Shown in pieces: positions 1 to 64,000 of a stretch of 64,000 bases of DNA (within the stretch, counting starts at the first letter, position 1; the number at the start of each line of letters is the position of its first letter). Source of the stretch: Candidatus Cloacimonadales bacterium (lineage in GTDB: Bacteria > Cloacimonadota > Cloacimonadia > Cloacimonadales > JAFGVF01); contig OY762964.1 in assembly GCA_963667035.1 (NCBI GenBank), forward strand, positions 1,344,001 to 1,408,000, read 5' to 3'. The notes below the pieces were generated by a model, which saw only the letters and a program-made list of their open reading frames with translations, had not been told where the DNA came from and did no database searches. Position numbers and translations under genes: made by a program.

Positions 1-138
1 TGTATAAATGAACCAATAACCTGCAGAAAGCCCTACAAATATCTGTTCGGCAACTTTATAGAGAGGATTGTCTTTATATAGGAAGCTAAGAATAGCAAAT
101 GTAAGGATAGCCCCTATCCAGAGACCTAGAGATGTCAT
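1..138 (-). CDS. Membrane protein, N-terminal part only (runs off window start); 4th gene of the 1-2768 operon
   Basis: Manual translation from ATG at 138: MTSLGLWIGAILTFAILSFLYKDNPLYKVAEQIFVGLSAGYWFIYT, open to position 1; starts just after the upstream gene's stop at 147. Confidence 0.8.
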   Translation of the reverse strand, partial: MTSLGLWIGAILTFAILSFLYKDNPLYKVAEQIFVGLSAGYWFIYT

Positions 139-146
139 AAAGTCTA

Positions 147-968
147 TCATTTCTTGCCTCCTTTCTTCTTATCAACATAGTAGCTTATATTACCCAAAGC
201 AATAAAAACTATAATGATAAGATGTGCTATGGATTGAGCATCCATACCAGCTGTAGCCATTCCAAGTGTGCCTACGAGTTTCTCGTATTCGGCAGCACCT
301 TTTAGTCCTCCGAGTAAACCATGAAGTTGTTGTTGTTTATTCAGATATGGTAACATCTCGGGAGCACTAACAGCAGTAGCTCCTCCGGCAACCGGAACAT
401 TATACTTGTCGTTAGCAACCATTATCCATTCTTTAAGTCCCGGAGAGCCTGCAGAAAACGAGACAGCATAACCTATATTCTCAAAGTTTTTAACATTCTT
501 CATTAGAGGGATATCCGCAATATCGGAGCCGTTGATATCTTTAGGATAAACATTCTCGAAACTTCTACCCATTGCCTGAATTGTTACCATTCCTCCCGCT
601 TTATAGCCAAGGTTAACATAATCCTCTCCATATACAACAGGATAGGTATCTTGCAATGAACGAACTGTATTCTCTCCAATTATAACACCCATGGGCCAGA
701 GTGCAGTTAGAATAACTTTATGTTTTTTGCTGAATGCATGCTCCAGTAATGCTCTTGTCATAGGTTGAAGTTCAGCTTTACTGGCAGGGTCATAATCCAA
801 TGAAATCACAACAGGTGTACCTTCAGGTGTATTCTCAATCAAATCATAAACCAATCTTGAGTTCTCTGAAATTTCAAGATTGAAACCTACTTTAACTAAT
901 AACGGTACAGTCACACCAATGATTAGGATAAGAAATATAATTCTTCTGTCAATTGTTGGAAGTTTCAT
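147..968 (-). CDS. Uncharacterised membrane-anchored protein (N- and C-terminal TM, soluble alpha/beta domain between)
   Basis: 273 aa; N-terminal hydrophobic helix after RR, C-terminal helix followed by KKKGGKK; coupled to upstream gene. Confidence 0.8.
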   Translation of the reverse strand: MKLPTIDRRIIFLILIIGVTVPLLVKVGFNLEISENSRLVYDLIENTPEGTPVVISLDYDPASKAELQPMTRALLEHAFSKKHKVILTALWPMGVIIGENTVRSLQDTYPVVYGEDYVNLGYKAGGMVTIQAMGRSFENVYPKDINGSDIADIPLMKNVKNFENIGYAVSFSAGSPGLKEWIMVANDKYNVPVAGGATAVSAPEMLPYLNKQQQLHGLLGGLKGAAEYEKLVGTLGMATAGMDAQSIAHLIIIVFIALGNISYYVDKKKGGKK

Positions 969-1663
969 TATTTACCTCCTAAATGGGAACGTTCAATTCC
1001 AAGAAGAATTCTTACCGAACTACCAATCACACCAAGTGCAGCAGAAACCATAACTGCTCGTTGTCCCGCTGTTGCCGGATATTTCATTATATAATCTGCA
1101 ATGTTAGGTAAATGCAAAAATCTTAAGCTTTCTGGTAACCAACCTGTCAGACTGCTTCCAACACTGGTTCTGCCTAACATTACGAGGATTGCGGCAACAA
1201 GCAACAATGTAGATTCAGGAGATCTAGCAATAAAAGCTCTATATGCTGCAGAAGCTATAAAGAAAGCCAATAAAGAGAACATAGTAGCTTGCAAATGCTG
1301 ATAGACATTGTTAAAAAGATAATCGAAAGGTTTTGAGCCAAGTAGAGATACAACATTGACACCATCTCCAAGAATACCTCCTTGCTTCTCTGTGCCCCAT
1401 AACAGTCCCATTATAACCATAAAGAAGAATGAGACTATTGTAACAATATAATACTGCCAATTATCTTTCTTATGCTTGATTTTAAGAAATGTCATTGTGA
1501 GAAGACTTATTTGTCCAAGAATTATAGAGAAACCGGCTATAATCATAAACCAATCTTCCAAGCTTGTGCGGATAGTATTAAACGGTGGATGTGGTATAAA
1601 CTCTGAAATAATTATCAGCATCCCTACGAAAAAAGTAATTATTAATGGTAAAGTTCTCTTCAT
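968..1663 (-). CDS. Uncharacterised polytopic membrane protein
   Basis: 231 aa, about 6 hydrophobic segments, FFIASAAYRAF motif. Confidence 0.8.
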   Translation of the reverse strand: MKRTLPLIITFFVGMLIIISEFIPHPPFNTIRTSLEDWFMIIAGFSIILGQISLLTMTFLKIKHKKDNWQYYIVTIVSFFFMVIMGLLWGTEKQGGILGDGVNVVSLLGSKPFDYLFNNVYQHLQATMFSLLAFFIASAAYRAFIARSPESTLLLVAAILVMLGRTSVGSSLTGWLPESLRFLHLPNIADYIMKYPATAGQRAVMVSAALGVIGSSVRILLGIERSHLGGK

Positions 1664-1670
1664 TTATTCC

Positions 1671-2768
1671 TCACTTCATTGACAAGAAGTCTCTAAGTCC
1701 CGTTACACCAAAAATCTCAAGTATAATTCCTATAATTAATACAGCTACAAAAATTGCTTTACCCCAATCTTGTCCTTTTAGACCTCCTAGTTGAGAAGGT
1801 TCTTTTGACAGATAAGCCGAAGCAGCAAAGAGTTCTTCACCTATTAAAGTAAAATCACAGGCTGCAACAAAAAAAGGTAACTGAGAAGACATAGCTGTAC
1901 CTGCAGTTTGTATTGCACCGCTTGCAAAACCGGTTTCCGCTAAGATGAGAGATTCTGCATAGAAAGTTCCAAGATAGAAGTTAGCTGCGGGTTTATCTCT
2001 AAGGATGATACCGTCAACACCGGCTACAAAACCGAATTGGTCATCTGTTAGATAGAAAATAGTATCGGGATTAAAAGCATCAGGTCTTCCTGCTTGCAGA
2101 TATGCTTCTTTAACAATTTCTCTTGCTGCCGAAAGAACCATGGAACGACATACAGGTACTAAAATCTCAGAGTCATAAGTAGCAGCTTTTTTTGCAAGAT
2201 GGCTTAATATAGTTAAACCGGCTATTGTTTGCATATCATCAAGATCCATGATGCCTGGTACAAACAAGATTGGTCTACCCATCTCAGTTGCTCTTCCTAC
2301 AGCTTCATCCATTGATTCGAGTCCTGATATTCTTCTAATATACAAGTCCTTACCACTTCTGGCAGAGATAATAAAGTATACAATCAATCCCATTAAAAGA
2401 ATTGCAGTAATCAAGACAGGAACCTTTGTCTTGTTAAACCACTGGGCAACAGGTTTACCAATCAGAGTCTGTGAAGTTAGTAATGAATCGGCTTGATAGA
2501 ATCCTACCCTATACTTATACTTTTTTTTGTAATCAAGTTCTTTGTCTTGATATGTTTTAACTCCATTTGTGATAGAGATTATTTCCTTATAATCTCCTGA
2601 TTCATCTTCTCGCTCGATTATTACCTTATCGATATTTACTTTTCCTATGTCCCATTCTAGGAGTAGCACACTACCATCATCATTTGGTAAATCATTAATA
2701 GTTGATTGAATTGAGAAAATGCATATTGGTAATATCAGCAATAGAATAGCTATTACATTTCGTCGCAT
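1671..2768 (-). CDS. Membrane protein with FN3-like N-terminal domain and DUF6754-like domain
   Basis: Signal peptide; DLPNDDG..W..YKYRV FN3-like segment; TM; IRRISGL/AVGRATEMGRP and IGEELFAASAYL motifs recalled as DUF6754-like. Confidence 0.7.
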   Translation of the reverse strand: MRRNVIAILLLILPICIFSIQSTINDLPNDDGSVLLLEWDIGKVNIDKVIIEREDESGDYKEIISITNGVKTYQDKELDYKKKYKYRVGFYQADSLLTSQTLIGKPVAQWFNKTKVPVLITAILLMGLIVYFIISARSGKDLYIRRISGLESMDEAVGRATEMGRPILFVPGIMDLDDMQTIAGLTILSHLAKKAATYDSEILVPVCRSMVLSAAREIVKEAYLQAGRPDAFNPDTIFYLTDDQFGFVAGVDGIILRDKPAANFYLGTFYAESLILAETGFASGAIQTAGTAMSSQLPFFVAACDFTLIGEELFAASAYLSKEPSQLGGLKGQDWGKAIFVAVLIIGIILEIFGVTGLRDFLSMK

Positions 2769-2949
2769 ATACTCTCCGTTTTCTTGTAATAGCTAATTTA
2801 TTGTTAAAGGATTATCTGTGTCAATGAAAGAGTTTAAATTGATTTAAATCAATAGTGCACAACATAAGGTTAATACCTTAACGTGAAAAATTAATTGACA
2901 AATCAGAGAATGCACTCATATTCTTATTAATGCGTTAAAGGAGGTTGTT

Positions 2950-3504
2950 ATGTCAGTGAAACAAGATTGCGAGCATATTAAAGTGGAAGAGATAAATCAG
3001 GATACAATCAAAGATATAGAAGATAAAATTGTGTATACTGACGAGAAAAAGCTATTGAATTTCTACGAAAAGCTAAGGTGTCATTGTATTCAATCTGCCG
3101 GGAAAAAGACAGGTAAGATTGGTAAAGAGATAACACAATTACTGCTGTTTCTACCTGATTTTGCAATGTTGGTCATAAGGTTATTTATTGATAAACGCAC
3201 TCCAAAACGTGTGAAGATTATCTTAGGGGGAGTAATCACTTATCTCTTTACTCCTTGGGATATAATACCGGATTTCATACCTATAATAGGTTATGTAGAT
3301 GATTTGGTGTTAGTGGTGATTGCTCTAAACAGTATGCTGAATGAAATTGATCCTGATATTGTTATGGATAATTGGAGCGGCAAGGAAAAACCATTGACCT
3401 TAATTCAACAAATTATTGCAGTGACAGAGAAATTCCTATCTCAAAATATTCTTGTAAGAATTAAAAAGATAGTAACTAATCTATTAGCGGAGAAAGAAAA
3501 GTAA
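2950..3504 (+). CDS. YkvA/DUF1232 family protein
   Basis: YLFTPWDIIPDFIPIIGYVDD motif; SD AGGAGG. Confidence 0.85.
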   Translation: MSVKQDCEHIKVEEINQDTIKDIEDKIVYTDEKKLLNFYEKLRCHCIQSAGKKTGKIGKEITQLLLFLPDFAMLVIRLFIDKRTPKRVKIILGGVITYLFTPWDIIPDFIPIIGYVDDLVLVVIALNSMLNEIDPDIVMDNWSGKEKPLTLIQQIIAVTEKFLSQNILVRIKKIVTNLLAEKEK

Positions 3505-4100
3505 TGAAACTAATGATAGGTTCTAAAAATCCCGATAAAATAAAAGAGATTAAAGAGATATTGGAGACTCTTGATTTAGATATTGAGATATACACAATGT
3601 CTGATTTTGATAACTTACCTGATGTAGTTGAAGATCATTCCACTATTGAAGGAAATGCTATTAAGAAAGCTACTGAATTAGCAAACTTCACCGGATTGCC
3701 TACCTTGGCGGATGACACGGGTTTCTTTATAGATGCACTTGATGGTGCCCCCGGAGTATATGCAGCTAGATTTGCCGGAGAAAATTGCTCATACAGAGAC
3801 AATAGAAACAAAGTAATTAAGTTAATGGAAACATTTAGTGATAGAACTGCCAGCTTTAGAACGGTAGTTGCCTTAGCTGAACCTAACAAATTAGTAGGAA
3901 CAGCTAAAGGTGAAGTTCTTGGTGACATTACTCATGCTGAACATGGGACAAGCGGTTTTGGTTATGATTCAATATTCAGGCTGAGAGAAACCGGAAAGAC
4001 TTTTGGTGAAATGCTTCCCAATGAAAAACATGGTATTAGCCATAGAGGAAGAGCTTTGAAAGCTATTTTACCACAAATAAAAGAATATTTTAGAATGTAG
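3504..4100 (+). CDS. rdgB: RdgB/HAM1 non-canonical purine NTP pyrophosphatase
   Basis: N..K..E, ADDTG, GAPGVYAAR, GFGYDSIF, SHRGRAL motifs. Confidence 0.95.
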   Translation: MKLMIGSKNPDKIKEIKEILETLDLDIEIYTMSDFDNLPDVVEDHSTIEGNAIKKATELANFTGLPTLADDTGFFIDALDGAPGVYAARFAGENCSYRDNRNKVIKLMETFSDRTASFRTVVALAEPNKLVGTAKGEVLGDITHAEHGTSGFGYDSIFRLRETGKTFGEMLPNEKHGISHRGRALKAILPQIKEYFRM

Positions 4101-4109
4101 GAGGATAGA

Positions 4110-4514
4110 TTGAAAAGACTGTTAACAGGATTATTAGTTTCAGGAGTATTGGTGTTTTCCGGTTGCAAAGTACCTAAAGAAAATCCCCAATTGGAAAAAC
4201 CGCAAGAGGTTAAAACCGAAGAAAGCTCAAACTTTTCAATTTCTGAGCAAGTGGAATCTGAACATGGAGAAGCTCCGGAGGATAACAATCACGGCTTATC
4301 AATATCCGAAAGAGTTGAAGCTGAGTATGGTGAAGCCCCGGAAGACGGTCTTACTCCTAGTCAAATAGAGAAGGCAAAAGAAGAGGAAGAAACCAAAAAT
4401 AAGGATATGGGACTCTATAAAAAGGTAGAAAAAGACAGTCTTGAAGATTTCAAACAGAAAGAAACAGATGACTATAATAATTTTAAGAAAACACATAAAT
4501 TATTCGGCAACTAA
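4110..4514 (+). CDS. Small acidic lipoprotein with a 21-aa-period duplication
   Basis: TTG start with SD GGAGG; lipobox FSGC; SISEQVESEHGEAPED / SISERVEAEYGEAPED. Confidence 0.75.
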   Translation: MKRLLTGLLVSGVLVFSGCKVPKENPQLEKPQEVKTEESSNFSISEQVESEHGEAPEDNNHGLSISERVEAEYGEAPEDGLTPSQIEKAKEEEETKNKDMGLYKKVEKDSLEDFKQKETDDYNNFKKTHKLFGN

Positions 4515-4526
4515 GAGGAGTTTGTA

Positions 4527-5885
4527 ATGGTAAATCCACAGATATTCAGACAATATGATATCCGAGGTATAGTAGGTAGTGATTTGACAGAAGAATCAGT
4601 TTATCTGATTGGTAAAGGATTTGGTACTTGGTTAAGAAGAAGAAATCTTGCAAGTGTTGTTATTGGAGGAGATGCCAGACTTAGTACACCTTCTTTTAAG
4701 AAACAATTCTCGAAAGGATTAATGGAAACAGGATGTGATGTTACTGATATAGGAATCGTAGCAACTCCCCTTATGTACTTCTCTATTTGGAGTTTGAAAA
4801 CTGATGCTGGTGCTATGATTACAGCCAGTCATAATCCTTCCGAGTATAATGGAATAAAGCTTAACAATGGCTTAGCAAGTGTTTATGGATCGGAAATCAA
4901 AGATGTTCTTAAACATATACAGGATAGTGATTTTGAAACCGGAAACGGTAGTTTCACTGAAGATAACACAATTGAAAACAAGTATTTTGAATATATTTTT
5001 AATAGCATTAAGCTTGAAAGACCGTTAAAGGTTGTTGTTGACGGTGGTAATGGAATGGGCGGACCTTATCTTCCCCACCTTCTTAAACAAATGGGATGCG
5101 ATGTAACGGAAATTTTCTGTGAACCTGATGGTAACTTCCCTAATCATCATCCTGATCCAACTATTTTAAAGAATAATCAGCAATTGATTGCTAAAGTGAA
5201 AGAAATAGGTGCAGATGTAGGTATCGGTTTAGACGGTGATGCAGACCGCATTGGTGTTATTGACGAAAGAGGTAATATGCTTTATGGTGACCAGATTCTT
5301 AATATAATCGCTCGTGATTTTCTAAAGAAGAATCCTGGAGAATTTGTTTTAGCTGATGTTAAATGTTCTAAGAACCTGTTTGATGATATTGTAAAATACA
5401 ATGGCAAACCGATAATGTATAAAACAGGTCATGCTAATATTAAGAACGAAATGAGAAACAGAGGTATTAAAGTAGGCGGTGAGATGTCAGGGCATATTTT
5501 CCTAAAAGACAGATTTCTTGGTTTCGATGATGCAATATATGTCAGTTGCAGATTCATAGAAATAATGTCTTTAACTAACGAGCCTGTAAGTAGCTTCCTC
5601 GCTGATCAACCTAAGATGTTCAATACGCCTGAGATTCATATCAATGTACCTGAAGAGAAGAAGTTTGATATTGTTGCTAAAGTAGTTCAAACTTTTAAAG
5701 ATGAAGGCTATGAAGTTAACGATATTGACGGAGTTAGAGTTACTTTTGAGGACGGTTGGGGACTTTGCAGAGCTTCGAATACTACTCCTGTATTAGTATT
5801 GAGATTCGAAGCAACAACAGAAGCTAGAATGGAAGAGATTAAAGAATTATTCAATAAAAAACTGGACGCTATACTAAACTCATAA
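4527..5885 (+). CDS. Phosphomannomutase/phosphoglucomutase (AlgC-like)
   Basis: FRQYDIRG, TASHNP phosphoserine loop, DGDADR metal loop, GEMSGH, RASNT. Confidence 0.95.
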   Translation: MVNPQIFRQYDIRGIVGSDLTEESVYLIGKGFGTWLRRRNLASVVIGGDARLSTPSFKKQFSKGLMETGCDVTDIGIVATPLMYFSIWSLKTDAGAMITASHNPSEYNGIKLNNGLASVYGSEIKDVLKHIQDSDFETGNGSFTEDNTIENKYFEYIFNSIKLERPLKVVVDGGNGMGGPYLPHLLKQMGCDVTEIFCEPDGNFPNHHPDPTILKNNQQLIAKVKEIGADVGIGLDGDADRIGVIDERGNMLYGDQILNIIARDFLKKNPGEFVLADVKCSKNLFDDIVKYNGKPIMYKTGHANIKNEMRNRGIKVGGEMSGHIFLKDRFLGFDDAIYVSCRFIEIMSLTNEPVSSFLADQPKMFNTPEIHINVPEEKKFDIVAKVVQTFKDEGYEVNDIDGVRVTFEDGWGLCRASNTTPVLVLRFEATTEARMEEIKELFNKKLDAILNS

Positions 5886-5908
5886 GATTTAGAGTTATAT
5901 ATACCCTT

Positions 5909-5946
5909 GCAGGAAAGGATTAATAGTTCTTTCCTGCTTTATTTTA
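5909..5946 (+). terminator. Hairpin after PMM/PGM, possible intrinsic terminator
   Basis: GCAGGAAAG ... CTTTCCTGC followed by TTTATTTT. Confidence 0.5.
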
Positions 5947-5963
5947 ATCAGGAAGGTAGAAAA

Positions 5964-7835
5964 ATCGGACGTATATTAGTTACAGCAGAACATTTGAGAA
6001 AAGCTTTTGGAGAAAAAGTAATACTTGAAGATTGTTCTTTTGGAATTCATGAAGGAAACAAGATAGGAATCATTGGTACAAATGGTGCCGGTAAGAGTAC
6101 TCTAATGAAGCTTATAGCGGAAGCTATACCGCTTGATTCAGGTAAGATAACATATAGAAATCAAATAAGAGTAGCGTTTTTACCTCAAAATCCCGAATTT
6201 AATCCGGATAATACTGTGATTGAGCAGGTATATGATAGTGAGCATCCTCATTTTGATATTATAAGAAAGTATCATCACATAAGGATTGAACTGGAGAGTA
6301 ATCCTACTGACAAGTTAGCTAAAGAGCTGACTGAGTTAAGTGAGTATATGGATGTTAACAAGATTTGGTCTATTGAATCGGAAGCCAGATCACTACTTTC
6401 TCAATTCGGATTGAATGACTTTGATAAATCTGTTTCACTCCTATCGGGTGGTCAAGGAAGAAAACTTGATATTGTACGCACAATACTTGGTAAACCAGAT
6501 GTTCTATTATTAGACGAACCGACCAACCATCTTGATATTGATACTATAGAGTGGCTTCAGAATTATCTGGTTGATTACAATGGTACAATCCTGTTTGTTA
6601 CTCATGACAGATACTTTCTAGATTCTATCTGCAATATGATTGCCGAAGTAGAGAGAGGTAGTATTAACTGGTATCAAGGGAACTATTCTTATTATGTTGA
6701 AAAGAAACAAAACGCAATTACTGACCTTAATAGAAAGGAGACCAGAAGAAAAGCTCAACTCCAAAAAGAGCTAAAGTGGCTACAAAGAGGAGCTCAAGCA
6801 AGAACCTCCAAACCTAAGAATCATATAGATAGAGTTAAAGAGTTATTGGATAAGTCATATCTTGTTGAGAATAAAGAATTAGAAATCTCCTTCACTAGTA
6901 ATCGTTTAGGTAAAACTATCCTGGAAATAGGGCATTTAAATAAGGCTTATGGAGAAGAGAAACTCTTACAGGACTTCTCTCACATGTTCCAAAAGAATGA
7001 GAGAATCGGTATATTAGGACCTAACGGTTGTGGTAAAACAACCCTATTGAAGCTGATAACAGGTGAAATAGAACCTGATTCAGGTAAGATAAAAGTTGGA
7101 ATTAATACACAATTTGCTTATTTCTCTCAAGCATTAGAGGAGTTACCTCCTGAAAAGAGAGTTTTAGAGTATATCACAGACTATGCCGAAAATATAAGAA
7201 CCAAAGACGGAGTTCTACATTCTGCTAGTGAGATGCTCGATAGATTCTTGTTCGACGGCAAACATCAGCAAAGTAAGATTAAAAGTCTTTCAGGTGGTGA
7301 AAAGAAACGGTTGTATCTCCTTAAATCTCTTATGTTTGGTGCAAATTTTATCATACTGGATGAACCGACAAACGATCTCGATTTAAAAACTCTAGAGATA
7401 CTTGAAGACTATCTTGATGCATTTATCGGATGTGTTCTTGTTGTATCTCATGACAGGTATTTCTTAGATAGAGTTGTTGATACACTCTTCATCTTTGAGT
7501 CTGATAAGATTAGGAAATTTGCAGGTAATTATTCGGACTATCTACTTGTGAAGAGATTCAATAAAGTTGAAACTCAAGAAAAGAAGAAAGTGGAACCTGT
7601 AAGAGAAAACAAACCATCAAACAAGCTTTCATATAAATATGTAAGAGAGCTTGAAGCTATTCAAGTAAAAATTGATGAAATAGAGAATAGACAAGCCGAT
7701 TTATCGGAAACAATCAACACTAAAGCTGAGGAACTAACAGCAGAACAGTTTAAAGCGATAGATGAAGAGAATAAATCACTTGAAGTAGAAATGGATAATC
7801 TGTTATCAAGATGGGAAGAAATAGAATCTATGTAA
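5964..7835 (+). CDS. ABC-F family ATPase (Uup-like); start uncertain (ATC 5964 or TTG 5907)
   Basis: Two ABC domains (GTNGAGKS/LSGGQ/LLDEPTN and GPNGCGKT/LSGGE/ILDEPTN), no TM, C-terminal coiled coil ending LLSRWEE. Confidence 0.9.
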   Translation: MGRILVTAEHLRKAFGEKVILEDCSFGIHEGNKIGIIGTNGAGKSTLMKLIAEAIPLDSGKITYRNQIRVAFLPQNPEFNPDNTVIEQVYDSEHPHFDIIRKYHHIRIELESNPTDKLAKELTELSEYMDVNKIWSIESEARSLLSQFGLNDFDKSVSLLSGGQGRKLDIVRTILGKPDVLLLDEPTNHLDIDTIEWLQNYLVDYNGTILFVTHDRYFLDSICNMIAEVERGSINWYQGNYSYYVEKKQNAITDLNRKETRRKAQLQKELKWLQRGAQARTSKPKNHIDRVKELLDKSYLVENKELEISFTSNRLGKTILEIGHLNKAYGEEKLLQDFSHMFQKNERIGILGPNGCGKTTLLKLITGEIEPDSGKIKVGINTQFAYFSQALEELPPEKRVLEYITDYAENIRTKDGVLHSASEMLDRFLFDGKHQQSKIKSLSGGEKKRLYLLKSLMFGANFIILDEPTNDLDLKTLEILEDYLDAFIGCVLVVSHDRYFLDRVVDTLFIFESDKIRKFAGNYSDYLLVKRFNKVETQEKKKVEPVRENKPSNKLSYKYVRELEAIQVKIDEIENRQADLSETINTKAEELTAEQFKAIDEENKSLEVEMDNLLSRWEEIESM

Positions 7836-8013
7836 TAATTAGTTTCTATAGTAATCAAGCATGAGGTTGTGTAGTATTTTAGATATCATTGACTTGTCAT
7901 AAGATACTAAGCATATTACTTACTTGATTGGCGTAACCGGTACAGATTAAACCACAGTGCCACATTTGTTTACAATATTCAACTCCCATCACTGCTATAT
8001 TAACTATCTAAGC

Positions 8014-8691
8014 TTAGTTATTAAGCTTCTTTTTACCTCTCACAACTCTCTGTGCTGCCATTCTGAATATTCTCTGATAAGCAACATTATCAGGACTTGA
8101 TTTAAGTGCTGTTTCTAAGAATGGCAATGCTTTTTCATAGTCATGGGACTGCATTATTATAGAAGTTCCTAGAAGATAATTTACTGTAGTATTATCATTA
8201 TCTAAGCTGAATGCTTCTTCTAAACTGATAATTGCATCACTAAACTTTTTATTATCATATTTCTGAAGGGCGTGTTTTATAAGCTTTTGGACTCGAATAT
8301 ATTGGTTACGTTTATCTGCATCTGATACAGTAGCTAAGTATTTCTTATAATTGATATTAGTCGGATGATCTTTAACTAATACTTTAAGTAATCTAATTGC
8401 TTCCTGCCAATCTCCGGTATGGAGTTTACACTCAGCCATAGAGACCATTGCTATCTCGTTATCCGGATATACAGCTAGTACTTTCAACAGATAAGACTCT
8501 GCTTTCCCGTATTTTGCACGAGAAAGCAAAGTCAACGCATAGTTATATTGATTTTCGGGACTATTCTCTATAAGCAAGAGCTTCTCAAACGCTTTTGATG
8601 CTTTATCGATTCTCCCTCTTGCCATCAAACTCTGTCCCTTTATTCTGAGACGTTTCTTTTTATAATCATTCAGCATTTCTGCAATCATCAA
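8014..8691 (-). CDS. Tetratricopeptide repeat protein
   Basis: Repeated TPR-like helical units (A..YL.K.L..YPDN). Confidence 0.8.
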   Translation of the reverse strand: MMIAEMLNDYKKKRLRIKGQSLMARGRIDKASKAFEKLLLIENSPENQYNYALTLLSRAKYGKAESYLLKVLAVYPDNEIAMVSMAECKLHTGDWQEAIRLLKVLVKDHPTNINYKKYLATVSDADKRNQYIRVQKLIKHALQKYDNKKFSDAIISLEEAFSLDNDNTTVNYLLGTSIIMQSHDYEKALPFLETALKSSPDNVAYQRIFRMAAQRVVRGKKKLNN

Positions 8692-10447
8692 TTTTCTCCG
8701 TCTTCTTAAGCATTATCTGGTTGTATAAGTCACTGTTCTGTAACAATTCCTTATTGGAACCCTCTGCTTTAACTGTTCCTTCGTCAAGAACAATTATTCT
8801 ATCAGCTCTCTTAGCTGTTGCCAATCTATGAGTTACTACTATACTTGTTAAAGCATCATTAGATTTTTTTAGCTTAATCCAGAAGTTATTTTCTGTTTCT
8901 GCATCCATCGCTGCTGTACAATCATCCATAAGGATAACTTGAGGTTTTCGAATAAGTGTTCTTGCAATAGATAATCTTTGCTTTTGCCCACCGGACAAAC
9001 TAATACCTTTTTGACCAAGTTTAGTCTCCATTTTAAGAGGAAAAGCATTTACTTCATCCGTCATTAATGATATATCTAAGCTATCGGCCACTTCCTGTTC
9101 CGTGAACTCATTCCCAAGCAACAGATTATGGTGAATCGTTTCACTAAATAGAACATTCTCTTGTCTGATATACCCGAATATTCTTCCAATATCTGAATTT
9201 TTATAAACACGAATAGATTCACCATTTAATCTGATTTCACCTTTAGTAGGTTCCAGGTTACCGGCAATCAGTTCCAATAAAGTACTCTTTCCACTTCCTA
9301 CTTTTCCAACTATAGCAACTGTCTCTCCCCTCTTTATACTCAAGTTAATATCTCTGAGTACAGGTGCTACAGCATCATCATATTGATATGTAATATTCTT
9401 CAACTCAATTGTATCTGCTGAGTCTAGAATCTTTGTTCCTATCTCATGATGGTTATCCGGATAGCATTCGGTTGTCTCATCCAATCTATCAACATATTTA
9501 AAGACTTGCTTGGATGAGGCATAGAACCATGAAAGTGTCCAAATTGGTTCAATCAATCTATTCATATAAGTGATGAACAGCAAAAAAGTACCAAGTGTAA
9601 TTGACTCTTTGATAACTAGAATACTACCAAGAAAGATAACAATTATGCTTCCTGCATGGTTCACCAGCATAGAATAGAATTGAATAATCTGATTCATTTT
9701 TAAGAACTGCTTCTCTTTAACCACTCTATCATCTAAAGCTTCATTATACTTCCTGAGTTGGTCTTCCTCGCTTATAGTAGTCTTAATCACTCTTATCCCT
9801 GAAAAACAAGCTTCGAGTATATTGTTACAAGTAGAAATAGACTTTTGTCTTTCCAGAGTATATCGTGTCATCTTATCTTCTGCTTTTGCAAGTATTAAAA
9901 CTAGAAAAGGCAGTAGCACAAATGATGACAAAGTTAAAATTACTGAGTAGCTAAACATTACACCTAATGTCATACCAAGAATAAGAATAGCTTCTAAAGG
10001 TCTCAATAAACCTGAGCATGAATACCAATGAATTCTATCCCAATCACCATCAATATCCGATGTTAATCTTGTTAATAAATCACCTGTACGAAACTTCTTG
10101 AAAAAGGCACTTATCTTATTTGTATAAATCTGATAATACTTAATCCTAAGGTTACGAGCAAAAAGATTGTTCATAAGACCTCTGGAATAAGGTAGTGCAT
10201 GTAAGACAAATTCGTGTAGTACCGTGAATATCAGATAAATGAATATCATATGATAGACTTTAGTCGGGACAAAATCCCCGGTTAGCTCATCGACTATATT
10301 TTTCAGTAATATCGGATATGCTGTCTTAATTCCAATTGTAATAATTGTGAATAATACTATTCCGGTAATCTGCAATGGATATTCTTTCCAGAGCTTGAAA
10401 AACCATTTAAAGTAATAAATCGTTTTTCTGTTCTGTTTATTATTCAT
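8666..10447 (-). CDS. ABC exporter fused permease/ATPase subunit (heterodimer partner, degenerate Walker B)
   Basis: TM domain plus GKVGSGKS, LSGGQKQR, ILMDD; probable start MNNKQ at 10447 overlapping the upstream gene end. Confidence 0.9.
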   Translation of the reverse strand: MNNKQNRKTIYYFKWFFKLWKEYPLQITGIVLFTIITIGIKTAYPILLKNIVDELTGDFVPTKVYHMIFIYLIFTVLHEFVLHALPYSRGLMNNLFARNLRIKYYQIYTNKISAFFKKFRTGDLLTRLTSDIDGDWDRIHWYSCSGLLRPLEAILILGMTLGVMFSYSVILTLSSFVLLPFLVLILAKAEDKMTRYTLERQKSISTCNNILEACFSGIRVIKTTISEEDQLRKYNEALDDRVVKEKQFLKMNQIIQFYSMLVNHAGSIIVIFLGSILVIKESITLGTFLLFITYMNRLIEPIWTLSWFYASSKQVFKYVDRLDETTECYPDNHHEIGTKILDSADTIELKNITYQYDDAVAPVLRDINLSIKRGETVAIVGKVGSGKSTLLELIAGNLEPTKGEIRLNGESIRVYKNSDIGRIFGYIRQENVLFSETIHHNLLLGNEFTEQEVADSLDISLMTDEVNAFPLKMETKLGQKGISLSGGQKQRLSIARTLIRKPQVILMDDCTAAMDAETENNFWIKLKKSNDALTSIVVTHRLATAKRADRIIVLDEGTVKAEGSNKELLQNSDLYNQIMLKKTEKIDDCRNAE

Positions 10448-12200
10448 TATGTGCTCCCATTTGGGTTCGGTAAAGTCTAGCATATTCCCCATTCATAGCA
10501 ATCAAATCCTTATGATTACCTTCTTCTGCAACTCTACCATCTTTAATCAACACTATATTATCAGCATGGGTAATTGTTGAAAGACGATGGGCAATAATTA
10601 TTGAAGTTCTACCTTTCAATAGTTTCTCCATGCTCAATCTAATCATCTCTTCAGTATAGGGGTCAACAGAGCTGGTTGCTTCATCCATGATAAGTATATC
10701 AGGATCAAAAGTTAAAGCTCTTGAAAATGATAGCAATTGCCTTTCTCCAAAGCTGAGATTACCTCCCTCTTCAGCGACCGGAGTCTCAAATCCTTGTGGC
10801 ATTTTTCTAATCAAATCATCTATGCCCATAAGCCTGGTTGCGTTATAAGCATTATCTTCCGATATATCTGTTCTCAGTACTCTCAAGTTATCAAGTATTG
10901 TACCCGGGAAAAGATAAATATCCTGAAGAACCAGACTCATCATTGACCTTAGTTTCTTACGAGAAACTGATCGTAAGTCATGACCGTCGATAGTAATTCT
11001 TCCTTCCTGCGGATCATAGAATCGTGCTAGTAAAGATATTGTAGTAGTTTTACCTGAACCTGTTGGTCCTACTATTGCCAGTGTCTGACCTTTTTTAACT
11101 GAAATGTTTATATCTTTTAGAACCGGTTTCTCAGGCTCGTATGCAAAACTAACATTTTCAAAGCGTATCTCATCTTCAAACGAAAACTCTTTGTCTTCAA
11201 TACCATCCTTTAACTCTGACTTAGTATCCAGGATTTCAAAAATTCTATCAGTAGCTCCTAAGGCTCTTTGTACTTGTCCTATCTGTTCAGATATCATTAT
11301 TAGAGGATGAATAGCCATCATTAAATACTGAATAAACATCCAAACAGTACCAATAGTTATTGTTCCTAGTTGTAACCATGTAACACTCTTATATAGAAGT
11401 AAGATTATCACTAGTTCAGGTAATAGCATAATCAGAAACCAAACTCCTTGTTCCAAAGCTTCAAGCTTAGCTATCATTAAGAAAAAATCATGATTTATCA
11501 ATCTGCTCTTCTTTCTAGACCAATCTAGGTTGTTTAGATTTCTCAAAACAGGAATACTCTTAATATGCTCACCTAAGAATCCTGAAATCAAAGAGTACTT
11601 TTCTCTTTCTTTCCTATAAAGCGGTCTCATGACCTTATAAAAGAAAACTGCAGTAGCTGCATATATAGGGGCAATTGCCATAACTACCAAAGTTAGATTC
11701 TTATTAGTCATGAACATTATCGTAAAAGCTATTATTACATTCAGAATAGCCCAAATGAAGTTAAGACCAACTGATGAAAAAAGCATATACAATTTTTGAG
11801 AATCGCTTTCAACCCTGCTAATCAGCTTTCCTGGTTGATGCTTATCGTAGAAACTTACAGGCAACTCCAAAAGATGCTTAAGCGTTTTTTGTTTTATATC
11901 ATTTACAATTTCTATTCCCATAAAACCGACAAGTAAGGATTGAAAATACTGAAATCCTCCTTGTAAGATAAGGAGTCCAAGATATATTAATCCTATCATA
12001 ATAATTTGTGCCATCACTTTTGACGGAATTGCCGTATCTATTAAGTGACGAAACACCAGAGGTAGACTACTACTTAAGCCTGTTGTAACTACTACAAGAA
12101 TTACAGCTTGAGATAATTGCCTACTGTGCCCTCTAAAAAAAGGGAAAACCCGTTTTAAAGAAGACAGTTTTGCTTTTTTAACATTACTTTCTTCATTCAT
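10440..12200 (-). CDS. ABC exporter fused permease/ATPase subunit
   Basis: TM domain plus GPTGSGKT, degenerate signature LSFGERQ, ILIMDEATS, AHRLST. Confidence 0.92.
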   Translation of the reverse strand: MNEESNVKKAKLSSLKRVFPFFRGHSRQLSQAVILVVVTTGLSSSLPLVFRHLIDTAIPSKVMAQIIMIGLIYLGLLILQGGFQYFQSLLVGFMGIEIVNDIKQKTLKHLLELPVSFYDKHQPGKLISRVESDSQKLYMLFSSVGLNFIWAILNVIIAFTIMFMTNKNLTLVVMAIAPIYAATAVFFYKVMRPLYRKEREKYSLISGFLGEHIKSIPVLRNLNNLDWSRKKSRLINHDFFLMIAKLEALEQGVWFLIMLLPELVIILLLYKSVTWLQLGTITIGTVWMFIQYLMMAIHPLIMISEQIGQVQRALGATDRIFEILDTKSELKDGIEDKEFSFEDEIRFENVSFAYEPEKPVLKDINISVKKGQTLAIVGPTGSGKTTTISLLARFYDPQEGRITIDGHDLRSVSRKKLRSMMSLVLQDIYLFPGTILDNLRVLRTDISEDNAYNATRLMGIDDLIRKMPQGFETPVAEEGGNLSFGERQLLSFSRALTFDPDILIMDEATSSVDPYTEEMIRLSMEKLLKGRTSIIIAHRLSTITHADNIVLIKDGRVAEEGNHKDLIAMNGEYARLYRTQMGAHNE

Positions 12201-12531
12201 TTGTGGAATCCTTAAATATGATTTGTTTTGCCGAAACCAAGGGAATGATGCAATGTTTTAATTCAATCTCTATATGGCAACCTTTTTTTCAATATTTACA
12301 AATGGACATTAACTTTATCTAATCATTTATTGTACATAGAGCTATGACTTCAAATATTTTACATAATTATTGATAATCTAAAAAATAATGGAGTAACTTC
12401 ATTAGAAGACAGAGTATTAAGTTTAATGATTGATATTCAATACTTCACAACTTTCATATTTATTCATACAAGCTCTTTGCTAATGTAATAGTTAATCAAA
12501 ACTTGTTTATATGCACAAAATCAAAACTTTA

Positions 12532-12586
12532 TTGACATTGCAAGAGCGGTTTACAAATTGACATTGAAATAAATGATAATTTTAAT
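12532..12586 (+). promoter_or_regulatory. Putative sigma70 promoter(s) for lysS
   Basis: TTGACA at 12532 and 12558; the second is followed 17 nt later by TTTAAT. Confidence 0.45.
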
Positions 12587-12671
12587 TGCGGTTATCAACA
12601 GTCATATACTATCCCCCACAGATACACGACAGATAACCGCAAACATATTTTAATATTAATGTGGAGCTAAG

Positions 12672-14168
12672 ATGGAACAGAATGTAAAACAGGTTATAGG
12701 TCTCAAGAAGCAGAAGTTGCAAAAGATTAGAGATTTGGGTATCAACCCTTATCCTACTAGTTGCGAAAGAACTCATTATATTAAGCAATTGCTTGATAAT
12801 GAAGAAGAGTACTTAAAAAACGAAGAAGCCGTAATTGTTACAGGTCGTCTTACAGCTATGCGTCGTCAGGGTAAGGTAGGCTTTGCCGAGATTACCGATA
12901 TGACAGGAAAGATTCAGCTCTTCGTTAAAAAAGATGCTGTTGGTGATGAGAACTATGAAGTTTTCAAACTCTGTGACCTTAGTGATTTTGTTCAAATAAA
13001 CGGTAATGCTTTCATGACCCAGCGTGGTCAATACTCTATATTAGTGAGTAAAATTACTATTTTAAGTAAAAATATCCGACCTATTCCAACTGTAAAGGAA
13101 AAGGTAATCGATGGTAAGACTGTCCGTTACGATGAATTTACCGATATTGAGCTTAGATATAGAAAACGTTATCTTGATTTACTCTTGAATCCTGATAATA
13201 AAGAAACTTTCATTAAACGTTCTCGCATTATCTCTTTTATCCGAAACTATCTTGACAGCATCGGCTTTATAGAAGTTGAAACACCGACATTACAACCTTT
13301 GTATGGTGGAGCAAACGCAAGACCTTTTATTACTCATCACAACAGCCTTGGAGCTGATTTATACTTAAGAATTGCGACCGAACTATATCTCAAAAGACTG
13401 ATTATCGGTGGATATGAGAAAGTTTATGAGATTGGAAAGAATTTCCGTAATGAAGGTATGGACAGGACACATAATCCGGAGTTTACTCTTATTGAGCTTT
13501 ATGAAGCTTACTCCAATCTTGGCGGTATGATGAAAATTACCGAAGAATTATTCAGTCAAGCCTGTGATAAAGTAAACGGAACTACGGATATTGCTTATGA
13601 AGGTCATAACATATCTTTAAAAACTCCTTTCCGAAGAGCTTCAATGCTTGAATTAATAGAAGAACATGCTGGTGTTGATGTTAGTAACTATAGTTTTGAT
13701 GAACTTGTTGCATTTTGCAATGAAAAGCACATAGATATTCCTAAAGGTGCAGGTTCAGGAAAGCTTATAGCAGAGATTTTTGAGCATTTTGCCGAAGAAA
13801 AGCTAATTCAACCTACATTTGTTATAGATCATCCTAAAGAGATCTCTCCTCTGGCAAAAGCAAAACCAGGTAATCCTTTGTTTACTGAAAGATTTGAGCT
13901 TTTCGTTGCAGGTTATGAGTTTGCTAATGCCTTTACAGAGTTAAATGATCCTATAGACCAAAGAGAACGTCTTGAATCTCAATCAAAGTTACGTGCACTT
14001 GGAGATCTTGAAGCTAATGTAATCGATGAGGATTTTCTTGAAGCAATGGAATATGGAATGCCTCCTACCGGTGGACTAGGAATAGGTATTGATAGATTTG
14101 TTATGTTGTTAACAAGCAACGAATCAATTAAAGAAGTTATCCTCTTCCCCACTATGAAACCTGAATAA
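12672..14168 (+). CDS. lysS: Lysyl-tRNA synthetase, class II
   Basis: RYRKRYLDL, YLRIATELYLKRL, FRNEG..THNPEFT, YGMPPTGGLGIGIDR. Confidence 0.98.
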   Translation: MEQNVKQVIGLKKQKLQKIRDLGINPYPTSCERTHYIKQLLDNEEEYLKNEEAVIVTGRLTAMRRQGKVGFAEITDMTGKIQLFVKKDAVGDENYEVFKLCDLSDFVQINGNAFMTQRGQYSILVSKITILSKNIRPIPTVKEKVIDGKTVRYDEFTDIELRYRKRYLDLLLNPDNKETFIKRSRIISFIRNYLDSIGFIEVETPTLQPLYGGANARPFITHHNSLGADLYLRIATELYLKRLIIGGYEKVYEIGKNFRNEGMDRTHNPEFTLIELYEAYSNLGGMMKITEELFSQACDKVNGTTDIAYEGHNISLKTPFRRASMLELIEEHAGVDVSNYSFDELVAFCNEKHIDIPKGAGSGKLIAEIFEHFAEEKLIQPTFVIDHPKEISPLAKAKPGNPLFTERFELFVAGYEFANAFTELNDPIDQRERLESQSKLRALGDLEANVIDEDFLEAMEYGMPPTGGLGIGIDRFVMLLTSNESIKEVILFPTMKPE

Positions 14169-14191
14169 TTAATCGATAGAAGCTTATAGAT

Positions 14192-14226
14192 AAAGGCAAG
14201 AAATGAATTATTTCTTGCCTTTTTTA
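14192..14226 (+). terminator. Intrinsic terminator after lysS
   Basis: AAAGGCAAGAAAT/ATTTCTTGCCTTT stem plus T run. Confidence 0.8.
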
Positions 14227-14269
14227 TATTTCAGTTAATATTTACATAATAAACAAAAATGGAGGATTT

Positions 14270-15103
14270 ATGTTAAAAAGAGTATTACTTTTAAGTATTA
14301 TAACAATTTCTGCTATGGCTATGTCTGCTCAATCTCCTTGGATTTTGAAAGGCGACATGAATCTACTGATAAATCAGAGTTACTATAGCGATAATTGGTC
14401 AGGCGATGAAGAAAGTGCTGTTGATTGGGTTGGAAGAGTTAATATGTCAGCAGACAGACCTTTATCGGAATTAGTTTACTGGAAGAATAAAGCTGAGCTC
14501 AAATGGGGTCAGAAACATGTCTATAATAAAGACACCGAGAAATGGTATAAACCCACTGAATCTGAAGATCAGATAGTTCTTGAGTCAATCTTTGATTTTC
14601 ACGTAAGTAAACATTTTGATTTATATGCTTCAGTTAGAGACGAAACATATTTCACGAATACAGATAATGACCTGTTTGATCCAAACCTCTTAATTGAATC
14701 AGTTGGTTTAAGTAAGGACTTCATAAAGCAAGAGAAGATGAATCTTAATAGTCGTTTAGGTTGGGCAGCAAGACAATTAATGAACAGAGGTCAGACAACA
14801 ATTACCGATTCCGGTGCTGAATCTGTGACTATCTTTACAAATGTTTTCATGAAAGATATGGCTAAGTTTAAATCCGAGTTAAGACTATATCAAGCAATTT
14901 ATAATTCTGAAGCCGATGATCTTTACGATGGTAATGATGATTGGAAATCTCTTGATATGCAATGGAAGAATGACCTCACAATCCAATTGATGAAATATAT
15001 TGGAGTTGGTTTCTACTTTGAGCTTGATTATGACAAGCAAGTTGATAAAGAAATGTATTATAAAGAAACACTTGGTCTCTCCGTTACTTATAATCTTTTC
15101 TAA
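14270..15103 (+). CDS. Outer-membrane beta-barrel protein (DUF3078-like)
   Basis: Signal peptide; NQSYYSDNWSG motif; C-terminal LGLSVTYNLF beta-signal. Confidence 0.7.
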   Translation: MLKRVLLLSIITISAMAMSAQSPWILKGDMNLLINQSYYSDNWSGDEESAVDWVGRVNMSADRPLSELVYWKNKAELKWGQKHVYNKDTEKWYKPTESEDQIVLESIFDFHVSKHFDLYASVRDETYFTNTDNDLFDPNLLIESVGLSKDFIKQEKMNLNSRLGWAARQLMNRGQTTITDSGAESVTIFTNVFMKDMAKFKSELRLYQAIYNSEADDLYDGNDDWKSLDMQWKNDLTIQLMKYIGVGFYFELDYDKQVDKEMYYKETLGLSVTYNLF

Positions 15104-15124
15104 TCAATATTTAACAATATAGTT

Positions 15125-15158
15125 ACAGGGAAGCATTTCTGCTTCCCTGTTTCTTTTT
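15125..15158 (+). terminator. Intrinsic terminator
   Basis: ACAGGGAAGC/GCTTCCCTGT stem plus T run. Confidence 0.8.
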
Positions 15159-15312
15159 ATTATCATTCTACATTTCAAATCTGTTTATATGTGAACTTAC
15201 TTTTTATGATCGACAATATACTTAATCACATTGTAATATTTACACATATTTCTATTTACTCCCCTAATCCCTGAACAAAACTGTTAATCTATTTGTGTGT
15301 TATCACATCAAA

Positions 15313-15468
15313 TTGTTTAAACGAATTACTAAAGTACGATTATCGCACTGTTTTTCCACTGTGCACGCACTGTGAACCCGGTGTTTCAGTGCGTGGATAG
15401 TGCGTCCACAGTGGCTGCACAGTGCAAACACAGTGCGTTGGTAGAGTATGGAGTGTGGGAAAACAGTG
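15313..15468 (+). repeat. Intergenic element family A, copy 1 (11-nt-phased CACTG/CAGTG units)
   Basis: 133-nt core 15313-15445 matches the reverse complement of 38808-38940 with 8 mismatches (manual alignment). Confidence 0.9.
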
Positions 15469-15748
15469 AGGGTAACCTATTCAGAAAACTACATAGTTAT
15501 CATAGTTTTATGAAATCCCATGTAATTTGTATATCATTGAATGTAATATAGTTGTGAACAATGTTGACAAGTTTATGTGCGAGGTGATTGTTTAATATTT
15601 GTTCTGGTCTTAATGTTTGTGCATCTAAAATTCCATAGACAGGCAATTATAGATGTTGGACTGGATAATTTAATAATTAAATAAAAAATATTGAGATTAG
15701 GAATATTAATTGCAATAAGTATTGCTGTCAATGTATTCGGAGGTAATT

Positions 15749-16423
15749 ATGAAAAAACTGATTCTTGCTATTCTTATCATTTCTGTATCATTCATTTTTG
15801 CAGTTGAATCACTAACAGTGCTTTCTCAATTTATCTTACCCGAAGGTGCAGCTTATGGGGGGCTCACGAATACCATAGAGGTGGTGATGTTAATAATGAT
15901 GGATTTGATGGTTAAAGCTAGAGATATTAATGAAGTGCATATCTACTTTGGTGGAGAAAATATTTCTTTTGAACCGGATATCATTATACCTATTGAAGTA
16001 GCTGAAGCTCCATTCACAAATTATGGAGACTTAGGTGACATAAATGGGGATGGAAGAAACGATATTCTTGTAAATGAAGGTGGTGATATGAACACTGCTA
16101 CAGTTTATTATATGGAGACTAACGCTAATGAGGATAGTACTCAACCAATTCTAACAGAAACCAGTAATTATCCGAACCCTTTTTCTGACAATACTACTTT
16201 TGAAATCAATTTAAACAAAACAAAGCTATTCGATGCAAAGGTGCAAATATTCAATATAAAAGGACAGAAAATCCGAGAGATACCAATTGAACCATCTAAA
16301 GATGTAATATGGGATGTGAAGGATCAAGATAATGGTTCTGTACCTTCCGGTGTATATTTATATCGAGTTGTGACTCAAGAGTATTACTCGAACACAGCAA
16401 AAATGCTTTATTTAAAACAATAG
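15749..16423 (+). pseudogene. Degraded secreted FG-GAP repeat protein with C-terminal FlgD-Ig/T9SS-A-like domain
   Basis: SD GGAGG plus ATG at 15749; signal peptide; one in-frame GDINGDGRND; a second FG-GAP motif out of frame; NYPNPF..IFNIKGQ..SGVYLY CTD. Confidence 0.6.
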
Positions 16424-16431
16424 GAGATTAA

Positions 16432-19400
16432 ATGAAAAGATTAGCTTCATTGCTGATGTTACTTATGTCATTAACACTTGTGGCAGTGAGTCATACGATT
16501 AGTTATTCATATCCTAACTTAACAATTACAGAAGATTCTTTAAGTTACAATGTCATTGAGTATAGTAACTTAAGTCAGACAGATATTAGGTCTGCACCAG
16601 CATTACCAGTGGAATATTTAAACTTCATTATACCTACTGGTACTGATGTCGGTTCAATTACCATTAGTAATTCAACACAAGAATTGGTAGCAGATACAAT
16701 AAATGTAACACCATCTGTTGGCCCAATTTATATGATTGGTGAATATCAACCAGCATCTCCTGATTCAACAATATACTCAAGTAATGACCTATATCCATTG
16801 AATAGTGTTGAGGTTGTTAATCATATGTATATTGGAGCAAATAGAATTGTGAAATTAGCAATATATCCATTACAGGTCAAACCTCAAAGTGAAAAGCTTT
16901 ATATTAATAAGTCTATTAATTTTACTCTAAACACTGTATCTAGTACACAACTATACTTTACCCAGTCAAAATGCCATGCAAGCTATCATGAAAGCTTGAC
17001 AGAAAAATTGGAGTTACTTGTAGAAAATGATTCCGATATTCCACTTTACATGAATATCCCTCCAATAATAGAAGAAGATCCAGGAGCTGAAGATTTTGAG
17101 ATGGTAATAATTGGAGCTGCGGAATATGAAGATGATTTTGAGGAATTCATTGAATGGAAAAATTTGAAAGGCTGTAAAACAAAGTATAAATCAACAGAGA
17201 CTATTGCTCTTCAGTATTCAGGCTATCCTTGGGGAGAACATCCAATTAGTGATTTACCTAGTAAGATAAGAGCATACTTAAAAAATATGTGGCAATCAAA
17301 TTGCTTACGATTTGCTATTATAGTTGGTGGAGGTTCAGATCCTGATCATCATCCAACAGGTACCCACTTACCTGATAATACTTTGAATGTTAGGTATTCT
17401 ACACGAGAACAAAATAGTTGGGATTCTGTTGAGCAACCAGATTGGGACGATTTTGCACGCGTATCGTCAGATTTATATTTTGCTGATTTTGGTGGAGATT
17501 ATGATTTTGATGGTGATGACTATTTTGGTGAGTATTATTCTTCATATTATCAATCAGATATAAATGATGTTGATAGAATTGACCTTGGTAGAGAGATTGC
17601 TATTGGACGTGTTTTGATAACACCACAAGGATCGATATCAGAAGAAGCTAAAATAGTAAGTTGGGTACACAAGACCCTTATTTATGAGCAAAACCCTGGA
17701 TATGGTGATAATCTGTATTTAGATAATACAATAATAGAGAATGGGTATTACTTATCTAATGAAGATGGTTGGACATCACATGTGTTTCTTGAGAATGAAA
17801 TAGATCCGACTACAGGATTTGATATGGAATCTGTATTAGGAAATCTATTTATTGAAGTTGATGGTACAACACTTAAAGCTGCAGGTAGAGGAGATGCAAC
17901 TGCAGGAACACCTACAGGAGCTAATACAATACAAGCATTTAACAATGATTTGGGTTGGGGACTAATAAATCAATATTGCCATGGATGGAAAATCGCTACT
18001 ACTAATTATTCAGGTTCACGAAACGTTACATCCGGTATAAGAGACGGATACTATTTAACAGCACTAGATGCCCAAAATGTAGCATATTTTGGAGGAAATG
18101 AGAGCATAAATGGATACGATAATATAGTCAAGACGGGGAAATATTCAATAATGCTCTCAGCTGCATGTTTAACAGCGCACCATGATGGTGTTAAGCATGG
18201 GGACGATATGTATCCACCGAATCCATTGAATCCTTGGTTCGATGAACCATCAATGGCAGAAAGCTGGACTTGTGGTACTGTAGATGGAGGTGGTCCAGTG
18301 TATATCGGTAATGTTATTCCTGGAACAATGGTTGAGTCGCAACGATCTCTTAATAGAACACTTTATAACTTTTATACTACAAATAATCTAAAACTTTCTG
18401 AATCACTTGCAGCAAGCCTAGAGAACGCCCCTAATGAGATTATTTCCAATGAACTCGTCTATTTCGGAGATCCTGATTTAGATATGTGGGTAGGTGTTCC
18501 TAATGAGATGAATATTAGTCATGATTTCTCCAATAATTCTGTCATTGTAACCGATGCAACAACAAGTTCCCCAATTGAAAATGCAAGTGTTGTGTTTACT
18601 TCAGCAACAGGTGACTATTATTATACTCATACAAATTCTTCCGGTGTTGCATCTCACACAGTAGCCTTTCAGGATGTCTGTGTAACTAAATATAATTATC
18701 TACCATATATTTCCTCAATTGCAGCAGTAAATGAAACCATATCAAGCCAAAGGGAACTAAGATATGACTTAATCGTACCTTCCGGTAGAACTCTAACAGT
18801 TTCAGCAGATTTAGAATTAGATAGTTCTGCAGGGAAAAATGCCAGAATTATAGTCGCAAGTGGAGCAACATTAGTTCTTAGTTCTAGTGCGTCAATTGTC
18901 GGCCACGCTGAGACTTATACACCGAATGGAACTACTGGAATACAGGTAACTATTCCGGGAAATAGTATAGAAGTTTATGGTACATTCAACATTTATGGTG
19001 ATGTAAATAGTCTAGAAACACAGGTTTATACTGGTGGTGTTGTACATCATTACTCTACAGGCAGCATTAATAATGCTCCTGTTGGAGTTTACATTACAGG
19101 GGGTTCTTTTATGCCTCACGGTGGTGATTTTGTTGATTGTGACTTGGCTATAGATTGGGAAACAGGTACATTTGGCTCACTATTTGGTAATACCGATTGT
19201 AATGGAATGTTAATAACAACTACTGAGAGTTTCGGTGGTATAAAACCAACTGGTATCCATTTACCATATGACCCGGATTGCCCAATGTCGTATTCAAACC
19301 TTAACTTTAGCAATTTGAATGCTTGTATTGTAAATTCACCATATACTGAATTGTTATCACCTCAGCCAGAAACCTTTACTCTATCTACTGTAAATGTTCA

Positions 19401-20856
19401 TAGTTGTAACAGATTCTTAGTAAATTTGAACAAACGTTATAATTGGGAGTTGTACAACATTGTTCATTTAGATGACTTGGATGATGGACATTCTACTTCT
19501 CGGAGTATATTTTTCTCAACAGGTTCAGTAGAAGCAGATAGTTGCAGTATTTCGGGAGTTGATTATGCGTTTGATTTCTATCACAATGCTTCTTCAACAG
19601 GTACTCATACAATTTCTAACACCTTAGTTGATAGCTGTACAGTAGGTATACTAACACAACAAGCATCCATTACATTAGATACTAATTCCTTCAGACATAA
19701 TGACACCAATATTGTTGCTTATAGTTCAACAATAAATGCCTCATACGGTTCTACCAGTGATCAAGGAAATAATATCTTTGAAGCATATTCTGAGAATATC
19801 TATATAGACTCAGAGATGCTTAACCTCAAGTATGGCTATAATGATTTCTATAATGAAACTAAAAATCATGTATTCATTCAGGTAGATACAACACGAACAT
19901 TTGATAGCTGCTATGATAATTATTGGGAAAAATGTAGCTATGATAATTGTACTGACAAAGGTATAAATCCCTATCCTGATTATGTAGATGGAATTGGAGA
20001 TCTTTTCGATCCATTCTGTAAAACTTCTAATAATGTTTCAAGAACAGTTGTATCAACTCGTTTTGATAGAGCAATTAGTATGATTAATAATGGTCAAATG
20101 CGAGTTGGTTGCGATTCTTTAGGGGTTATTATTACTGAGAACCTATCGACTGAGCAGGATGAATTGTTGTTAGCTCTTGATGCTTACTTCTATACTATGT
20201 TGGAGTTAAGCTACAATGACACAGACTATCTTGAGAATTTCATTGATGGTATTTTAAACACATCAGGTTTATCAAGTTTGTGGGAAAATGCTCTTCGTTA
20301 TAAGAAGAGATTGTATGTCAAAAATAATGAATTCACTGAAGCTTTAGATATTGTTGATGACTTCATTGAAGATGCAACAAGTGTAGAAGACTATTTACTT
20401 GCATGTATTGATGAACAAAATGTTTTGATGCTGATGGATGAAGAGGAAGCAAGAGGAGTTAAAAACAGTTTCTTGTTATGTAGATCCATGGAAGAATATA
20501 GAGTATCAATTGAAGAGAAGAAACAGGAACTTCTTGAAGCCAGAACTTCTATAAATGAAGATGAAGTTATGATACTGCCATATACTAATCTATATAGCAA
20601 CTACCCAAATCCATTTAATCCAACTACCACCATTTCTTTCTCAATTCCTCAGGCAGATAAAGTAAATCTTAGTATTTACAATATTAAGGGACAGAAAGTA
20701 AAGGAATTAGCATCTGATAATTTTGCTCAAGGTCGTCACAATTTAGTATGGGATGGCAAAGATAGTAATGGAAAGAACGCATCTAGTGGTGTGTATTTCT
20801 ATAAAATAAAAACCTCTCATGATAAGATTACGAAGAAGATGATGCTATTGAAGTAA
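16432..20856 (+). CDS. Secreted C25 (gingipain-like) cysteine peptidase with propeptide and C-terminal sorting domain
   Basis: APALPV propeptide; EWKNLKG; SDLYFAD; IAIGR; putative catalytic CHG and AAC; YFGDPDL; NYPNPFNPTT..IYNIKGQKV..SGVYFYKI. Confidence 0.85.
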   Translation: MKRLASLLMLLMSLTLVAVSHTISYSYPNLTITEDSLSYNVIEYSNLSQTDIRSAPALPVEYLNFIIPTGTDVGSITISNSTQELVADTINVTPSVGPIYMIGEYQPASPDSTIYSSNDLYPLNSVEVVNHMYIGANRIVKLAIYPLQVKPQSEKLYINKSINFTLNTVSSTQLYFTQSKCHASYHESLTEKLELLVENDSDIPLYMNIPPIIEEDPGAEDFEMVIIGAAEYEDDFEEFIEWKNLKGCKTKYKSTETIALQYSGYPWGEHPISDLPSKIRAYLKNMWQSNCLRFAIIVGGGSDPDHHPTGTHLPDNTLNVRYSTREQNSWDSVEQPDWDDFARVSSDLYFADFGGDYDFDGDDYFGEYYSSYYQSDINDVDRIDLGREIAIGRVLITPQGSISEEAKIVSWVHKTLIYEQNPGYGDNLYLDNTIIENGYYLSNEDGWTSHVFLENEIDPTTGFDMESVLGNLFIEVDGTTLKAAGRGDATAGTPTGANTIQAFNNDLGWGLINQYCHGWKIATTNYSGSRNVTSGIRDGYYLTALDAQNVAYFGGNESINGYDNIVKTGKYSIMLSAACLTAHHDGVKHGDDMYPPNPLNPWFDEPSMAESWTCGTVDGGGPVYIGNVIPGTMVESQRSLNRTLYNFYTTNNLKLSESLAASLENAPNEIISNELVYFGDPDLDMWVGVPNEMNISHDFSNNSVIVTDATTSSPIENASVVFTSATGDYYYTHTNSSGVASHTVAFQDVCVTKYNYLPYISSIAAVNETISSQRELRYDLIVPSGRTLTVSADLELDSSAGKNARIIVASGATLVLSSSASIVGHAETYTPNGTTGIQVTIPGNSIEVYGTFNIYGDVNSLETQVYTGGVVHHYSTGSINNAPVGVYITGGSFMPHGGDFVDCDLAIDWETGTFGSLFGNTDCNGMLITTTESFGGIKPTGIHLPYDPDCPMSYSNLNFSNLNACIVNSPYTELLSPQPETFTLSTVNVHSCNRFLVNLNKRYNWELYNIVHLDDLDDGHSTSRSIFFSTGSVEADSCSISGVDYAFDFYHNASSTGTHTISNTLVDSCTVGILTQQASITLDTNSFRHNDTNIVAYSSTINASYGSTSDQGNNIFEAYSENIYIDSEMLNLKYGYNDFYNETKNHVFIQVDTTRTFDSCYDNYWEKCSYDNCTDKGINPYPDYVDGIGDLFDPFCKTSNNVSRTVVSTRFDRAISMINNGQMRVGCDSLGVIITENLSTEQDELLLALDAYFYTMLELSYNDTDYLENFIDGILNTSGLSSLWENALRYKKRLYVKNNEFTEALDIVDDFIEDATSVEDYLLACIDEQNVLMLMDEEEARGVKNSFLLCRSMEEYRVSIEEKKQELLEARTSINEDEVMILPYTNLYSNYPNPFNPTTTISFSIPQADKVNLSIYNIKGQKVKELASDNFAQGRHNLVWDGKDSNGKNASSGVYFYKIKTSHDKITKKMMLLK

Positions 20857-20895
20857 TTCTATAGAACTTCAAATGCCTTATAAATAGGGCTTTTC

Positions 20896-21567
20896 AGACT
20901 GTTGATAAAGCTATGAAATCACACTCATAGCTTTGTCTTTTTTATTGCAAACAACCACATCATTCATTGACATATTTCTCCCTAGCTTATGCTTAAGAGA
21001 GCAAATGGAACACAATACAAAAAGGAGTTTGCAATAATTGATGATCCGGTTCCAGAGAATTACAATTTAAGGAAAATTGATGTGTAATAGATTGCTCTTT
21101 TATTTTAGTTAGAACGGTCTGCTTGTATTGTTCCAATAACGGCCGTTCTCCAATTTATACTATTACACTCTACAAAAATGCTATTTATTAACTTTCTTTT
21201 CGGAATTCGTTCCGAAAGACAATTGGTCAGAGAGATCGAGGTCAAAGTTGCTTATCGATGGTTCTTAGGCTTGGGATTAACTGATTAAGTTCCTTATCAC
21301 TCAATCTTCGAAGACGATTTAATGATAGCACAGTATTCGAAGAGATTTTTATAAATATAGTGAAGTTAGGCATTAAATACGGATTAATGATGGAAAGATA
21401 CTTTTCAGCAACTCAACCCAGCTAAAGGCAAATGTTAATAAAGGTAAACTCGATGATTTTGAAGTTGAAGTATCCTCAAAGAGATACACGAAAGATCTTA
21501 ACACAAGCATTGCTTAGGGTCGCAAGGCTCATGATAAGAAACCTTTCCCTCCTAAAGACAACAATTT
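20896..21567 (+). mobile_element. IS1182-family insertion sequence remnant (left end plus frameshifted 5' part of transposase)
   Basis: End motif AGACTGTTGATAAAG; ATG 20989; fragments VPENYNLRKID, FGIRSERQLVREIEVKVAYRWFLGLGLTDKVP, STQLKANVNK, HDKKPFPPK separated by stops/frameshifts. Confidence 0.8.
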
Positions 21568-21650
21568 AAAATCACCCGTTGTACGGGTGGGCATGATTTA
21601 TAAATCCTCATTTTCAAAAACAGAAACAAAAAAATTCAGTTAATTATTAA

Positions 21651-21678
21651 TTGACAATCATATCGCAAAGAGTATCAT
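21651..21678 (+). promoter_or_regulatory. Putative sigma70 promoter for second C25 gene
   Basis: TTGACA-N16-TATCAT upstream of SD GGAGG and ATG 21696. Confidence 0.45.
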
Positions 21679-21695
21679 TTTGTTAGGGAGGATTT

Positions 21696-24600
21696 ATGAG
21701 ACTCTTTATAATTATTTTTTTTAGTACGGCAATAATGCTTCTGAGCGGATTAAGTTTCCGAAATCAGGAGATTGAAGTTATCAATGATGATGGATTATCA
21801 AGGATATCATTAACAGATGGTATTACCATATATGATTACGCAAAATCAGGAACTCCGGCGATTCCGCTTAAAACATATTATTTTAGCATCCCTAACGGAA
21901 AGACTCTTGATAACGTTATAGTAAAAGCTAACAACATTAAGGTTATTGAATTAGATTTTCCGTTAATGCAAGCTCCTTTGCCTACTATTTATTCAAACAA
22001 TGGCAGTCTACCAAGTGCACTAAAGTTTGAGGGTAATTATTCTACAGTACTGCTAAACAGCTCTACGAATCAAACCGGTCCATATAGATTCGGAGCTATT
22101 ACGGTCAGTTGTGCTGCTTATCAATCAGAAACAAATAGAATTCTAGTGCCTGCTGAGTTTGAAATAGAGTACACACTTAAAAATGGCAGATACATTAACA
22201 ATCCTTCCACAGTGAGTTCTGAGATTATTGCTAATGAACTTGGATTGAATAATTCCAGAGTTAATGATGAGGCAGTAGTACTTTATGTCGGAACAGACCA
22301 AATCATTAATGCTATGAATAGTTTGTTTGATTTCAGAAGAAAGCAAGGATACATCGTGAGGTATAAGCTTATTGAGGACATAATAAATACCTATTCAGGT
22401 ATTGATAATGCAGAAAAACTAAAGAATGCAATTATTGATGAATATCAAAATCATAATGTCTCATATATAACACTACTTGGTAATGCAGATTTGATACCTA
22501 TACGATATACGTGGGCTTTTGATTGCGAATATGGCTTAAGTGAAGATGAAAACAATATTCCGTCTGATATGTATTTTGCCTGTCTGGATAATAACTGGGA
22601 CTCTAATGGTAATGGTATTTACGGAGAAGACAGTGATGCACCGGATAGATATCCTGAAGTATTTGTTAGTAGGATAAGTCTATCAGGACCGGAACAAGTA
22701 AGTGACTATGCAAACAAACTCATTGACTATGAAAAAGGCGTAGAGTTTGGAGAAAGAGGTTATAATCATTCTTTCGGTATAAGTACTAATCTCTGGGAAT
22801 ACTCCAACAGTGTTCTCGCTCAGGAGTATATTGAATCCCATTATTTCCCTGAATATTATAGTAATAACATTTACAATGAAGAAGATAACACTCTATATAA
22901 CTTCAATAACGAGATTATGTTAAAACCGAATATAATACAGCATACAGGTCATGCTTTCCATCATATAATGGCATTAAATGGCGAATATCTTTCACTTGAG
23001 TATGCTGAGTCTTTGAATCATGAAGCAACAACTGGCATTATGTATTCGATCGGATGTTGGGCGGGTGCCTTAGACTACGAATCAATAGCTGAAGCATTCA
23101 GTTTGAATGCACCAGTATTAGGCTTTATCTGTAATTCTCGTTATGGATGGGGAGCTCCGTCTGCAGATGGTTTTGGGTTCTCAGAATACTTCCAGAAAGA
23201 GTTTTTTAAACTATTGTTTTCAAATCGAACTTTAAATCTTGCTGAATTAAATTCGCTTCAAAAACTACCATTTATACCATATATGAATGGAGACTCCGTT
23301 TACAAATGGGTAGCATATGAAATGAACTCATTAGGGGATTCTATGTTTATGCCCTATAGAAACAACCCACTTCCCATGCAATTGGATTTTGTTAATGAGA
23401 ACTCAGATATGTATATAACTACCAGACATAACAACCGGGGTGTTGGAAGTGTTTTAATAACTGATGTTTCAGGAAATCAATATTATACTAATGATGCAGG
23501 AACAGTGCTTTTAGGAAGTGAAGCAATACCTCCCTTTACAGCATATAAATATGGCTATGAGTTTGCTGAATCTTCTCCTCAGAGTTTTGATGAAGGTCTT
23601 AGCATTATTCATACAATAATAGAACCGCAAGATAATAACACCATCTGTGTACAGAATTCAAACTACTCTATTGATTTCACAATGCACTCTGAATTGAGTT
23701 ATCCGCAATCTTATTATGTAGAATATGTACCGGATAATCCAGAATTCTTCGGAATGACCGAGCAGTTCGTTAGCGGAACTATTAATCCTGGTGAGACAGT
23801 GAACATTGATGGATATGGTTTCATCATTGAACCAACTGATGAAGTAGCTCAGCTAGCTAACGGAGTAGAGTTAGGAATGACAATTAATGTCTACGATATA
23901 CAAGATAATGTTACGCCTTTAACCTCAACCAAAGTTAACCTGCCAATTCATGCTCCTGTGATAGATATTGATGAGATTCATTCTTCTACCATCCCCATCC
24001 CTTATGAAGAGGAACAATCATTGTCCATTACACTTTCAAACATAGGAGATTTTGAAATTGAAGCACCACTAACTGTTACATTATCGTCTGATTTAATGGA
24101 AAACAATGCAGTTATTGATATACAATCATCACTAACTGTAAACGATGATTACTCACTTGAGATTCCCTATAGCATCTCGGAACATAATAGTCAAAATGTA
24201 GAGTTTGTGATTACATTACAGTATACATTTAACAACCAAATAATGTTTAAGAAATACAGCTGTGTATATCCCACTGAGTCATCATCAAATGATTCTCCCT
24301 TATGGGAAACAGACTTTGAAGATCCTTTCAATAACATACTGCCTTTCCCATGGCAAAGAGAGTTTAAGGATGATTCTTATGTTTTAACATGCAGACCTTC
24401 AAACTCAGGAAACTACAGATATGAGTTACCTGAAATGCTATGGAACAGAGGACTGGTTTTCAACTTTGATTACATGTATAGAATGCCTATGTATGGAGAA
24501 GATGGTGTATCCGTTATTGTCAGTAATGAAGAAACTGAAGAGGAAATACTCTTTGTGGGTTCAGGAGGAGCATTGTCACGCGATAATGGAATGATATACT

Positions 24601-25082
24601 CCGATTGGGCTGAATACAATTTACAATTGAATGAACTAATTTCATTTAGTATAGAGGATAATACTCCCTTTCATTTAAGTTTCGAGTTCATTGCTTCTGA
24701 CTCGAACGAGACTTATGATTACGTAAACAACCAAGAGCTTGGTGTGTTTATTGATAATCTATTCTTTACATCGCAACCAATTGTTAACATTGACGATAAC
24801 GTTCTGGAAACTAGAGTTCTACAAGTGAAAGTATTCCCTAATCCAACAAAAGACATTATCAGTTTTAAGTTAAGTGACACAATTGGAGATGAGCTCTTCA
24901 TTGAGTTGTTTAACATTAAAGGTCAAAGAATGTTAAAAAAGAAACTGGACAAAGAAACTGCAAATACTGAATTCAGTATTAATCTGGAAGAACTGTCTCA
25001 GACCTCTGTCTCCGGTATATATTTTTACCGATTATCAGATGGTCATAATGAAAAAGCAGGTAAGTTTCTTAAACTGAAATAG
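21696..25082 (+). CDS. Second secreted C25 (gingipain-like) peptidase with C-terminal sorting domain
   Basis: GTPAIP propeptide; LLGNADLIPIR; IPSDMYFACLD; PEVFVSR; putative catalytic TGH and IGC; NSRYGW; VFPNP..LFNIKGQ..SGIYFY. Confidence 0.85.
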   Translation: MRLFIIIFFSTAIMLLSGLSFRNQEIEVINDDGLSRISLTDGITIYDYAKSGTPAIPLKTYYFSIPNGKTLDNVIVKANNIKVIELDFPLMQAPLPTIYSNNGSLPSALKFEGNYSTVLLNSSTNQTGPYRFGAITVSCAAYQSETNRILVPAEFEIEYTLKNGRYINNPSTVSSEIIANELGLNNSRVNDEAVVLYVGTDQIINAMNSLFDFRRKQGYIVRYKLIEDIINTYSGIDNAEKLKNAIIDEYQNHNVSYITLLGNADLIPIRYTWAFDCEYGLSEDENNIPSDMYFACLDNNWDSNGNGIYGEDSDAPDRYPEVFVSRISLSGPEQVSDYANKLIDYEKGVEFGERGYNHSFGISTNLWEYSNSVLAQEYIESHYFPEYYSNNIYNEEDNTLYNFNNEIMLKPNIIQHTGHAFHHIMALNGEYLSLEYAESLNHEATTGIMYSIGCWAGALDYESIAEAFSLNAPVLGFICNSRYGWGAPSADGFGFSEYFQKEFFKLLFSNRTLNLAELNSLQKLPFIPYMNGDSVYKWVAYEMNSLGDSMFMPYRNNPLPMQLDFVNENSDMYITTRHNNRGVGSVLITDVSGNQYYTNDAGTVLLGSEAIPPFTAYKYGYEFAESSPQSFDEGLSIIHTIIEPQDNNTICVQNSNYSIDFTMHSELSYPQSYYVEYVPDNPEFFGMTEQFVSGTINPGETVNIDGYGFIIEPTDEVAQLANGVELGMTINVYDIQDNVTPLTSTKVNLPIHAPVIDIDEIHSSTIPIPYEEEQSLSITLSNIGDFEIEAPLTVTLSSDLMENNAVIDIQSSLTVNDDYSLEIPYSISEHNSQNVEFVITLQYTFNNQIMFKKYSCVYPTESSSNDSPLWETDFEDPFNNILPFPWQREFKDDSYVLTCRPSNSGNYRYELPEMLWNRGLVFNFDYMYRMPMYGEDGVSVIVSNEETEEEILFVGSGGALSRDNGMIYSDWAEYNLQLNELISFSIEDNTPFHLSFEFIASDSNETYDYVNNQELGVFIDNLFFTSQPIVNIDDNVLETRVLQVKVFPNPTKDIISFKLSDTIGDELFIELFNIKGQRMLKKKLDKETANTEFSINLEELSQTSVSGIYFYRLSDGHNEKAGKFLKLK

Positions 25083-25211
25083 TGCTAATACTAATTGATT
25101 ATGCCCTATTTCTCAGTTTTGGGTTCATGATAATAGATAGGAACACTTCTTGCATAGGTATAATTATATATAAATATAAATAATGCGATTAAAAACTATA
25201 AGGAGGATATA

Positions 25212-28200
25212 GTGAAAACTAAATTAAGCTTAGTTATACTATTATTCATATCGCTTGGCCTTTTATTTGCACAAGTTGATCAAGGATGGACAGCAGATAT
25301 TCCGGTCAGACAAGGTGTCAATATTGAGTGGTTCAGATCAGCCACATCAACAGATGACGGTGCATTATATGTATGGTCGGATACAGAAGCTGGTGGTAGA
25401 GATTTAAGATGCCAATTTGTTTCTTCAGACCCTAATGCTCCAATTGGAGACCCAATTCTTATTGATAGCAAACCTAACAGACAGGAAGATCCGGTTGTTG
25501 TTGAATCAACAGACGGAAATTTCATTATTGCTTGGGTTGATTTCTCAGCAGATCATGACGGTGACGTTTATGCTCAAAAAATTGATCCAGACGGTAACCT
25601 TTTATGGCAAGTTGGTGGTGTGCCTTTATGTACAAATGAAGAGAATCAGATTTCTTTAAACTTAGTACCTGATAATAGTGGTGGAGCTTTCTGTTTATGG
25701 GTTGATAGCAGAAATTTCAATAAAGACTTATATGCACAACATGTTCTTAGCGATGGTAGTTTAGCTGCCAACTGGGATGCTGACGGTATTCCTATTGCAA
25801 ATACTGCTAATAACGAAACATCAAACTCAATGTGGGAAGATGGTCTTGGTGGTTTCGTTATTGCTTATAATGTTACAAATCCTGCTCCTACAAGCGAAGA
25901 CATTTATATGAAGAGAATACTTGGTGATGGAACTTCAGCTTGGGGCGAGCCTATAGCTTTATGTGTTGAAAACGGTGATCAAACCGGAATCAAAGTTCGA
26001 CCTATGGGCGATGATTCCATGTTGATTTTCTGGTCAGACAAAAGAAACGTTGACTCTGACCTATATGCTCAAAGAGTTATGTTTGATGGATCATTAGCGT
26101 GGACTAACGAATTACTTGTTTATGGTGATGCAACTTCTGAGACTTTTGCTCAGCAGTATAACCCAAGAGGTACAGCTACTTCTGATGGTGCCGTCATTAT
26201 AGTATGGGAAGACCTCAGAAATGACCCACAGTATCCGGATCTTTTTGCACAGAAGATTAATGCTAGCGGTAACCTGCTTTGGAATGCTGACGGTGTTGCA
26301 GTATCTGTAGAAGCTTATGCTCAGCAAGATCCACGTATTACAGCAGATAATAATGGAGGTGCTATAATCGTATGGGATGACACACGAGACGGCAATGCTC
26401 CTAACTTTGATGTTTACGCTCAGAGATTAGATTCAAATGGTTCTACTTTACTTGCAGATAATGGAATGATTATTTGTGATGAAGTTGGTGAACAAAACGG
26501 TTCTATAGTTAAATTCTCTAATGGGAATGCATATGTCAACTGGCTTGATGCTCGTAATGGCTCTCATGGTATCTATTATCAAGTTATTGATAGTAATAAC
26601 CAGTTAACAATGGAAGAGAACGGTAAAAAAGTGTACTGGGGTCTTTCAGGTGATGCTTTAAAAGACCAATTCCTTATTGTTGAAAGAGAAAATGATATCG
26701 TTGCTATCTGGGCTGACACAAGATATGCAAGTTTTGGATATCAGATATTCTATCAAATCATAAACAGCGATGGTATTCTTGCAACAGATGTAGAAGACCT
26801 TAACGGATTCTCATTGACAGAGCTAACTTATGGGGAGCAATCACAACCAAATGCTACTGTAACTCCTGAAGGACAGGTTTGTGTTGTTTGGGAAGAGCAG
26901 AGAACCGCTTATCCCAAAGTTTATGCTCAATTGATTGATGTTGACGGTAGCAGACTTTGGGGAGATACTGGTATTGAACTTACTGAAAGAACTCCTCTTA
27001 GCCAATCTAACCCTAAAGTAGATTATTATAACGGTGCTTTCTATTTTGCATGGTCAGACCTTGATCCAACTTCTCAGATTAACAGAGTATATTCTCAGAA
27101 AGTTGTTGATGGTGCTGTCCAATGGGGAACTGATGGTCTTGTAGTTTCTGAAACTCCGGAAGGAGAAAGTGCGAGAGAATGCCAACTTGTAGAGATGAAA
27201 GGTCTTTATTTTGTCTGGACCAAAACGCTCCTAACATGGAATCTTAGCTTAAACGTTAAAAAAATGAATGAAGATGGTACAGTTGCTACCGGTTTCGACG
27301 AAGACGGTATAACTATCTCTACATTTGATGTATCTCAGTCATATACTATTAATCAAACAGCTCCTACTGCTAAACTAGTTGATGACGATTTGTTAGTTTT
27401 CTGGCAAGATCAAAGAAACAATAATTTATCATTCTATTATGGAATGATGATTTCTCCTACAGGTCAATACTTGTGGAATGATGAGGGAGTTATAGTTGGA
27501 GATAATACTTCCGATTCATCTCGTTCACAAGAACAATTCCAATTCCTTGTAACTCCAGGAGATGATATTATTACTGCTTGGACAGAAAACACTGTAGGTG
27601 TTGGTGATATATATATGCAAAAACTTGACTTTTCCGGGAATTTGCAATGGGCTTCAACCGGTATAGCATCAATCGTAAAAGATTCGACTCAAACTTCAGC
27701 AAGCCTTACAATGCTAAACGATAGCTATTACGGTTTAGTCTGGGAAGATAATGTTACTTTCGAATCCGATATATTCTTTAATATTTATAATCTTGATGGA
27801 ACATCTGCATTTAACAATCCTGATGGAGTAATGGTTTCTGATGCTATTAAACGTCAATATACTCCAAAAATTGGTTCAATTGATTCACAGAATTCAATAG
27901 TTATCTGGACTGACGGACGTTCATCAGGTAAAACTGAAATTGTTGGTTTGTATGCTCAAAAAATGAATTATACAGACGTATCTACTCATGAAAATACAAA
28001 TCCTACAGTTAATCAGTTAAGAGTTGCTCAAAACTACCCTAATCCATTTAATCCAACTACTAATATTTCTTTCAATATTCCTAAGGAACAGAAAGTTGAA
28101 GTAATAGTTTATAATGTATTAGGTCAAAAAGTAAAAACTCTTGCTAATGAAAGATTTGCTCAAGGAAGAAATACGATTACTTGGAATGGTGATGATGACA

Positions 28201-28289
28201 ACAATAACACTGTTGCATCAGGTATCTATTTCTACAGAGTAAAAACCAAGAGTAACTCAGTTACAAAGAAAATGATAATGATGAAATAA
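25212..28289 (+). CDS. Secreted repeat (beta-propeller-like) protein with C-terminal FlgD-Ig/T9SS-A-like domain
   Basis: Many repeats of GA.IVW.D.R...D.YAQK/R...G..LW..G; QNYPNPFNPTT CTD. Confidence 0.85.
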   Translation: MKTKLSLVILLFISLGLLFAQVDQGWTADIPVRQGVNIEWFRSATSTDDGALYVWSDTEAGGRDLRCQFVSSDPNAPIGDPILIDSKPNRQEDPVVVESTDGNFIIAWVDFSADHDGDVYAQKIDPDGNLLWQVGGVPLCTNEENQISLNLVPDNSGGAFCLWVDSRNFNKDLYAQHVLSDGSLAANWDADGIPIANTANNETSNSMWEDGLGGFVIAYNVTNPAPTSEDIYMKRILGDGTSAWGEPIALCVENGDQTGIKVRPMGDDSMLIFWSDKRNVDSDLYAQRVMFDGSLAWTNELLVYGDATSETFAQQYNPRGTATSDGAVIIVWEDLRNDPQYPDLFAQKINASGNLLWNADGVAVSVEAYAQQDPRITADNNGGAIIVWDDTRDGNAPNFDVYAQRLDSNGSTLLADNGMIICDEVGEQNGSIVKFSNGNAYVNWLDARNGSHGIYYQVIDSNNQLTMEENGKKVYWGLSGDALKDQFLIVERENDIVAIWADTRYASFGYQIFYQIINSDGILATDVEDLNGFSLTELTYGEQSQPNATVTPEGQVCVVWEEQRTAYPKVYAQLIDVDGSRLWGDTGIELTERTPLSQSNPKVDYYNGAFYFAWSDLDPTSQINRVYSQKVVDGAVQWGTDGLVVSETPEGESARECQLVEMKGLYFVWTKTLLTWNLSLNVKKMNEDGTVATGFDEDGITISTFDVSQSYTINQTAPTAKLVDDDLLVFWQDQRNNNLSFYYGMMISPTGQYLWNDEGVIVGDNTSDSSRSQEQFQFLVTPGDDIITAWTENTVGVGDIYMQKLDFSGNLQWASTGIASIVKDSTQTSASLTMLNDSYYGLVWEDNVTFESDIFFNIYNLDGTSAFNNPDGVMVSDAIKRQYTPKIGSIDSQNSIVIWTDGRSSGKTEIVGLYAQKMNYTDVSTHENTNPTVNQLRVAQNYPNPFNPTTNISFNIPKEQKVEVIVYNVLGQKVKTLANERFAQGRNTITWNGDDDNNNTVASGIYFYRVKTKSNSVTKKMIMMK

Positions 28290-28308
28290 TTCATTATTTA
28301 TAGATTTT

Positions 28309-28340
28309 GAGGGGAAATGCTTGCATTTCCCCTCTTATTA
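28309..28340 (+). terminator. Intrinsic terminator
   Basis: GAGGGGAAATGC/GCATTTCCCCTC inverted repeat. Confidence 0.75.
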
Positions 28341-28411
28341 TTCTTTTACTTAATTCCTTTTTTCTTGCCAGTTATTAGTGAGCATTAAGTCTGCATTTAA
28401 AGGAGAGTTTA

Positions 28412-29398
28412 ATGAAACAAAAATACTTTTTAGCTATTATAACACTATTAATTATGCTCGGATGTTCAACTCCACAGTTCTCCGATTTAATGAAAGTGGA
28501 TGCTTATACACATGAGATAAAACTTCCTCCACCATTCTCGAGTCAATTTATGGAATATTCAACAATGTGTTCATACGGTGACAATGTATTGATCATACCT
28601 CAATACCCCAATTTACTAGGAGATGATAATGTTCCCGGAAGAGGTTTACTTATTAGTAAAATTTTGATAAACAAATACGTTAATGACAAAGCAGAAGTAC
28701 CTATTAATGTTGAGATCTTAGATTTCATGAAGATAGACTTCCTAACCGGTATTGCTAACTATGAAGGTTTTGAAGCAGTTGCCACAGATGGAATCAACTT
28801 CTACTTTGCAATTGAAACAGGTGGGGAAAAACCATATACTTATGCTGTTAAAGCTGTGCTAAATAGAGATCATAAGCAACTGATTTTTGATGAATCATCC
28901 CTGACAAAGCTTAATCCACCGGTCACAATAGACAACGCGTCATATGAATCCCTTTTACTATATGGTAACCGTCTCTATTTCGGATATGAAGGTAATGGTG
29001 TTAATATTAATAGCGAACCATACGTTCTATCAACTGACCTCAATTTTAACAATCAGAAGCGAGTTAATATACAGAATCTTGAATATAGATTAACCGATTT
29101 TACATCAGCTAAAAACAACAATGAGATTTATGCAATAAACTATCATTGGATAAACGATACGGAGAAATATAATCCCGGATTAGATCAAATAACCGGTATT
29201 GATTTGAGTCAAATAGGTGTCGAAAGGTTCGTCCCAATGAAAATCACATCAAAGGGCTTTATACCTGATATCAAACGTCATGTACTTGATCTACAATACA
29301 AAGGGAGAAATTGGGAAGGGGTTGAATACTTAGGTGATGGTTTGTTGATAGTCACCGATAAGTATCCTACATCGATATTAATGTATGTTTATGAATAA
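28412..29398 (+). CDS. Hypothetical lipoprotein (beta-propeller-like)
   Basis: Lipobox MLGC; recurring EYS/GFEA/YES/NWEG blade-like motifs. Confidence 0.65.
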   Translation: MKQKYFLAIITLLIMLGCSTPQFSDLMKVDAYTHEIKLPPPFSSQFMEYSTMCSYGDNVLIIPQYPNLLGDDNVPGRGLLISKILINKYVNDKAEVPINVEILDFMKIDFLTGIANYEGFEAVATDGINFYFAIETGGEKPYTYAVKAVLNRDHKQLIFDESSLTKLNPPVTIDNASYESLLLYGNRLYFGYEGNGVNINSEPYVLSTDLNFNNQKRVNIQNLEYRLTDFTSAKNNNEIYAINYHWINDTEKYNPGLDQITGIDLSQIGVERFVPMKITSKGFIPDIKRHVLDLQYKGRNWEGVEYLGDGLLIVTDKYPTSILMYVYE

Positions 29399-29502
29399 AA
29401 TACTAAAACTTGAGTCATTTAATAGTGGTAAATAATTATTTTCTGGACAAATAAGCAGTCCAAAAAACTATGGGTGGCAAAACGAATACATGGGAGTATT
29501 TA

Positions 29503-31002
29503 ATGACTGACGTAAAAGCAACAGATCAAGTTAAAGCTAACATTGCTGAAGATTATCAGAAAATGTTAGATCAGTCCCTCACACAGACTTCAAAACAGAA
29601 GAAAGGTGATGTTGTAGAGGGTGAAATCATTAACATCAATGAAAGTGACATCTTTGTAAACTTAGGCGGAAAAGTGGACGGCATTGCTGCTAGAGCTGAT
29701 TTCGCTGATAAAGATGGTAACCTTGAACTTAAGATCGGTGATAAACTATCAGGTTTCATCGTAGAAATTAACGATTCATGCATCACAATTGCTCGTTCTC
29801 TCTCAAAAACTAATGTAGACAGATCAGCTCTTAAAGATGCTTTCATAAACAAATTGCCTGTAAATGGTAAAGTAACTGCTAAAGTTAAAGGTGGTTACAG
29901 TGTAGATTTACTCGGTGTTAGAGCTTTTTGTCCTGTTTCACAAATTGATGTTCGTCCTTCTGATAATGCCGAACTTTATGTTGGTAAAACATTTGATTTC
30001 AGAGTTATTGAATTTGAAGAGAGAGGAAGAAACATTATTGCTTCCCGTAAAGCTATCTTAGATGAAGATCAAGCCAAGCAGAAAGCAAAACTACTTGAAA
30101 ACCTCAATGAAGGAGATGTAGTTAAAGGAACTGTTAAACGTTTCACAAACTTTGGTGCTTTTGTAGATTTAGGTGGATATGAGGGATTACTTCATGTTTC
30201 TGAAATATCTTGGGCTCATGTTGCAAGACCTGAAGATGTACTTGAAGTAGAACAAGAAATTGATGTTAAAATCATCGGATTACAACAAGATAAAATCTCT
30301 TTATCTTTAAAACAACTCCAATCAAATCCTTTTGACAAAGCTATGGACGAACTTAATGAAGGTGAAGATCTTGAAGTTAAAGTGCTTCGTTTACATCCAT
30401 TTGGTGCTTTTGTTGAGTTAATGCCTGGTGTTGAAGGTCTAATTCCTGTATCTGAAATGGCTCGCGGTAGAATCATCAAACATCCAAAAGATGTTCTCTC
30501 AAATGGTGACATTGTTGAAGCAAGAATCTTGAAGATTGATCCTAACGGACAAAAGATTTCTCTTTCTATGAAAGCTCTTCAACCTGATCCATGGGAAAAT
30601 GTTGATTCTGTTATTAAAGAAGGTGACATTATTGAAGGTATCGTTGAAACAAATACAAAACATGGTGTATTTGTTACTATCAGAGAAGGTTTAACCGGGT
30701 TACTTCCTATCTCAAGAATTAAAGAAGGTGAGCAATATTCAACTGGTGATAAAATAGAATTAAGAATTACCAGAATTAACACTCAGGATAAGAGAATTTC
30801 TCTTAACTATGTTGATGCACCGGATGAACCAGAAAAACCACGTTTCAGAAGAAACAATCAAGAAAGAGATAATAATTACAGCAATAATAGAGAATTCAGA
30901 CGTCCTCGTAACAACAATAATAGAAGAGGCGATCAGTCTTGGCGTAAATTTGCTACAGATAATGCAGATGTACCGGAAGACAATCCATTCGCTGACTTAT
31001 AA
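29503..31002 (+). CDS. rpsA: 30S ribosomal protein S1-like multi-S1-domain protein
   Basis: About five S1 domains (FGAFVDLGGYEGLLHVSEISW etc.); SD GGAG before ATG 29503. Confidence 0.8.
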   Translation: MTDVKATDQVKANIAEDYQKMLDQSLTQTSKQKKGDVVEGEIININESDIFVNLGGKVDGIAARADFADKDGNLELKIGDKLSGFIVEINDSCITIARSLSKTNVDRSALKDAFINKLPVNGKVTAKVKGGYSVDLLGVRAFCPVSQIDVRPSDNAELYVGKTFDFRVIEFEERGRNIIASRKAILDEDQAKQKAKLLENLNEGDVVKGTVKRFTNFGAFVDLGGYEGLLHVSEISWAHVARPEDVLEVEQEIDVKIIGLQQDKISLSLKQLQSNPFDKAMDELNEGEDLEVKVLRLHPFGAFVELMPGVEGLIPVSEMARGRIIKHPKDVLSNGDIVEARILKIDPNGQKISLSMKALQPDPWENVDSVIKEGDIIEGIVETNTKHGVFVTIREGLTGLLPISRIKEGEQYSTGDKIELRITRINTQDKRISLNYVDAPDEPEKPRFRRNNQERDNNYSNNREFRRPRNNNNRRGDQSWRKFATDNADVPEDNPFADL

Positions 31003-31022
31003 ATAATAAGAACTAATATTTA

Positions 31023-31051
31023 GGGGTAGCTAATCAAGCTACCCTTTTTTT
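31023..31051 (+). terminator. Intrinsic terminator
   Basis: GGGTAGC/GCTACCC stem plus T run. Confidence 0.8.
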
Positions 31052-31174
31052 ATTTCGCAAATATTCATAATAAAGGAAGTTGATTTGTTAAATTAGAAAT
31101 GATTTGCAAGCTATGATGTTGACAAAACTTGTTTAATTGTAAATTTTGAAAAAAACTATCAATAGGAGATTTTA

Positions 31175-32701
31175 ATGAAAACATTGTTCATCGATGGCAA
31201 TTCACTGACTATAGAGAATGTTTGGGAAGTTGCTTCTAATAATCGCAGAATAGCTTTGACTGAAGAAGCAAAAATAAAGATAAATAAGTGCCGTGATTTC
31301 GTAGATGAAATCATCCAAGAAGGAAAAGTAGTATACGGTTTAACTACCGGATTTGGTAAGTTTGCAACTGTTACAATCCCACCAGATCAATTGGAAGAAT
31401 TACAAGAGAACTTAATTCTTAGCCATGCTACCGGAGTTGGCAATGCATACTCAGAGGAAGAGACTCGAGCAATAATGCTTCTTAGAATAAATGTTTTAGC
31501 TAAGGGTTTTTCAGGTATTAGATTGTCGACTCTAGAGACATTGATTGATATGCTTAACAAAGGAGTTCATCCTTTAATTCCGGAAAAAGGTTCAGTAGGA
31601 GCAAGTGGAGATTTAGCTCCTCTCTCCCACTTGGCATTAGTTCTTATCGGTTATGGTAAAGCTATCTACAAAAGAAAAGAAATGGATGGTACTGAAGCTA
31701 TGAAATTAGCAGGAATTACTCCTGTTAAACTTGCAGCTAAAGAGGGATTGGCTCTCAACAATGGCACACAGGTTATGGCTGCAATTGGAGCTTTAACACT
31801 TAGAAAAGCTGAACACTATTGTAGAATTGCAGATATAGCTGAAGCTATAACAGTAGATGCCCTGCTAGGTACAGATGCTTGTTTCAGTCCATTAATTCAT
31901 AAAGTAAGAGCTCATCCAGGACAAATGGATGCAGCTTTTAACATGAAAACAATCTTGGAGAATAGTCCTCTTAGAAAGTCGCATGAAGATTGTGGGAACG
32001 TTCAAGACCCATATTCTCTTCGTTGTGCCCCTCAGGTTCATGGAGCAGTTAGAGACTCTCTAAAATATGTACGTAGTGTACTCGAAGTGGAAATAAATTC
32101 TGCAACTGATAATCCTTTAATATTCCCTGATGAGAAAGAAGTTATATCGGGAGGTAATTTTCATGGTGAACCTCTTGCTTTTGCGTTAGATAACATGGGG
32201 ATTTGTGTAAGTGAACTTGCTAATATATCGGAAAGACGTATGGAACAAATGTTTAACCCAGCACAAAATAGAGGTCTGAATGCATTCCTAGCTTCAAGAC
32301 TTGGACTTGACTCAGGTTTTATGATTGCCCAGTTAACTGCTGCAAATTTGATTTCGGAGAACAAAGTACTAGCGCACCCTGGTTCAGTTGATTCTATTCC
32401 TACATCAGCCAATCAAGAAGACCATGTTAGTATGGGTTCGGTTTCATCTTTGAAAGCAAGAACCATTGTAGAGAATGTTTCCTACGTTCTTGCCATAGAG
32501 ATTATGGCTGGTTGTCAGGCTTTAGATGCCAGGGATTTTCCATCCTCTCCAATTATTGAAGAAATCAAATCCGAGATTAGAAAAGATGTAAAGAAAATTG
32601 ATAAGGATAGATTCATGCAACCTGACATCTTGAAGATGAAAGAACTGGTTGATGGAACTACTTTATCTGATATTGTTTATAAACACTTTAAGATGAAATA
32701 G
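31175..32701 (+). CDS. hutH: Histidine ammonia-lyase
   Basis: YGLTTGFG, GSVGASGDLAPL (MIO), QDPYSLRC, GGNFHG, NQEDHVSM; LILSH His-specificity residues. Confidence 0.95.
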   Translation: MKTLFIDGNSLTIENVWEVASNNRRIALTEEAKIKINKCRDFVDEIIQEGKVVYGLTTGFGKFATVTIPPDQLEELQENLILSHATGVGNAYSEEETRAIMLLRINVLAKGFSGIRLSTLETLIDMLNKGVHPLIPEKGSVGASGDLAPLSHLALVLIGYGKAIYKRKEMDGTEAMKLAGITPVKLAAKEGLALNNGTQVMAAIGALTLRKAEHYCRIADIAEAITVDALLGTDACFSPLIHKVRAHPGQMDAAFNMKTILENSPLRKSHEDCGNVQDPYSLRCAPQVHGAVRDSLKYVRSVLEVEINSATDNPLIFPDEKEVISGGNFHGEPLAFALDNMGICVSELANISERRMEQMFNPAQNRGLNAFLASRLGLDSGFMIAQLTAANLISENKVLAHPGSVDSIPTSANQEDHVSMGSVSSLKARTIVENVSYVLAIEIMAGCQALDARDFPSSPIIEEIKSEIRKDVKKIDKDRFMQPDILKMKELVDGTTLSDIVYKHFKMK

Positions 32702-32712
32702 GAAGTATAATT

Positions 32713-34830
32713 TTGAGAAAGAGCCTTAGAACAACCATAATAATATTAATCACTCTCATTTTGAGTGGTTGCGTTTATTTTAATACTTTTTACAATGCAA
32801 AAAAGAATTATAAAACTGCAAATGAAAGAGCTCTTAATGCTCATGGGCGTCCATCTGCTCAAGCTATAAAAGAGTATAATGCAGTTATCAAGCAATGTGG
32901 TAAGATTATCACAAATTATAAGGGCAGTAAATGGATGGATGATGCTGCTTTTCTTATGGCTAAGGCTCTATTTTATAAACAGACAAACCCACATAAAGCT
33001 TTAAAACAGTTTAATGAAGTAATCGATAATTTCCCAAATAGCGAGTTTACACCTGAAGCACGACTCTATGTCATGAGACTATATAGAAAGATGCATAAAG
33101 AAGAGGATTTGAACAAATATTCAACTGATTTTCTTATTGCACCTGAGAATAAAAAGTTTTACAATAAGGCTCACTTACTTATTGCAGAATTCAATCTGGA
33201 AGATAAAGAATATACAAAGGCAATGTATCATCTTGGTAAAATTCTGGATGGCGATAAGAAGAGTAATGAGTATTCAGAGGCTTTTTTGTTATTAGGTAAA
33301 GTTCATCATTTAGCCGGTGAATACCAGGAAGCTATTGATACTTTAACATCTTTATTGAAAACAAGAGCATCTGTAGATATCAAATTAGATTCCAATTACT
33401 ACCTTGCTTATAGCTACTATCATCTTAATGAGCTAAAAAAAGCAGAGAAAATTGTGGATAAGCTTATAAATAAGGAAAGTAGAGTAGAAAGAGTGCCTTA
33501 TGTGAAAATGCTTAGAGGTAGAATTAAGCTTGCTGAAGGTGATACTGATGGTTTTATTGATGATATGAAATTCATTTTAGATAATCATTCAAGAACTCTT
33601 GTTGCTGCTGAATGTTCCTTTTACCTTGGTGAATACTATCTGTATAATGCCTTTGATTATACAGAAGCAATAACATATTACAATAGAGTAAAAACAGAAT
33701 CAAGAGATTCCGAGTTTGTAGAATCAGCCATAACTAAAAGCTCTGTTGCAAGTCAGATACAATTGCTCTCTGATCCTGATAGGCAATTGAATCCAAAAAC
33801 TCTTGTTGATGAGCAATTTAAATTAGCTGAATACTTTATAAATATAATGAATATGCCTGACTCCGCTTTAGTTGTTTACGATAATATAATTGAAACAGAG
33901 AAAACTATTGAGTTAAAACTTGATACTCTTAGGCTGGAGTTAGAAAAAAGTAGGCAGGAATTTATTGATTATCAAGATTCTTTAAGAACTGCACAGATTG
34001 ATACACTAGTTATTAATGATTCAACTTATACTGATACTACTATTACGGATACTTCTCTTGTTGAAACTACTGTTGCAGACTCAGTCGAGGTTGAGGAGTC
34101 AAAGTTCGAAAATAGTTCAGTTTATAACACTGTTTATTCACAAATTCTCAACCTGGAAAGTACTCTAGATGAATTCCATCGTCAAATTCTTCCATTTACT
34201 TATTTTGTGAAATCATGGATTTATTTTCAAGTTAAATCGGATACAGTGGAAGCTCATAATATTTACAATGAGTTGAGTACCCTTTACAAAGATAATGAAT
34301 ATACTTATGCTTGCAGTTTAATGCTTAGTGGAGAGATTCCTGATTTACAGTCCCCTAAGCAAAAAGAAGATTTACTGAAATATGATACAGCAGTAAATTT
34401 GATGTATAGTAATCCTGATTCTTCTCTATCTATTTTATCAGAATTTACAAATCATCCGGAGTCTCACTTTTATTTCAAAGCTCTATATACTTCAGGATAT
34501 ATTAACAAGTTTGTTTTAAACGATACATTATCAGCTAAAACATTCTTTGATAAGTTGTTAGAAGAAGACTACGAAGACTTGTATAGAGTTAACATCAGAA
34601 CCTTCTATCAGGATGGAGAATTTGTTAGAAAAGAAGTTGAAGCAGTTGCAGATACTACTATAATTGAGACACAAACCTCCACCGATAGCTTAATTACAGT
34701 TGATGGAGAATTGCAAGATTCTGTTTCAACTGTTATTGATGAAGATCCTATTGAAGTAAATACTGATGATTTTGAAGAGATTGAAGATAAGGGTTTAGTT
34801 AGGGATAAAGAATCAGAAATAAAAGAGTAG
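32713..34830 (+). CDS. TPR lipoprotein (BamD/SprE-like)
   Basis: Lipobox LSGC followed by VYFNTFYNA; many TPR units; acidic tail. Confidence 0.75.
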   Translation: MRKSLRTTIIILITLILSGCVYFNTFYNAKKNYKTANERALNAHGRPSAQAIKEYNAVIKQCGKIITNYKGSKWMDDAAFLMAKALFYKQTNPHKALKQFNEVIDNFPNSEFTPEARLYVMRLYRKMHKEEDLNKYSTDFLIAPENKKFYNKAHLLIAEFNLEDKEYTKAMYHLGKILDGDKKSNEYSEAFLLLGKVHHLAGEYQEAIDTLTSLLKTRASVDIKLDSNYYLAYSYYHLNELKKAEKIVDKLINKESRVERVPYVKMLRGRIKLAEGDTDGFIDDMKFILDNHSRTLVAAECSFYLGEYYLYNAFDYTEAITYYNRVKTESRDSEFVESAITKSSVASQIQLLSDPDRQLNPKTLVDEQFKLAEYFINIMNMPDSALVVYDNIIETEKTIELKLDTLRLELEKSRQEFIDYQDSLRTAQIDTLVINDSTYTDTTITDTSLVETTVADSVEVEESKFENSSVYNTVYSQILNLESTLDEFHRQILPFTYFVKSWIYFQVKSDTVEAHNIYNELSTLYKDNEYTYACSLMLSGEIPDLQSPKQKEDLLKYDTAVNLMYSNPDSSLSILSEFTNHPESHFYFKALYTSGYINKFVLNDTLSAKTFFDKLLEEDYEDLYRVNIRTFYQDGEFVRKEVEAVADTTIIETQTSTDSLITVDGELQDSVSTVIDEDPIEVNTDDFEEIEDKGLVRDKESEIKE

Positions 34831-35520
34831 ATGCTTAAGAAATCTCGGAAGCTAACAAGAGAGAACTCGTTTCTTAAAATTGCACTTGTTTTGATATCTA
34901 TTATATTAACAGTGATTTTAAAGGATTATAGAATCGTACTTTGTCAATCAGCTCTATTTCTCTTGTTTCAGTTTGATTACTTATTAATAACTAATTGGCT
35001 TAAAATCCTTAGAAAGCTTATTCCTTTCTTTCTAACATATCACTTGATGGCTATTATGTTTAGCATAGAATATCCGATTCAGATACTCTTTTCAAGTAAG
35101 CTTATATATCTTTCGTTGCTATCTGATTATCTGTTCACTGCATTTGATATTTATTCATTGTTATCTCATCTCGAAAGGTTTCGGTTTAGAAGGAGTTTCT
35201 TAAGTTCTATCAAGTTCATAGTTCTGTGTAATTCTTTTATTTCTGAGTTTGTTACAGTTAACAGAAACCTGGTTATGAGCTTGAAAACAAAGAGTATTGC
35301 ATCCGTACTGTATACTCTATCCGAAGCATTTAGTATTGTTTGGAATGATAAAGAAAGGATTGAGATTGAAGTTGAGAATCAACTTAATCAATCATATACT
35401 CCTTTAAAACAAGATATTCTATCAAACATATCAGTAATATTACTGATAATACAATCAACCCTCTTAACTACCCATATATTATTTAATTATGCAAAGATAC
35501 TTAGTACAATTAGCCTATGA
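34831..35520 (+). CDS. Hypothetical membrane protein (weak EcfT-like appearance)
   Basis: Several hydrophobic segments; coupled between TPR gene and truA. Confidence 0.55.
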   Translation: MLKKSRKLTRENSFLKIALVLISIILTVILKDYRIVLCQSALFLLFQFDYLLITNWLKILRKLIPFFLTYHLMAIMFSIEYPIQILFSSKLIYLSLLSDYLFTAFDIYSLLSHLERFRFRRSFLSSIKFIVLCNSFISEFVTVNRNLVMSLKTKSIASVLYTLSEAFSIVWNDKERIEIEVENQLNQSYTPLKQDILSNISVILLIIQSTLLTTHILFNYAKILSTISL

Positions 35521-36268
35521 TGGAAGTGCCTTCCATGGATGGCAAAGACAGAAGAATGCTTATTCTGTCCAAGAATCGGTAGAGAACGCTCTCAGTAAAA
35601 TTGCAAAATGCAATATACAGATAACAGGCTCAGGAAGAACTGATACCGGAGTACATGCCACATGCCAGTTTGCTCATTTTGACTTTCCTTATGATATACC
35701 TGTAGAAAGATTTAAAATGGCCTTAATCACAGCATTGGATAATCATTATGTAAGACCTCTTAAATTCTGGAAAGTACCTTCAGATTTTAATTCAAGATAC
35801 AACGCCTATGAAAGAACTTATAATTATATAATAACCCTAGAGCGAAATCCTTTTAATGTTAAATACAAAAGCTTCCTTCCTCATCATAATCTTGATATGG
35901 AACTAATAGAAAAGTCTATTCCTTTCTTTATAGGTAAGCATGATTTTAGTTCATTCTCGAAACCAAACCCACAAATTTCCAATACATTTTGTGATATTAA
36001 AAAATTGGTAGTTCGAACTCAGGATAATAATATTATTTTTACTATTAGTGCGAATAGATTTTTACATAATATGGTCCGAAGAATAATAGGTTGTGTTTCA
36101 ACCATATCTCACCACAAGTTAAATCCGGAGATTATTGCATCATATTTTGATACCGGCAAAGGTGACCAAAAGGTACTCTTTACAGCACCGCCATGTGGAT
36201 TATACCTTACGAATGTAAAGTATGAAAATTACGATTTAGATCCTGTTGTAATAGATTTGTTTTGTTAA
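35489..36268 (+). CDS. truA: tRNA pseudouridine(38-40) synthase
   Basis: YDGSAFHGWQ, GSGRTDTGVHA, HDFSSF, FLHNMVR, TAPPCGL. Confidence 0.97.
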   Translation: MQRYLVQLAYDGSAFHGWQRQKNAYSVQESVENALSKIAKCNIQITGSGRTDTGVHATCQFAHFDFPYDIPVERFKMALITALDNHYVRPLKFWKVPSDFNSRYNAYERTYNYIITLERNPFNVKYKSFLPHHNLDMELIEKSIPFFIGKHDFSSFSKPNPQISNTFCDIKKLVVRTQDNNIIFTISANRFLHNMVRRIIGCVSTISHHKLNPEIIASYFDTGKGDQKVLFTAPPCGLYLTNVKYENYDLDPVVIDLFC

Positions 36269-36544
36269 TTTAGATTAATTAACATGTTCAATTATTTATT
36301 GAACAATACCTCATTATCACACTGCATGAATCATGCTCATTTTTTATTCATGCCATAAACATTGATGAATACAGGCTTTAAATGTCATCATTTGCATAAA
36401 TTAATTTCAATTTTTACTTGCCATAATTCTTACTATAACGTAAATGTGGTTCTTATAGGAAAGAAAAATGGAATAATGTTAAATATCCCTCTACGCTATA
36501 ATTCTATCTAAGTAATTGTGGTGTACAAATATAAAGGAGTAAGA

Positions 36545-37117
36545 ATGGATAGAAAAGACGAAATCTTACAGGCCGCTGAGACCGTGTTTGTACGTTACGG
36601 ATTTGCTAAGGCTACTCTTGAAGACGTTGCTTATGAAATTGGTTTAAGAAAAACTGCAATTTATTATTACTTTGAAAACAGAGATCACCTTTTCGGGGAG
36701 ATGCTTGCTAACAAATATGCAGGTTTAAGAAAAGATGTTACTGACAAAGTTGCCAAAGCTACTACTTTTGAAAAAAAATTAGAAGCTTTCTTTATGACTA
36801 AATATGAGCAAGTAATTGAAGAGCCGGCTTTTAGTGAAATCTTTAAGATAAGTAACTTACCCAATAAACACCGTAAATTGTTGGAAAAGGAAAAGAATCT
36901 TAACGTTGAATTTGAAAAAGAAATCATCAATCAGATTTATGAAGTTGGAACAGAAGCTAATTTGGTTAAAGATATAACCGTTAACTCTATGTACCTTCTT
37001 ATTTCCGGTATTCTTTACAGAATTATGGATGCTGACATTGTCAGAGATCGTAAATTTAATCTTGATAAGAGTGTTAAACAAGCATTTACAGTTGTTTTAA
37101 ATGGAATCCTTGAGTAA
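36545..37117 (+). CDS. TetR/AcrR family transcriptional regulator
   Basis: ILQAAETVFVRYGFAKATLEDVA..IYYYF HTH; SD AAGGAG before ATG 36545. Confidence 0.92.
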   Translation: MDRKDEILQAAETVFVRYGFAKATLEDVAYEIGLRKTAIYYYFENRDHLFGEMLANKYAGLRKDVTDKVAKATTFEKKLEAFFMTKYEQVIEEPAFSEIFKISNLPNKHRKLLEKEKNLNVEFEKEIINQIYEVGTEANLVKDITVNSMYLLISGILYRIMDADIVRDRKFNLDKSVKQAFTVVLNGILE

Positions 37118-37139
37118 ACTATTATGATAGGTTATCAAT

Positions 37140-37168
37140 GAAGGGAGGAAACTCCCTTCTTTTTTTTC
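37140..37168 (+). terminator. Intrinsic terminator
   Basis: GAAGGGAG-GAAA-CTCCCTTC plus T run. Confidence 0.8.
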
Positions 37169-37366
37169 CTCTTTTACTTCAAATCTTGGGAAGATATATT
37201 ACCTTCCATCCTCAATTTCTTTAACTCCTCTGAGTTTTAATACTTCACTATAACATAATGCTGTTTTCTGTTTCATTTCTGTAAAACATTATATCTATTC
37301 TATGCACTTTGTATCCACTTCGTTTAGGACGCCATAGGATTTCTGCTTAAATTATCCCTCCACCCC

Positions 37367-37520
37367 CACGTTACTCCCATGAGTAATACTGACTCAATCT
37401 TTACTCATCTCTTACTCAACACCTACTCAAAACATGATTTTGGAGTTGGAATTCAGTAAGATATTTGGGAGTGTTGTATCTCAATTCTGTCTATGTTGCT
37501 CAAGTGCATAACGGGAGATA
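37367..37520 (+). repeat. Intergenic element family B, copy 1
   Basis: Ungapped alignment to 63698-63851, about 102/154 identical by hand; ACTC at 11-nt period. Confidence 0.75.
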
Positions 37521-37673
37521 ATCTTGAATAAAAAATGCAAAATGAGAAAAGATAAATGAAGAGATAAGATAATGATTTTTCAACAGTACCTTCGTAATGG
37601 TGGAGTTTGCGAATCCTTACGAATGGTTCACTACAAGGGAACTAACTAGGACTTATGTCGCAATTTCATGCAT

Positions 37674-38438
37674 CTACTCACTTTGAGCCTGTTTCTCGTT
37701 ACATTTTACATCTTCCAATAATAATTCAAGGAAGGGAAGCATCCTCTTCAAGCCACCTGCATTGATTATTATATTCCAGAAACTCTCAAATTTTTTCCAG
37801 CCACCTGTGTAAATTAAATGCTTCATTTGGTGCTTCACAGAATCATGTCCCAATGATGATTTGAGTATATTACTCCATTTGTAGAACTCCAGATAAGCCC
37901 ACTGATAGCCCTGCTGTAGTTCGGTGGCAGAAAGGCTTAATGTTTTGTATACGACATGTCGTGTGTCATATAAATCCCAATCATTAGTGAGGATTCTTCC
38001 ACTATCTTTCATTGTCTGATATAGCCTTGTACCCGGATATGGTGTCAGAATATGGTACGTAGCAGTTACGATTGAGTTATTCAGTCCCCAATCGACGGTT
38101 CTCTTGAATACATCCATATCATCACTATCAAGTCCGAAAACAAAACTACCGTTTATCTTAATTCCCAAATCATGTAGTCTTTTGGTAGCTTTTTCATAAT
38201 CCAGTTCTAGATTTTGGCTCTTATTGCTCTGCTTTAAATTCTCAGGTGAGAAAGTCTCAAATCCCACAAACAGGCTTTTGAGTCCGGCATTAGCTGCTTT
38301 TTCAATTAAATCACTCTCCAGTACAGATTTCACAGTAGCGGCTCCCTGGAATACACGACCCATTCCTTTCATTCCTGCGAAGAGCTCATTTGCTAGTTTA
38401 GGATTCCCGAATAGATGATCATCAAGGAAATATATTTT
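37674..38438 (-). pseudogene. 5'-truncated B12-binding-type radical SAM gene (C-terminal half only)
   Basis: IYFLDDHLFGNP..FVGFET..GSFVFGLDSD..ILTPYPGT..DWDLYD; in-frame TAG near 38457; no CxxxCxxC motif. Confidence 0.8.
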
Positions 38439-38807
38439 TATATCTATTTTTGATTTCTATTACTCTAATATACATTACTAATCTTTCATAGTTGTATAAT
38501 TATTTGGTGTATAGTAACATAGCATAAACAGATTGACAATAGCACCCAATAAATTATTAACTAATTGTGACTTGCAAGAAAATATCACTAGATACTAAAA
38601 TATGAAAACTCTAATCTTACTAAATTGAGTCAAGTAAAAACAACCAGCTTAGCTCAATGCAATGCAAATAGTTCTTTTTCTCAAGTTTCAGATTAACATC
38701 AGCACTTAAGTCTTCTAGTCTGAGAAGAATTCAAGCATGTAACTTTTCAAAGTACTGTTCCTTTTTAGGGTAACCTATCCAGGACAGTACAAGGACAGTA
38801 CACTCGA

Positions 38808-38940
38808 TCTACCAACGCACTGAATTTGCACTGTGCAACCACTGTGAACGCACTATCCACGTGCTGAAACACCGGGTTCACAGTGCGTGCACAGTGGAAA
38901 AACAGTGCGATGATCGTACTTTAGTAATTCCTTTAAACAA
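38808..38940 (-). repeat. Intergenic element family A, copy 2 (inverted relative to copy 1)
   Basis: About 94% identical to 15313-15445. Confidence 0.9.
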
Positions 38941-39182
38941 TATCATCAGTGAGTTGGATGAAACAAAAAGAATATGAATTGCATAAAAACAATGTACATT
39001 CTTCTCAGTATATGCTTAGGTAACTAAATGGTCTGAAATTACCTTCTGCGAATTGTATCAATATAATTATAGTTAGATTTCTTTATAATATCTACTCGCA
39101 TATCACCAATATATAATAACTATTTTCTTGACTTAACAACATTCAGTGATTTCTTTTTCAGAATCAATATTAAGGAATTTCA

Positions 39183-40238
39183 ATGATACATAGAAAAATG
39201 ACTAAACAAATAACTGTTGGTGATGTACCAATTGGAGGATTGTCTCCAATTTCGATACAATCAATGACCAACACAAAGACTTCAGATGTTGAAAAAACAC
39301 TAAAACAGATTATTGAACTGGAAGAAGCAGGATGCGAAATAGTCAGATGTGCAGTTCCTGACACTGAATCAGCTAAAGCAATATCTCTGATAAAAGAGAA
39401 AATCAACATTCCTCTAATTGCAGATATACATTTTGATTATAAACTGGCTCTACAATCTATAGATGCAGGTATAGACGGGTTAAGAATAAATCCTGGAAAC
39501 ATTGGAAGTGCAAACAAAGTTAAAGAAGTCGTTACTGCGGCTCAACAGAACTCTGTACCTATTAGAATCGGGGTAAATGCCGGTTCATTAGATAAAAATC
39601 TTTTAAACAAGTATGGTGTGTGTGCAGAAAGCTTAGTAAAATCGGCTTTGGAACATGTAAAAATCCTTGAAAGCTTATCCTTCTATGATACAAAGATTTC
39701 AGTGAAGAGTTCAGATTTAAACATCATGATTGAGAGCTATCGTCTCCTAAGTAACACAGTAGACTATCCCCTCCATCTTGGAGTGACCGAGGCCGGAACA
39801 TATCTATCAGCTACAGTAAAATCATCAATCGGAATGGGAGTGTTACTGAAAGAAGGTATTGGCGATACTATAAGAGTATCTCTTACAGGAAATCCGGTTG
39901 ACGAAGTTATGATAGCCAAAACTATACTAAAATCCTTGGATTTGAGAAAAGGGTTACAAATCATATCATGTCCAACATGCGGAAGAACAAACATCGACTT
40001 AATATCTCTAGCAAACAAAGTAGAGAAGGCACTTCTTCCCTATTCTGACCTTGATATTAAAGTAGCAGTTATGGGATGTGTCGTGAACGGTCCGGGGGAA
40101 GCCAAGGAAGCTGATTTCGGTATTGCAGGAGGAAATGGAGAAGGTCTACTATTCAAAAAAGGAGAAATTCTTTGTAAACTCCCTGAAGAAAAGCTTTTAC
40201 CTGAATTAATAAAGCTGATTGACAATAGTATTAAATGA
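39183..40238 (+). CDS. ispG: (E)-4-hydroxy-3-methylbut-2-enyl-diphosphate synthase
   Basis: IQSMTNT, ADIHFD, RINPGNIG, PLHLGVTEAG, SCPTCGR, MGCVVNGPGEA. Confidence 0.98.
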   Translation: MIHRKMTKQITVGDVPIGGLSPISIQSMTNTKTSDVEKTLKQIIELEEAGCEIVRCAVPDTESAKAISLIKEKINIPLIADIHFDYKLALQSIDAGIDGLRINPGNIGSANKVKEVVTAAQQNSVPIRIGVNAGSLDKNLLNKYGVCAESLVKSALEHVKILESLSFYDTKISVKSSDLNIMIESYRLLSNTVDYPLHLGVTEAGTYLSATVKSSIGMGVLLKEGIGDTIRVSLTGNPVDEVMIAKTILKSLDLRKGLQIISCPTCGRTNIDLISLANKVEKALLPYSDLDIKVAVMGCVVNGPGEAKEADFGIAGGNGEGLLFKKGEILCKLPEEKLLPELIKLIDNSIK

Positions 40239-41914
40239 TTCGTAAATTATATCTATCTATCATCATTCTAATACTCTCAACTTATATATATTGCATAACA
40301 ATAAACAGCATATCTTTTGAAGGAAATGAGATTGTTATAGATAAGGAATTAGAGAAAATTGTTAAATCCAAGAAGGGAGACAATTTCTCTTACGATAGTA
40401 TAATTGATGATATGGAGCGAATAGCTGACTATTACAAGTCAAAACATCTATATCTAACAGAGATTGCTCTTCCTGAAGTTCTCCAACATTCAAGCAATTC
40501 AGTAAATATAGTATTTCATATTAGCAATGAAAGAAGAATGCTTGTTAATGAGGTTGAATTCATTGGGAATCACTATTTCTCTGACTCAAAACTGAAAGAG
40601 ATATTACATCTAAGCTTTCCAATTGAGTTATCTCAGATAAACAGTATACTTCAGCAGTTATCCGATATCTACTTAAACAGAAACTATCTTTTTATTAACA
40701 CTTCAGTGCACGAGCTCATTGAAACCGGAGCAGGATATAAAGTAGTTATCGATATTGATGAAGGCAAACCATGCCATTTTACGAATTTTTCTTTTAGAGG
40801 AAACAAGATAACTAAAGACAAGATTCTTTTAAAAATATCAGGGCTTTCGACCGATAGAACTCTTACACCTGATGTATTTGAACAAGCTTCTGAGAATGTA
40901 AGAAAAAAAGAATATATCAAAACCTGTGATATCTATCCTATAAACGATAAGACACTACTCTTTGACGTTGTTGAAGATAAAATGACTTATTTTTCCGGAT
41001 TAGCGGGTTATGATAACTCTGAAGATAAGAAAAACAGATTTAGTGGTTATTTAAATTTTAAGTTCTTAAATCTGTTCGGCACAGATAGAAATCTTAATTT
41101 TAACTGGGAACAATACCCCAGTGATTACAGTAAACTGAATCTATTTTATGAAGACTCAGGTCCGATTAACATACCTATCGGGGGCTCGCTAAGCTTAACA
41201 AGAATTGAGCAGGACTCAACATACATTGATACCGGTGTTACAACTGAACTATATTACTATAATCTAAAGAACAAGTATGGTATTGAATTTAGTTTTTCGG
41301 ATATTACTGCCGGTTCCAGAAGACCAATATTAATACAACCTGAGAAACAGTACTCTGCCGGTGTTTTCTGGAATTACTCCGATGTTGATTACTATATTAA
41401 TCCGACTAATGGAATGGATTTTAATGTTAGATTTAGATTTACAAATGTAATAGCAGACTCTTCCTCAACCAATAGAGAGCATACGGAAATTAGTTGGAAC
41501 AACTACGAAGAAATCATTAAATACTTTGTAATGAAAGTAGGAATAAGCGGGAACTATGTTACTGATCATAATGTAGAAATTTATAATCAATATCAAATGG
41601 GTGGATTTAATAGTTTGAGAGGTTTTACAGAAAACAGATTTAACGGTTTCTTTACCGGTTGGTCAAGTTTGGAGCTAAGATACCTTTTAAACAGAGATTC
41701 TCGAATTCATCTATTCTTCGACTATGGTGTACTAATGTATCAGGATGTGCTTGAAGAAAAGTCTCAATACAACTTGATAGGTACCGGATTAGGTATTAGA
41801 TTAAAGACAGCCGTTGGTCTGTTAGGAATAGACTACGCTCTTGGTTACGATTCACAAGAGTGGACATCCCCAATGAACGGTATGCTGCATTTCGGATTTG
41901 AAACTAAATTCTAG
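40235..41914 (+). CDS. BamA/TamA (Omp85) family outer-membrane protein with POTRA domains
   Basis: ISFEGN/EFIGN/SFRGN POTRA starts; GGFNSLRGF; C-terminal HFGFETKF. Confidence 0.85.
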   Translation: MIRKLYLSIIILILSTYIYCITINSISFEGNEIVIDKELEKIVKSKKGDNFSYDSIIDDMERIADYYKSKHLYLTEIALPEVLQHSSNSVNIVFHISNERRMLVNEVEFIGNHYFSDSKLKEILHLSFPIELSQINSILQQLSDIYLNRNYLFINTSVHELIETGAGYKVVIDIDEGKPCHFTNFSFRGNKITKDKILLKISGLSTDRTLTPDVFEQASENVRKKEYIKTCDIYPINDKTLLFDVVEDKMTYFSGLAGYDNSEDKKNRFSGYLNFKFLNLFGTDRNLNFNWEQYPSDYSKLNLFYEDSGPINIPIGGSLSLTRIEQDSTYIDTGVTTELYYYNLKNKYGIEFSFSDITAGSRRPILIQPEKQYSAGVFWNYSDVDYYINPTNGMDFNVRFRFTNVIADSSSTNREHTEISWNNYEEIIKYFVMKVGISGNYVTDHNVEIYNQYQMGGFNSLRGFTENRFNGFFTGWSSLELRYLLNRDSRIHLFFDYGVLMYQDVLEEKSQYNLIGTGLGIRLKTAVGLLGIDYALGYDSQEWTSPMNGMLHFGFETKF

Positions 41915-41921
41915 GAGAATT

Positions 41922-42380
41922 ATGAAACTAGCAACTTTATGTTATATAAGAGAGTCTGACAAAACTCTAATGTTGCACAGAATAAAGAAAGAAAATGATA
42001 TTCATAAAGACAAATGGAATGGATTGGGAGGAAAACTTGAGCAAGGAGAATCCCCTGAGGAATGCCTAATCAGAGAGGTGAAAGAAGAAAGTGGTTTAGA
42101 TGTGATTGATTACAGACTTGCAGGATTTCTAACTTTTCCTCTTTTTGATGGTAAACATGACTGGTACGTTTATCTTTACGAAGTAAACAAAGTAACCGGG
42201 ACTATCATAGACTCTCCCGAAGGTAAGCTAGAGTGGATAAATAATGAAGATCTTTTCGATTTACCTCTATGGGAAGGAGATCACAAATTCATTAAATGGA
42301 TGTTCGAAGGTAGATTCTTCTCTGCCAAGTTTATCTATAAAAATTCAATCTTAATAGATAGTTCAGTTAAATTCTATTGA
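41922..42380 (+). CDS. NUDIX hydrolase (8-oxo-dGTP diphosphatase-like)
   Basis: Nudix box GGKLEQGESPEECLIREVKEESGL; LPLWEGD. Confidence 0.9.
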   Translation: MKLATLCYIRESDKTLMLHRIKKENDIHKDKWNGLGGKLEQGESPEECLIREVKEESGLDVIDYRLAGFLTFPLFDGKHDWYVYLYEVNKVTGTIIDSPEGKLEWINNEDLFDLPLWEGDHKFIKWMFEGRFFSAKFIYKNSILIDSSVKFY

Positions 42381-45300
42381 TTATGAAGAAAATCCTTTTT
42401 GCAATACTATTAGTTACTTGTTTAAACTATTTAAACAGCATTACTTATAATTCTTTGCTAAAGAAACAAGAAACTATTATATGCAATGGAATTGATACTG
42501 AGTTCCAACTCACCTATTACCCTATTATAACTAATACCTTAAAAATTTCAGGGATTTCGGATACTTTACTACTGAATGTCGACAATAAAAATGGTACTAT
42601 AACATTTCATAACCCTCCTGACGTTACTCTTTCTGTTGAGTATTCTGTTTATCCGAAAGGTATTACTGACAGTTTTTATTACTTTAAACAGATAGTCCTC
42701 TCCGACTCAGTTGATGTTAAGAATGTTAAGCTTAATAGAACAAGCTTTAACAGTAACAGTAACTTAATGGTTTCAGGTTCTAAAACATTCTCAATCTCTG
42801 TAGCTAGAGATCAAGGAGTTGACTTAGATCAATCACTTTTCTTAAGAATTAGTGGTGAACTAAGCAACAACATTAACATTGAAGCACAACTATCTGATAG
42901 TGAATCACCTATATCACCGGAAGGTAATTCTAAAGAGCTGAGTAATCTTGATGAAATATACATCAGAATCTACGGTAAGCAATATGAACTGGCTTTTGGT
43001 GATTTGGAATCTAAGTTTTCCGGTACTAAGTTTATCAATTACTCAACCAAATTCGAAGGACTTAAAGCCAATTATAATTCCGGTATAAAAGTTGGTGGAG
43101 CTTTAGCTGTAACCAAAGCAAAGAATGCAGAGAATGAATTTAATTGTATTGATGGCAAACAAGGACCATACTATCTTTCAATAAATGATAATCCTTACAA
43201 TCTTTTGATTATTCCTGGAACAGAAAATGTATTTATCAACGGAATTCAAGCTTCAAGAGGAAGTGATTATACAATTGATTATTCTGACGGTTCAATAACT
43301 TTCATTAAAATTGTTAACTCGAACACGTCAATAAGAGTAAATTATCAATATTCAAATGAACGCTATAATCAGAATCTTTATCTTGCTGAAGCAGGAACAA
43401 AACTTTTTGATAGACTATATTTTAACACATATTTGATATCCAAATCAGACAATAGAAATCAACCCATTGATACAGAGTTTAATATATTAGAGAAAGATGC
43501 TTTATCATTTGCCGGAGATAATGAAGTGTTTATTGATGGAGTTATTGGTCCATTGGAACCGGGAACCGGACAGTATATTCTTTCTGATAACGAACAATAC
43601 TATGTTTACTCAGATAGTCTGGGGGTATATAATATCAGTTTCACTTATATGGGTACAGGACAAGGAAACTATTCCGAAATTAGTCCCTCCGTGTTTGAAT
43701 ACAGAGGACAAGGAGAAGGTGAATGGCTACCGATAAAACAGCTTTATGCACCGGAACAACAAACAAATGTAGATTTATCTTTGAAATATGAATATAATTG
43801 GTTTAAGACAAAAGCTGAAGCTATTTTCTCACACTTCGACCAAAATACCTTTAGCTCTATGGATGATAGTGACAATGACAGTTGGTCTACTTATGGAGAG
43901 ATTTCTTTAAAACCTGACTGGGATAAGTTTAATCCTTTTCTAACCTTCTCAGTAACTGTGTTAGAAAAAGAGAGAAAACTTTTTGCCGACATCAAGAATG
44001 CTAATGACAGCAATAGCCTTATCTATCTCCCATCAACTGATACAACCTCTGTTGAAGAATACAACTTATCAACAGGTACAGAGATATATAAAAAGTTTGC
44101 ACTTGATATCAATTTAAAGAAAAAAGATAGTAAGTCACTCTTCAAACAAGACTATATGAAATTCAACACAAAATTAATGCAGTTATCAAAGTATACCCCA
44201 TCTGTTAACTACTCACTTTTATTAACTGATGAAGAGTACTATGACTACCTCTACTCGAATTCAAATACAGAACAACATGATTTGCTTCTTAACTACAATG
44301 TCAGTAAACTTAACCTAAATGGAGCTTTTGCTCAATACATAATAGAACAGACTCCTGAAGTAATCGATATCCCTTTCGGAACAAAGTATACTAGCTATAT
44401 TTCGGGATTAGCATTAAACGAAATTAAGTATTATCAAGGAAACATAAGTTATAGAATAGAACAAAATGATACTCTAACAGTTCAAGATGATTGGGCTATA
44501 GTTAAAGAAACAAAGACAATATCTACTGAGCATAGTATTAACAGCAATAATGTCCATTTGAATTTATTCTATAATCATAGTAGTATAAAGAATACTTCGT
44601 TACACACTAAGCAGAATATAGATTTAATGAAACTAACAAGTATTACAGGATTAATTAATAATGCTATCAGTTTTACAGGTAACTATGAAGTAAACAATCT
44701 GGAGTTTTATCCACAAGTAAGAAAGCTTGTTTACGTTGGAAAAGAGGAAGGTGCTTACGATGAAAACGGTGAGTTTGAGGAAGAACTTCTCTATGATTAT
44801 GAATATATTAACTCAGGAGATTCCGAATTATCTATAGAACTAAACACTGATGCAAATCTATTTCTAGATTTTAAATCTATCTTTAAAGATAACATTATAA
44901 GTAAAGTGCAATCTGAATCATACATACAAGTTACCGAGAATTCAAGATCAAAGAATAGATGGGAAGTTTATCTTTTGAAACCATCAACAACCTTTAATGA
45001 CTCTACTTCTATATATTCAAATAGATTGTTAAGACAAACATTGTGGATCGATGTAATCCCCAGAAAATGCTTTACTATATTCGCATATGAGTCTAATAAA
45101 ACACTTGATAACAGATATCTTAGTGAATATGATGATGCAACTAGGATTAAAGAAAATGTGTATGATAGCTCTGTAAGATTATTAGATATAATCAGTCTTG
45201 ATTGGGATTTTGGTTATAGAAATACGTTAACGGAAGATTCAAAATATAGGTCAAAAGTCACACAAAATGCTATATCTCTTGATATTGAAAGAAAATTGTC

Positions 45301-45652
45301 CACCAAACTTATTCTTAGCAATGAGTTGTCCTATCAAATAGAGAAAGGTGGAAAGCAGACCGGAGATGATTCTTATGAGATAGTTTCATATTCAACAAGA
45401 CCTTCAATATCATGGTATTATAAGAGGATTAGAGTTAACAGTTTCTTGAATGTTATTTCCAATTCCCGTAGTGGATCTACTTTCTTAACCAACTATTCGG
45501 GTAAAAGAGACGGAACTATTAGTAATTGGGCTATGAAAATTTACTACAAGTTTAATAAGTATACTTCAGTAAATCTAGACTACACAGGAAACAAGTATCC
45601 AGATGACCCGACTGAGCATAAGCTTACTCTTGAAGTTAAGGCGGAATTTTAA
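42377..45652 (+). CDS. Large outer-membrane beta-barrel protein with SprA-like N-terminal segment
   Basis: Signal peptide; GSKTFSIS..SGELS..LSD..PISPEGN; GPYYL..PGTENVFING..DYTIDY..GSITF; ends EVKAEF. Confidence 0.65.
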   Translation: MIMKKILFAILLVTCLNYLNSITYNSLLKKQETIICNGIDTEFQLTYYPIITNTLKISGISDTLLLNVDNKNGTITFHNPPDVTLSVEYSVYPKGITDSFYYFKQIVLSDSVDVKNVKLNRTSFNSNSNLMVSGSKTFSISVARDQGVDLDQSLFLRISGELSNNINIEAQLSDSESPISPEGNSKELSNLDEIYIRIYGKQYELAFGDLESKFSGTKFINYSTKFEGLKANYNSGIKVGGALAVTKAKNAENEFNCIDGKQGPYYLSINDNPYNLLIIPGTENVFINGIQASRGSDYTIDYSDGSITFIKIVNSNTSIRVNYQYSNERYNQNLYLAEAGTKLFDRLYFNTYLISKSDNRNQPIDTEFNILEKDALSFAGDNEVFIDGVIGPLEPGTGQYILSDNEQYYVYSDSLGVYNISFTYMGTGQGNYSEISPSVFEYRGQGEGEWLPIKQLYAPEQQTNVDLSLKYEYNWFKTKAEAIFSHFDQNTFSSMDDSDNDSWSTYGEISLKPDWDKFNPFLTFSVTVLEKERKLFADIKNANDSNSLIYLPSTDTTSVEEYNLSTGTEIYKKFALDINLKKKDSKSLFKQDYMKFNTKLMQLSKYTPSVNYSLLLTDEEYYDYLYSNSNTEQHDLLLNYNVSKLNLNGAFAQYIIEQTPEVIDIPFGTKYTSYISGLALNEIKYYQGNISYRIEQNDTLTVQDDWAIVKETKTISTEHSINSNNVHLNLFYNHSSIKNTSLHTKQNIDLMKLTSITGLINNAISFTGNYEVNNLEFYPQVRKLVYVGKEEGAYDENGEFEEELLYDYEYINSGDSELSIELNTDANLFLDFKSIFKDNIISKVQSESYIQVTENSRSKNRWEVYLLKPSTTFNDSTSIYSNRLLRQTLWIDVIPRKCFTIFAYESNKTLDNRYLSEYDDATRIKENVYDSSVRLLDIISLDWDFGYRNTLTEDSKYRSKVTQNAISLDIERKLSTKLILSNELSYQIEKGGKQTGDDSYEIVSYSTRPSISWYYKRIRVNSFLNVISNSRSGSTFLTNYSGKRDGTISNWAMKIYYKFNKYTSVNLDYTGNKYPDDPTEHKLTLEVKAEF

Positions 45653-45654
45653 CC

Positions 45655-46425
45655 ATGGAAATTGATATATTTACTTACCTTATTATATTACCAATGATTT
45701 TTCTAGCAGGTTTGCTTGATTCGATAGCCGGTGGCGGAGGCTTAATCTCTGTCCCTGCATATTTAGCTGCAGGACTTCCTCCTCACTATGCACTTGGAAA
45801 CAATAAGTTCTCATCTAGTAGTGGAACAATCTTCTCTACAATAAGATATTTTAAGCACGGAATGATAGATTTACCAATAGCTATATGTAGTTCATCTTTT
45901 GCATTAATAGGCTCTTTTCTAGGAACAAAAACTGTTCTTTGGCTTAATCCATACTTCTTATACTATATACTACTAGTATTGATTCCAATTATGACGGTTG
46001 TTACAATTTATAAGAAAGATATTGGAAAGAATAATCAATCACACTCAATCACCCGTTGTCGTAAAATGTTGATTGGTAGTATTGCAGGATTAGTGATTGG
46101 ATTCTATGATGGATTCTTCGGACCCGGAACTGGAGCTTTCTTGATAATGATTTATACTATAGCTCTTAAGTATGACTTTATAATTGCAAATGGTAATACA
46201 AAAGTAGTCAATCTAGCATCGAACTTGGCAGCTCTTATAACCTTCCTTTTAAATGGGAAAGTCATATTTGCTATAGCTATCCCTACCGCAATATTTGGTA
46301 TTGCTGGGAATTTAGCAGGCTCTCATATGGTTGTTAAGAAAGGGAACAAGATTATTCGTCCCGTATTTATAATAGCTTTGAGCATTCTGCTTGTAAAAAT
46401 AATCTATGATTTAATAATAAATTAA
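45655..46425 (+). CDS. TauE/SafE (TSUP) family permease
   Basis: DSIAGGGGLISVP, GNNK, GFYDGFFGPGTG, NLASN. Confidence 0.92.
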   Translation: MEIDIFTYLIILPMIFLAGLLDSIAGGGGLISVPAYLAAGLPPHYALGNNKFSSSSGTIFSTIRYFKHGMIDLPIAICSSSFALIGSFLGTKTVLWLNPYFLYYILLVLIPIMTVVTIYKKDIGKNNQSHSITRCRKMLIGSIAGLVIGFYDGFFGPGTGAFLIMIYTIALKYDFIIANGNTKVVNLASNLAALITFLLNGKVIFAIAIPTAIFGIAGNLAGSHMVVKKGNKIIRPVFIIALSILLVKIIYDLIIN

Positions 46426-46439
46426 TTGCATTATATTGA

Positions 46440-46476
46440 AAATCATGACCACCAGCTAAGCTGGTGGTCATGATTT
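46440..46476. terminator. 17-bp perfect palindrome between convergent genes (bidirectional terminator / REP-like)
   Basis: AAATCATGACCACCAGC-TAA-GCTGGTGGTCATGATTT. Confidence 0.75.
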
Positions 46477-46488
46477 CTCGCTTAATAA

Positions 46489-47769
46489 TTATTCGATACA
46501 CTCCATAACATCAATATATAGAAGTGCGTTAAACAGTTTACTAATCTTAACTCCACATGGTTCATTATGACAATCAACCGAAGTTAATATAAAATCGGAA
46601 TCTAATCCTTGAAGCTTTAAAAATCCGTATTGCAAATTCCTATCATGAATAATACTTTCAAGAGAGCCTTGTTCTGACATAATGGCTTCTCTTATATCAA
46701 AGTTACCTTGAAAAGCCATGGGATTGTATTCTCCCGAATAAGAAATTGTACCTATAGAATAGACATCCTCCCCATACTCTTTATACAACCTCTCACCCAT
46801 CAACTCTCCTACCCAAGAGAATGTATCTCCATCATCAACAAACTCCTGAACCGTTTCCGGAGAATAGCAATCCTTATAATCCTTAACAATATGCTGATTA
46901 TGTGCCCAGATGATTATCTTTTCATTAGGGAACTTGTTTTCAAGTAACCACTTAACATTATCTGCCATCATGTTATCTCTAATAATTAGTTGCTTGTCCC
47001 ATTCCTCTGTCATAGTAACTTTAATGTTTGAGATAAGATTGTTAAGTTCCTGTTTGAAGAATCCTTTAGCATTATTATCATTAGCAATCTCTTCAAGTAA
47101 TGTCTTAGTAGTATTTAAATCCGAATAAAAAGTTGGTCTATTCTCTATCTCTCCAGATTCAAAACTTCTTACAGTATCTAGTAAGTTAGTATCATTTACT
47201 CTACCCTTGAATTTATCAGGAATACTGTCCTGAATGAATTTGATATACTGTTCTAAGGCCGCAGGAGATTTAAAGAGATGCTTATTATCAAAACCAGTTA
47301 TGGTTATTGGCCTATCCTTTTGTGATTGTATGTAATCATAGAAGGGGTGGATGTTTTTACCATAGCGCCAGAATATAAATAAGCTGTTCTTTAAAGCCTC
47401 AAAATCATTATCCTCAGAGGCATATCCTTCTGATAATGTATTGCATTCGTAAAAATCAGATTCAAAAGCTAACACATTAAAATCCATATTCTCATGCAGA
47501 TACTTCACTATCTTAGCTTTTAACAGAAAAGTTGTTCCGTCTCCATGATCCTGTTCTCCCAGTAAAACTATACGAGAGTCACGTATAGTATCTTTTAAAA
47601 AAGACATATCATTCATATCTTGAGATAAATCTAATGAATTGATTGGTATAAGATTATCATACACTAGTTGCTTTGATTTCATAGTATTGTCCTTTTGAAT
47701 TGAGTATAATCCCATTATAAACAGAATATGTAATATTATTAGGAAATCTCTTTTATTAAAACAATTCAT
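46489..47769 (-). CDS. Erythromycin esterase (Ere-like) family hydrolase
   Basis: IVLLGEQDHGDG, LAFESDF, RDNMMADNV, IIIWAHNQHI, FNALLYID. Confidence 0.85.
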   Translation of the reverse strand: MNCFNKRDFLIILHILFIMGLYSIQKDNTMKSKQLVYDNLIPINSLDLSQDMNDMSFLKDTIRDSRIVLLGEQDHGDGTTFLLKAKIVKYLHENMDFNVLAFESDFYECNTLSEGYASEDNDFEALKNSLFIFWRYGKNIHPFYDYIQSQKDRPITITGFDNKHLFKSPAALEQYIKFIQDSIPDKFKGRVNDTNLLDTVRSFESGEIENRPTFYSDLNTTKTLLEEIANDNNAKGFFKQELNNLISNIKVTMTEEWDKQLIIRDNMMADNVKWLLENKFPNEKIIIWAHNQHIVKDYKDCYSPETVQEFVDDGDTFSWVGELMGERLYKEYGEDVYSIGTISYSGEYNPMAFQGNFDIREAIMSEQGSLESIIHDRNLQYGFLKLQGLDSDFILTSVDCHNEPCGVKISKLFNALLYIDVMECIE

Positions 47770-47935
47770 ACTCGCCCACCTTTAGAAATAATGGTCTAGA
47801 TAAATCGATAAACAATAAATGAGTCAAGTAAAATTGCAAAATAGTTAACATAAGAAGAAAAACTAAGCATAAACAATCCTTCTTGACAATAACCAATATA
47901 GATAAATTGTTATAAAAATAACAATCGGAGCTTAA

Positions 47936-49498
47936 TTGAGTAAGAATAGATTAGCTAAAAATATTAGTATAATGTCAGTTTCTGTTTTCTTAAGTAGGAT
48001 CCTTGGATTAATAAGAGATCAGGTGATGGCATATTTCTTTGGTACAACCTTTTACAATGATGCATTTAATGCTGCCTTTAACCTGCCTAATCTCCTAAGG
48101 AGACTATTTGGAGAGGGTGCATTATCTGCGGCATTTGTTCCAATCTATAATGAAATAGGTGTAAAAAAAAGTAAGAAAGAGCAATACAATTTCGCTTTAA
48201 ATGTGATGAGCTTGTTATCGGCATTCTTGTTAATACTAACAGGGTTAGGAGTACTATTAGCGCCTTATTTAATCAAGCTGTTCTTTCCTGGATTTGATGC
48301 AGGGACATCTGAGCTGACTGTAAGCTTGACCAGAATTCTGTTTCCTTATCTGTTTTGTATTGGGCTTTCCTCAACAATGATTGCAATTCTTAATTCTCAT
48401 GATAAGTTCTTCATGACAGGTTTATCATCCGGATTACTTAATATAGGATGGATGGCTTTCCTTATCATTCCTAGGCTCATGGGAATTGAATCAAATTATT
48501 TGTTGGTGCATTACGCTTCTTATGGTGTATTAGTTGGTGGAGTACTACAAATACTGATTAACATACCATTTTTAATAAAACTTGGTTATCATTTTAAGTT
48601 AAGCTTGAAGATTACCGGAGAAGCCATATCAGCTTTATGGAGAAGATTTATTCCCGGAGTAATTGGTATCGGGGTAAGACAACTGAATCTTATAGCCGAT
48701 AATCTTATGGCATCATTCCTTCAAACTGGTAGTATTACGGCTCTTATGTATGGTAACAGATTAATGCAACTTCCCCTAGGAATCTTCGGGATTGCGACAA
48801 GTACCGCCGTTTTGCCTATGTTTTCAAGGTATGTTGTTGAAGAGAAATGGAAAGAATTATCCGATAGTTTAAGATTTGCTATTTTGTCTTTAGCCAACAT
48901 CATGATTCCGATTGCTGTACTTCTTATAGGTCTGGGAGAAGACATCATAACTGTTCTTTTTAAAAGAGGTGAGTTTGATACTCAAGCGGTAAGTATGACC
49001 TATTTTGCTTTGATGTTTTACAGCATAGGACTACTTTTCTTTAGTATTAATCAAACATTGATTCCACTTTTTTATGCTAATAAAGACACAAAAACTCCTG
49101 TTATTCTTGCTTCCTTTATGGTAGTATTGAACATATCATTGAACTATGTTCTAATGCAATTCATGGGACATGGTGGTCTTGCATTATCTACAACTGTTAC
49201 AGCAATTGTAAATTGCACTATTCTATTGCTACTTATAAAAAAACGTTATAAATTTATCAAATTCTCAGGAATAGCACTAAATATAATCAAAGCTCTCGGA
49301 CTTTCAGGACTGCTATTTGTTTTAGTTAACTTTCTGACTAGTTTGTACAATCCTCAATCAATATGGTTACTTTTTGCTAAAGTAGGTGCTATTTCTATTG
49401 TTACAGTAGCTCTTTACATAACACTTGCAACTTTAATGAAAATTGATTACGCTGATTATGCGGTTAAAAGATTATGGCAAAGATTTCGGAAGAATTAA
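47936..49498 (+). CDS. murJ: Lipid II flippase
   Basis: SRILGLIRD, AFNLPNLLRRLFGEGAL, RLMQLPLG, LFKRGEF. Confidence 0.96.
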   Translation: MSKNRLAKNISIMSVSVFLSRILGLIRDQVMAYFFGTTFYNDAFNAAFNLPNLLRRLFGEGALSAAFVPIYNEIGVKKSKKEQYNFALNVMSLLSAFLLILTGLGVLLAPYLIKLFFPGFDAGTSELTVSLTRILFPYLFCIGLSSTMIAILNSHDKFFMTGLSSGLLNIGWMAFLIIPRLMGIESNYLLVHYASYGVLVGGVLQILINIPFLIKLGYHFKLSLKITGEAISALWRRFIPGVIGIGVRQLNLIADNLMASFLQTGSITALMYGNRLMQLPLGIFGIATSTAVLPMFSRYVVEEKWKELSDSLRFAILSLANIMIPIAVLLIGLGEDIITVLFKRGEFDTQAVSMTYFALMFYSIGLLFFSINQTLIPLFYANKDTKTPVILASFMVVLNISLNYVLMQFMGHGGLALSTTVTAIVNCTILLLLIKKRYKFIKFSGIALNIIKALGLSGLLFVLVNFLTSLYNPQSIWLLFAKVGAISIVTVALYITLATLMKIDYADYAVKRLWQRFRKN

Positions 49499-51288
49499 AA
49501 ACTAAACTTCGTTTACTGCCAACAAAACCCGGGTGTTATCTTTGGAAAAACGACAAGGGTAAGATAATATATGTAGGAAAGGCAGTAAATCTTAAGAATA
49601 GGGTTATGTCCTATGTAAGCGGTAAACCTTCAGATAGTAAGACTGCCAGACTAGTATCAAAAATAGCGGATTTAGATTATATCATAACCAATACTGAAAC
49701 CGAAGCATTAGAATTAGAAGCTAATCTTATCAAACAGCATCGTCCACGCTATAACATCTTACTGAAAGATGATAAGCGTTATCCTTTCATCAAAGTTACT
49801 ACAAAAGAGCCATTCCCTAGAGTCTTTGTAACAAGAGATTATGTTAAGGACGGTAATAAATACTTCGGTCCTCACACCAATGCAGGAGCTGTTAGGAAGA
49901 CAATGCGTTTAATGGAATGGATCTTCCCAATCAGAAGATGTCAGCGACTCATTCCAGCTGATAAGATTGTATTTACCAAAGCCTGTATTAATTACCAATT
50001 AGGCACATGTACAGCACCATGTATTGGGAAAATTGGTGTTGAAGAATATAGACATATTGTTGAACAAATGATGAGATTCCTTAAAGGAAAGCATAATGCA
50101 ATAATTGATGAGCTAAAATGTGAGATGCAAGAACAAGCCGATAAAATGGAATTCGAAAAGGCCGCCTTAACAAGAGATAAGATCGAAGCACTACAAAAAG
50201 TTCAATCTAATCGTACTATGTTCTTAACAGACTTTAAAGATAGAGATATTATTGCGTTAGCTAAAGAAGAAGATATTGCGGCAGTTGTTGTAATAAAAAT
50301 GGTTGAGGGTAAAGTTCTCCATAAAGAAACCTATCCTTTAACTCAAGTAAAAGAATCAACTGAAGCCGAAATTCTGTCATTCTTCTTGCAATCATACTAT
50401 GCCCAAGTAGATGATTTACCGCATAGTATATTGCTTCAGTTAGAGCCCACAGATATGAAGATTTTGAATGATTGGCTAGGAAACAGACTTACTCTCCCTC
50501 AAAGAGGTGAAAAAGCTCAGCTTATTAATGTTGCAAAACTCAATGCTTTTAACTTCGTTGAAGAACAGAAACTCGCTCATCTTAGAAAAGCAACAAGAAC
50601 TATTATACCAATTCAGGAATTGAAAGAATTATTGGATTTACCCAAACTACCTAGGAAAATTGTTTGTATGGATATTTCTACAATTCAAGGAAGTGATACG
50701 GTTTCGTCAGCAGTATTCTTTGAGAATGGTAAACCTAAAAAGAATCTCTATCGTAAGTATATTATTAAAACTGTAGAGGGACAAGATGACTTTGCCTCTA
50801 TGGCGGAGACACTGGAGCGATTTCTCAAAGAGACAAATGAAAATGAGCCGTTGAAACCGGATTTGATTGTAATTGACGGTGGAAAAGGACAGTTAAATAA
50901 AGCCTTTAATCAGTTAAAGAAGCAATCTGACGGTTCTATAAGTATGATATCATTAGCAAAAAGAATTGAGGAAGTATTCGTTGCAGGGCATAAGACTTCA
51001 ATATTACTTCCCAGGTCTTCGGGAGCTTTGAGAGTATTAGTTGATGTAAGGGATGAAGCCCATCGGTTTGCTATTACTTTCCACAGACAAAGAAGAAGTA
51101 AACGGACGATAAAATCTGAATTAGACAATATTAAGGGTGTAGGAGAAAAAACTAAGTTTCTTCTGCTAAAAGAATTTGGTTCTGTTGATGGAATAAAACA
51201 TGCAAAAGTAGGAGAATTGACAGAGATAAAAGGTATCAGTTTAAAACTTGCTTCTGAGATAATAAAGTATTTCAAAGTTAAGAAATAA
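49474..51288 (+). CDS. uvrC: Excinuclease ABC subunit C
   Basis: GIY-YIG (PGCY..YVGKA..LKNRV), DISTIQG, DGGKGQ, RDEAHRFA, HhH tail. Confidence 0.97.
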   Translation: MAKISEELKTKLRLLPTKPGCYLWKNDKGKIIYVGKAVNLKNRVMSYVSGKPSDSKTARLVSKIADLDYIITNTETEALELEANLIKQHRPRYNILLKDDKRYPFIKVTTKEPFPRVFVTRDYVKDGNKYFGPHTNAGAVRKTMRLMEWIFPIRRCQRLIPADKIVFTKACINYQLGTCTAPCIGKIGVEEYRHIVEQMMRFLKGKHNAIIDELKCEMQEQADKMEFEKAALTRDKIEALQKVQSNRTMFLTDFKDRDIIALAKEEDIAAVVVIKMVEGKVLHKETYPLTQVKESTEAEILSFFLQSYYAQVDDLPHSILLQLEPTDMKILNDWLGNRLTLPQRGEKAQLINVAKLNAFNFVEEQKLAHLRKATRTIIPIQELKELLDLPKLPRKIVCMDISTIQGSDTVSSAVFFENGKPKKNLYRKYIIKTVEGQDDFASMAETLERFLKETNENEPLKPDLIVIDGGKGQLNKAFNQLKKQSDGSISMISLAKRIEEVFVAGHKTSILLPRSSGALRVLVDVRDEAHRFAITFHRQRRSKRTIKSELDNIKGVGEKTKFLLLKEFGSVDGIKHAKVGELTEIKGISLKLASEIIKYFKVKK

Positions 51289-51329
51289 TTAGTGATATTA
51301 TACTAATCAGAAGATAATAGGAGGATTAT

Positions 51330-51575
51330 ATGGAAACAAAGAACTTGAATAGACTCGCAATTAGTGATAATGGATTTATTTTTGATCCTTCCACAGGAAT
51401 ATCTTATAACTGTAATTTAATGGCTTTAACAATAATTAATCTTTTGAAAGCGGGATTGAGCGAAGAAGAGATTGAAACAAAAATATATTCTGAGTTTGAA
51501 GTCACTCAGGAAAACCTAAATAGAGATGTTGCTTATTTTGTTAATCAATTGAAGAACTTACATCTGGTAAAGTAA
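51330..51575 (+). CDS. Stand-alone PqqD-family / RiPP recognition element (RRE) protein
   Basis: 81 aa; GFIFDPSTGISYNCN (beta strands) then IINLLK..EFEV..DVAYFVNQL (helices), typical PqqD pattern. Confidence 0.85.
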   Translation: METKNLNRLAISDNGFIFDPSTGISYNCNLMALTIINLLKAGLSEEEIETKIYSEFEVTQENLNRDVAYFVNQLKNLHLVK

Positions 51576-51576
51576 T

Positions 51577-52650
51577 ATGCAAATAGATTTAAGCAATTTA
51601 GAGATAACAGTAGCAGTTACGGGATTAAGGACCGGAGATAATCCTCAACCCGGAACACCTGTTATAAGATGTCTTCGTGATGCAGGATTTAAAGGTAAGA
51701 TTGTTGCACTTGTTTATGATGCTTTAGAAGCAGGCATCTATGTTCAAGATTTAGCTGATGAAATTTATTTAATGCCGTTTCCTTCCGGTGGTTCGGAAAT
51801 ATTCCTAAAAAGATTGGACTATATACTTAGTCAGACAAGTATAGATGTTATCATCCCCACACTTGATTCAGAGATTATTAACTATATAAGACTTCAAGAT
51901 AAACTGAATGAACGTGGTATTAAATTTTACTTACCAACAGAGGAACAATTCCTTTCAAGAGATAAAACAAGACTCAACAGAGAGTTTGAAAACCTTGGAA
52001 TTAAAGTACCCAAGACTATCTTCTGTAGCGACGCAAAAGAGTTATACAATATTGTTACAACAATTACTTTTCCATTCTTTGTTAAAGGAAGACTATACGA
52101 GGCTTATGAGGTATTCACTATTGATGAAGCCTTTGATGTATTCGCAAAACTCAAAGCTAAATGGGGTCTTCCGGTTATAGTACAAGAGAAAGTCGTTGGG
52201 GATGAGTTTAATGTTTCCATAGTAGGTGATGGTGAAGGTGGTGTTCTTGGAATGATTCCACAGAGAAAGCTTATTATAACTGATAAAGGTAAAGGCTTTG
52301 GAGGAGTTGTTGTTGAGAATAAAGAGTTAACTGAGTTTACTGATAAAGTCATATCTACACTTAAATGGAGAGGCCCGGCTGAACTTGAAGTAATACAAAA
52401 CGGAGCAGGTGAGATTTTCATTATTGAGATTAATCCAAGATTTCCTGCCTGGATAAGACTATCTTCTGGTGCTGGACAAAACTTACCGGCTATATGTCTA
52501 CTCAAAGCTCTTGGAGAGAAAGTCGAACCTATCAAAGAGTATAAAAGCGGAACAATATTTATTAGGCATTCTGAAGATATAATCTCTTCAATTGATAAAT
52601 ACGGAACTATCTCCAGTTTAGGAGAATTACACTATAACAAGGATAATTAA
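51577..52650 (+). CDS. ATP-grasp carboxylate-amine ligase-like protein
   Basis: IIPTLDSE, RDK, FPFFVKG, IVQE, IIEINPRFP. Confidence 0.88.
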   Translation: MQIDLSNLEITVAVTGLRTGDNPQPGTPVIRCLRDAGFKGKIVALVYDALEAGIYVQDLADEIYLMPFPSGGSEIFLKRLDYILSQTSIDVIIPTLDSEIINYIRLQDKLNERGIKFYLPTEEQFLSRDKTRLNREFENLGIKVPKTIFCSDAKELYNIVTTITFPFFVKGRLYEAYEVFTIDEAFDVFAKLKAKWGLPVIVQEKVVGDEFNVSIVGDGEGGVLGMIPQRKLIITDKGKGFGGVVVENKELTEFTDKVISTLKWRGPAELEVIQNGAGEIFIIEINPRFPAWIRLSSGAGQNLPAICLLKALGEKVEPIKEYKSGTIFIRHSEDIISSIDKYGTISSLGELHYNKDN

Positions 52651-52651
52651 A

Positions 52652-53995
52652 ATGAAAAAAAAATATACTCCCCCATTTATAGAGAAGAATAATGTTGGCA
52701 TGACTAACAAGTTCGGTTTCTCGAGCGTTGTTAACTATATAGATAGAATTGAAAATGTCCCAGTAGCCGATATAGTAGATAAATTTGGATCTCCAGTGAT
52801 AGTATTTTCCGAAAATGCTATAAGAGAAAAATATCGAAGAATGAAAACCGAATTAGAAAAACATTATCCAAATGCAGAGATTAGTTGGTCGTATAAAACG
52901 AACTATTTACAAGCAATCTCTTCAATATTACATCAAGAAGGAGCAAAGCCAGAAGTAGTGAGTATCATGGAATATGATATGGCTAAAGGACTAGGCCAGA
53001 AAGGTGAAGATATTATTTTTAACGGTCCGGGAAAGCGTAAAAACGACTTATTAACTGCTGTTTCAGAGAAAGCCAAAATACACATTGATCACATGGACGA
53101 GTTATTTTTACTCGAAGAAGTGGCTGACGAATTAAGTATGACTCCTCAAGTAGCCATCCGAGTTAATATGGACACAAAAGTATACCCTCAATGGCAAAGA
53201 TTCGGTTTTAATTATGACAATGGAGAAGCAATGAGAGTTCTTCAAAGGATAGTATCCGGAGGAAAACTACAGATTATTGGTCTTCACTGTCACATAGGCA
53301 CTTTCATGTTAGAACCTTCAGCCTACTATTATTCTGCAAAAGCATTGTTAGATTTAGCTATGCAACTTAAGGATAAATTTGGAATTGTAATTGATTATAT
53401 AGATTTAGGTGGAGGATTTGCTTCGAGAAATACCCTTCATAACCAATATACTCCCGGTGAATTTGCTTCACCCAATCCTGATCAGTATTTTTCAGCAATA
53501 GGTAAAGCTTTTAATGAATCTCAGTTTACAAGAGAGGAGAATCCGAGATTAATTATGGAAACAGGACGAGTCTTGGTTTCTGAAGCAGGATACTGTATTG
53601 CGTCAGTACTTGGTAAAAAAGACTTACCTACAGGACAAAGAGCCGTAATTCTTGATGGTGGAGTAAACATTATGATAACAGCTTGGTGGTATAATCTGAA
53701 TATTAAACCTGCTCAACCTCTTTCAGGAACATCCAGAAATACAATTTTTTATGGTCCTTTGTGTATGAACATTGATGTTGTTAAGCCTGATTGTGTATTC
53801 CCTGATTTACAAGTTAATGATAAAGTTGTAATTCATCCTGTTGGTGCATATAATGTAACCCAATGGATGCAGTTTATTGAATATAGACCCAATGTAGTAT
53901 TGATAACAGAGACCGGTGAAATTGAACTGATTAGAGAAAGAGAATATCTCAAAGACATTCAACACAAAGAGAGAATACCGGAACACTTGAAGTAG
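52652..53995 (+). CDS. Fold-type III PLP enzyme (LysA/ornithine decarboxylase-like, divergent)
   Basis: SYKTN (PLP Lys), FNGPGK, HCHIGT, DLGGGF, ETGR, GPLC, GAY. Confidence 0.85.
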   Translation: MKKKYTPPFIEKNNVGMTNKFGFSSVVNYIDRIENVPVADIVDKFGSPVIVFSENAIREKYRRMKTELEKHYPNAEISWSYKTNYLQAISSILHQEGAKPEVVSIMEYDMAKGLGQKGEDIIFNGPGKRKNDLLTAVSEKAKIHIDHMDELFLLEEVADELSMTPQVAIRVNMDTKVYPQWQRFGFNYDNGEAMRVLQRIVSGGKLQIIGLHCHIGTFMLEPSAYYYSAKALLDLAMQLKDKFGIVIDYIDLGGGFASRNTLHNQYTPGEFASPNPDQYFSAIGKAFNESQFTREENPRLIMETGRVLVSEAGYCIASVLGKKDLPTGQRAVILDGGVNIMITAWWYNLNIKPAQPLSGTSRNTIFYGPLCMNIDVVKPDCVFPDLQVNDKVVIHPVGAYNVTQWMQFIEYRPNVVLITETGEIELIREREYLKDIQHKERIPEHLK

Positions 53996-54003
53996 ACGTA
54001 TTT

Positions 54004-56145
54004 ATGAATAAATCAAAGTATTTATACTCCTTTATTGAGGCAGTTCTTAACTCATACTCAACAATTATGTTCAGTAATGAAAGAATAGTAGGTCTCTTAA
54101 TACTATTATCTACACTGATAGATTGGAAAACAGGCTTATCGGGTTTAGTCGGAACCGCAATAGCTTTACTATTTGCCAGAGTATTCAGGTTTGAAGGATG
54201 GGATAGTAAATCAGGTTTGTTAGGTTTCAATAGTCTACTAGTTACTTTAGGATTAGGGTATTTCTACCCTTTCAACGGATCTAATCCCTTAATATTCTCA
54301 AGTATCCTCATAATAGCATCAATACTAGCTCTTTTTACTTATATTGCGTTAAATACGATTATTGTTCGCTATTTAAATTTCCCTTCAATGAGTTTATCTT
54401 TCTCAGTAATAGCTATATTCTTAAGCTTTTTCTATCTGAGAATAGGTGGGACATTGATAGGTGAGATTAGGCCCTTGTTGATACAGACATCTATTGAACT
54501 ACCTCAATACTTTGATTTGTATTTAAAAAGCCTTGGTAGCATTTTTTTTCAACCGAATATTATAACCGGAGCAGTCATTGCATTAGCACTGTTAGTAACT
54601 TCTAGAATAGGTTTTGTTCTATCTTTAGTAGGATTTAGTCTTAGTTTTGTTTTTATGACAGTGTTCAATAGCTTCCCAACAGGTGAGATACTATTCCCCA
54701 GTTTGAACCTCATTCTTATCTCAATAGCTATAGGAGGAGTGTTCTTCATCCCTAGTTGGTACTCTTATTTGATTGCTGTTATTGCGGGTATTACCGGTAT
54801 CATTATTGCTTTCTCATTCCAGACAATGCTTTACAATTTCTTTGTTCCGCCTTTTGCATTTCCTTATTGCATTACAGTATTCATCTACGTATATGCAATG
54901 CGATTAAGGTTAGTAAACAAAAATCCCTATAGTATTGATTACGGTTCTTTCCATCCTGAAGGAAACTTAGAGTACTATTACTCAAGAATAGAAAGATTTT
55001 ATGAAACAGGAACTTCCCAGTTTGCTCTTCCATTTAGTGGCGAATGGACTATTACACAGGGGAATGAAGGTGAGTTTACTCATAAAGACTTATGGAAACA
55101 TGCTTGGGATTTTGAGATTTATGATAAAGAAGGTAGCAGTTATAGAAATGAGGGAGTAAATGTTACTGATTATTACTGCTATGGGAAACCCGTGTTTGCA
55201 TCTGCTCCCGGGTATGTAACTAAAGTTCTTGATGGTATTTTGGATAATCCGGTAGGACAAATCAATACTATAGATAACTGGGGAAACTATGTTATCGTTC
55301 ATCATTGGGGTAGTATCTATTCAATGTATGCCCATTTAAAGCCAGGAACTATAAATCTCAAACAAGGTGATACAATTAGCAAAGGGACTAAGCTTGGATC
55401 TGTTGGTAACTCGGGACGTTCTGCTGTTCCCCATTTGCATTTTAACATACAATTAGGTCCGGAGCCCGGCTCATCCACATTGAAATCCTATCTTGTTAAT
55501 TACAAAACAACAATAGATAACACTAACTTCAAGTTTATTCCATATGGTATTCCATTGAAAGATGATAGGATCTCTCCCCTAATTCCTGATTCTTCATTGC
55601 AAGATATTTTGAATCTTAAAGTCACTGATAAATCTTCATTCAAAGTGAGAACAGTTAAAGGTGTTAAACAAGAAACTTGGGAAGTCAATGTAGATTTACT
55701 AGGAAACCTAAGTATTATTAGTGATAAATCCTATATCTATTTTTCTGTTTATGAAGGAATCTACAATTGTTTTAGTTACTATGGCAAGAGAAACATCGGA
55801 TTACACACCTTTGCACTTATCTTATCAAGACTACCATATTTAAAAAGTAAAGCAATTGAATGGACTGATAAACCTCCTCTTTCTATTTTCTATAATCCGT
55901 TTATAGAAAAAACAGTTCTCTTCATCAAAGCTTTCTTACCAAATTTCATAACGACAGAAGCCCAATATAAAGCAGTTGACAATAACAACATCATAAAAAT
56001 AGATTCATTTATTACCATAAAGATTGTAAATAGAATCTTTAAAAGCTACCATGGCAAGTTAGAGGTTGATGTAAGTAAGGGGATTACATACATGAGCTTG
56101 GAGGATAGCAAAAAATTTCTTGTAGAGGTTGAAAGAATAGAATAA
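54004..56145 (+). CDS. Urea-transporter-like membrane domain fused to M23 metallopeptidase domain
   Basis: About 10 TM with GLLGFNSLL and SLGSIFFQPNIITG; then ITQG..H..AWDF, GNYV, YAHL, GNSGRS..PHLHF. Confidence 0.8.
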   Translation: MNKSKYLYSFIEAVLNSYSTIMFSNERIVGLLILLSTLIDWKTGLSGLVGTAIALLFARVFRFEGWDSKSGLLGFNSLLVTLGLGYFYPFNGSNPLIFSSILIIASILALFTYIALNTIIVRYLNFPSMSLSFSVIAIFLSFFYLRIGGTLIGEIRPLLIQTSIELPQYFDLYLKSLGSIFFQPNIITGAVIALALLVTSRIGFVLSLVGFSLSFVFMTVFNSFPTGEILFPSLNLILISIAIGGVFFIPSWYSYLIAVIAGITGIIIAFSFQTMLYNFFVPPFAFPYCITVFIYVYAMRLRLVNKNPYSIDYGSFHPEGNLEYYYSRIERFYETGTSQFALPFSGEWTITQGNEGEFTHKDLWKHAWDFEIYDKEGSSYRNEGVNVTDYYCYGKPVFASAPGYVTKVLDGILDNPVGQINTIDNWGNYVIVHHWGSIYSMYAHLKPGTINLKQGDTISKGTKLGSVGNSGRSAVPHLHFNIQLGPEPGSSTLKSYLVNYKTTIDNTNFKFIPYGIPLKDDRISPLIPDSSLQDILNLKVTDKSSFKVRTVKGVKQETWEVNVDLLGNLSIISDKSYIYFSVYEGIYNCFSYYGKRNIGLHTFALILSRLPYLKSKAIEWTDKPPLSIFYNPFIEKTVLFIKAFLPNFITTEAQYKAVDNNNIIKIDSFITIKIVNRIFKSYHGKLEVDVSKGITYMSLEDSKKFLVEVERIE

Positions 56146-57542
56146 TGCTTTTTAATTCTTTAGAGTTTGCTCTATTTTTACCAATAGTTCTAATCCTGTT
56201 TCATTTGATTCCAGCAAAGGGAAGATGGGGTTTGTTACTAGGAGCAAGTTTCTTATTTTATAGTTTTTGGAGACCTGAATATCTACTACTGATAGTAACA
56301 TCAATAGTAGTAGATTATATTGCAGGTATCAGAATTGAGAAAAGCAAATCTCAAAGAATTAAAAAAACATTTCTTATCATAAGTTTAATAACTAATCTAG
56401 GACTACTGCTATTCTTTAAATATTTTAATTTCCTTGCTAACAGCATTGTAAATCTAATACCAACTATGCAATTCGAAACTAATCACAGATTCCTCAATGT
56501 GCTTCTTCCGGTTGGAATTTCTTTTTATACTTTCCAGACAATGGGCTACACAATAGATGTTTATAAAGGGAAATTAAAAGCAGAAAAACACATAGGCTAT
56601 TTTGCTCTTTATGTCTCATTCTTTCCACAACTTGTAGCTGGTCCTATTGAGAGAGCTGATCATCTTTTACCTCAGTTTAAAAAAAAGAAGCCAATAACTA
56701 ATGATGATTTGTTAATAGGATTTTCAAGAATAGTATTAGGCTTTTTTAAGAAAGTAGTAATTGCAGACAGATTAGCTTTATTCTCTGACGAGGTGTTTAA
56801 TCATGCTACTTCTTATTCAGGAATACCACTAATTATTGGAGTAGTTTTTTTTACATTTCAAATCTATTGCGATTTCAGTGGATACACTGATATCGCTTTA
56901 GGTATAGCTAGAATAATGGGAATCAGATTGCTTGAGAACTTTAAAACTCCTTATCTTTCAAGAAACATTAATGAATTCTGGAAGCGTTGGCATATATCTC
57001 TCTCCGGATGGTTCAGAGACTACTTATACATTCCTCTAGGGGGGAATAGAATTTCAATACCCCGTAAGTATTTAAACTTGATTATTGTATTTGTCCTTAG
57101 CGGATTTTGGCATGGAGCAAATTGGACATTTATGATTTGGGGATTTGTACATGGTGTTCTACTTATTGGATGGAATATTCTTAAACCTCTAAATCTTAGA
57201 ATTCCAAAAGCAATTAGCATTTTTCTCACATTCATAGTTGTTAGTATTGCTTGGATTTTCTTCAGGGCATCATCACTTTCTGATTCATTACACATCATAG
57301 GCAGTATCATCTCCCCTGTTCATTGGGGTGGATTTTTACCCGGGTTAACGATGACAGAATTAATTTTAAGTGCATTTTTCATTACCTTAATGAGCATAAT
57401 ACATTCAAGGTTAGGAGCAGATATGCAGAAGATGCTAAATCAATCACCATTAAAAAGAGTTCTTGTATTGAGCTCGCTAGTAGTTTTGATATTCAGTTTC
57501 GGAATATTTAACGAAAACCAGTTTATCTATTTCCAATTCTAA
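56145..57542 (+). CDS. MBOAT O-acyltransferase (AlgI/PatA/DltB-like)
   Basis: LPVGISFYTFQ, FFPQLVAGPIER, FWKRWHISLS, SGFWHGANW, C-terminal FIYFQF. Confidence 0.95.
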   Translation: MLFNSLEFALFLPIVLILFHLIPAKGRWGLLLGASFLFYSFWRPEYLLLIVTSIVVDYIAGIRIEKSKSQRIKKTFLIISLITNLGLLLFFKYFNFLANSIVNLIPTMQFETNHRFLNVLLPVGISFYTFQTMGYTIDVYKGKLKAEKHIGYFALYVSFFPQLVAGPIERADHLLPQFKKKKPITNDDLLIGFSRIVLGFFKKVVIADRLALFSDEVFNHATSYSGIPLIIGVVFFTFQIYCDFSGYTDIALGIARIMGIRLLENFKTPYLSRNINEFWKRWHISLSGWFRDYLYIPLGGNRISIPRKYLNLIIVFVLSGFWHGANWTFMIWGFVHGVLLIGWNILKPLNLRIPKAISIFLTFIVVSIAWIFFRASSLSDSLHIIGSIISPVHWGGFLPGLTMTELILSAFFITLMSIIHSRLGADMQKMLNQSPLKRVLVLSSLVVLIFSFGIFNENQFIYFQF

Positions 57543-57543
57543 C

Positions 57544-58491
57544 ATGAAAGCAATTATTAAATATATTATACTCTTTATGTCGGTTACAGTTATCCTAGTA
57601 GCAATACTAGCCGTTATAAACAGATTCATTTTCTTACCCGTAATCTATAATCCGAAGTATTTTTCTTTAAATGAGAAAACATTCATAATGGGTGATTCCC
57701 ATACTCAGTGTGCTATTAATCCTAAGTATATTGATGATTCAGTAAATCTATCAAAAAATAGTGAGAATTACTTTCTAACTTACGTTAAATTGTCATATTT
57801 CCTCAAGTACAACAAACCTAATCGTTTAATACTAAATTTCTCATATCATAACTTCTCAACCTTATACGACAAAGAGATGTTTGGAGTTAGGCGTAATGTT
57901 CTCCTAAACAGATATTATCCAATTATTAATGATAAAAGCAACTTTTTTACTTCCAAGAAAGATGGTGACTGGCTATACACAAAACTTAAATATGATTGGG
58001 GTTTGCCATTTGATTTTTCGAATAACATGCACTTGTTTTTCTATTTGAAGCATTTTGATAAACCTGATATTGCCAACTATCCCTTCGGAGGTTACTATAG
58101 ATACAATGATACTTGTAATCTATCAAACGATACAATCAAGCATTCTCTAAAGGCACATTATAACAACAATGGAGAACGAGCCGGTGTTTCTAAACTGATG
58201 TATGATTATGTCAAAAGAATTTGCGAGGTTTGCAAAGAGAATGATATTGAGATTATTTTAGTGAACACTCCAGTACATACTGATTATTATAAAAAAATCC
58301 CTGAAGCCTTTAAAGAAAATCACATTATAGTATATAATTACTTGAAAGAAGAATATAGTGCTAAATATTTTGATTTCTCAACGTTTCCAATTCCTGATAA
58401 AGGATATGGAGATGGTGATCATCTGAATGCTTATGGAGCAACCATATTCTCAAAAGAACTTAAGAAAACTTTAGACTCATTGGAGGAATAG
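57544..58491 (+). CDS. SGNH/DltD-like extracytoplasmic acyltransferase/esterase
   Basis: N-terminal TM anchor; GDSH; C-terminal DGDHLN. Confidence 0.75.
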   Translation: MKAIIKYIILFMSVTVILVAILAVINRFIFLPVIYNPKYFSLNEKTFIMGDSHTQCAINPKYIDDSVNLSKNSENYFLTYVKLSYFLKYNKPNRLILNFSYHNFSTLYDKEMFGVRRNVLLNRYYPIINDKSNFFTSKKDGDWLYTKLKYDWGLPFDFSNNMHLFFYLKHFDKPDIANYPFGGYYRYNDTCNLSNDTIKHSLKAHYNNNGERAGVSKLMYDYVKRICEVCKENDIEIILVNTPVHTDYYKKIPEAFKENHIIVYNYLKEEYSAKYFDFSTFPIPDKGYGDGDHLNAYGATIFSKELKKTLDSLEE

Positions 58492-59097
58492 ATGCGTAAA
58501 TACTTTCTTATTGTAATCATATTTATGTTTTTTACCAGTCTCATAGCAGATACTGACAGTCCAATAACCAGATCATATAATTATGAAAATAATTATCAAT
58601 ACACTGCAGCAATTGAAGCTATGAGCTTTCTTATTAGTAATGAACCTGATAATGCTTTCTATAATACAAGACTTGGATGGTTAAATTACCTAAATACCGA
58701 CTACACTGCTGCAAAGAACTACTATGAGAAAGCTTATAAGAAAGAAAAGAATACTGAAGCTCTGGAAGGTCTAAATCTAGTATCTTACTATTCCGGAGAC
58801 TGGGATAACGTAATTTACTACTCTGATGAGATTCTTAAGAAGTACCCTCATAACTTTGTTGCTTTAACCTATAAAGCATACGCATTTTTCATGAAGTCCG
58901 ATTGGATAAAAGCAGCAAAGATTTACAATCTTATTCTAGCAAGATATCCTTATCATATAGATAGCAGATGTTATCTTCTTGCCTGTTATACATATTCATC
59001 CGATATCCTTAAAGCGAAAACACAATACGAATTCGTTAAGAAATATGCTCCTACAAGTAAATATCTAATTGAGTATGAAGCTACTGTTAAAAAATAG
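58492..59097 (+). CDS. Secreted TPR protein
   Basis: Signal peptide; RLGWLNY..AKNYYEKA TPR units. Confidence 0.8.
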   Translation: MRKYFLIVIIFMFFTSLIADTDSPITRSYNYENNYQYTAAIEAMSFLISNEPDNAFYNTRLGWLNYLNTDYTAAKNYYEKAYKKEKNTEALEGLNLVSYYSGDWDNVIYYSDEILKKYPHNFVALTYKAYAFFMKSDWIKAAKIYNLILARYPYHIDSRCYLLACYTYSSDILKAKTQYEFVKKYAPTSKYLIEYEATVKK

Positions 59098-60289
59098 TAT
59101 ACTTGTTCTATTATTCCTAATTCCATTTCAACTATTCGGTGTCTCTTCTATTGAAGAAGCATACAGGTTTCTTTCTAACAGGCAATATGTTTCAGCAAAG
59201 AATGCTTATTTAGAGCTGATTAAAGCTGACAGTTGCTATGCTGATGCATATATAGGAGCAATAGAATCATCTTTAGGATTGAAACAAATCAAAGAAGCAG
59301 AGTCTCTTGCAAAGCAAGCTCAACCTGATTGTAATCCTAATCATATCTTTTCTCGCTATCTAGGTTACATATACTATCTTAAAAAGGACTATTATAGAAG
59401 TATCTATTATTATAAGATAGCCATCTGGGGTTCTATGGATAGGTCAATTGAACTCACAGGACTTGGAAAGAGTTATAGTGAATTACATTACTTGGATAAA
59501 GCTGAGAACTATCTTCTTAATGCTCTAAAGGTTAATAAGGATAATCTTTACGCTCAGAATGCTCTAAATCAAATTAAGCATTTACCATTGTATACTGAGA
59601 TTTATTCAGGAATCAATAGCTCTAACAAAGAAGAGAAGACTTACTTCGGTTCATTGTTTATAAATAGCTACAAGAGTCTATTAAATCTCAGATTTAATCA
59701 TTTTGAATCTAACAATACTAATAGAGATAGCTATGCTCTAGGTTATAAATACCTTACATCAGGTTGGAAAACAGGAATAGATTTAGCTTATATGTCAGGA
59801 GATTACAAGCTCCTTTACGATACTTACGGAACTTCTCTCATGTTTGAGAAAGAATTTATTAATCAATACGGTTACAATAGACTTGGTTACTCCTTTTCTT
59901 ATTGCTACTATGATATACTTTCATCAATACAGAATACTGCTTGGTATGAGACAAAGATAAACAGAGCCAATCTTTTATTGGAGTTAACAAGTAGTATAAG
60001 AGACTATGAAGTTAAGGATTTAGACAATGATTACTGGTTGTTATACACGGAATTAAATTACAGACTCCCTTATAACTTTACTTCAGGTCTATTCCTCTTT
60101 TATGGAGATAAAGAGTTCTATGTTTCTCCCAAAGGCTATGTAATTGATAACTACAGAGAACCAAACTTATCTTATGGATTTAACCTCATGTATGAGTTAC
60201 CCAAAATTTCCATAGCAGGAAATTATACAATTAATGATGATAAAACATACTCGTCCAGTCTTACACTGGGATATAAAACAAAGTTCTGA
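59075..60289 (+). CDS. TPR plus C-terminal beta-barrel outer-membrane protein
   Basis: Signal peptide; N-terminal TPRs; aromatic beta-strand C-half ending LTLGYKTKF. Confidence 0.7.
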   Translation: MKLLLKNSILVLLFLIPFQLFGVSSIEEAYRFLSNRQYVSAKNAYLELIKADSCYADAYIGAIESSLGLKQIKEAESLAKQAQPDCNPNHIFSRYLGYIYYLKKDYYRSIYYYKIAIWGSMDRSIELTGLGKSYSELHYLDKAENYLLNALKVNKDNLYAQNALNQIKHLPLYTEIYSGINSSNKEEKTYFGSLFINSYKSLLNLRFNHFESNNTNRDSYALGYKYLTSGWKTGIDLAYMSGDYKLLYDTYGTSLMFEKEFINQYGYNRLGYSFSYCYYDILSSIQNTAWYETKINRANLLLELTSSIRDYEVKDLDNDYWLLYTELNYRLPYNFTSGLFLFYGDKEFYVSPKGYVIDNYREPNLSYGFNLMYELPKISIAGNYTINDDKTYSSSLTLGYKTKF

Positions 60290-60299
60290 TGGAGTGCTT

Positions 60300-63200
60300 T
60301 TGCAGACATTAAAACGTTTCTTCCTTTTGTTTCTTGCCCTTATAACATTGAACGCTTGCTTTAGAGAGAATAATGACTATCCGGTCGGTGTCGATCCATT
60401 CTCAATTACTGAGAGTGATATCCCCGGTTATTATATTGGAACAGAAATATCTGAGACAATGAATTACTATGTTCCATCTCAGAATAGTGATGCTTACCTA
60501 TTACTTGAACAAGAAACCATTACAGATTCTTTATTGCATAGAGGTGATTTTCTCTGGTTTGGAGAAATTGAAAGCTTTACATTAAGAGACTCCATTTACA
60601 TTTCTGCTGAATATGACCAAGCTACTCCTACATTCTTTTTGGGAGTATACAGAGATTCATTGTTAGTTAACTTTTCTGCAACTTTCCCGACAAATAGCAT
60701 CAGAGCATTTATACCAGCTGAAAAAGACAATTCAAATATAAAACTAGTAACATGGGGAGATGAATTTCTTACTGATTACGCATACAACAATCAATCAGGT
60801 TCTTCCAATCTATTTACCATTAATCTAACTCCCGGACAAGAGTTTGCTTTCTACTCACTTAACGGTTCATCTAGTAACTACACTATTAGTTATTCGAATA
60901 GTAATATGCACATACTTACAAAAGACTTCTACGGTTTTATGCCGTCCGGACTAGGTATGACAGGTAATGTAAGTATAAATTCATCTATCGATAGCAACAC
61001 TCTAGCAGCAATCAATGGTGTCTATAATAATTTGCTTGTTAGTAATACCTCAATATCAGTCAATTTTAACACTGTACTCAATGATAATGATTACATTGTT
61101 ATATGTTATAAACAACTCCCGGAACATACACCGGAGAATATGCTACTATATGAACATGACACCTTCTCTCAGTTTGATAATAGTAGTAATTATTGGTCAA
61201 TCGATTCTGATAACTTACAAATCTTTCCGAACAAGACAGGAGATTATATCTTGGTAGAAAACATTCCTGATGTTAATGAGTATAAGATTACTTTGGACGG
61301 CTCATTTTCAACATTATGTCTAGGTGATTTCTACTGTAATCTCAAAACTGCATCACTTAACAATACTTATCTCACTATCAATCTACAAGCAAGCATTGAC
61401 CAATGGGATACTTATTACGGATCCAATAGTTATGGCTTAATGGTTCCTGATAACATTTACGGTTTCACCTTTACAGATTTCGATGGAACAAGTGTTACTC
61501 TTACCGATGATGAATACATAGAAGTAGGATTTCCCTCTGCAAAAGCAAACAGAATGCTATTCTATCACAAAGACGATGGTCAATCACTAACAATCGGCTA
61601 TCTTACTGAAGATATCAGTTACGATGAAAGACACTATACCGAGATAGATGGCTATCTTTATTTCGGAGTTAACTCTTCATGTAATTATTTCTTTTCAGAT
61701 TATGAACCGTCTATAACTAATAAATCTATTCCTTTGCCTTACAATAAGGTATATTATAATTTCGGAAGTTTCACTTTAAATATTGATACCTACTCCAATC
61801 CTATATCTTCCATTAACATTAGTTTTAATACTCCTATCCCCTATGTAGATACAATATTTTCAGGATATCCTTACAAACTAAATACAACTCCATTCAGTTT
61901 CAATGTAGATTTCTTTTCGGATGAGCAAGAGATTCAACAACTGGATGATGATGAATACATTGAGATAGGCATTCATAATGATTACTTACCTCCCTCATAT
62001 TCACATCTCTTCACCATAGACAACAGTGCTTCAGAGTTCAGAGCTTCTTACAAGACTATGGGAGATGAATATGATGAAGAGCACTTCTCTATTCAAAATG
62101 ATTATACTTATTTTGGACTAGCCTCTAGCTCAGACTATTTGTTCTCAGAAGCTAACACTGATTTGGATACTTACTTCTTCGAACTACCCACAAAAGCAAT
62201 ATTGCTTGAAGCGGATGATTTCTTCATATCAAGCGAGAGTGTTACATCAGCAAACAAACTTGTAGTAAATACGCAAGTTAATACCGATTTTATTCATAAC
62301 TACTTTGACTCTAATCCCTTCTCAATAGAAACTCCTGAGTTCATCTATGAGTTTAGTTTTCTCCTAGATAATAATCCTGTTAGTGAGCTAAGGGAAGGTG
62401 AATCCGTTGTCATCACAAAACCGGCTTCTGTTCCAAATGGACAAAGTGTAGTAATTGATTATGCAGAATCAGCTAGTGCTGTAAGTATTATTTCAAACTC
62501 GGAATACACGGTTGATAGTAGATATACTTATGAGAACGACAATATCTCTATGCTCGTGTATAGAACAGGCAAAAAGTGTTATACTTCTTTAAATCCATTA
62601 TCTTCCGACTTTACTATTCCATTACTCAAGCAGCACACAGAGATAATCAGTCTGGACTTATCAATTGTCACGGATTTAACTCCTAGTCTTTTAAATAGCT
62701 ATCCTGACGGTCTTATTGTTAATGCATCAATTCAAAGTGATTTACCTGAAGAAGCCATTGATATTTTCAACCAATACGATAACTTAGTTGTTTCATCTGT
62801 ATATCATTTCGGATTAAGTGATACTAACAATACGGAGCTCAATTCATTGCTTGAAACAATCAATCCAGCAATTGAAATTAATATAGAGTCCACGCCAAGT
62901 TTTCTGTGTTACTTCTCTCCCGAGAATAGAAACAGACTTTACACATATCCATTAGGAGAAGTAATTGATGGATATAATTTTACTGTTTCAAACAATAAAG
63001 CACTCTTCCTCATTCATGACCCGGGGTACTATGTCGCTATAAGAGAGAATACACCAATGCTAATGAATGATTATAATATTACAGACGTTTCCTCTCCGAT
63101 AAATGTTTCATTTTATCAAACTCAATTCATGCTTCCCGCTTATTTCGTACCATTTTATTTTGAAGTGGGAGATAGAGTTGTTTTAAGAACTGAGTCCGTT

Positions 63201-63506
63201 ATTCCCGGCTATAACCCAATTACAAGTGTAAGATTAGATTTCATTGATAATAGTAATCAAGCAATAAACACTGCTTTCATCTATGAACATGCTTACGAAG
63301 AAAGCCCTATTCTGTATCTATCTTTTCCACCTTCCTATACTAATTCCAATTTAAGACTATTTTTTAGAGATATAAACGGAAATGTAACCGAGTATACAAG
63401 GGTAAATGAGTTTAGTGAAGACATGTTCTACTTGGAGTTTATAGCTCACTCCAATTGTGCAATCGTAGTAGTTAATAGTCCGGGATCTTTCTTTATAACT
63501 AACTAG
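60300..63506 (+). CDS. Large acidic surface lipoprotein with internal ~150-aa repeats
   Basis: SD GGAG plus TTG 60300; lipobox LNAC; repeated DDEYIE.G and YDE.H..DY.YFG..S..Y.FS segments. Confidence 0.7.
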   Translation: MQTLKRFFLLFLALITLNACFRENNDYPVGVDPFSITESDIPGYYIGTEISETMNYYVPSQNSDAYLLLEQETITDSLLHRGDFLWFGEIESFTLRDSIYISAEYDQATPTFFLGVYRDSLLVNFSATFPTNSIRAFIPAEKDNSNIKLVTWGDEFLTDYAYNNQSGSSNLFTINLTPGQEFAFYSLNGSSSNYTISYSNSNMHILTKDFYGFMPSGLGMTGNVSINSSIDSNTLAAINGVYNNLLVSNTSISVNFNTVLNDNDYIVICYKQLPEHTPENMLLYEHDTFSQFDNSSNYWSIDSDNLQIFPNKTGDYILVENIPDVNEYKITLDGSFSTLCLGDFYCNLKTASLNNTYLTINLQASIDQWDTYYGSNSYGLMVPDNIYGFTFTDFDGTSVTLTDDEYIEVGFPSAKANRMLFYHKDDGQSLTIGYLTEDISYDERHYTEIDGYLYFGVNSSCNYFFSDYEPSITNKSIPLPYNKVYYNFGSFTLNIDTYSNPISSINISFNTPIPYVDTIFSGYPYKLNTTPFSFNVDFFSDEQEIQQLDDDEYIEIGIHNDYLPPSYSHLFTIDNSASEFRASYKTMGDEYDEEHFSIQNDYTYFGLASSSDYLFSEANTDLDTYFFELPTKAILLEADDFFISSESVTSANKLVVNTQVNTDFIHNYFDSNPFSIETPEFIYEFSFLLDNNPVSELREGESVVITKPASVPNGQSVVIDYAESASAVSIISNSEYTVDSRYTYENDNISMLVYRTGKKCYTSLNPLSSDFTIPLLKQHTEIISLDLSIVTDLTPSLLNSYPDGLIVNASIQSDLPEEAIDIFNQYDNLVVSSVYHFGLSDTNNTELNSLLETINPAIEINIESTPSFLCYFSPENRNRLYTYPLGEVIDGYNFTVSNNKALFLIHDPGYYVAIRENTPMLMNDYNITDVSSPINVSFYQTQFMLPAYFVPFYFEVGDRVVLRTESVIPGYNPITSVRLDFIDNSNQAINTAFIYEHAYEESPILYLSFPPSYTNSNLRLFFRDINGNVTEYTRVNEFSEDMFYLEFIAHSNCAIVVVNSPGSFFITN

Positions 63507-63697
63507 ATTAGTATTACTTTATATTTTATCTCCCCTATTCAGGTAAGAAACTAAAATTAGTGCTCAAGCAATGCTTCAAGTTATATAGATAAACATACAA
63601 TATACTCCAACACTTATTTATACATTTTATAAAGGTATATACCATAAATCCTCACTGTCTATCCTGGAAGGATAACCTAGCAATACCCAATTATTAT

Positions 63698-63851
63698 CAC
63701 GCTACTCCCATGACCAATAGACAGTTAATCTTCACATATTTCTAACTCAACACTTACTCAACACTTACTTGAGAAGTGAGAATTCAGTGAGTTATAAGTG
63801 AATTATAAATGTTAATGAAGTGATTATTGGTCATGAGTAAAGCATGAGAAT
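63698..63851 (+). repeat. Intergenic element family B, copy 2
   Basis: Colinear with 37367-37520; long imperfect hairpin closed by CATGACCAATA/TATTGGTCATG. Confidence 0.75.
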
Positions 63852-63873
63852 AAGGCAATAGCTTAAAAAATAA

Positions 63874-63900
63874 TAAAGCCTGCTTCAAGCAGGCTTAAAA
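63874..63900 (-). terminator. Terminator downstream of tRNA-Asn
   Basis: AAGCCTGCTT/AAGCAGGCTT inverted repeat flanked by A runs. Confidence 0.7.
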
Positions 63901-63902
63901 AC

Positions 63903-63977
63903 TGGCTCCGGAAGAGGGATTTGAACCCCCGACAAATTGGTTAACAGCCAACTGCTCTACCGCTGAGCTATTCCGGA
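63903..63977 (-). tRNA. tRNA-Asn (GTT)
   Basis: Reverse complement TCCGGAATAGCTCAGCGGTAGAGCAGTTGGCTGTTAACCAATTTGTCGGGGGTTCAAATCCCTCTTCCGGAGCCA: cloverleaf, anticodon loop CTGTTAA, encoded CCA. Confidence 0.97.
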
Positions 63978-64000
63978 TCATCTGTCGATGTGTGAACATA

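Follow-up and report, generated by a model that had tools for sequence, protein, structure and literature searches.

RREs are treated as RiPP markers, and genome mining seeks a short precursor beside them. The RRE described here shares with the lasso B1 proteins TbiB1, TfuB1/FusB1 and PbaB1, and with LppB, the PqqD/RRE fold family, the recognition motif, the Asn/Asp/Phe hallmark residues and the predicted binding mode. The leaders recognized by those proteins reside on short precursors that also carry a core peptide, whereas the tag in this operon is located on a 447-aa enzyme. One report gives the lasso/LPP leader motif as [Y/W]xxPx[L/V/I/F/A] and describes the leader Tyr as fixed by a conserved Asp, the Pro kink as held by a conserved Asn and a Phe as splitting the two pockets (PMC13381572). 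The partner of B1 in the lasso pathway is the leader peptidase B2 (PMC10368454). In contrast, the RRE of this cassette is accompanied by an ATP-grasp ligase, a PLP decarboxylase and a fused channel-peptidase protein. No B2 protease was found in the genome, a single contig at 98.2% completeness that gave no match to Transglut_core3 (PF13471), the family to which the lasso B2 proteases belong.

Two decarboxylase systems and one family of peptide carriers offer further comparisons. Among the butirosin enzymes BtrI, BtrJ and BtrK, an ATP-grasp enzyme is likewise paired with a fold-III PLP decarboxylase whose substrate is a tethered amino acid, and BtrK, the L-glutamyl-[BtrI ACP] decarboxylase, is a clear relative of the decarboxylase studied here (4e-32). 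That system includes a carrier protein, whereas no ACP domain was detected in Pfam scans of the operon proteins; the RRE occupies the carrier position and the tag is on the decarboxylase. The closest solved relative of the decarboxylase core is FslC/FigC, the N-citrylornithine decarboxylase of the rhizoferrin pathway (PDB 7KH2), which has in common with the cassette a CM(N/Q)xD motif and the logic of ligation followed by decarboxylation. The FslC alignment starts at query residue 29, so it does not extend over the tag, and its score is far under the family cut-off; moreover, the ligase of the FslC pathway is an NIS synthetase, whereas the cassette has an ATP-grasp enzyme together with the RRE and the UT-M23 fusion. 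In LysW with LysX/ArgX, and in pearlin-type systems, an ATP-grasp enzyme loads a building block on a peptide handle, where it stays tethered while the subsequent enzymes act on it. The cassette would share this concept only if its tail served as a covalent template, and it differs from the LysW systems in that there is no separate carrier, the ligase neighbours are not LysX/RimK and the candidate acceptor Lys is not universal.

The operon lies on the plus strand of the window, which is the whole 64,000-nucleotide stretch of DNA analysed, from a Candidatus Cloacimonadales bacterium. A stand-alone PqqD-family RRE of the lasso-B1 type (81 aa, PF05402 match) is encoded at positions 51330-51575, followed by an ATP-grasp ligase of 357 aa (51577-52650) that starts 1 nt past the RRE stop codon. 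The decarboxylase ORF of 447 aa (52652-53995), taken from the ORF list and its translation, yields a protein that starts MKKKYTPPFIEKNNVGMTNKFG; the plus-strand translation of 52652-53995 reads MKKKYTPPFIEKNNVGMTNKFGFSSVVNYIDRIENVPVADIVDKFGSP.... Its ATG is located 1 nt past the ATP-grasp stop codon TAA (52648-52650), with the sequence AAGGA 8 nt 5' of the ATG, and the RRE gene is two genes upstream. Downstream, Pfam identifies a 713-aa fusion of a UT-like membrane domain and an M23 metallopeptidase domain (54004-56145), and a small TPR protein of 201 aa with TPR Pfam matches is encoded at 58492-59097. The intergenic gaps in the operon are only 1-41 nt and therefore leave too little space for a precursor gene, in agreement with the first-pass annotation, which had noted no precursor ORF near the RRE.

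The same arrangement is spread among Cloacimonadota, Bacteroidota, Ignavibacteriota, Myxococcota, Aquificota and other phyla, and its cultured carriers include Pedobacter paludis R-8 and Mucilaginibacter myungsuensis KCTC 22746. In the loci with at least 1500 nt of upstream sequence, which were the ones assessable (n = 143), the cassette RRE, ATP-grasp, decarboxylase and UT-M23 fusion genes occur together in 143 of 143 cases, a linkage that cannot by itself show dependence because no lineage having lost one cassette partner was found among the loci collected. The RRE (by HMM) and the ATP-grasp are located upstream in 139 of these loci; in the remaining 4, the ORF that abuts the ATP-grasp gene is PqqD-like but divergent. 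In nearly all loci, the UT-M23 fusion gene is the next after the decarboxylase gene. One split contig carries a tailed decarboxylase directly 3' of a sulfatase-like gene, with 1146 nt of upstream sequence that contains neither ligase nor RRE. When 14 apparently tail-less relatives were aligned and metagenome contigs scanned, all 80 loci proved to be tailed cassette members or truncated. No paper on this cassette, or on an RRE reading an enzyme-borne tag, was found in the literature searched, the full text of subscription journals lying outside that scope.

The N-terminal tail of the decarboxylase (residues 1-30; 52652-52741, plus strand) is set apart by low pLDDT, by its position outside the alignments to solved relatives and by its conservation across phyla. 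An extension of about 30 aa ahead of the core had been described in the first-pass annotation and is borne out by the Pfam and NCBIfam alignments, which begin only at residues 32-56. For none of the 31 solved relatives does the alignment begin before residue 18, and for the best of them (FslC, LysA and BtrK) it begins at residues 29-37. In the AF2 model, pLDDT values for residues 1-30 in successive blocks of 10 are 59, 49 and 60, with values below 50 at residues 14-25 and of at least 95 after the tail. The tail is probably free and floppy, judging from this monomer model and from the solved relatives, none of which has the tail; since the model is of a monomer, the tail could also pack on the partner subunit of a dimer. 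A start-codon artefact with the true start at M17 was ruled out, as residues 1-16 are conserved across phyla as protein and the ATG abuts the upstream stop codon.

Two conserved elements are present in the tail. Residues 2-13 (KKKYTPPFIEKN; 52655-52690, plus strand) form the predicted RRE recognition sequence, as delimited by the interface in the complex prediction, with Y5, P8 and I10 as the knobs. The second element, G16-x-x-N-K-F-G22 (52697-52717, plus strand), is defined by conservation and is located outside the predicted RRE interface. The YxxPxI motif initially reported on the N-terminus of this PLP enzyme is indeed there, as Y5-T-P-P8-F-I10 within the low-pLDDT segment; it conforms to the lasso/LPP leader motif, with F as an added first-position variant among the tails. 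Among 57 homologues sharing 50-100% identity, Y5, P8, I10 and K20 never vary, and in 75 sequences from many phyla P8 is invariant while I10, G16 and K20 are each at least 90% conserved. Of 164 distinct homologue N-termini, drawn from 171 loci in many phyla, 162 show the pattern [Y/F/W]xxPx[I/L/V/M/F] and the other 2 are truncated. These 162 comprise 153 recognized by regular expression, 7 mis-anchored sequences read by eye (YESPxI, YSTPVI) and 2 with F in the last position. Among library-wide representatives (n = 150), 69 have at least 25 residues ahead of the core and 29 of these carry the motif, of which 26 are clear tails and approximately 3 are chance occurrences; the motif is present in 1 of 60 representatives with shorter N-termini. 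In one lineage the motif Pro is replaced by Met, and some relatives have no motif ahead of the core. On sequence comparison, the tail motif is judged to be under selection and not a chance match. The K-aromatic-G pattern of the second element is retained in 134 of the 153 motif-bearing tails, and the rest either have T, Q or P in place of K or lack the element.

The RRE protein matches PF05402 at 34.4 bits over residues 17-80 (cut-off 23.4), which places it in the PqqD/RRE family. Its best NCBIfam match is lasso_PqqD_Strm (1.1e-7, below cut-off), and the lasso B1 chaperone models NF033530 and NF033536, though the best-ranked families, reach 32.0 and 24.5 bits, short of cut-offs of 70 or 80. 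A profile of the RRE family searched against solved proteins returns TbiB1 (9.2e-13), TfuB1 (1.5e-9), PbaB1 (1.2e-5), LppB (3.7e-3) and, only at 0.075, PqqD itself. Alignment to LppB, TbiB1 and TfuB1 maps the Asn/Asp/Phe hallmarks to N29, D66 and F70, which are found in 71 of 71, 113 of 130 and 115 of 130 RRE sequences, respectively. With these leader-binding residues kept, the protein qualifies as a discrete RRE of the lasso type, and TbiB1 and TfuB1 are its top solved matches. A search for longer proteins carrying RRE fusions gave 4 matches, none joined to an ATP-grasp or a decarboxylase, which is weak evidence either way.

Complex prediction of the RRE with the tail gave ipSAE values of 0.71, 0.71 and 0.69, compared to 0.20 for the best of three controls, a score that shows likeness to B1-leader complexes rather than proving that this RRE copy binds, and that may be memory because such complexes have been solved (5V1V, 6JX3, 9X90 and 9X8Z). 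Of 157 solved complexes, 116 reach the ipSAE pass mark, as do 2 of 215 mismatched pairs; these counts are a rough guide here, where our own alignments were used. The runs share at least 83% of contacts, with a partner pLDDT of at least 82. In the predicted interface, tail residues 2-13 contact RRE residues 17, 24-32, 34-35, 52, 55-58, 62-63, 66-67, 70, 73-74 and 77. The tail is placed in the canonical β3/α3 groove, where it is added to β3 as a β-strand with its knobs inserted into two pockets, which is the outcome that had been anticipated for such a model (β-strand addition with Tyr/Pro pockets). The control in which the RRE was kept and the tail was swapped for an unrelated 44-residue protein scored 0.20 with 39 confident contacts, so the model is inclined to place peptides in the groove regardless.

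Covariation was assessed in 130 distinct RRE-tail pairs. D66 is present with 104 of 108 Tyr tails and with 0 of 9 Phe tails, in which position 66 is Y (6), F (1), T (1) or N (1), and RRE residue 69 is acidic in 92 of 97 pairs with a basic residue preceding the motif Pro and in at most 4 of 30 pairs with Pro or Ala at that position. The changes behind this covariation are few, namely 2 for Y/F and 7 for the basic residue. Independent contrasts, which are underpowered here, never point in the opposite direction but fall short of significance (median p values of 1 and 0.5).

Other possible clients of the RRE were sought in the 3.1 Mb genome. A tail HMM searched against the six-frame translation retrieves only the decarboxylase N-terminus (3.7e-9), with the next match at 0.64; a free-standing precursor elsewhere in the genome was rejected on this search, through which a peptide sharing YxxPxI alone would slip. 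The RRE gene is the sole PqqD gene in the genome. Its assignment to a lasso-peptide pathway was likewise rejected, as no B2 protease domain was found in the genome and the operon has no space for a precursor.

The decarboxylase, which matches Pfam families Orn_Arg_deC_N and Orn_DAP_Arg_deC, is by sequence classification a fold-III PLP decarboxylase that is distinct from LysA. The closest NCBIfam family is FslC (NF041039), with 227.5 bits (E = 2.5e-67) falling below the cut-off of 500, and the LysA model TIGR01048 scores 212.9 bits, below its equivalog cut-off of 297.9. Relatives in the PDB rank in the order FslC (5.8e-57), MjLysA (3.5e-43) and BtrK (4e-32). The CESxD-type motif of LysA binds the distal end of DAP. 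At the aligned position, the decarboxylase has CMNID, MjLysA (M. jannaschii) has CESSD and FslC has CMQHD; the sub-cut-off score and CMNID in place of CESSD rule out an identity as LysA. Elsewhere in the source genome, the decarboxylase query has a second, weaker match (24% identity, E = 2.9e-11).

The ATP-grasp ligase matches ATPgrasp_Ter and ATP-grasp_3 in Pfam, and PRK12767 'CPS-like' models in NCBIfam, all of the latter below cut-off. Foldseek neighbours of its AF2 model (pLDDT 92) are 2pn1, the L-amino-acid ligase RizA, CPS, PurK, biotin carboxylase, PylC and Ddl; neighbours such as RizA, PylC, Ddl and PurK are small-molecule ligases, not RimK or LysX. The fusion protein matches Pfam UT (1.9e-48) and Peptidase_M23 (5.4e-16). 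For each of its M23 residues H360, D369, H444, H477 and H479, 127 of 128 relatives have the same amino acid, and the domain is apparently active. It probably faces the cytoplasm by the positive-inside rule, given RLRLVNKN after the last hydrophobic segment in a crude hydropathy scan.

We consider it likely, on support that is entirely in silico, that the RRE binds the tail of the decarboxylase. The initial proposal that the RRE recognizes a leader built into this enzyme is thus backed computationally by tail conservation, RRE type, co-inheritance, the complex model, the loss of D66 with the Tyr-to-Phe change and the finding of no other client. Neither of the outcomes that the proposal itself named as refuting was seen, the motif being conserved and binding being predicted. 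In the proposed mechanism, the first ~13 residues of the decarboxylase would be a lasso-type recognition sequence clamped in the β3/α3 groove by the 81-aa RRE. Tail residues 9-12 would join β3 as an extra β-strand, with Tyr5 in the first pocket and its hydroxyl bonded to Asp66, the Pro8 kink held by Asn29, and Ile10 in the second pocket, past Phe70. Approximately 20 floppy residues would then tether the enzyme core. The RRE could thereby keep the decarboxylase beside the ATP-grasp ligase, and perhaps beside the UT-M23 membrane protein, such that the ligase would make an amino-acid conjugate for direct hand-over to an FslC/BtrK-like decarboxylase acting on conjugated amino acids. We infer the binding in the cell, the RRE-ligase contact and the chemistry.

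If this is correct, a lasso-type RRE apparently reads a tag on a full-size metabolic enzyme, which would explain an 'orphan' RRE with no adjoining precursor gene and would give leader recognition a new job in enzyme recruitment or self-templating. Tail docking would also be the first mechanistic handle on an undescribed multi-phylum operon.

We tentatively favour, with confidence just short of even, the view that binding recruits the decarboxylase to a complex with the ligase and that the tail is neither used covalently nor cleaved. Recruitment is preferred over covalent use because the tail Lys is not universal and because the structural neighbours of the ligase are small-molecule ligases, not RimK/LysX. 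An 871-aa ligase-decarboxylase fusion protein, found once, retains a YVRPSI tag in its linker and counts against pure tethering, since tethering alone would not need the tag.

The same fusion is consistent with an unlikely alternative in which the tail is a covalent template: the RRE would present the tail, the ATP-grasp would load a building block on the Lys of NKFG, decarboxylation would occur in cis and M23 would free the product at the channel. The tail would then be akin to a LysW or BtrI carrier, though one that is part of the enzyme. It is doubtful that the decarboxylase is in this manner its own carrier protein, with an amino acid ligated to the tail (mostly at the NKFG Lys) and decarboxylated by its own active site, and equally doubtful that a cytoplasmic M23 frees a small amine or amide into a urea-transporter-like pore. 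K20, with the conservation given above, follows the RRE-bound segment by ~10 residues, at the place that a RiPP core would occupy; the closest solved decarboxylases apart from LysA (FslC and BtrK) use conjugated or carrier-bound amino acids, and the M23 catalytic His/Asp residues are almost always kept. Against covalent loading, however, the Lys is missing from 19 of the 153 motif-bearing tails, some of which have T, Q or P at its place in NxFG while others, such as ELGR-type tails, lack the entire element, and no other nucleophile or carboxylate is universal in the tails. The ligase is also akin to small-molecule enzymes and not to the protein-modifying RimK or LysX. Were the template reading true, the cassette would amount to a self-templated assembly line for small molecules, with RiPP leader recognition put to a new use.

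Docking of the tail on the RRE could also be absent, with the tail acting as an intramolecular or dimer-swapped arm, for example an active-site lid, and this we hold to be improbable, as we do its corollary that the RRE serves an unrecognized small peptide or the substrate of the ligase. Fold-III decarboxylases are obligate dimers, whereas the AF2 model is of a monomer, and both the shortness of the [Y/W]xxPx[L/I/V] pattern and the conservation of GxxNKFG outside the predicted interface are compatible with such an arm. Docking is nevertheless better matched by the tail disorder in AF2, the fit of the tag to the known recognition motif of the RRE with matching pockets kept, the coincidence of Phe tails with loss of the Tyr-binding Asp, the tail HMM result of no further tag-bearing ORF in 3.1 Mb, and the abutting operon genes that leave no space for a peptide gene. 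It is quite improbable that the RRE hands the tail to M23 in a B1/B2-like process, with clipping that would activate, inactivate or free the membrane-bound decarboxylase. In its favour, the RRE belongs to the lasso B1 type and the operon always encodes an apparently active peptidase domain, probably cytoplasmic by the positive-inside rule. However, M23 is unrelated to B2, the genome gave no Transglut_core3 match, the tail showed no conserved hallmark of a cleavage site (for example the lasso Thr at -2) and the membrane topology comes from the crude hydropathy scan only.

A 406-aa protein (59069-60289) was considered a possible equivalent of the 300-490-aa protein encoded next to UT-M23, on its 3' side, in other loci, and was rejected after BLASTP against the Pedobacter copy returned nothing (E = 0.49). 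The loci of 9 of 10 relatives, and most other loci, have a TPR-protein homologue 3' of UT-M23, such that the TPR protein is a frequent sixth-position partner of the cassette. In the genus of the source bacterium, the TPR gene is preceded by two inserted genes, one for an MBOAT protein and one for a 315-aa protein.

The operon lies on the forward strand of this Cloacimonadota window and, by Pfam and NCBIfam annotation, encodes an 81-aa PqqD-family protein (51330-51575), an ATP-grasp ligase (51577-52650), a fold-III PLP decarboxylase (52652-53995) and a 713-aa protein in which a urea-transporter-like membrane domain is joined to an M23 peptidase domain (UT-M23; 54004-56145). These are followed on the same strand, in order, by genes for an MBOAT protein, a 315-aa protein and a small TPR protein. 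The window ORFs of the operon are closely spaced, with gaps of 1-41 nt, which bears out the absence of a precursor ORF claimed by the first-pass annotation. A single nucleotide separates the PqqD-family gene from the ligase gene, and the decarboxylase ATG begins 1 nt past the ligase stop codon. The MBOAT (DltB-like) gene and the 315-aa gene, the latter with no family match in Pfam or NCBIfam, separate UT-M23 from the TPR gene (56145-58491); this insertion is seen in this genus only (cassette loci L021 and L022), and the TPR gene lies nearer UT-M23 in other lineages. Upstream of the operon, a protein of the erythromycin-esterase family (PF05139) that has a hydrophobic segment at its N-terminus (46489-47769, reverse strand) seems unrelated to it.

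Translation of the decarboxylase ORF gives exactly the start proposed at first pass, MKKKYTPPFIEKNNVGMTNKFG, and the extension of about 30 aa is likewise real, since no family model and none of the 31 solved relatives aligns before residue 18. The best solved relatives align from residues 29-37 (FslC, 5.8e-57; Methanocaldococcus jannaschii LysA, 3.5e-43; BtrK, 4e-32). An AF2 model of the monomer from a 75-sequence alignment has high overall confidence (mean pLDDT 90.3). Its first three ten-residue blocks score 59, 49 and 60, residues 14-25 lie below 50, and in this model the tail looks free of the enzyme core. A dimer-swapped arm is a possible alternative for which a monomer model leaves room. 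Identity of the core with LysA was ruled out, as it scores under the LysA cut-off and has CMNID versus CESSD in M. jannaschii LysA; it also falls under the FslC cut-off, with CMNID where FslC has CMQHD.

The tail carries a YxxPxI tag at Y5, P8 and I10 that, judging by the alignments, is under strong selection. Y5, P8, I10 and K20 are invariant among 57 homologues of 50-100% identity, and across 75 sequences from loci of many phyla P8 remains invariant while I10, G16 and K20 each reach 90% conservation or more. A survey of 171 loci yielded 164 distinct N-terminal regions, 153 of which match [YFW]xxPx[ILVM] as a regular expression; seven more bear the motif, mis-anchored by the expression and recognised by reading, two end the motif in Phe and two others are truncated. 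Aligning the homologue N-termini for YxxP thus places the tag in 162/164 distinct regions. In 135 paired loci it opens with Tyr 111 times, with Trp 14 times and with Phe 10 times. Of 150 library-wide representatives, it is mainly the closest relatives that carry the tag, and more distant ones mostly begin near the core without it (about three motif matches look like chance). In the lineage of library proteins P0245 and P0146, Met replaces the invariant Pro (YERMTL...SKYSG), and this lineage may offer a natural test of dependence on the RRE. A tail sub-family (loci L128, L130, L132, L149, L150, L164, L170 and L187) keeps YxPPxI, has ELGR...RNx[YH] in place of GxxNKFG, and pairs with far more divergent RREs (HMM E 3e-5 to 1e-9, or none matched).

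By sequence, the PqqD-family protein is a lasso-B1-type RRE with its leader pockets intact. The profile of its 71-member family matches the solved TbiB1 (9.2e-13), TfuB1 (1.5e-9), PbaB1 (1.2e-5) and LppB (3.7e-3), and PqqD itself scores just 0.075. In the crystal structures described in PMC13381572, discrete lasso and LPP RREs recognise [Y/W]xxPx[L/V/I/F/A]; a highly conserved Asp (LppB D70) fixes the leader Tyr hydroxyl, a conserved Asn (N33) holds the Pro kink, and a Phe (F74) separates two hydrophobic pockets. A HMMER alignment maps D70, N33 and F74 to D66, N29 and F70 of the window's RRE, of which N29 occurs in 71/71 RRE sequences and D66 and F70 in 113/130 and 115/130 distinct RRE-tail pairs.

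Complex prediction was run on tail residues 1-45 (75-row alignment) and the RRE (71-row alignment), giving ipSAE values of 0.71, 0.71 and 0.69; of the three controls the highest reached 0.20, the value for the swapped tail with the RRE kept. The pass mark is reached by 116/157 solved complexes and 2/215 mismatched pairs, counts that apply only roughly here given the custom alignments. The runs share at least 83% of contacts with a partner pLDDT of at least 82, and place tail residues 2-13 in the canonical β3/α3 groove (RRE residues 17, 24-32, 34-35, 52, 55-58, 62-63, 66-67, 70, 73-74 and 77). Because like complexes have been solved, the pass may reflect memorised structures, showing likeness to them rather than binding by this copy. 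Across the 130 distinct pairs, Tyr tails meet Asp at RRE 66 in 104/108 cases and Phe tails, which lack the hydroxyl, in 0/9 (Tyr 6, Phe 1, Thr 1, Asn 1). Similarly, RRE 69 is acidic in 92/97 pairs with a basic residue just before the tag Pro, and in at most 4/30 with Pro or Ala there. Both covariations are what direct contact would predict; on the decarboxylase-core tree they reduce to 2 (Y/F) and 7 (basic residue) changes, and independent contrasts never run in the opposite direction but are far from significant. As for other clients, an HMM of 122 distinct tails searched against every six-frame ORF of the 3.1-Mb genome retrieves this N-terminus alone (3.7e-9; next, 0.64). The genome has this PqqD gene only, and a lasso B2 domain was not found in it. 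The proposed binding of the RRE to a built-in leader is therefore supported in silico by conservation, pockets, linkage and controlled complex prediction.

Docking would recruit the decarboxylase into a ligase-decarboxylase complex. This is our preferred purpose, put tentatively at just short of an even chance, because the RRE and ligase genes nearly abut, the ligase (model pLDDT 92) resembles the small-molecule ligases 2pn1, RizA, PylC, Ddl, PurK and CPS, and the closest relatives of the decarboxylase act on conjugated amino acids. Covalent use of the tail, favoured by the near-invariant Lys of its second element, GxxNKFG, and by kinship to BtrK, is unlikely: that Lys is missing in 19/153 motif-bearing tails, in which NxFG has T, Q or P instead or the whole element is absent, and no other acceptor is universal. 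Clipping of the tail by the M23 domain, in the manner of B1/B2, is more doubtful still, even with His and Asp residues of that domain kept in 127/128 relatives and the domain probably facing the cytoplasm on a crude hydropathy reading. The invariant upstream His and Asp of the M23 domain are spaced H-x8-D (H360 and D369, with the intervening His366 variable), and the usual M23 spacing is HxxxD. Recruitment by pure tethering is mildly argued against by one metagenomic protein, P0131 (871 aa), an ATP-grasp-decarboxylase fusion whose linker retains the tag within M-A-Y-V-R-P-S-I; it resembles the product of reading through the ligase stop codon, and either a genuine fusion or faulty assembly could account for it.

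The logic of recognition matches that of lasso B1 RREs, with the testable features of that class present and the tag on the decarboxylase confirmed as an observation. The lasso pathway, judged by its B2 domain and precursor, is absent here, and the window's RRE matches curated lasso RRE models only under their cut-offs. The enzymology resembles BtrJ/BtrK and FslC-type steps, except that an RRE stands where the carrier or the NIS synthetase, respectively, would be. Full-text literature searches turned up no account of this cassette, nor of any enzyme whose tag is read by an RRE, and the main text of a 2025 RRE survey (PMC12710340) does not contain "decarboxylase", "non-RiPP" or "urea".

The RRE, ATP-grasp, decarboxylase and UT-M23 cassette is found in 10/10 loci from relatives. 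A close orthologue occurs in 18/41 genomes of the same order (the window's own counted), patchily across families, and further copies of the cassette turn up in records from Cloacimonadota, WOR-3, Thermotogota, Ignavibacteriota, Bacteroidota, Myxococcota, Aquificota, Desulfobacterota and Campylobacterales as well as in 80 metagenome loci. In 143 loci the sequence extends 1500 nt or more upstream of the decarboxylase; 139 of them have both the RRE (by HMM match) and the ligase, and in the other four a divergent PqqD-like ORF abuts the ligase. The operon can apparently be split, since on a short contig (L179:1-1146) the gene immediately preceding a tailed decarboxylase and its UT-M23 is sulfatase-like, without ligase or RRE. 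Among the loci gathered no lineage was found to have lost one partner only, so the linkage is read as co-inheritance rather than dependence. In one relative (genome G013), an insertion of about 1.85 kb (L024:4781-6627), with a 480-aa ORF guessed by sequence alone to be a transposase, splits the ATP-grasp gene, and the cassette is therefore probably inactivated there. On a Thermovibrio contig, the RRE and ATP-grasp pair occurs twice in tandem (L046:188-902 and 2562-3846).
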